From Zootoca vivipara (taxonomy: Eukaryota): a stretch of DNA of 64,000 nucleotides. Location: NCBI RefSeq assembly GCF_963506605.1, contig NC_083285.1, positions 34,782,001-34,846,000 of the forward strand. The letters run 5' to 3'. The position numbers and the translations under genes are program-made. Positions 1 through 64,000 of the stretch are shown here, piece after piece. Position 1 is the stretch's first letter; every line of letters begins with the position of its first letter. Below the pieces are notes generated by a model. That model saw nothing but the letters and a program-made list of their open reading frames with translations. It was not told the DNA's origin and made no database searches.

Positions 1-233
1 TTCTGTTGTGCAAGTGGAAGTCATTCTGTTTACATAATGATTGCATTGGATTCAATCCTCTGTTCTGGAAAATGTGCTATCACAAATGTCTGTATCTAGC
101 ATCCTTTGTCTAACAACTAATATGTCAATTAATGTTCCTGATCTTCTTCTATCCATAGTGAGTTTCTTGCCTTGAATTTTGCAATGGCTTCTTGCTCATA
201 GGGGTGGACTAACATTTCACCAGCTTTGAATGG

Positions 234-269
<36 letters not shown>
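234..269. repeat. (ATA)n microsatellite
   Basis: Perfect ATA run of about 12 units. Confidence 0.95.
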
Positions 270-799
270 GATGTATTTGAAGCTGTAGTCACAAAATGTT
301 CCTACTGAGTCTCAAAGATAAAAGGTATCTTTGTCAATCCACTCTTTGCATAGAAAAAGGAAATATTTTTCTTTTTAAGAAAAAAATGAAAAGAAGTTAA
401 AATTCTGTTCATTAAAATACAACAGCAGGACATCAATTGAGAATCAAGAGGATTTTTTCTCATACAAATGAAGCAATGTTGAACTTCTATGACATTCTGT
501 CAAGCTGATCATTAAGAGTTCTATTCATCTAAAATTCCTGGCTCCCTGGGTGTCTGCTCTGGGAGTTTCTCAATTTAGCATGCTGGAGCTGCATCAAAGT
601 TTAAACTTTAAAAAGTCTCTGGGGTCAGAAAGAGCTCTCCTAAGACATTGTCAAAAATGGAAAGGGTGGGTGAAGGTGTATATACGCTCACATTATTACT
701 CTTAAAAGGCTGCTCAAGCAAACTTTTTAACTGAGGACCCATAAACCCACAAGAGATCTCAATTAGAAAGTGGATCAGGTGTTCAGGCTGTCAATCTTT

Positions 800-970
800 G
801 TCAGGGCTGACATAAGGGCAGCACTCTGAGGTGAGTTGAAAGCCAAGGATTAAGAGCTGTGGGACAAAGCCAATAGTCAGGACCAAATAGCAAGTGAGGA
901 CCAGAGTAAGAATCTAGGAAACAAGATTGAAGAACAAGCCAGGAAGCAGGACTGAAGAACAAGCCAAATA
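800..970. mobile_element. Possible degraded LTR fragment (Gypsy-like)
   Basis: Starts TGTCAGGG, is purine-rich, and has an internal direct repeat GAAGAACAAGCCA. No matching 3' end or TSD found. Confidence 0.2.
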
Positions 971-1150
971 GTGATGGAAATTGAGGTGGTATACTGGCAT
1001 AAATTTCTTTTCTGCTGTTTTCATTGGGGAATCATGGGGAAACAGAAGCACACATGTGCAGAAAGAGTGAAAGATTAGAGACATTGTCCAATGATATTTG
1101 TAGTGTCACACCATGATTATTTAGCACCTCAAAGCCACGGTTCCATAACA

Positions 1151-1281
1151 AGGTTACCAGATTTTTTTCAATGAATTCTCAGACACTTTTCAACTTCCTA
1201 CTAAATAGATGGATGTTGTCAGGGGACTGATTTGTAAATCCGGGGACTTTCCCTGGGAAACGGGGACGTCTGGTAACCTTA
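1151..1281. mobile_element. hAT-type MITE (Tip100/Zaphod-like termini)
   Basis: TIRs AGGTTACCAGA...TCTGGTAACCT. Flanking 8-bp direct repeat CCATAACA at 1143-1150 and 1282-1289. Confidence 0.8.
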
Positions 1282-2189
1282 CCATAACACCTCATATCTT
1301 AGGAATTTGTCCGTACCCACCTACTGGCGTTTATTTACCAGAGCTAGATTAAATGTATTTCCATCAGAAGTTCTAAATGGTAGACTGAGAGGCATCCCTT
1401 ATCAGAATAGGCTTTGTTTATTTTCTCAGGACATCGATTGAATGAAGCATATCCTACTGTATAGTGGGCAGTATGAGAAAGCAAGGGATCAACTGGGATC
1501 AAACCCTGATTAGCAAATTTGCCAGAAAAATCTGAAGGAGGACAGGTCAAATGATATTACACTGACTGGCAAAGTTTCTTTCGGAGGTCACAAGAAACAA
1601 AGACCATCATGCTCTAGACATAACAAAATAACTACCTTGGTCTCTTTCTCCTGTTGTTTGGTTGTATTTTGTTTTGAAACTGTTTAGTGGGTCTATGGGC
1701 CACAATAAAGATATTTGATTATCGTAACACAACAGGTAATGATGTACGAAAGGAACATTAGAAAACAGAGCAGAAGCTCTAGTGTTGTATTCTAGAAAAC
1801 TAACACAATATTCCCCACATCTGCATATAGCCATTGGCTATTTGTTGAGGGCATTAAATGATGAAATCAAACCACAGGAATAGTCACTGTGTCCAAACAC
1901 CTATTATTTCATGCCAATTCTGCTTCTGATTTCCTCTGCAGTTATCAATGTAGTGAATTTTATTTCCCCCTTCATACCACCATTCTATGTGGGGCCTGGG
2001 ACTTGGAGGAGAACTTGTTTGTGTACCCTCTAAGGACTGTGAATTACACCCCACCCTCTTTGCAGAATAGGGGGGGCACAGAATAAATGTTTGGAAATAG
2101 GTAAACATTATGTGAATACTTTTCAAACTACATGATTTGAAGAAGGAACACGATTTAGCTTTTTTGAGGGGGAGGGGAGACACATTATT

Positions 2190-2460
2190 TAGACTGCCTG
2201 GCGACAGAAGTGAGCACTGAAATGCCTAGTGCCTTGTTGTTCCCCTCAGTCATGCAATAGGACCCATAATGAAGCCCATATATTTCCCTTCTCGAGGCAG
2301 AGCAACAATTTTGTTTATCTCTGCTGCCCCCCCCACCCTCTGAGTCAACGTGAACAGTACCCATGTCTGCCTCTTGAGACAGAAAATCAATTTCTCCAGC
2401 AGTAAATATACAGAAATAGCAAATTAAATAAGTAACAATTTGCTGCCCTCTCAGGAACAC
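2190..2460. promoter_or_regulatory. Candidate conserved non-coding element / enhancer
   Basis: Repeat-free, with an inverted SOX-like pair AACAATTTTGTT, TAAT cores and retained CpGs. Conservation not tested. Confidence 0.3.
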
Positions 2461-2739
2461 AAAATAAACTGCTGGTTATGGTTGCCTCACTCTACCTAAC
2501 AGTAGGGCTGGCACTGCTACTACCCCTTTGTCAGCCTTCCTAATTTTCTTTAACCATTCCTCAAGAGGACATTCTATTAACTAACAAAATCATCCCTGAA
2601 AATGTGGCAAATAAATAAATAAAACGAAGCCTAGCTACAAGAAAGAGAAATTAGCAATAAAAATGTGCATCTTCCCTTTTTTTTAGTTGGCATGACTACC
2701 CCCAGACTCATTCAAAAACAAATCCAAGGAAACTTTTCT

Positions 2740-2990
2740 TCATTCTGTCACTGTGAGTGAAGAATGCAACCTCCTACAAAATGAGGTAATTTGTGCTTAA
2801 TTTAGTTGTGTACACATTTATCAACATGGCAGTCTTTGGTGTGCAAGGTGAGACTGCATGATGCGTGTGCTTTGTTTTGCAAAGCTAGAGGCCATTGCCA
2901 CAAAATTGAATTAACTTCTAATTTACGCTTGTCAATAAGACCAGTGATGCATAATAGTAATTAATATAGAAACTCCTCCTCATTATCACA
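2740..2990. promoter_or_regulatory. Candidate conserved non-coding element / enhancer
   Basis: Repeat-free and dense in TAATT, TGTCA and CTTTGT motifs. Conservation not tested. Confidence 0.3.
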
Positions 2991-3321
2991 AAACAAATAA
3001 ACAAATAAAAATGTTAGGATTTTTTTCCCCTTTAATTACTCTGGGTTCCATGGTAATGGTATAAGAAAATATCAATGGTAAATCATGTTGAGCAATAACC
3101 ATTCAATTTTTTTTTTTTAGTGAACAATTGCATCTTAGTATTTCTATCAGTCGACTAGTCAATGATCCACATTTAATCCTTACCAGATAATCATGCAGAG
3201 CTGGAGTCAAGAGTTTCTGGAGGACACCACATAAGCTATCCCTGCTACAAACATTTATTTAGGAGCAAGTCCAATGGTACTCAATGGAGTTTATTTCAGA
3301 GGAGACATGCATAGAATTGCA

Positions 3322-3380
3322 CTGTTGTTGTTGTGATGATGATGATGATGATGACGACGACAACAACAATGATGATGATG
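3322..3380. repeat. Compound trinucleotide microsatellite (GTT/GAT/GAC/AAC)
   Basis: Read directly from the sequence; it explains the poly-Asp ORF at 3284-3517. Confidence 0.9.
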
Positions 3381-3399
3381 TGGATTATGTGGGGGGGGA

Positions 3400-3640
3400 G
3401 GATGTTAGGCGAGTGGTAGTATGTCTGGTGGGGGACACATTGTGCTTCTTCTGGCGTGATCTCTACTTGCACTCGGCTCTCACCTGTAGCTCCGAATCAG
3501 CAGTGGCCACACCCTAGAAAACGACTTTGACTGGCTGGCTGAACCAGGTAAGGGTAGCCAAAGTGTCTCAAATCCTCAGTGAGTTAGGGCCTTTACCTGC
3601 ATACAAAGACAGGCTCTGGATCAATCAGATTTTAGTCTGC
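3400..3640 (+). mobile_element. 5' UTR fragment of an RTE-clade non-LTR retrotransposon
   Basis: Motifs GGCTCTCACCTG..GCTCC, GGCCACACCC and GGCTGAACCAGGTAAGGGTAGCC resemble recalled vertebrate RTE 5' ends. No ORF is retained. Confidence 0.55.
3451..3559 (+). ncRNA. Degenerate HDV-like self-cleaving ribozyme relic
   Basis: Interleaved P1 (about 3451-3457 with 3509-3515) and P2 (3476-3486 with 3545-3555, 10 of 11 pairs), P3/L3 AGC-TCC...GCC, a weak P4, and J4/2 GCTGAA. Confidence 0.5.
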
Positions 3641-3681
3641 AAATTGACTTTTCCCAGCACATCCCCAGTCTGCCATTCTCC

Positions 3682-3684
<3 letters not shown>

Positions 3685-3736
<52 letters not shown>
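3685..3736. repeat. (TC)n(AC)n compound microsatellite
   Basis: Read directly from the sequence. Confidence 0.95.
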
Positions 3737-6366
3737 TTTTTAAACCTTACTTGCCATCTGTAGGACAAGGGCCCCAGATACTTCCCAACAGTGGGGATTG
3801 GGAATCCAACACCGGGCCATTGTTGTCTCTCCATACTCAAAGAAAGACACCTGAAGCTTCCTGTAGCCCCTACTGGGACACTTCTTTAAGAATCATATGA
3901 ATTTTCTTCTTAACAGGGTTATAGTCACATTCCCAGATGCATTTAATTCTGTGTCACATTCCCAAATGTATTTAATACTTTCCTGATGAAGATTTATTGC
4001 TCTTAATGCAACACAATCAATGCAATGCAAAAGAGCCTGATACTTGCATCTTCTTACACTGCATTTGGAAAAAGAATGTCCTGTAACACAGCATTCATAT
4101 TATTCCCTCCTGTTATTTATGATCCTGCAGCCGACATAAATAATGCATATGGAAAAAGATATGTCCAAATGATCTAAATAGCAGGAGATAAAAACACGAT
4201 ATAGTGCCCTATAGCTTATCACCTGACACATATGAAAACACTCTGGCAGAAGCACAATGTTTTTGTGGAAGATTCCTTCTGTTATAAGCACTTTTAATTT
4301 TCTGTTCTCAAATTGCTTTAAGACTATCAAGATTCAGTTGTAGAAGATGAGCTACCCCCTTCATTTTTAAAAAAGAAAGAAAGGAAAACAGTTTGTCTTG
4401 TCCTAAAAGCCGATTGTGTGTGTTGCTTGAAGCTGCTAAAGCTTTGAGTTGTATTTTATTCTGAAGAAAGATACTCTACAGTCATACTAATGTTCATGGA
4501 CCAAAAAGCACAAAAGGTCAAGGATAAAACACAGGTAATTGCTCATATACAGGTAGGAGCAAGTGAAAGTATAATTATATTTCCTCATCCTTGTGTGCAG
4601 CTAACGGGGCTATTCTGTATATTTATAGAATGGAGATTCACAGAATAATTTACATGATAAGGTCTTGCACTACTGGAGAAGTTATTAAAGAACCTCATAA
4701 ACTTCCCCTCTGAAAGATATATGGAGCAGTCTATCTTTGATAAAGAGTTGCTGGGATTGAATTATCTGCATGCATTCTAGATCCTTGATCTTTGGACAAC
4801 CTGCTAGTTGTAATGTGCAGCTAATATTTCTTCCAACTCACTCCACACTGCAAGTTGTTAAATTGGAGACATATTGCCTACTGACAGGTTTTGAATAGCT
4901 TGTAAAAATTATAGAAATCCTTGTACAAATCTTTGGGAAATTATGTCGTGGAGAAAGCAGAACTATTGACTGTGCCAGTTCTATAGATTTATGAAATAGC
5001 AGATTTGATCTTTAGATTCTTAATCAAAGCATGGTGGGGGGTGGGGGGGGGGAAAGGTGCCCTTTAATCATATGATATTTCAAATTCAGCCCTTCACAGC
5101 TACTGAAAGGGATATGATTGGTGCATATTAATTGCTTCTCTGCTAATTTCCAGACCTTGAACTCATTTGTATGATAAAATGTGTAATAATTTTAAATTTC
5201 TTTCAGATGGATTACAAAAATGTAAATGAAGAACAGCATAGGAGAAGGAATAAAAATTGCAGCTTTAGACTTCTACATTTCAAATTTATGATAATTTTTT
5301 AATGTTGGTGTTAAATACATAATCATATACATTTGGAAAGTGCTAAAATATACATCATTATGAAAAGCAATGCAAAACATGACAAATGTGTAGCATATTG
5401 TGCCTGGTTGTTTATAAAATAAGCCTGTGAAAATACTAATTGAAATCTAGCAGATGAAACAGCATGTTCTAAATTATGTTCAGTTGTTGGAAAGGGCTTG
5501 TTCTTGGAGATGATATTTGCTGGAATACTGGAGCTTTTTGATATTTCAAAATGGACCTGCTTTGATTCAGACTATGCTAGGTTTGATTAGCCATCTGCTA
5601 AGGTTGGGGGATCATATTTATAAAGTTCCTCTTGGGGGAAAGAAAAACTAAACCCAGTGACCCATAAAACCTTAGAAATGTAGAGGTGGAATAAGCCCTT
5701 GAAACCAATCCAATGCCCTGCACTAGAGAGAACTAAGGCATGGAACTGGTGGAACCTCCTTGCTTTGGTGAGTGAATGAAGTGATAACAAGGCTTTAATG
5801 TTTGTTTGTGACAGATTAGCATAGGGGAAGTCAGAGGATATGCAAAAGAAATCAGGAGGAGGCTAGCTCCTTCTTTGCTTTTGCTTGATGGAGTTCCTGA
5901 GTTAGCAGTTTAAATGGAAACATTCCTTTCCAAGATGGTTTTCCTTTCTAGTTAAAATCTTAAAGGTTGCGTTTCAACTGGCTGAAGTTGCACTTTTCTG
6001 GGCTGTGTAAGAATTAGAACTATGAAATCAGAAGCAAGCACCTCAAAGTTCAATGAGCTAAACTCACTGGAAACTACATGGGATTCTGGAGTGATGTTGA
6101 TCCTAGTAAACTGGGTGCTTTGTAGGTGTATGCCTGTAGTACCAGGTTAACACAGCTGCTTGTATTTTTGGAATTCCACAAGTGGTGAGCCACCGCAGAA
6201 AAAGCCCGTTCTTGCATTGCCACCCTCCAGACCTCTCACAGGGGAGACACAGAAAAAAGGGGCCTCAGAGGATGATTGCAGGGTCTGGATCAGTTTATAT
6301 GGGGAGAGGCAGTCCTTAAGGTATAGTAGCCCTAGCCATTTAAGGCTTTATAAGTCAAAACAAGTA

Positions 6367-6580
6367 CAGTGGTACCTCAGGTTACAAACGCTTCAGGTTA
6401 CAAACTCTGCTAACCCAGAAATAGTACCTCGGGTTAAGAACTTTGCTTCAGGATGAGAACAGAAATCGTGCTCCGGTGGCACGGCAGCAGCAGGAGGCCC
6501 CATTACCTCAGGTTAAGAACAGTTTCAGGTTAAGAACGGACCTCTGGAACGAATTAAGTTCTTAACCAGAGGTACCACTG
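6367..6580. mobile_element. Tc1/mariner-superfamily (pogo/Tigger-like) MITE
   Basis: TIRs CAGTGGTACCTC...GAGGTACCACTG. TA TSD at 6365-6366 and 6581-6582. Repeated GGTTAAGAAC motifs. Confidence 0.9.
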
Positions 6581-6644
6581 TACTTTGAATTGGGCCCGAA
6601 AACTAATTGGCAGCCAGTGCAATAGGGGCAGGATGAGTGCAGCA

Positions 6645-6736
6645 CATAGCTGTCAAGTTCTCCCTTTTAAAAAAAGGGAAATTCCCTTATGCCGAATAGG
6701 ATTCCTCGCAAGAAAAGGGAAAACTTGACAGCTATG
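6645..6736. mobile_element. 92-bp hAT MITE
   Basis: TIRs CATAGCTGTCAAGTT...AACTTGACAGCTATG. 8-bp TSD GTGCAGCA/GTGTAGCA. Second copy at 40443. Confidence 0.9.
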
Positions 6737-7484
6737 GTGTAGCATGCTCAAATCATCTTGCCCCAGTGAGCAACCTAGCTGCCAAATTCTGCCAACTTCA
6801 GCTGAAGTTTCTAAACTGTCTTGAGAGGCAACCCTCTCATATAACATGTTGCAGTAATCTAACCTAGAGGTTACCAGAGCATACCAGAGAGAAGTTGGGC
6901 TATTGCTATCCCAACTGGGGCTCAGCTGCACCACCAGCTAAAGCTGATGGAAGTTGCTCTGCTCCACTGAAGCCACCTGAGGCTTAAGTGACAGCAGTGG
7001 ATGCAGAAGTACCTCCAAGCTGCGTACCTGCTCCTTCAGAGGGAGTGTAAGCCGTCAAGAGCTGTGTTTCATCAGCATCTTGCTGACAATGTATTCCAAA
7101 AGTCTGGTGACCCCACTCAGCAGTTTCATGTAGATGTTAAACAGCATGGAGGATAAAATTGAACCCTGAAGAACCCCACGTTGAAGGCTCAATGGGACCG
7201 AAGAGCACTCTCACTACATGTGGGTGTATAGAATATAGCAGAGTTAAACGATTCCTTGTTTGAGTTTACACAGCAGCAAGTGGATTGCTAACTCGTTTGA
7301 GTCCTTTTAATAAATTATGCCTTCTACCTTTCTGCCTTCTTGCCTTCCTGGTTGATAATCCCTTTTGTCCCTCTTAAAGAAAAATGCACATGAATCTGAA
7401 CGATAAGAACATAAACTACTTTACTGTCAGATTCATTGAATACATACTTAGGTTACATAGCATATAAACTATATACTAGATATT

Positions 7485-7823
7485 AAGGTAAAGGGGCCCC
7501 TGACCATTAGGTCCAGTCGTGACCGACTCTGGGGTTGCACGCTCATCTCGCATTATTGGCCGAGGGAGCCGGCGTATAGCTTCCAGGTCATGTGGCCAGC
7601 ATGACAAAGCCACTTCTGGCAAACCAGAGCAGCACATGGAAACGCCGTTTACCTTCCCGCTGTAGCGGTTCCTATTTATCTACTTGCATTTTGATGTGTT
7701 TTCGAACTGCTAGGTTGGCAGGAGCTGGGACCAAGCAACGGGAGCTCACCCCGTCACAGGGATTCGAACCGCCAACCTTCTGATCAGCAAGCCCTAGGCT
7801 CAGTGGTTTAACCACAGCGCCAC
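7485..7823 (-). mobile_element. Sauria SINE (young subfamily)
   Basis: The reverse strand has tRNA-type A box TGGCGCTGTGG, B box GGTTCGAATCC and a CCTTTACCTT tail. Near-identical to the copies at 14351 and 22177. Confidence 0.93.
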
Positions 7824-8401
7824 ATTAGTGAGTCCTAAAAAGACTCCATCAGAGCATTAACTGCTTAACACTCCTATCAGCAGCAGACCAACCAACCAAC
7901 TGACAAAAACTGACTGTCACATAGAAGCAGTTAGTCCTCTCTTAGAATGTTGGATTTGACTGACATATCCCCCAGTGGGGGGCTGGCATGAGGTGAGGTG
8001 GGGCAGCCAGAAACAAAGATCTGCTTAGGGAAATCCCAGGGCTTTGTGGGAACCAGGTGTTTGTCTGATTCCAACATCTGACTACCACACACTTTAATTA
8101 CTTTTGAGCCTCCTTCCTTTTTCCAGAGTGCTTTGCCCTTGGTATGCAAAACCTGTTGCTCAGTTCTTTGGATCCTGGAACATGACATGGGTGAAGAAAT
8201 GTTACATATTAGAAAGGGAATTGCTCATGACTGAGTCTCAGAGTATGCCTTCAGGGAGATTTTTCAGGAGCTTTGATACATTGATTCATCATATTAGTTC
8301 CTGGTGAACCACAGAGCAACTATATCTATATACTAATCTCCCAGTTGTGACACCGACCACACAAAGAAATATCCAACTCACTGTCAGTCATAATATCTCT
8401 C

Positions 8402-8453
8402 TCCTTCCTTCCTTCCTTCCTTCCTTCCTTCCTTCCTTCCTTCCTTCCTTCCT
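8402..8453. repeat. (CCTT)n microsatellite
   Basis: Read directly from the sequence. Confidence 0.95.
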
Positions 8454-9368
8454 TTTTTTTTTAGTTACTGCTTCTCATACTTCTTTTTAGCACTGAAGTA
8501 ACCAAGCAACAGCAAGAGTCCCAGTCAGCATTTCAAGTATGCCTAGGTAAGGCTGTCATGATATTTACTACTTCTTTTTTTCCTAGATACTCAAGTTCCA
8601 CCTTCTTCTCAGGTCATCACCCAGGCCAGAAGAGACTCTTCAGTTGGTTGGCTTTGATACAGAATTGTGAGGTTTGCATGAGAGGGCTGGTGGGAAGGAA
8701 TGTTTGTTTTATTTTCATTTATTTTCATTCTGTTGCCCTGACAACTGTGGATGGCACCACAGAGATAAAATAAACCAGACTCGACAATGCGACAAATACA
8801 AAAACATCATTAAACTATAAACACTTATTTATTTTCACATTTATTTTTGGCCCTGTTTTACCTTGCCCTTTCTTAATTTGATGGATGCTGTACAAAATTT
8901 AAAAATAATTAAGCTGCATTTGGTGTTAAGAGATGTTTTTAAAGTGTTAGTTTTTTGTCTTTTATGCTGATTTATCTATCTTTAGTAGAAAAAAATATTT
9001 TGAGAGAGAGTGTGAGAGATAGAACAAAGACCTATTAAGTCAACTGAAACAGGATAGTTGATGCAGGAGCAGGGAACTGAGATACTGTAGCTCCCACCAG
9101 CCCTTTCCTGACCTCCATATATGAATCTAGCAATTTTGTAGAGAACCTGAAATAAAACTGCACACACACACATGCACACACCCTTGAATCCTGCAAAATG
9201 TACAGTCCCCGGTTGAATGGAGAAAGCCTGTGCTCAGATAGTTTCACATGCAAAGGTTCTGTAGGGGGGAGGGATCAATGTGCAGAGGACAGACATAAGA
9301 CCCACAGTTGCTATCTCACCTTTCCCCCTGCAGTTATTCTGTATCCCTTGAGTTGCAGCAAATCCCTT

Positions 9369-9478
9369 GGGTTGTAGCCATGCTCAGAATAGACCCATTG
9401 AAATTAATGTATGTGCCTATTTAGGTCAATTAATTTCAGAGGGTCTACTCTCAGGGTCTTCTTAGTTGAATACAGCCC
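9369..9478. mobile_element. Palindromic MITE (possibly PIF/Harbinger-like)
   Basis: Imperfect inverted repeat AGAATAGACCCATTGAAATTAAT...ATTAATTTCAGAGGGTCTACTCT, with termini GGGTTGTA...TACAGCCC. Confidence 0.6.
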
Positions 9479-9546
9479 CTTGTTTTGGTCAATTGGACAG
9501 GGAGCTAGAAAAAAAAGCAACGTACACCATTTTCAATTAATAGTTC

Positions 9547-9973
9547 TGTGAGGGACAAGGGATATCGCGAAGTCCCTCCCATCTTGAGGTCCAGCCCATC
9601 CCCGAGCATGGGGGAAAGCAGGGAGAGTTCCGACTCAAGTGGAGAAGCAGGAAGTGGTGTCCGAGGCTCAGGCAAGGTAGCGGAGCCAGCGTCCCAGGTG
9701 GGACAGGAAGGGGAAAGCAAAGGGGGTAGACCGATCCCCCCAACTCCGGAATTGCGCAGGAAGCGTCGGGGGAAGAGGCTGGGTCTCCCCAAGTTGTTAT
9801 GTTGGAGAAAGACGCGCCAAACGCCATTCGGAGGTTCTGACTCAAGCGGTTAAGATGTGTCTCTGTAAATAGCACTGCCTTTAGCACTGTAAATACGCAG
9901 CACCAAATAAAAGATAAAATGCAGAGAGGTGTGGCGTCGTTACTCTGAAGTAGCCCATCAACCCCCTGTGACA
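9547..9973 (+). mobile_element. Solo LTR (427 bp), probably from a Gypsy-type retrotransposon
   Basis: TGT...ACA termini. Perfect 5-bp TSD AGTTC at 9542-9546 and 9974-9978. AATAAA near 9906. GC- and CpG-rich relative to the flanks. Confidence 0.88.
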
Positions 9974-10755
9974 AGTTCATTTCCCCCCTTTCTATAGTTA
10001 TTCTAAACCTGTGAGTTGAATTTACTCCTACTGCTAAGCAGGGGTGGACTTCTGAGCAATTTTAGATGCCGGTAAGCCACTCCACCAATTGCTATGGATA
10101 AAATATGGAGAGAATTATATTATGAAAAATATCATGAGTATCACTATTAGACAAATAGATAATACGATAGTAAAACAGCATTTTTCATCTCACCATGACT
10201 TTGGTGTTCACTGTGTACATAGATTTCAACTTGCATCAGCACTTAAGCAGCTCCATCTTGTAGGAAATACAAAATTGATATCACTGCAAAGATCTTTAAC
10301 CTAGTAATGATGTCTATTATTAACAAATGTTATTTCCAAGACCAAAAAAGAAACAGAAAAAAGAAACAGTATTTCACTATATTGGTATATTCAAATCAGA
10401 ATATTTCCCTATTTACAGAGGAGGAAATAAAATATTCTGAGAAAAGCAAAAAAATAAAAATAAATGGGAAGTATCTTACAGCCTCTGGAGATAATGCTTG
10501 GGTTTTATTTTTTTAGATTTAGGATACAATTCTTCCCTCATTAGGGGTTTGAGGGGATGGCATAAATTTGCTGCTCTGCCAGCAGAGACAGAAGTACATA
10601 ATACAAAAGTGCTTTAATGTGGCCATGTATATATTTCCAACAAGTTACGTCAAAACCAAAGTTGTGTCATTTGGAGAGAACCCTCTTTAACACAAACAAT
10701 GGGGTGGGCGGAGCTATGTTAGGACAGGTTCAGCCTGAGATTTCTGTTCAATGGC

Positions 10756-11076
10756 TATAAGAAGAGTCCTGGTGAATCATACCAAAGGCTTGTCTAGTTC
10801 AATATTCTGCTCTCACAGTTTCCAACCAGATGCAGAGGGGAAGCTTGCAAGCAGGGCAGGAACACAACAGCACTGCTCTATGACCCCCAGCAACCAGCAT
10901 TCAAAGGCATACTGTCCCTGCAACTGAAGGTAACACAGCCGCCACGAGTTTTAGCCACTCAAAGTGCCTCACTATGAATTTGTCTAATGACCTTTAAAAG
11001 CCTTCCCAGTTGGTGGTCATCATTATATCTTCTGCTGGCGAATTTCACAGTTTAATTATGCACTGTGTGAAGAAAA
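10756..11076 (-). mobile_element. CR1 LINE 3' fragment
   Basis: Similar to the CR1 3' segment at 27925-28210 (GAATTTGTCTAAT, ...TGTGTGAAGAA). Confidence 0.7.
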
Positions 11077-22800: not shown

Positions 22801-22885
22801 GTGTGTTGGAAGCTGCCTAGAGTGACAGGGGCAATCCAGCCAGATGGGCAGGGTATAAGTAAAAAGTTGTTGCTGTTGTTGTTAT
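22755..22885 (+). repeat. (TTA)n microsatellite plus L2 3' tail
   Basis: GTTGGAAGCTGCCTAGAGTG...CCAGATGGGCAGGGTATAA matches the L2 3' UTRs at 13320-13380 and 38815-38875. Confidence 0.8.
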
Positions 22886-23649
22886 AAATGCAACAAAGAG
22901 TGCATCCCCAAAGAGCCAATCCCTGTTTATGTCACCTGTGCAAGGGCCGCCCCATTGTTGGGCACCCTGTGCCTCCCAGTAGCACCTCCTTTTATCCCTG
23001 ACCAAAATGCCAGCCAGAGACCTCCCAAGGAAGCACCCAGAGCTGGTTCGGGTGTTTCTGGTTTGGAAAACAAAAGGTTTGTGTCCACAGTCCACCCCCT
23101 TCACCTGAACTCTTGAGCAGCTGGGAAGGGTTCCGCGTAAAGTTTTGCTAGGCCTCAGCAGGGCAGATGTTCCAAGAGCATGAGGGGAAAGGCAAGAAAA
23201 TTGCCTGCCATCCCAGCTCCAACATTACAGCTTCTGCTGGACACCATTGAAGCTGCTGCTGCTCTTTGGTTGGTTGGTTCACTTTCTTTGTCCTTGTCAT
23301 TGAGATTTTTCCAAGAAAGAAGATGAAATAACATTAAACATTAAAAGCTTACTCCTCCCACAAAAAAATAATAACCTCGTGAAATAACCGCCATGTTTCA
23401 CGACTTCTGTGTGTTGTTGTAGAAGTAAGTAAGCAAAAGCATTTGCTGGCAGACTGTACATGCCACTAAAGCAAAGCCAGTTGTCGATTGTGGTTTTTTT
23501 TTAAAAAAATGTATTATAACGATAACAAATAAATTGCAGTACCTGAGAATAATATTGCATTCCAAGTCACTTATCATTTTTGATGCTTCACTGGTTCAAA
23601 ATTGGGATTTTGTTTGTTCTACGTGACATTTGATGCAGCTTTTTGTTTA

Positions 23650-24054
23650 CAGTCATACCTCGGTTTAAGTACGGTTTGAGTATTTTCAGATTAAGTACTC
23701 CGCAGACCCGTCTGGAATGGATTAATCCACTTTCCACTACTTTCAATGGGAAAGTTCGCTTCAGGTTAAGTACGCTTCAGGTTAAGTACAGACTTCCGGA
23801 ACCAATTACACTCATACCTCGGGTTAAGTACGCTTCAGGTTGAGTACTCCGCGGACCCATCTGGAACGGATTAATCCACTTTCCATACTTTCAATGGGAA
23901 AGTTCACTTCAGGTTAAGTACACTTCAGTTTAAGTACTCTGCGGACCGTCTGGAACGGATTAATCCACTTTCCATTACTTTCAATGGGAAAGTTCGCTTC
24001 AGGTTCAGTACAGACTTCCGGAACCAATTGTGTTTGTAAACCAAGGTACCACTG
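23650..24054. mobile_element. Tc1/pogo-like MITE with a triplicated internal unit
   Basis: Termini CAGTCATACCTCGGTTT...AAACCAAGGTACCACTG with TA flanks. A core of about 57 bp recurs at 23711, 23860 and 23949. Confidence 0.9.
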
Positions 24055-25295
24055 TACTTGTTAGTTTGCCCTGGTTCCAGGACTTCTAACAACTTATTCT
24101 ATGGCTCACTGCATTGTTTAGGTGTGTACTGGCAAGACCTTATTACCTCATGGCAAACAGATCAAAATACAACTGCCTGTCAAGTGAAGTTTAAATGGGC
24201 TGGCTCATGGTCAACTGGCCCACACACTAATTTCAAAGTTTTAAATTACTAATTTACATTTATATTAGATTTAATTATATCTCTCTATCATGTGAAATTT
24301 CCTAGCTTCATATTCCCCTCTTTAAAATGATGATGAGTGAAAGGGAATTTGTGTTTGATACAGTAGATTAATCCAATAAAGCCTACTTAATATGAAATTC
24401 TGGCTTTCTAGTTACTCATGTGGACTAATTAAATCCACCTTTATAAAAATGTAATAATGCCTTAAAGCATAGCCAGATTTCTCATTGTTTAATTCTGACA
24501 TTACCCTGGTGGCATGGCAGTGGAACATGGCATCCCTCCCCCAAATGAACCAATATAGGACATAAGACAATTAACTTGCCTTTATTAAATTGCTTTAGTT
24601 ACCGCTATGGCTATGATAATATACTATGAATGATATTATGTTATAGCAATTGACCAGCAATATCACATTTGAAAATCATAACACCGGTTAACTGCAGAAA
24701 CACTTGAGTTTCTAGCTGTTATTTTGTCCTGGAAATGGGGTGGAGGTGGCTTTCACCCCCTAACTCTCAGCTATGGGAAATTACCTCTTTTAGATGTTTA
24801 TATTCAGACATCTTCCTTAGATTGCAAATATACAAAAACTGCGAACTCGTATCCCTGCAGTCAGAAGATGTGCCCAGAAAGAAAAACAATGTAGGAAAGA
24901 GGATGAAATAATATAACTGAACTATGCACAAGCAAAGAAAGGTGCTGAAAATACCAAATAGTTATAGTTTATGCCAAATATTTGCATAATAAAATTATAC
25001 CGCAGCCATTATATCATTCTAGGAACAATCTATATAACCTTAATCATTGCACTAGCATTACTGGCCAGGGCTGATGAGAGTTGTAGTCCAAAATATTTGG
25101 AGGGCAAAAGGTTGGAGAAGGCTGCCATGTTGGCTTTGCCCTACTGTAGTTCAAATAAAAGCCAATAGGATTTCAGTCACAGAATCATAGAGCTGGAGGG
25201 TTTCCAGCTTGCCTTTGCACTGCTTTAAGGGCATTTTCTATTTTATTGCATACACATTGCTGTGCATCACCCAGATATTTTACATTATGGAGGTA

Positions 25296-25564
25296 AAGTT
25301 GCGAACGGGATTGCGAACGGTTGCGAACGGGATCCATTCCAGAGGCCCATTCGCAACCTGAAAAGGCCGCATCCTGAAGCACCATGTCTGCACAGGCACA
25401 TGACGTAATTTGGCAATTCTGCGCATGCGCAAAGCATGATTTAGCGCTTCTGCACATGCATGCGCGCTGAACCCATAAGTAACCCATTCCGGGACTTCCG
25501 GGTTTGGCGCCTCCGTATCCCGAAAAGACGCATTCTGAAGCGGATGTAACATGAGGTATGACTG
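25296..25564. mobile_element. Tc1/pogo-like MITE with one end missing
   Basis: Right TIR GAGGTATGACTG followed by TA, three TTGCGAACGG repeats, CpG-rich. Confidence 0.75.
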
Positions 25565-27924
25565 TATATAATTTTAAAAAAAATGAATAAAAATATAGAA
25601 ATCCAGAGCTAGAACATCTTCAACAGGTAACTGTCCAACCCCTGTCTGAAGATGTCTGGTGAGGGACACTCCATCCTAGCCACACAGCTGGGTATAATTC
25701 AGTGAGACACAGCAGGAGTGAGGGCCACCTTTTTGCCCCTGAAGGCCTTGGTCTTCCAGCGCTGGGTGAGAGTCACATGCCAGTGGCAGAGCTGATGTTG
25801 GTGGCGGGCATGGCCATGAAGACACACTCAGTTGACACTCACATATTCAGTTTTCCTTCTTAGTTTGCCCCCCAAGTGATTCCCAGCATTAACATCTCCC
25901 CCAGCGTTAGCTTTCCCCACCCCAGGGGTCCTGATCATACTAAGACCGTGGTTCCAAAACTGCTGTTAGCAACTCAGAGGCAGCAATTTCAGCTGTATCA
26001 GTTAAAAGCTTTCCTACCATAGTGATTATTATGTAGCCCAACTCATCATCTTGGTAATAGCAGAAGAGGCACAACCATCTTGCCTGACTGCTAGTTGAGA
26101 GCTGATCAGCTGGATGGAGGGGAAAGTGAGCGGGCTCCTCAGGGGTCAACACAGGGAGTGGCCAATGGCTTCTTGTGACCCCTGGGCCACAGGTTTCCTT
26201 CTGGTGATGCCAAAGGGCTACATTTGGGTTTCAGGTTGTATTGGCACAGCAGTTTATTTCACTTCTTTGATGTTTCTCTCAACTTTTAGTCCCTGCATTA
26301 TATTTGAGCTTTCGCACAACTTCCAGAAAACAAATGGGATATAGCTCAATTTAGTGTTCAGTTCCATGTTATTTGATTAAAAAAAATAATAATGTTGGCA
26401 GTCCCCTTAACCCAGAAAATCACAGAAGTAAAGTGATTAGATTTGGGGCACATAGTGTTCCCCCACTGTTTTCATGGAGAAATCACGGGGGGACAGAAAC
26501 ACACATGCAAAAAGGGTGGAGGAACAGAGGCATTATCACCGGTGTGATAGAAAATTATACTCTTCAAAAAGCCACAGTTCCACAACACGATGGGCACTGT
26601 AGTGTGAAAACGGGAAGTGCTAGCATCAGGGAAACTAATGCAATATTCCCCTCAGTATCAAACTACTCCTGCCATTAAGACATTTCTCTTCCTGTTCAAC
26701 AGGACTCTATCGACCTGCAATTTAAGCCCATTACACCTTGGCCTTGCCCTTTGGGCAGCACAGAACAAGAGCTCGCCCTTTTCTCTGTGACAGCCTTTCT
26801 GCACAACAGCCATCAACAATTTAATCAATATATTTGTTTAATGTTAGGAAGAAAAGTAACTTGTCACCAACACATTTGAAAATATTAAGAGCTATGAAGA
26901 AGGGGCCGTGTGCTACAGGTTTGTGAGAAATAACTGTTCAGACCGTTGAGCTGAAAAATTCCATTTAGGACACCGCATAGCCTTCTTTCTTCCCTAATTA
27001 TAATTCTCTGTAGGTATGAGTTCTAATAGATTCAAGCATTCAAGTCTTTCTCCATTCAGCTACAGGCAATGTATAACAGCAAGAATGATCCCCCCCCTTA
27101 AATATATTCTGTAGACAAAGTTGACATAATAGGCTACATAAATGGAATTGATTTTTTTAAAAAAATATTTCAGTCTCCAAGAGCGTGAGACCCATTTAAT
27201 TGTTTTACTTGTTGAAAGGGGCAAAAGTCCTAGCTATTAAAGTGGTCACATGAGAACTGGATCTGATATAAAATCAAATAGTCTAGTGTGTTATTAGTAC
27301 ATTGATTTTTCTACCAGTGCACAGGTAATATAAAGCTTCGTGCTCAATATTAAAATTATAAGGAAGAATATAGTATCATCTGGTAGCTGAGTAATGTTCG
27401 CTCTACTTAATAAAGCCATCAGACAATAGCATAATGGGGGGGGGGCAGCCCAGGAATGCTATAGCTTATGCCTCAATGTGAAAACTAACATAAGAGCAAA
27501 TGTTAAGATAAATGCAGTGTCTGTGCATTTCTGGGTCATGTTCTATAAGACAATCCAGAAGACTTGCTGGCACAAGCTTGCAGCACTTTTGCAGTTTTCA
27601 GGTAGGATTCCGTCACATAACCCCAAATCCAGGTGGTGCAATTAAAGATGGAGCTCTTGCCCAACAAACCCACTTCTCCTCAGATCAGACTTTATGCCAT
27701 AAGGAAAGAGATGGGGAAGCACACTAAAAGTGTCGGGCACCATTCACTTGATTCAACATCATTCAATCTCACTGCGAACAAATCAGAATGGATGCTCAAC
27801 AAATATCCAGTTTTCTAACCTCCACGCAAACAAGTCTGGGAAAATATTCAATCATCAGGTTGCCTGGAGGCGATATTACTGTCTTCATCTTGCTTTTGTC
27901 CTTATGGTCCCCACATAGGGAACA

Positions 27925-28480
27925 ACATGAGAACGGAAGAAGAGTCTTCTAGATCAGGCCAGTGGCCCCTCTAAGTCCAGCTGTGTGGCAAACTGGCAAG
28001 GTGGACCTGAGTACAAGAGAAATCTCTCCTCCTGCAGTTGCCAACAAATGGTACTCAAAAGCATTCCAGCTGTGGAAGCAGAGCACAGCCATCATGACTG
28101 GTGGCCATTAATACCATGAATTTGTCCAATCCCTTTTACATGATGGTCATCACTGCCTCCTGGGGGAGTAAGTTCCATAGCTGAATTGCATGCTATGTGA
28201 AGAAGTCTTTTCTTTTTTCCGTCATCTTCCAGCATTCAGCTTCATTGACTGTCCATGAGTTCTATGAGAGAGGGAGAAAACTTTTCTCTAACCATTTTCT
28301 CCAAGTCATATAACATGTTGTACACTTCTATCATGTCGCCTCTTACTCGCCTTTTCTCTATAGTGCAAAGCCCCCAATGCGGCAACCTGTCTTCTTTGGG
28401 GAGTTGATCTATTCCCTTGATCATTTTGGTTGCCCTTTTGTGAACTTTTCCAAGTCTACAATATCCTTTTGAGTTGAGGC
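27925..28480 (-). mobile_element. CR1 LINE 3' fragment
   Basis: Remnant MIKGIDQLPKEDRLPHWGLCTIEKRRVRGDMIEVY carries the CR1 RRLRGDMIEVY motif. Confidence 0.88.
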
Positions 28481-28555
28481 CTGAGGCTGTTCTCTAGCTG
28501 CCTTAAAGGAGGCAGTAATATGGCCACTCCTGAAGAACTGTTTTATTGTATACAT

Positions 28556-28704
28556 ATGTGCTGCTCTGGTTTGCCAGAAGCGGCTTTGTCATGCTGGCCA
28601 CATGACCTGGAAGCTATACGCCGGCTCCCTCGGCCAATAATGCGAGATGAGCGCGCAACCCCAGAGTCGGTCTCGACTGGACCTAATGGTCAGGGGTCCC
28701 CTTT
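28556..28704 (+). mobile_element. 5'-truncated Sauria SINE
   Basis: Near-identical to 22372-22515. Confidence 0.92.
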
Positions 28705-29269
28705 TTAATGAAATATACATAGTGTTTGTGTAGTTGTCATAACAGAAAGTCTATCTTAGAAATATCTCTCAGTTTCCCAAAGCAGTTCTAGACCTCTTCC
28801 AAGTCTTCTTTATGATGGCGTCTCAGCTGAACCTTCTTATCTTGGACATAAACATTGTAAGTGCTTGAAGCTAGGAAGCTTATTATCTTGACACTGTAGG
28901 GAAGACAAAAAATTAAGCCCGTACAAATTGGCTTTAAACTACTTACAGCCTGAACCATGAAATATGGTTAAAAAGCACACTAACTAACCATCCTGTTCAA
29001 CGTGAAACTAGAACACTCAGTGCCCTCCGGTCTCTATTTCTGTACACATACTAGTTTCTGAAAACATGGATGAGTTTAAATATGCCCCTTGAGGAAGCCA
29101 TGGGAGGAAAACCTGTGAAGTTATCATGCTTTGAGGGATCTCTTTGTGAATTTATAGGAAATTATACATTAGATGTGGTTCAAACTCTCTCCCCTATTTG
29201 ATGAAGCACGTGGTTACTTTTAGATTTGCCTAGAGTAGTTATCAATACTTTGTGGTAAGAATATATGCA

Positions 29270-29337
29270 ATGTAGACAAAACTCAGCTCGATGGGCCAAG
29301 TGGTATGACTCAGTATAAGACAGCATCTTATGTTCCT
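29270..29337 (+). mobile_element. Squam3-like SINE 3' fragment
   Basis: TGTAGACAAAACTCAGCTCGATGGGCCAA...GACTCAGTATAAGACAGCATCTTATGTTCC. Confidence 0.6.
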
Positions 29338-29859
29338 CAATTGCCCATAGAAAGCTTTCATCCTTACAGTTTGTACACCCAGAGGTTTTATTCAGAAGAT
29401 ATGCTGAATATATGTAGGGAGCATGTTTCATCTAGAGTACGTCTGCAAAATGCTATGAAGCTGATCATGTTTCAGAATTGCCCCCCTGATTGTGACTGTT
29501 ACCCTGTAGGTGGCCTTGTTGATCTGTGGAACAGAGCTTGCAGGGAGCTCTATAAATGCAATAAAAAATATAAAATGTCAGTCACTCAGCATGTACATTG
29601 GAGATAATTAATGAAGTGTTTACAAAAACAGCGCTCTAAGTATAGAGATAACATCAGATCTTGCTGTAACTGCACATTTAGGTCTTATCTTTGCTGTCTT
29701 TTGGCTGTGGTGTATCTATATATATTTGTTATGGCACTCTAAAATTAATCCCGGACACATAATTTTAAAGGAGATGGGACTTCTAAGAAAGGGATTATAG
29801 GTAATTAGAGATATAACGTTTTACAAGATCTCCGAATCCTAACTAAAGCTTTCTTGGCT

Positions 29860-30250
29860 AACTTCCTTAATGTTATGCTATATTATTTATTTCTCTCCCG
29901 TTTACAGCTAATTAATGGCTTATTCATCTGAGATTTGTTTAACCTCGACCCCAATTAATGTTCATGTTTTCATTCAAAAGCATTGCTATTTATTTGGCCC
30001 TGGCTTTCAAGTAGTTGAGCCTTCCTGCTCCCTTTGAAGCACAGTCTTTCCATTTAAACAACAGATTAAGTTTCATTAAAATTGCCATAAATATTGCAGC
30101 CATCTCCATGGCACCAAAGCATTTGGTTATGCTCGCTGAGGTCTGAAATAATATGTCAACTCACACTGTAAACTGTTGAATAAAAATGCATTACACCAAG
30201 GGTTGCTATCTCAGGAAAATGGATGGGCATTGCAAACAGGAATGTCTGTA
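29860..30250. promoter_or_regulatory. Candidate conserved non-coding element
   Basis: Repeat-free, with CTAATTAATGG, CAATTAATG, TGTTTAAC/TAAACA and CCATAAA motifs. Conservation not tested. Confidence 0.3.
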
Positions 30251-30300
30251 GCCTTCTTATCTTTTTGCAGCTGCTCTACTCTACTCTTCTCCATTTGATT

Positions 30301-30302
<2 letters not shown>

Positions 30303-30353
<51 letters not shown>
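30303..30353. repeat. (AT)n microsatellite
   Basis: Read directly from the sequence. Confidence 0.95.
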
Positions 30354-30354
<1 letters not shown>

Positions 30355-31249
30355 CAGTTTTATAGTACAATTTCAGACTGGATAATTTACTAAGCAGCAT
30401 TTGCTGCACCTAATTAAGAGGACATCAGAATGCTCCACAAATCTGGGAGGGGGGGAATGCTACACAAATCAATTGCTTTATTAGTCTACTAAAACTAATT
30501 AGAAAATGATAAATAACACCAATTTCACTGAATAATAAATGCCTTACATTGGTCAATAGAGAGAGTATTAAAACTTTAAATATGAAACTGCTATTGACAT
30601 CTCTGCATTAACTTATTATGGAACAAGCAACAAGATAGCGGCTCATTAGAAAGGCAGTTAACTTGGAAAAAAAAATCTTGCAGGAGGAGGGAAAAATCTA
30701 TGGTTGGAATATAATTGTGCCCATCTGTTTGCAGAGGGGCACTTGATCTAATGCAGGGCTTTGCTAACAGAAGACACGAAGAGAAGGTTCCTGCCTCTTC
30801 CCCCTGCAGTCCCCCCTCAAAAAAAGGCGACATGGGGGCTTTGAGGACATTAAGTGAAAAGCCCATCTCCTCCTCTCAAAGACTCTTCTATAAATGGAAC
30901 TGCATACAGAAATTGAGGGCAACCATATGGCATGGCATTGGACTCACAATGTACTATCAGTGTTTTACATCACTTCTGCACAAATCGAAATAATAATAAT
31001 TAGCATTATTTGTCATTAATTGACAATGTTATTATTATTTATCAACCGTATATTCTGCCCAAAGGAATCTGGGGCAGCAAACACACACAAAAATGAAAAC
31101 AATAGAATTTTTTTTTTTAAAAAAACCCATTTATAGACAATTAAAACACCTAAAACAATTAAAATATCTAAAAGTATTTTAAAACAAAAACATAAGTTTG
31201 CCAGGAAGAATATCTTCCAGCTATCAAATGCAATTTTCAAAACCAAAAA

Positions 31250-31545
31250 ACCTCACCCCACTCTGCAAGCACTGTAGAAGCCCTATGCCACACTGAAACC
31301 CACCCCACACTGAATCCTCTCTGCCCCAATGGCATTTTGCCCACCCCACACTGAAATTCATTCTACACACTCCACCCCACAATTGCAACCCCACCACAGA
31401 ACTCCATAAACACCCCACCCCACAGTGAAACCCCAGAGCAGACACACACTGTGCCTCGCACCTATTCCCCCCAACATTCACCTGACTCCACACCAAAACA
31501 CATGCAAAACTCGCATCACACTGAGACCCACCCCCATGGAATCAA
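31250..31545. repeat. Degenerate C/A-rich minisatellite-like array
   Basis: CCCCACACTGAAAC-like units recur at least seven times. Confidence 0.6.
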
Positions 31546-32097
31546 CTGACGGGAGGATTCATCTAGCAATATAATAAGGAAAGCAGATGATTCATTCAGG
31601 ACACCTGGAGGCATCTTTGCTTGTCCCAAGAGCTCAAGACCTTTGAGCCTGAAGAGCCAAAAGAAAGTTTGGAAGCATGAAGGATAACTGTAAGCAAGCA
31701 CAATTTGTGGCACATTGCTGCGTCTCAGGTTCCGGTTTCTCAGCTTTGTGGAGCCTGCGCCAACATGAGATAGCCCTAAGCCTGATCTAAAACTGACAGG
31801 ATTTTTAAAATCATTGAATAAATAAGCAAGGCCCTCACATCCAAAAATGCCAGCCGGACTGGCATCCGTATTTGCAAAAAAAGATCAAGGCTTCAGCTTG
31901 GTACGGGAGTCGGAAAGGACTCTTAATTTCTGCAGTTAGCTTCAGGGCCACTGAGCAATCTCCCCTGCTTTCATTCACTGCTTTATGACAAGCTGCCTCC
32001 TCTAATCTGCCTCAACCTGTACATTAATTAACTTAAAGTCACTGTGACAAGCTTGTCATTTCAGATTTTCGGGGAGCAGGGAGGGAGGTTCCCAGAG

Positions 32098-32098
<1 letters not shown>

Positions 32099-32136
<38 letters not shown>
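32099..32136. repeat. (TG)n microsatellite
   Basis: Read directly from the sequence. Confidence 0.95.
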
Positions 32137-32139
<3 letters not shown>

Positions 32140-32294
32140 CTATATATAATCTCTCCACAGTTTTAAACCAATAATCTGCAACAAATCTATATGTCATCTA
32201 TAATGAAAGAAAGGAACAAGCTGGAGAGCGGGTTGTCACAGAGCATGGTGACAGGCCCCAAACTTTTCCAACCTTCAGGCTTCTTCTGTTTAGT

Positions 32295-32352
32295 AAATGA
32301 ACCGCCTTGAGATTTTTGATGCAGGGCAGGATATAAATCGAGTAAATTAATA

Positions 32353-32399
<47 letters not shown>
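32295..32399 (+). repeat. L2-type 3' tail with (AAT)n
   Basis: TGAACCGCCTTGAG...GGGCAGGATATAAAT followed by an AAT run. Confidence 0.7.
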
Positions 32400-32852
32400 G
32401 TCAATAGGAAATTAAGTGTTCCCCCCAAAGCAATCAACAAGGATCTGCATGTTTCACCCTTCAAATAATTCCCATGCAACAAATGATCCCCACCAGCAGC
32501 TGTAATGTTGATTTAGGAATCGGGTCATTAGACTTTTAAACACATTTGGAACTCCCTCCCCTTGAACATTAGATAGGCAACACCTCTGTTTTCCCCTTCA
32601 GCACCTGCTGAAGATTTTCCTCTTCCAATGCAACTTTTCAACTGATATCGTTTCCAGTCTGCATCAGTATTGGAACTGTTTTAAATCTGCTTTTAAGATG
32701 TTTTAATTGTTTTATCACTAGTTGTTCACCGTCTTGGGGGGGGGGGTTGGAAGGAAGAATATGAATTTAATAAATAAAAGAATAAACTCCCCAGATTCTC
32801 AAACTCTGTGAAAAAACATAAGATTGAGTTTATTAATGTATTTTCATTAATT

Positions 32853-33031
32853 GCATTTATATCCCACTTCGTCTACAAGATCATCAAGGTGATCACAATG
32901 ACCCAGTGAAGTTGGCTAGGCTGAGAAGCAGTGACCGGTCATCCAACGAGCTTCATGGCCCAGTGAAGGTTTGATCCGTTGTCTCCCAGATCCTAGATAA
33001 ACACTCTAACCACTGCACCACACTAACTCTC
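32853..33031 (-). mobile_element. CORE/MIR-like tRNA SINE
   Basis: The reverse strand reads GAGAGTTAGTGTGGTGCAGTGGTTAGAGTG...CTAGGATCTGGGAGAC...GCCATGAAGCTC...TCTCAGCCTAGCC. Confidence 0.75.
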
Positions 33032-33759
33032 AATTTACTTGGTGGTTTGGCTTCTTGGAAGTGTATTTATGGACATGGCATATTATTGTTGCACTAGAAA
33101 TGCTATGAGGTGAAAGCTTTCTTCATAAGGAGACACATTTATAGCTGAAAATAGATTACTTCAGTGCTTTCTATTTGTCCCTGGAGTGGAGACTGGGGGC
33201 ACTGGAGTTTGGAGAGAGGGATGCAACACCTTTCAATCATTGCTTTTACTTTGCCAAATAATTTTAAGGAAATAATTACAAATGACTACCTTTTTATGGT
33301 ACTGATTTCATATCATTATATGTGCTCCAAAGAAAATGTGATGCGGCTCCCAACTGATAAATCAGTAACGAATTCAGAAATATCCTGATAAATCGACCCA
33401 GTCAGTTTCATGGCAGCAGCCGGGCTACTTATTCAAACACTGATATCAATCTGAAAGCCTCTATAAAGAGCAGGATAAGGCTGGCAAATATCTCTCTGTT
33501 CAGTAGTCTTTGGGTGAAGGTATTCAAGATTATTTCCGGAAAGCACAGTGCACAGATTTATTGCTGATTATTTACGTAGTACTTGAAAGCAGACATGAGC
33601 ATATTCAACCTACATTATAGCCACTGCACGGGATTCCTGTTCACTTACAATCACAGTTCAAGGTGTTGAATTTTTAACTGATTTTAAATCCCTGTATGGC
33701 TAAGGAATGTCATTTTCAGTTCCTATACCACTCTGCCAAAGTTATTGAAACGACTAGGG

Positions 33760-34215
33760 CAGGGGTCAGCAAACGTTTTCTGCAGGGAACCAGTCCACTG
33801 TCCTTCAGACCTTGTGCGGGGCTGGACTATATTTTGAAAAGAAAAGAAAAAACCCTCCCCACCGACTCTCCCCTCCCTTTTTCACGGCACCGGGTGAGCC
33901 CCAGTGGCTGCTTACCTGTGCCTTGTGAGCGGTAGGGGCTGCTGGTGGTGGTGGCGGCGGCAGCAGAGGGATGATGAGCGACGCAAAAAGGCTGGCTCCA
34001 GAGAGTGGCTACTTAAAATGTCACTCAGCCAACCGCGGCTCAACAAAGCCCAGCCCCCTTCCTCCTCTAGGTAGGGCAGGGAGAAGTCAGGAGGAGAGAG
34101 GGAGGAGGCACCGCCACAAACGATCAGAATCTCCAGACAAATCCACATGGACTGTCCACGGGCTGGATCCAGAAGACAATTGAGCCTCATCTGGGCCCCG
34201 GGCCTTAGTTTGCCG
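33760..34215 (-). mobile_element. Non-autonomous hAT-Charlie element, OposCharlie1(OC1)-like ends
   Basis: The end CAGGGGTCAGCAAAC...GTCCACTGTCCTTCAGACCTTGTG...GGACTATATTTTG is the reverse complement of 61535-61612. The left flank GACTAGGG fits nnnTAnnn. Confidence 0.75.
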
Positions 34216-34396
34216 CGCTGGGCACCCCGCCCCAGAACATGTGCCACACCCCTACAGGCGGTGCACCATGCCCCCAGAATGCGTGCCATTCCCCTACGGG
34301 CAGCACACCCCACCCCCAGAGTGCACATCACGCCCCTAGGGCGGCGCACCAGCCCTACCCCCGTCCCCGGTGCCGGAGCATGAAGCTCTGCCACTG
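34216..34396. mobile_element. End of a second hAT-like element with GC-rich tandem units
   Basis: Three units of about 43 bp (CCCCAGAA..TG.GCCA..CCCCTAC.GGC), ending AGCTCTGCCACTG. Confidence 0.5.
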
Positions 34397-34796
34397 TTCA
34401 CAGGTGACCCCTGTGAGTCATCAGATCAGCGTCTTTTTAGTTGTGGCCTTGTGAGCTTTGGGTGAAGTGTGGTATACAAATTTTAAAAAATTACAACAGC
34501 AGCAGCAGCATAAAATCTATAAATCCTACCCTCCACACATTAGTGGAAGCTTTTTGGTTTGACTTCCAGAATGTGTCCTCATTTGGGGGTCAAACAGCAC
34601 TCTATATTAAATATGCAATCATCTTTTTAGAAATAAAAATGGGGGAATAAGACCACAGAAGAGGAAGGAGGAACTGAATAGTCTAGGCCACACGGTCCTG
34701 ACAAAAAGAAATAAAATAAATCACGTCCTACAACCCCGAAACTGACAGATCCAGCCCTACGGTAGCTCCAGAACTGTGATACCAGTACAGCACCTT

Positions 34797-35160
34797 CATA
34801 GAATCACAGAATTGTAGAGTTGGAAGGGGGCTACATAACGAGGCTCATCTAGTCCAACCCTCTGCAATGAAGGAATCTCAACTAAAGCATCCCCGCCAGG
34901 TGGCTATCTAACCTTCTGCTAGAAACCTCCAAGGAAAGAGAGTCTACAACTTCCTGAGGGAGTCTGTTTCCACTGTTGAACAGCTCTTGCTGTCAAAATG
35001 TTCCTCCTGCTCTTTAGCTGGAATCTCCTTTCTTGTGACTTGAAGCCATTGGTTCGAGTCCTATCCTCTGGAGCAGTTGAAAACAAGCTCGCTCTGTCTT
35101 CCACATGACAGTCCTATCGTATCTCCTTTCAGTTGCCTCTTTTCCAGGCTAAACGCACCT
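34797..35160 (-). mobile_element. CR1 LINE 3' end
   Basis: Tail CATAGAATCACAGAAT and remnant LFSTAPEDRTRTNGFKSQERRFQL..RRNILTARAVQQW. Confidence 0.9.
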
Positions 35161-37842
35161 ATAGTGTTGTGGAGCATGTTTCTTTAAAAGTGAGACAAAG
35201 GCAGTTTTCCAATACAGGATTTTTCCTTCAACAGTGGCGTTCCTTGTTAAATCTGATGCTAGGCCAGCTGTTAACAGCCGAAATTTGCTTTCCACATTCG
35301 AAACTCTGCACATATCATAATTCGATCTCTACATGCAGCTTTAAAATACAGTGCCTAAACCAGGAAGAACAACAGCTTAGAAATGACATGTGCAGAATTA
35401 TAACTAAGCACAGAACAGAGTAGGGAAGAAATGTTTCTCCTTTCAATCCACTGCTTTTCAGTTAGTAGCTACTTTTGACCTAGGTCCTCAGAAACCAGCT
35501 TCTTGCTGCACTAGTTATACATAATAAACCAAGTACTGAAATCAGTAATAACCACAAAATGTGCTCAAGCATGCCAGGAAAGAAATATTCCGGTGATTGC
35601 AGCCAGCAGCAGCAATATTTATATTTAATAAGTAAATAATAAACATGACATTAAATTGCAAAGATTACAAAGAATATAAACCATCCATGAAATTGTCAAT
35701 TAACAGGATAGCCCCTTGGATCTGTTGAGGGGAAAACCAAACAGCAGTTTAAACTGTAATACCCTCTAATTCATCCAATCTTTTCCATGTGGATTTCTGT
35801 TTCAACCTTCTAGAAGTAGCTCCCTTCATCTTCAGGGTATCTTTTTTTAAAAGTCAGTATTAAAATTGGGGATTGGTCCCACACGATACATTCCAGTTGC
35901 ATTTCTTAATACATTATTCATTTCCAAAGTAATTTGGAGAAATCAGCAATAGCCTAGGTTCCGCTGCTTTCATCTCTGAGCAACTTGCCAAAGTCTAGGG
36001 CTGTACAGAAGTGTTGATACCCAATTTCAGCTATCAGCTATTTTAGGATAGGAGACATCAAACTTTTTTTTGCCGGCAGGCAGATTTCAAATATTAAGGA
36101 AGCACTGTCCACTCCAGTCACAAAATGTCTGCTATGGGTGTATGGCATAACACAAAATTAAGAGAGAGTGTTGTGCTCTTGATTGTGTAGATCACACAAT
36201 ATTGATTTAAACACACACACAACACTTTGCTGATGCTTTGTAATAACTACAGGGAGCATTCCCTAGTACCCAGAAAACTATACTGTCGCACACAGAACAC
36301 ACAAACTCAGCACACAAACATGGGACACAGACAAACATGGAGCTCTCTCCCTTACACACTTCACATCTCTCTCTCTCCCCCTCCCCAGGAGCATCTCTCC
36401 TTCTCTCTCACAGAGAGGCAGGCAGAACTTTGATTTAGTACCATTGCCTTAACCACCATCTCTCTTCCTGAGTTAGGATTGCACTCAGACTGACCTCGCA
36501 GACTGACAGCTCTCACCAATCAGAGGAAACTGGTGAGCGGTATGAAACACATGTTTGCCAAACCACACCCACCAACCCCAACCTCCTCCCCACAGAAAAG
36601 GGGATGGTGCTTGTACATATAGCACGCATATGAAAATATTGAGGATCCATTCCGGATCTTCCACGAAAGACAGATTTTTTTTTTTTTAGGTATAAGAAGA
36701 AGTGGTTGCGGTTTTGTTTTGCGGTTGCGGTTTTCCATTATTTTGGAATACCAGCTGAATAATGATGATGTTGTTTGGCAGCATACCAACCCCCCACCCC
36801 ACCCCACCCCAACAAATCCCTACAACCCAGCAACTACACCACTATAAATGGTAAGTGCAGAAAGGGCCTATTTCTCAATGCCTATTTTAGGATGCAGCTG
36901 TTCTTTAATGTGCTCATCACTGACCATCATCACTTACTGACTCCTTTGCTTCACAGCAATAGTTAACCAGGACAAACTCTTCCAGAAAACATGAGACTGC
37001 CAAGGAAAGCTAATCTTGAATGAATCACGTACTTGGTTTTTTCTGCTGCTGCTGCTTACGGAACACAATAAATAAACCAATTATTCTCACCGTGCATTTC
37101 TAAGAAAGTCAAACAGTTTCTCCTCAACAATATACCCAAAAGGATTGTATGGTACACATGTAAGAAACTCATTATGGGGTGAGAGGTGGGCATTTGGGGT
37201 AGATAATACAATGTCTGCACATGGCAATACTTGTTCCACCACTTACTCATCCATCAGCGCCGACAGCATGATCTTATCAGGCACCATTATGTGAGACAAC
37301 TCAGTGCTTAATATATCATGGGAGACTTGAGGTAGAGCCCATTTTTCAACAGCACTTTTCTCAGCCCCATCTACTTTTGACATAAGCAATCTTCTTGAAG
37401 TTTCTCCACAAAAATATGTATGAATTCAGCATGCAGTGATGTATTGCTATGTTTAGACATTTTGCTATTTCTTACGCCATTCAAATAGGTGCTTCAGTAA
37501 TAAGGTCTGAATGAGTATTAGGTGTAGGCTTGGAACTAACGTTCAGTCTTATACAATAATATTCTCTTCATCTCAATGAAATCCCCCTTTGCATAAGAAG
37601 TGTGTATTAGGAATTCATAGGTTTAATCATGGTTACCCAACTCACATATCTCAAAGAGAATTTGCTTTCTTCTGCTCCTTCAGCTGCCTATATTTTATTC
37701 ACAACTGATTTTCTTTCGTATCTCATTTTCCTAATAGCCTACTCTTCAGAAATCTGACCCAGGGATAGTTTTTAGGACCACTACATGATCATTTTCATTT
37801 ACTATCATTGGACCTTTTGATACATGACTTTTGCGCGTACAA

Positions 37843-37868
37843 ACACACACACACACACACACACACAC
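37843..37868. repeat. (AC)n microsatellite
   Basis: Read directly from the sequence. Confidence 0.9.
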
Positions 37869-38326
37869 TTACCTTTTATTGGTCTGTATAGTGAATTTAA
37901 TTGCTATTCATTGGCCTTGAAATAGAATTGAAATTCATCAATATATTTGTTATAGTCATTTTAACTTCTGAACAATTGTAAAACCAAGAACAGCTGAAGT
38001 TTCATTTGAAAAATGTATCATGCTTCAGTTAATTTTAATAACTATAATTCATAATAAATGCAATCCAGTGTGAGATTCTTAATAATGTAGATCTATGCTT
38101 TCTTGCCAAGGAATATTAATAAGATGGGGCAGAGGCGTGTGATAATATATTAAAAAGCATTGCTTTTCACTCATAAATACACATAATTTGTAATGAAAGT
38201 TTATTAGAAATTTGTAATCTAAGATCAGACATTAGATCAGACAACTTGGGGTGGGGGAAAGGACCGTAAACCCATCTGAGTATTTAAAACAAGGCATAAG
38301 GTGTTGAAATAAATGTGACTCTAAAA

Positions 38327-38462
38327 CAGGCATCCCCAAACTGCAGCCCTCCAGATGTTTTGGCCTACAACTCCCATGATCCCTAGCTAACAGAACCAGT
38401 GGTCAGGGAAGATGGGAATTGTAGTCCAAAACATCTAGAGGGCCGAAGTCTGGGGATGTCTG
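38327..38462. mobile_element. hAT (Charlie/Buster-type) MITE
   Basis: TIR CAGGCATCCCCA. Perfect TSD CTCTAAAA at 38319-38326 and 38463-38470. Confidence 0.92.
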
Positions 38463-38543
38463 CTCTAAAACATTTCTAATGCTTCTTTCTTGCATCAATT
38501 GAGAACTATGTGTTAGAGATTGAGAACTATGTTCCAAAGACCT

Positions 38544-38891
38544 AGTATGGCCAACATATAAAATGTTATTAGAAGAAAGAGACGGGAAATTAAAATTAAA
38601 AGAATATACTGAGATTAAACCATATCTAAGCAGCTGGCTCCAATACTTTCAAATTAATCAAAGGTTTCAAGAAGATAATAGATTAGGGTTTGAAAAAGAA
38701 AATTCAAAATTAGATGAAATATTATTAGGCTCAAAAAATAAATTTATAACAAATTTAAATCAAGCCCTGTTTAGGGAGGCTTTTAATGTTTAATAGATTA
38801 TTTTATTTCATTTTTCTGTTGGAAGCTGCCCAGAGTGGCTGGGGAAACCCAGCCAGATGGGCGGGGTATAAATAATAAATTATTATTATTA

Positions 38892-38927
<36 letters not shown>

Positions 38928-39851
38928 GAAATGGGAAACCGAAGAAGAGCAAACCAAAAGTACAATGATTAAATGGGCCCAAGATTTAGGGAAACCAATT
39001 ATGCTTAAAAATGGGAGAATTTGTGGCAAAGAGATATCAAATTTACACCAAATTATGTTTTAAAGAATATATTAAAAATGCAGCATAGATGGCATTTGAC
39101 GCCAGCAAAATTGCCCAAAATTCATAAAGGAACGAGTAATCAATGCTGGAGGTGCCAAAAGGAAGTTGGTACGTACATCCATATGTGGTGGCAGTGCGAA
39201 GACATCAAAGGCTTCTGGGACATGATTTATAAAGAACTAAAGAAGATCCTAAAATATTCCTTTACAAAAAATCCGGAAATATTCCTATTAGGAATGATGG
39301 AAAGTGACATCCAAGCCAAAGACAGATATATTGTAAGCTATGCAACAGTAGCAGCCAGACTCCTTGTAGTGAAAAATTGGAAAACCCAAAAAATACCAAA
39401 CAAAGAAGATTGGCAACTAAAAATGATTATGTATTATAATTTGGCGATTAAGTATGATGAAATTAAAGGAATAGGGGAGAAAGAGAAGGGAAAAAAATAG
39501 AAATTATTTGCGGATTACATTAAACAGTATGTAGGAAAAGCTGATCTCTTGGCAGACGTTTAAAGGCTCAAGTAAATAAACAAATGAGAAAAGAGAGAAA
39601 CAAACCTAGAAAGGAGGTATGCAGATAAATGTGGTAACTCATAATTGCAACATAGCAGAGGCTGAGAAGGAGAGAGGAAGGGGAAGGGATAAGTGGGAGG
39701 GCTAGGGAAAAATATATATTGGGGATTCAAATGTATTGGAATCATTACAAATGTCATTTTATCAATCGACCCAGTTTTACTTTTGTGTTTTATTTCTGTA
39801 ACTGTTAAAAAACCAATAAAGTTTTGTTTTTTTAAAAAAATTTTTTAAAAA
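38544..39851 (+). mobile_element. 5'-truncated L1 LINE (ORF2 C-terminus, 3' UTR, A-rich tail)
   Basis: RWHLTPAKL...CWRCQKEVGTYIHMWWQC is the L1 CCHC domain. AATAAA near 39815. 21-bp TSD AGAACTATGTTCCAAAGACCT at 38523-38543 and 39852-39872. Confidence 0.93.
38764..38927 (+). mobile_element. L2 3' end nested in L1 ORF2
   Basis: ALFREAFNV* followed by a UTR near-identical to 13320-13430 (reverse) and an (ATT)n tail. Confidence 0.92.
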
Positions 39852-40179
39852 AGAACTATGTTCCAAAGACCTGGAAGAGGAAGGCAAATAGTCTCAGTGC
39901 TGTTCACAAATGAAAAGAGCAAATTAACAGAAAAGGGCTCTGGAGCTGTTCCCATGATTCTTCTTGCGCAAAAAGTTGTTGCACAAACAGAGTACCATTT
40001 TTGCATTTGGTTTCATTCTCCCTCTGTGATGCTCTAGAGAAAATTTCAGTTCTCTGAGCGAAACTGAAAGCCTCTTTTAAGAACACAAAGGCACCTTTGC
40101 ATCCAACCCCATGTGTACCTGCTTAAAACTCATGGGACAAAATCCAGTCAGAGTTAAGTACATCCAAGAGAATTTAGAC

Positions 40180-40315
40180 CAGGCATCCCCAAACTTCAGC
40201 CCTCCAGATGTTTTGGACTACAATTCCCATCCTCCCCGACCACTGGTCCCGTTAGCCAGGGATCATGGGAGTTGTAGGCCAAAACATCTGGAGGGCCACA
40301 GTTTGGGGATGCCTG
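40180..40315. mobile_element. hAT (Charlie/Buster-type) MITE
   Basis: TIR CAGGCATCCCCAAACT and perfect TSD ATTTAGAC. Opposite orientation to the 38327 copy. Confidence 0.93.
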
Positions 40316-40442
40316 ATTTAGACCTGATTTAGCAAGTTTGTATGAAGTGTATGTTTTTATTTTAATTTCCATGTGTTGTTTTGCTGCATGTGAAAAGAGC
40401 TCTTTGAATTTTATAACTGAATAGAAAAAAAAGAGTACTGGG

Positions 40443-40532
40443 CATAGCTGCCAAGTTATCCCTTTTTTTAAGGGATTTTCCCTTATGCTGAATAGGCTTC
40501 CTCGCGAGAAAAGGGAAAACTTGGCAGCTATG
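40443..40532. mobile_element. 90-bp hAT MITE
   Basis: TIR CATAGCTGCCAAGTT and perfect TSD GTACTGGG. Same family as 6645. Confidence 0.93.
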
Positions 40533-40819
40533 GTACTGGGAGGAGAAATGTTTGTCACAGCTAAAGAATTTTCAGAGTGCCACTGAGTCACAATTTACTT
40601 GCTTGAATAAACATCCCAAATGAATGCTGCATAAAAGAGAAGAAAATATTACATTTGCTAAAATAAATACGTGTTAAAAAGTGTGCAGCTACAGGTGACT
40701 TTAACGCTTAGTAAAATAAATAGAGCTAAGATGGGAATAAATGTAAGACATTGAAAGGAGCACACAAGTGTTTTACAGAACATGATAAAATGAATACTGC
40801 ACCATTTAAAACTGATTGA

Positions 40820-41250
40820 CAGGTAATGAACTATAAAATCTATATTGAAATGGGAATGACAAAGAAAGAAGAGTGCATGGCTCCATCAACGTAGTGCTGC
40901 AGCTGAAAGATGGGAACTTTTCCTAAGACAGCGGCTCATGAAAATTAAGCAAATTAAGGACTGATGAAAAATCTATGTGTGCTGATTGCATTAGCAAGTT
41001 GCTCAGAGACAAAATAACACGGCAGTTTAACGTGATTATTAAGCAGATGCTCCTTCTTATGTCTGCCTGCGTAGATGTGAGACGTCAGTGGGACAAAACG
41101 AGACGTCAGTAAGACAAATGGCACTCATGCAACTGGATCTTACTTAATTTTAATAACTCAGATGTTAGTCTCTTTTGTTTAATGAGCAGCTTTTTAATTA
41201 GTTGGTGCACATTGGTTCCAATATATAGATTTGAAAATGAGTTTTGATCA
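40820..41250. promoter_or_regulatory. Candidate enhancer / conserved non-coding element
   Basis: Repeat-free, locally CpG-retaining, with TAAT/ATTA clusters and duplicated GACGTCA sites. Confidence 0.35.
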
Positions 41251-41839
41251 GGAGTCATGATAGGCTCCAGACATTATCACTTTTTAGCTCAAGAGAGGCA
41301 GCAACCACCATTTAATTCAAAATTAGCATATTCAATGCAGCTGAACTAATTGCTGGGGTGGGGGGAATGTCTCACTGGCTTTCTGCATTGTTCCAGTGCT
41401 ACTCAGTGTCTTTTTCTTCTCCTGGATACTGGTAATTCTTGGTTCAATGTGCCCATCCTCTTTGCTCTCACTGCCCTCCCCTTCATTGCCATTTATCCTG
41501 ATGGGCTATGACAGCCCACATGTTTGTGCTTATGGGCATTCAAGATGTTGTCATATCAGACATAACACTATTATGCCATCCACAAAAACACCTGAGTTGC
41601 CACATCCAATCAAAATGAGTAGCAGTGAGGACAAATGTGGCTCAACGGCAGTGAAGGCAAAGAAGAAGAATGACGTGAGAAGAAGTAGGGTCATACCAGG
41701 GTGTGTGGAAAGAAGGGACACCAAAAAGGAGCAAGAAATCTCTGCTGTAATTGTGGAGTCAAGATCCTAGTGGATGCAAGCAATTTTATCCTCAAAAGGC
41801 TTTGCAAACAAGTCACAGCAAGCTATTATTGGTTACAGG

Positions 41840-42137
41840 CAGCGGTGTAGCTAGTCGCTCAGGTGTCTGGTGAGGGGGTGTGTCCTGCAGCCAGGGGTGG
41901 GGCAATCCATGCCCATGGGGGAGGGATGATCTGCCGCCTCCCCCTCAGTTGTAGGGTGGCTGAGGGACAGGCAGTAGGCAGACACAAGTCCCATGTTGCC
42001 ATTTTAGTCACTCCTAAAAAGTTTCTTGAGCCCATTAAAAAAAACCCAAAAACTTACTTTGTCACCCCCCTCTCAGTGATTACACCCAGGGTGGATAGCA
42101 ACCCCCCCCCCCGCACACACCCCTTTCTCCACCACTG
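41840..42137. mobile_element. Non-autonomous hAT element (Tip100/Ac-like)
   Basis: Termini CAGCGGTG...CACCACTG. TSD GTTACAGG/ATTACAGG. Confidence 0.75.
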
Positions 42138-42557
42138 ATTACAGGCCAGACTGTGAAAAGTCCAGCACTACCCAGAAGCGTTGTGCCAGACAGCACAATG
42201 AGGATGTAATGGAGTTCACTGCCTCTAGGTAGTCTTGATAGTGAGCCCTCACTAGTATTTGATTGCATTCAACTTAGGGCCGCCATATGTATGGCAGTCC
42301 ATATGGAAAGTGTTGATTTATTGGTTAATTTCATTTAAAAAAAGCTCAAAAACATAAATTTTGGAGGTCAAAAATATGGCAAACCTAATTCAATGGGAAT
42401 TTTCCTCCAGTTGTGTTTGAACTGTCTCCTAGCTTGTTTCCTCATACTACGCTCTGGAGTATATCGATGAGCCAAGTGGGCTCCAAAAACTAAAACAACA
42501 ATGTCTCCTATAACACTCACTTCCATATCCCACATGAAGAAGGAGCCACATAACGAT

Positions 42558-43175
42558 CGTTGTTGTTTAGTCGTTTAGTCGTGTCTGACTCTTTGTGACC
42601 CCATGGACCAGAGCACGTCAGGCACTCCTGTCTTCCACTGCCTCCCGCAATGTAAGACTCATGTTCATAGCTTCGGGAACACTGTCCAACCATTTCATCC
42701 TCTGTCGTCCCCTTCTCCTAGTGCCCTCAATCTTTCCCAACATCAGGGTCTTTCCCAGGGAGTCTTCTCTTCTCATGAGGTGGCCAAAGTATTGGAGCCT
42801 TAGCTTCAGGATCTGTCTTTCTAGTGAGTACTCAGGGCTGATTTCCTTCAGAATGGATAGGTTTGATCTTCTTGCAGTCCATGGGACTCTCAAGAGTCTC
42901 CTCCAGCACCATAATTCAAAAGCATCAATCCTTCGGCAATCAGCCTTCTTTATGGTCCAGCTCTCACTTCCATACATCACTACTGGGAAAACCATAGCTT
43001 TAACTATGCGGACCTTTGTCGGCAAGGTGATGTCTCTGCTTTTTAAGATGCTGTCTAGGTTTGTAATTGCTTTTCTCCCAAGAAGCAGGCGTCTTTTAAT
43101 TTTGTGACTGCTGTCACCATCTGCAGTGAGCATGGAACCCAAGAAAGTGAAATCTCTCACTGCCTCCATTTCTTC
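42558..43175 (-). mobile_element. BovB (RTE) LINE, 5'-truncated
   Basis: 187-aa remnant with IKRRLLLGRKA..NLDSILKSRDITLPTKVRIVKAMVFPVVMYGSESWTIKKA. (CAA)-type tail. TSD CCACATAACGAT/CCACATAACAAT. Confidence 0.96.
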
Positions 43176-44104
43176 CCACATAACAATTACCTATTTCTTA
43201 TTTGGCACTTACTCAGAAGAATTAATAACTCAAGGGCAGATGTTACGGTGTCCAATTTTGTTAGCACGGGAGGGAAGAGAAAGGCTTGTTTTAACTCTCA
43301 CCATATAGCAAGCTACTGAAAAATCTGAATTGCACCATTAACTGCATGAACTCCATTGTTTTGAGTAGGACCTAAAATATGGAACTTTCTGCTGATCGGA
43401 TTCCACCAGTCCAGCGCTCAAGGTAAAGAAAAACTTGTGCAATATCAGATTTCCAGTGTAGAAAATCTATCTTTTACAATTTGTGTGTGTGTGTGCCACA
43501 ATATATTTTAGCAAGAAAGAAAAAAGATATTCAACTAATACCTCTCAATTTTATGAACAATGAAAAATGTCTTCAGGAAGATATCCATATTTCATTGCCT
43601 GCTGTTTCATTGTTCAAGTTCATTACATGCTCATTCATATCCAGTGTTCAAGAAATACTCTAATGTCATACTTAATAACACTGTATTCATAATTATGAGT
43701 AAAATGTTAAACCCAAAGGATCCCAGATAAAACTATTTCCTAAAGTAACAAGTCCTATTCATATGTTATGTTTAATGCATACTGTGGTGGGGGTGCAGCT
43801 AGCTGGCTTCCGCCGCTCCAGACCTCGATATATTCAGCTTATGTATTGACAAAAGGGCAATGGTTCTTTAAGGATTCAGAACACATGGAAGACACAAATA
43901 GAGGGAAGGGTGAAGATGTTATTAAATAGTTCAAAGAAAGCTACAAAACATAGTCACTATCTTATGCTGTTTCCGTCTTTGGTTGCTCTGGGAATCCTTT
44001 CTGCAAAGAAGGTGGCCTCAAAAGATGGTGATGGAGCTGTGCCTGGGTACAAGCACTTTCCATGGTCCAGCCTGCATAGAGGTCCCCACTAACAGAAGTA
44101 TCAT

Positions 44105-44826
44105 CATCATTGTTTCATTTATTAGATTTATATACCACCCTTCATCAAAAGATCTCAGGGTAGTTCAGAAGATAAAATCACAAATAAATAGTTAAAACAG
44201 AAACAACAACAACAATTTATTATTTATATCCTGCCCATCTGGCCGGGTCCCCCCTGCCACTCTGGGCAGCTTCCAACACACATTAAAATACATTCCAACA
44301 CACATAAAATACAGGGCTGCCTTTAGGTATTTTCTAAATGTCAGGTAGTTGTTTATCTCTACCGAGAAGGTCCTCTGCCTGGTTCCCTGTCGCTTTGCTT
44401 CTCGCAGTGAGGGAACCTCCAGAAGGCCCTCGGCACTGGATCTCAGTGTCCGGGCTGAATGATGGGGGTGGAGACGCTCCTTCAGGTATACAGGACCGAG
44501 GCCATTTAGGGCTTTAAAGGTCAGCACCAACACTTTGAATTGTGCTCGGAAACGTCCTGGGAGACCCTCCCACAAACACATTTCAAGGGCTGTAGAATGT
44601 TAATCAGCCCAAGGCCTGGTTGAAGAGGAACGCTTTCACCTGGCACCTAAAAATATATAATGAAAGTGCCAAATAGACCTCTCTAGGGAGAGCATTCAAC
44701 AAACAGGGAGCCGCTGCAGAAAAAGCTGGTTCTCATGGAGGAGGCACACAAAGAAAGGGCCTCGGATGATGAGCACAGAGTCCAGGCCAGTTTATATAGG
44801 GGGAGGTGGTCCTTGGCGTATTGAGG
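44105..44826 (-). mobile_element. Old L2 3' end interrupted by a younger L2
   Basis: Tail at 44105-44200 and body at 44564-44826, similar to 6190-6330. Confidence 0.7.
44203..44563 (-). mobile_element. Young L2 3' end
   Basis: Remnant FRAQFKVLVLTFKALNGLGPVYLKERL. Same subfamily as 13270. Confidence 0.9.
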
Positions 44827-47169
44827 CTAGTATACCCTTTGCATAAACCACATCTGGTCCATTCCAATCCAATTGAAATACTACTTCATACTGCTGAGGT
44901 TATATAAGCCACAGCTGGTTTTTGGGTGACAAACTATTCTCCCACCTGAGTGAAAAACTAATATGACTGATTCACATTTAACTTACATGATTTCAGCTTG
45001 ATGCACTTGGCTGGGGGGGAAAAATAAAAAGTGGTAGGTTGTTAGGGGAGGAAATGTTGCCAATCCCACCCACCATTGCACTCACCCTGGGAGAGCATTT
45101 AGAGGTGCAGGGAGAGTGTGAGCAGCCTTGGGGGAGTGCATGCGGCTTCTTACAAACCATTTTCCATTGTTTTGACTATACGTGATTTTTACTTTACACG
45201 CTATCCCTGGAATGTAACCCTGGCATGAAGTGATAGTTGGTTGTACTTTGCTGGAAGTCAACATAAATAACTTTCAAGCCTAGACTATACTCCTAGGAGC
45301 TCAGAATATATGTATTTCTCTTTCCTTTGCCCAAAGGCATCAGTGAAGGACTTGGCATAGGGGGCGAGGTTAATATCCCTGCCCCACTGCAGTCCATCAG
45401 TTGACAACATGGTGGGGCAGCACCACTCACCAGACTCTCCTTTGCCTCTAGTGTTGCTACTGTTTACCAGGGGGTAGAGGAGAGAGGCAGGATTGGGAAC
45501 ATGGTACAAATGCAGCAGAAGGCACACTAGATTGGCTCTGCCAGTGTGTTTGCACTGTGCTGACTTCACCACTGCCACCTCTCCCCTTCCTCCCTATCTC
45601 GCAGTAAGCAGCGCCAGGTGAGCAATGGTACCCATCATGAAGCTCACTACTGCTACAGCCTCAGTCAAATTGTCACTCCAAGCTATTATTAGCTGTATAT
45701 TTCTTATGAAGGTACTTCCTTTCACATGCCTCACTGGAAGAAAGAACATTAGACATCAGAGGCAGAGCCGGCTGGGTCTTCTCCCCTTCCACATCTAGAA
45801 ATCCATAAAGGAATATGTCTGTAAAGCCCTCTGGTTTTTATTCAATTTAACCTTTTAAAAATGCTGTAGAATTGTGCCTGTTCCCAGAATTATGTATACT
45901 TTTCCACAAAGGAAGCTGTAATTAGATTGTTTAAAAGAAAATTGGAGGAGGAGGAGGTGCAATTGTTGGAAATTAAACTCTTGGTTTCCTTGAATCAACT
46001 CTGCTTTCATCAACTTTAACCTTTTATTGCTAGAAAAGGAACAGAACAGCATTAATTGAGTAGGAGATGCATTAAAGAAAGAAAAAGGTAACATATTCCT
46101 TTAATTCAAAAGGGTTTATGAAGGTATTGATGGGTTTGGGAATGGGCTTTTGCAGTTAATAGACGGTTAAATAAAGGGCCCAGTTACTAACTGTCAGGAA
46201 ATTCTGACCCAAATGCCTGCTATTCTTAAATACCATGCCATTTATAATGCTAACATAATTGCTAAATAGATGTACAAATATATATTTGAAGGAGAGGTGT
46301 CTAGTCAAGTTATTTTTCTTTTTCCTCTTTCCATTACGGTATTTTTATTTTCTTTTTGTTACAAATATGTATATGTACCTAACTGTTTATAGGAAATTAT
46401 ATTTAAATATATATATTCTCTAGACAAGGAACAGGTCCTTCTTAATTTTAGTGCAGTTTCATAACTTATAGATTGTTATTTGTTTCTGCAAGAGATACAG
46501 CTTGAAAGGGGGATGAAAAATGGGTTACAGATCCTTTCATGTAGCTCATAGCTAGTGTCACAAATGAGGCCATATTTTTCTGAAAGATGATCAATAATAA
46601 TAGCAACCCGAAAGCACTGAAATACAAACTGTGATTTTAAAGAACACATTTAGAAACCGTTTGGGAATGTATACATTGTGACAAATTGTTTACTTCGTTG
46701 TAACAAGATTTCTCCCCTGGTGACACAATTAAGCATGAATCTATAAAATGAATTGATCAGTAAAAGGCCAGCTACTTTTAAAAAAGTTACATGTGTAAAA
46801 TATTCACAACAGAATGACAACATGTGTGTGCATGTGGAGTCATAAAAGGACCCAAGACCCAGAGATCTGTAGTGCCACTAAAAATGTAAATGCTTTATCT
46901 GTAGGGCGTATGAAAAAATAAAATGTTTTGCTCACCTATCACACTTTTTCATAATACATACAGTAGTGGACTGCGTCTGTGTATTTCTGTGGAATCCTGT
47001 ACCACACCTAAGAATTTTGGCACAGATTTATTCTCCAGTTGAGATTATTCATTAATTACAATTGAAACAAGTAAACTCTTGGTAGAAATTGCGCCAAATC
47101 TGAGCTAACTTAAGTCAAAAGTTGAAAAGCCACATTGCCTACAAACTGCTGTTGGCAGACTGAAGAGAA

Positions 47170-47300
47170 TATTGAGAAGAATTAGAGCATTCATGTCTCA
47201 AATACCTGAAGGGCTGTTACATGGGAGAGGTCAATCATTTACTTTATGCTGCCCCATGGAGCAAGACTGGATTGAATGGGTTTAGGTCAGAGGAGGATCA
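47170..47300 (+). mobile_element. Degraded CR1 fragment
   Basis: GAGAAGAATTAGAG...CAAATACCTGAAGGGCTGTTACATGG...AATGGGTTTA resembles the CR1 ORF2 end. Confidence 0.6.
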
Positions 47301-60223: not shown

Positions 60224-60862
60224 CAGTGGTTCCCAACAGGTGGTCCGGGGACCCCCAGGGGTCCGCGAGCTATGCCAGAGGGGTCCGCAAGATGCTATTA
60301 GAATAAAAAATATATTAAATATATTTCGTATGATAACAGATTTTTTGTTTTGGCCGCTTCCTGCATGAGCAGAGTCTAGCGCAAAACTAGAAAACTAGAA
60401 GTTCTGCTGTATGCCGTTAGGTGGCGCTTTACAAACACTACTGTTTTGCAAAGAGGCAGTGCGCGCATTCTGCTAACGCTCACCTCCCCAAGATGCTTTG
60501 CGCACATCGGCTTCATTTGTGCGCTACTGCGCAGGTACCCTGTCTTCTCCAATTCCCTCCCTCCTCCCTGGCGTGCGCTGCCTCTTTGCAAAACAGTAGT
60601 GTTTGTAAACAAAGCGTTGTTTTTCGCAGAAGCTACAGTTCGCGTAGTTAAAAATGGACCGTTGGTTAAAAAGTGGTTCGTTAAAACGACAAAGGCCTAC
60701 AGATGAAGAGGAAGAAGTGTAAAAAACGTATAAATATAAAATATAAAAAGACTCTTAATTTGGCTCTCACTTTTTAATTTTAGGATTAGGAATTAATGGG
60801 GGTCCTTGTCACAATAGTGGCTCGATGAGGGGTCCTCGAGAAAATTTTGTTGGGAACCCCTG
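60224..60862 (+). mobile_element. Young non-autonomous Buster/Charlie-type hAT transposon (639 bp)
   Basis: TIRs CAGTGGTTCCCAAC/GTTGGGAACCCCTG and perfect TSD GACTATGG (nnnTAnnn). CpG-rich, with a transposase N-terminal remnant. Confidence 0.92.
60654..60722 (+). pseudogene. N-terminal remnant of a Buster/ZBED5-like hAT transposase (22 aa)
   Basis: MDRWLKSGSLKRQRPTDEEEEV* resembles the MDxWLKxG start of Buster-type transposases. Preceded by acceptor TTTTTCGCAG. Confidence 0.6.
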
Positions 60863-61372
60863 GACTATGGGGTTGAGGCACTCATCTCACGTTCAGGCTG
60901 AGGGAGCCGGCGTTTCTCCACATACAGTTTTCTGGGTCATGACTAAACTGCTACTGGCGCATGGAGGACCATGACGAGTGCCAGAGCGCACAAAAATGCT
61001 GTTTACCTTCCCACTACAGTGGTACCTATTTATCTACTTGCACTGGCATGCTTTTGAACTGCTAGGTTGGCAGGAGCTGGGACAGAGCAATGGGAGTGCA
61101 CCCCGTCACGGGGATTCCCTGTTTACTGTAGGTGTAAAGTAAACCACATTTCTTAAAGACACTAGCCACCACTGAGCTTCAAACTTCCCAATGGAAACAC
61201 AACCTTGGGTAAGTGCTTGGAACCCCTGGAATCTAGAGCACCTGTTCAATGGAGATAGGGGTGGTTTGTAACAATACCTTCCTGTTAATTCCTCCCATGC
61301 TTTTCAAAGCATTTCCCCATCATATTCCAAACCACCAGAAGTCTGTGATTTTTTTAAAAGTGGATTTGTTGG

Positions 61373-61612
61373 CAGGTTCCCCAAACTAAGGCCCGGGGGC
61401 CGGATGCGGCCCAATCACCTTCTAAATCCCGGATGGTCCGGGAATCAGCATGTTTTTTACATGAGTAGAATGTGTCCTTTTATTTAAAATGCATAGGTTA
61501 TTTGTGGGGCATAGGAATTCGTTCATTTTTTTCTTCAAAATATAGTCCGGCCCCCCACAAGGTCTGAGGGACAGTGGACCGGCCCCCTGCTGAAAAGGTT
61601 TGCTGACCCCTG
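61373..61612 (+). mobile_element. OposCharlie1(OC1)-like non-autonomous hAT
   Basis: CAGGTTCCCCAAACTAAGGCCCGGGGGCCGGATGCGGCCC...ATAGTCCGGCCCCCCACAAGGTCTGAGGGACAGTGGACCGGCCCCCTG...TTTGCTGACCCCTG. Confidence 0.75.
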
Positions 61613-63026
61613 TGCTAGGGCAACAGAGCCTTTTAATCTACCTTACCTGTGCAAACCTAACATTCCAGGATGGGTTTGAATCCCTCCTGCAAAATACTGA
61701 CAGACTGAAGACACCCAGAGTCGTCATACTCTAGGCTTCCGCCCTCCACTTTCTTTCTATAAAACCATTTGCTACTTATAGTTAAGAGAAAGAAAGGAGA
61801 ATAATTCTGCATTTATTCATAATTACAACACTTTGTTCAGTTAAAATAACTGCTTTTTGTCCTCTGAAGGATGTCTTTCCACTATAATCTGCTTTTTGCA
61901 CACTGAGATACTTTAAGCTTGCCAGAAAATGGATGCATTACTCTTCCTCTTTTCCTGACAGAAAACCATAGAATTGAAAAATTAAAAAGCTAAAGTGGTT
62001 GACTTAGATATATTCATATTGACAACAATTAGTTTTAGTATGTAATGAGTTTTAATTCAAATGGCTTCCTGGAGTTTGCATACTGAAGCCTACATTTTAT
62101 CTAAGTTTACTGTCTTGTACTGTTCTGCATGTTGCATATAAATCAAATGGAAAAGGACAGGAAATGCTGTTTATCCACAACTTTGGTAGCATTTCTCTCC
62201 CAGTATATGTTTCTCTGAACTTGCACATCCAGGTGTTCCACTATAAAAGCCACATGTTAACACCCATTGAATGTGATATCTCACATGCACAACTTCTTCA
62301 GTCTGTAGGCCAATTGTTTTGGTCCATGCAAGTATGCAGTTCACACATGTGAGATGGTACTATTTGACATCCACATTCATCCTGCACATATATTATGTGG
62401 TGATCTGCTGTGCAGGTTTAAGTATGCATGTGTAACCTCAGCAGAAGCTTGGTACAGTATAGTCAATTTTGACTGTACAGCACATCTGTTTAAATAAGAG
62501 GGGGACGAAGCCCAAGTACTCCTCTTGTCACTTCAGTATATTCTCAGTCCACATAGGTTTTCCATGTGTAATTTGTAAGTCCACTCCATCCTTTTCCTAC
62601 ATTAATCAGCAATTCATTTATCTATTGATTGGTTGACCTATCCATTCATCCATACACACACTTACAAAATGCATATTTAAATATTATTTTATAATGAAAT
62701 AGGCAATTAAATGTTGTTTTATTGCAATATATGCCCTTCTGAATGTATTTAAACCTACAATATGCCCTTTAGTACTTTTTTTGAGCTAAGAGCTACATTG
62801 CAGAAGTTGGAACTTCAAAGCATCATTACATTCCAAACCACACCTTCGACCAGGAATCAGGTCAGTTTGCATTGGAATTCACAAAAATCAAATTCTTCAA
62901 GCATCTCCATCTATTCAGCTCTCTACAAGGGTCATCATAGTTGGCTGTGCAAGTCATCTGTTCAATGAGTGGCTCTGCATAGATCTTTGCAGGCAGCACC
63001 ATGTATACTGTTGAATGCAAGGATAT

Positions 63027-63355
63027 GTAAAAGTAAAGGACCCCTCGAAGGTTAAGTGTAGTCAACATCTCACTTTAGGCCGAGGGAGCCGTTGTTTGTC
63101 CACAGACAGCTTTCCAGATCATGTGGCCAACATGACTAAACTGCTTCACAACAGAACACTGACAGAAGCCACAGCACACAGAAACACCGTTTACCTTCCC
63201 ACTGCAGTCACCCTATTTATCTACTCACACTGGTGTGCTTTTGAACTGCTAGGTTGGCAAAAGCTGGGGCAGAGCAACGGGAGCTCACCTCATCACGTGG
63301 ATTCTAACCGCCAACCTTTTGATCAGCAAGCCCACGAGGCTCAGTGGTTTAGACC
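63027..63355 (-). mobile_element. Sauria SINE (older subfamily)
   Basis: Similar to the copies at 48839 and 60171. Confidence 0.85.
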
Positions 63356-63511
63356 GTATATTAAAGGATCTGTAGATTAGTGCCAACACCACCTAATTTA
63401 GTCAGTTGAAAATTCCAGCGTTGTGCTAATTATAAGAATAGGGAGTTGTTTGAGGATATGGAATAACTATGGATGTCAAAGAATTTTAAGCCACCAAGAC
63501 TGCAAGCTAAG

Positions 63512-63600
63512 AAAATAAGAAGTACCTACTGAATCAGGCCCATGGCCCATCTAGTCCACCATCTTGTTATCACAGTGACCAGCCAGAAGCCTGTGGGAAA
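63512..63600 (-). mobile_element. CR1 3' tail fragment
   Basis: ATAAGAAG...TGAATCAGGCCCATGGCCCATCTAGTCCA matches 10756 and 27925. Confidence 0.65.
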
Positions 63601-64000
63601 TATGGCCTTTAGGCACTTCTACTTCACCCCCAGGACTCTTCACAGACCGTATTGTTCTCCTTAGGCCACACCCATCATTGGCGGCCTTGCTCCACACCCT
63701 CCTCAAGTGCTTTTGCCAGGCTGGAATGTATCATTGAACTGTAACAATACTGTACCTCTTATTTGCCTGGAGGGAGGTTGGAGATGTGGATGCAGAAACC
63801 TCTTATTTTTGCCCAGCCGGAATGTATCCTACAGTACAGAGGAAGGAGAGACAATTGCTCCACCCAATTTTGCTTCTAGCCCCACCCACCACTGGCACCT
63901 GGCCTTTAAAGACCTGCATTCCCACAAGGGAATAAAGCCCACTGGCTTTAAAAAAAAAAGTTCCCCCACCTCTGTACATACAGACCATCCTTTTCAAGGA

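Follow-up and report, generated by a model that had tools for sequence, protein, structure and literature searches.

The window, i.e. the whole 64,000-nt stretch of Zootoca vivipara DNA that was analysed, holds on its forward strand a repeat remnant bordered by simple repeats on either side, a GAT/GAC/AAC tract at 3323-3380 and a CT followed by a CA tract at 3685-3737. Over 3400-3619, 190 of 249 alignment columns are identical to the majority sequence of the family to which the remnant belongs and 29 are gap columns, while past 3619 no further match to the family majority was found, the remainder of the element being absent. The following features were delineated:

3390-3619, forward strand: remnant, the first approximately 260 nt of a bipartite non-autonomous RTE-type element of approximately 750 bp (family alignment and column map)
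approximately 3390-3396, forward strand: family P1a and position of G1 (predicted cleavage site), decayed into a G run
3399-3475, forward strand: J1/2 domain with a predicted P1.2 helix and a 16-nt deletion near 3458-3460
3476-3487, forward strand: P2a (11 nt; 10 of 11 pairs with 3545-3555) and T3487, which is able to pair with A3543
3488-3490, forward strand: P3a, with G-to-A decay at 3488 (base-by-base check, family columns)
3491-3505, forward strand: L3, 15 nt, with 13 nt lost from the 28-nt L3 of the family
3506-3517, forward strand: P3b (3506-3508), P1b (3509-3515) and the P1.1 strand (3516-3517)
3522-3537, forward strand: P4/L4, with three of four core pairs in the family register
3538-3544, forward strand: J4/2 with the predicted catalytic C3539
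3545-3555, forward strand: P2b, pairing with 3476-3486
3556-3619, forward strand: further element 5' UTR, ending abruptly approximately 65 nt short of the CT/CA microsatellite

The initial annotation had read this stretch as a decayed HDV-like ribozyme with an unusually long L3 at the 5' end of an RTE retroelement, an interpretation which is partly supported overall; likewise, its observation of helices in HDV order in the window copy is confirmed in part. P2, P3, P1b, P4 and the AG of P1.1 had been placed correctly, P2 with a single mismatch (C3481xA3550) and with C3544 bulged beside the extra T3487-A3543 pair, P3 with two of three pairs (the first base of P3a is G in 61 of 64 copies), P4 with three of four pairs and P1.1 with one of two (A3516). 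Correctly positioned is also C3539, which sits in a C-U-G-A stretch ahead of P2b and aligns with the catalytic-position C, followed by N-R-A in J4/2, that 57 of 64 copies share with L090, a distant full-length element from a metagenome contig; G3541 is A in the family and G also in marine relatives. The reading of U3515 as partner in a G1-U wobble has to be abandoned, as the base is what CpG decay left of a G-C pair: the terminal P1b base and its 3' neighbour read CG in 17, CA in 19, TG in 17 and TA in five of 64 copies, which suggests that the ancestor likely possessed a G1-C pair and GG for P1.1, with T3515 and A3516 both being CpG-decay products. The family consensus restores a GGGGTGT P1a, a GGC P3a and, through the CpG pattern, the GG of P1.1.

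Taken by itself, the window copy is weak evidence and the fold is significant at the family level only. At the true site of P1a no more than five of seven P1 pairs form, P3 and P1.1 are incomplete, and the copy fails a strict HDV-like descriptor; a descriptor relaxed enough to admit it finds 225 sites across the window and also passes 52 of 500 shuffled versions of this stretch. The Vienna folding z-score of 3440-3570 is +1.47, no better than shuffles, and an Rfam scan of the window returned no ribozyme at E up to 10. Lesions affect P1, P3, P1.1, L3 and J1/2, in agreement with the earlier proposal that this copy is inactive; in R2 ribozymes, a missing L3 G or one mismatch in P1 was accompanied by loss of cleavage (PMC3774820; statements from the literature refer here and below to the portions of each source that were available). 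Judged from its sequence, the locus is likely an ordinary dead repeat.

The family is abundant and dispersed in the source genome, a search of which yielded 1310 first-look candidates, and the 40 that were scored show 76-91% identity. The copies share approximately 750 nt, at the end of which stands a (CAA)n tail (alignment of 26 of 54 oriented copies), and are built of a LINE 5' UTR and a LINE 3' end with the ORF absent. The 5' part comprises approximately 680 nt, the first approximately 420 nt of which, the portion seen in that partner copy, are common to the reverse transcriptase (RT)-bearing locus L167, and the last approximately 68 nt of the short element correspond to the final codons and the 3' UTR of the partner. 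Most paralogues do not lie upstream of an RTE ORF but are internally deleted elements of approximately 750 bp; the link to the ORF is provided by L085, L167 and L090. Outside CpG, divergence at core positions amounts to 7.4% for paired and 7.1% for unpaired positions; the equal decay of both indicates that selection does not maintain the fold in these copies. Six loci (L057, L065, L067, L076, L081 and L082) form a second short subfamily, in which the junction region is approximately 70 nt longer and includes the last codons of the partner, and the internal deletion therefore has at least two forms. In the minimum-energy fold the two halves of the element meet within a helix, with shuffles pairing as well in 12 of 200 cases for a narrow window and in 170 of 200 for the whole 5' half; the same comparison for L090 gave four of 200 for a long, gappy duplex.

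The partner LINE was approached through both ends of the short element. A 24-nt 3'-end motif has 149 exact matches, and one of 30 retrieved loci, L085, carries RT-coding sequence directly upstream of the shared 3' terminus. All of 39 further loci found with L085 match the RT or the C-terminal part of the L090 protein; 25 have the shared 3' terminus within the retrieved stretch and two (L167, L146) combine RT-coding sequence with an adjoining 5' end of the ribozyme side. The partner in the source genome is known from RT and C-terminal fragments alone; none of the 39 loci was found to contain a full-length copy with an intact frame. A pattern scan of metagenome contigs gave four matches, three of which display no likeness beyond the pattern, and the fourth, L090, is a full-length element with a single frame of 1096 codons encoding AP endonuclease (APE) and RT domains. 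Such an architecture is that given for RTE-clade elements, which possess a single ORF with AP endonuclease and RT, a very short 3' UTR with a simple-repeat tail and target site duplications (TSDs) of about 6-12 bp (PMC2887409). After the stop codon, approximately 60 nt are followed by (CAA)n, and TSD-like matches of 9-13 nt are present in a minority of copies. Among 120 homologues listed and their clusters no named RTE protein occurred. The RT-coding copies of the partner and the architecture of L090 support the RTE-type origin of the family as predicted in the initial annotation.

Other RTE-like sequences were encountered in the course of these searches. Loci L091-L120, the source-genome RTE closest to the L090 endonuclease, were considered as partner and rejected, their upstream sequence showing neither a family match nor a descriptor match. 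They constitute a second RTE-type family, which is decayed; its 5' UTR (approximately 700 nt upstream of the endonuclease match) is well conserved, differs from that of the first family and gives no HDV descriptor match; twister-type ribozymes have been mentioned for RTE 5' ends (PMC7761336). A young LINE family of the source genome has many intact 1036-codon frames, with 36% identity to the L090 endonuclease. Intact relatives in viral contigs were not found by protein search, and a pattern scan of viral contigs gave 59 matches. Seven loci with RTE-like coding sequence in prokaryote assemblies (L264-L270) are likely animal DNA carried into bins; the four of the seven that were scanned gave no descriptor match. 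For L090 no RNA holder was found. Upstream of the RTE on the L090 contig, opposite-strand RT- and RNase H-like frames (2-1809, reverse strand) resemble what we take to be a DIRS-type retrotransposon. In the window itself, the frame at 42618-43190 (reverse strand) is similar to an RT C-terminus, with 30% identity to L090, and looks to us like BovB, while the frames at 6653-6937 (reverse strand) and 39009-39500 (forward strand), which had no match in Pfam, resemble what we take to be CR1/L2 and L1 fragments.

At the family level, the CpG-aware majority sequence and L090 both match the strict descriptor for a nested double pseudoknot of P1, P2, P3, P1.1 and P4, a fold which covers the first approximately 195 nt, and shuffled controls did so in two, zero, zero and zero of 1000 cases. 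The cores of the family and L090 differ by eight substitutions and two deletions that break none of the modelled pairs: P4 displays a G-C/C-G swap, and in the L3 hairpin one whole C-G pair is lost and one C-G is replaced by U-G. Random placement of the changes keeps all pairs in 303 of 200,000 trials when 22 positions fixed by the search pattern are excluded, and in 74 of 200,000 without exclusion. The sample for covariation consists of the one distant full element, L090, and of short contigs chosen for likeness to L090, from four runs of three studies (two coral metagenomes, one marine metagenome and one coded organism). Aligned to L090, these contigs list no change in P2, P3, U20/C21/C22, G25, P1b, GG or J4/2, a conservation of the core that is partly built in through their choice by likeness. 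Their changes are limited to loops, linkers and the L3 hairpin, where U-G becomes C-G and some contigs possess an additional U-A pair in the position of a C-G pair of the genome family, with the one exception of C4054G in P4 (three contigs), for which no partner change is listed.

Thermodynamic and model-based searches are less favourable. The whole 195-nt majority has a folding z-score of -0.87, not more stable than shuffles, and the core alone of -2.33; in addition, P3 reaches into P1b in the core fold of minimum energy and thereby competes with P1. The Rfam search that had been proposed was negative not only for the window but also for L090 and four good copies, which matched no family at E up to 5. 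Among individual copies, 11 of 93 pass the strict descriptor, six of these only through a second P1a-like 7-mer at family position 10, whereas L032, L046 and L199 do so from position 1. A pattern search of the source genome for a further ribozyme family that has a different P1 was negative, as six of six matches belong to the same family, and none became apparent with the L090 core as query, the top hits being viewed as a group. Of the earlier proposal that this lizard carries an RTE family with such a ribozyme, the HDV-like fold at the family 5' end is supported, with cleavage as a prediction of the model.

The position of P1a differs from that initially assigned. The site at 3451-3457 forms four of seven pairs and falls inside the J1/2 domain, whereas the family P1a begins with the element itself, approximately 60 nt before that site; there, the window sequence still pairs to P1b at four of seven positions from 3390 and at five of seven from 3391-3393. 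The neighbouring internal site 3453-3459 was likewise rejected as P1a, since none of 64 copies pairs there at seven of seven positions (best six of seven, in one copy) and L090 differs. Conservation across 64 copies begins at the 7-mer GGGGTGT, the exact complement of P1b, with which L090 starts as well; G is found at position 1 in 32 of 64 copies versus 12 of 64 one base upstream. Position 1 is also the modal start (0.30 of 81 copies, out of 113, the 32 without an anchor being excluded), although in 34 copies picked regardless of their 5' end starts at position 1 (0.24) and position 7 (0.22) are about equal. TSD-like matches scoring at least 9 occur in five of 40 copies versus two of 192 controls and end, relative to G1, at 0, 0, +1 and -2, and at +11 in one truncated copy. 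An element that starts exactly at G1 is what cleavage predicts, and no other indirect evidence speaks as well for the proposed self-cleavage as this coincidence of the boundary with G1.

Approximately 95 nt separate P1a from P2a, and a long P1.2 helix is predicted in this J1/2 domain for the family (z -1.67) as well as for L090 (z -2.72), with the second P1a-like 7-mer as one of its strands. In marine relatives the same core seems to be preceded by a J1/2 that is much shorter (the contig ends before L090 3990), so the length of J1/2 would vary while the L3 hairpin stays.

As initially described, the window copy has an L3 of 15 nt that starts with TCC; the suspicion that a long L3 characterizes the family was correct as regards a long loop, and incorrect as regards its size: the family L3, which contains an inner hairpin, is 28 nt long in 54 of 64 copies and 26 nt long in L090. 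The family L3 opens with UCCNNG, taken by us to match HDV positions 20-25; two further nucleotides lead to a hairpin of 6 bp, capped by a 7-nt loop, and a single G precedes P3b. Position 6 of L3 is G in 56 of 64 copies and in L090, and the family hence possesses the U20 and G25 of the reverse wobble that HDV-like ribozymes require in L3 (PMC6326823, PMC3774820). In the HDV and CPEB3 ribozymes L3 comprises 7-8 nt (bioRxiv 2022.09.22.508989), from which the family and L090 depart by an inserted hairpin of 5-6 bp. The deletion in the window copy removed this hairpin and displaced the G25 equivalent. A subfamily with a short L3 was sought among the 40 scored candidates and the 64 copies and was not found; in a single copy, L008, loss of the complete hairpin has reduced L3 to 11 nt, near the canonical size.

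Several other explanations were considered. If the family fold is real, cleavage could take place at the second 7-mer (position 10; window 3399-3405), or in both registers: in the family and L090 this 7-mer is perfectly complementary to P1b, and it pairs at seven of seven positions in 22 of 64 copies and provides the best P1a register of the window copy (six of seven). Against this, the 9-nt leader, which an RNA beginning at position 10 would lose, is kept in both distant families, position 10 shows no peak of copy starts (0.04 of the 81) and TSDs end at position 1; furthermore, P1.2 takes up the second 7-mer in the folds of J1/2 for the family and L090, and the last base of this 7-mer is C in some marine contigs. 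We regard this reading as quite unlikely. Nor do we consider it probable that the fold was conserved for another role such as translation start or binding of the RTE protein, with the L3 hairpin abolishing cleavage or making it dependent on a partner, even though the 20-nt insert, relative to the short L3 of HDV and CPEB3 (bioRxiv 2022.09.22.508989), adjoins the active site and an IRES-like role has been proposed for such ribozymes (PMC6765202). Against such a role, the catalytic-position C, U20/G25 and the P1.1 bases are maintained between distant families, and the element begins exactly at G1, as expected from cleavage.

That the window copy is an active short-L3 variant kept by the host is hardly credible. 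While P2 and C3539 survive, P3, P1.1 and P1 are broken, and the copy diverges outside CpG from the family majority by 15.4% (26 of 169 positions); the median of 64 copies, a set biased to good copies, is 8.1% with a range of 2.1-18.6%. Its 15-nt L3 sequence is private, being absent from the other copies among the 64, and its nearest paralogue among the 40 scored candidates reaches 83% over 152 nt.

We therefore consider it highly probable that 3390-3619 is a decayed fragment of a non-autonomous element assembled from both ends of an RTE-type LINE, that the ancestral 5' end folded into a predicted HDV-like ribozyme with an extra hairpin in L3 and that this copy is likely inactive. The active element would have been read from host transcripts, as extrapolated from published R2, L1Tc and RTE cases (PMC6765202, PMC3774820, PMC5786205), whereupon C179 (window 3539) would cut the RNA just before G1 and free the element. 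The long J1/2 domain may hold P1 and P2 together, as in drz-Agam-2-1, while the first six bases of L3 would keep the HDV order of U20, C21, C22, two free bases and G25; the hairpin would be accommodated 3' of UCCNNG, adjoining P3, where the core likely tolerates an insert. The released RNA could subsequently be copied by the protein of the partner LINE through the shared 3' end.

More tentatively, and with somewhat more doubt than confidence, these sequences may represent an active, widespread subclass of HDV-like ribozymes with a 5-6 bp hairpin in the catalytic L3, which heads RTEs from marine-associated animals to a vertebrate and is missed by Rfam models and descriptors. If so, it would have been overlooked because these models and descriptors assume an L3 of 7-8 nt, and they would undercount such ribozymes in animal genomes; the insert in L3 would add a novel module, structural or protein-binding, next to the active site. 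In HDV, the active site is built by L3, which has been treated as short and fixed; a conserved insert would reveal an unexpected tolerant site, and a hairpin kept between distant RTE families while varying by whole base pairs is relevant to ribozyme specialists. With L090, a natural intact sequence suited to a direct cleavage test is at hand.

RTE ribozymes and bipartite non-autonomous RTEs have both been published. HDV-like ribozymes with the same helix order are located at the 5' ends of RTE, R2, R4, R1, Ingi/L1Tc and LOA elements (Ruminski et al. 2011, as cited in PMC6765202, PMC5786205 and PMC3774820), and the family presented here shares with the retrotransposon ribozymes a P1a at the first base of the element, UCC..G in L3, GG in P1.1 and C-N-R-A in J4/2, and with those of RTEs the location at the 5' end of an RTE-type element. 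In its build from a 5' UTR and approximately 70 nt of a 3' end with no ORF it resembles RTE-N2_Lch, RTESINE1/2, WALLSI3 and Bov-A, from which it differs by a longer 5' part of approximately 680 nt; in bipartite RTEs, retention of the 5' end has been linked to the ribozyme (PMC5786205). The large structured J1/2, the P1.2 helix and the extended P2 of 11-12 bp recur in drz-Agam-2-1, where the structured J1/2 and extended P2 speed up cleavage and, in the available text, no L3 insert is mentioned (PMC4908430). Fungal HDV variants demonstrate that cleavage can proceed with a Watson-Crick pair at the cleavage site and with an irregular P2/P3 junction, and these variants escaped strict descriptors; their changes concern P2-P3 and P4 and not an L3 hairpin (PMC5640933). 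A literature search for an insertion in L3 found no description, which the primary RTE paper (Ruminski 2011) or supplements may nevertheless contain. Compared with the 7-8 nt L3 of the retrotransposon ribozymes in these sources, it is the L3 of 26-28 nt with its hairpin of 5-6 bp, in length and structure, by which the family departs from the systems described so far.
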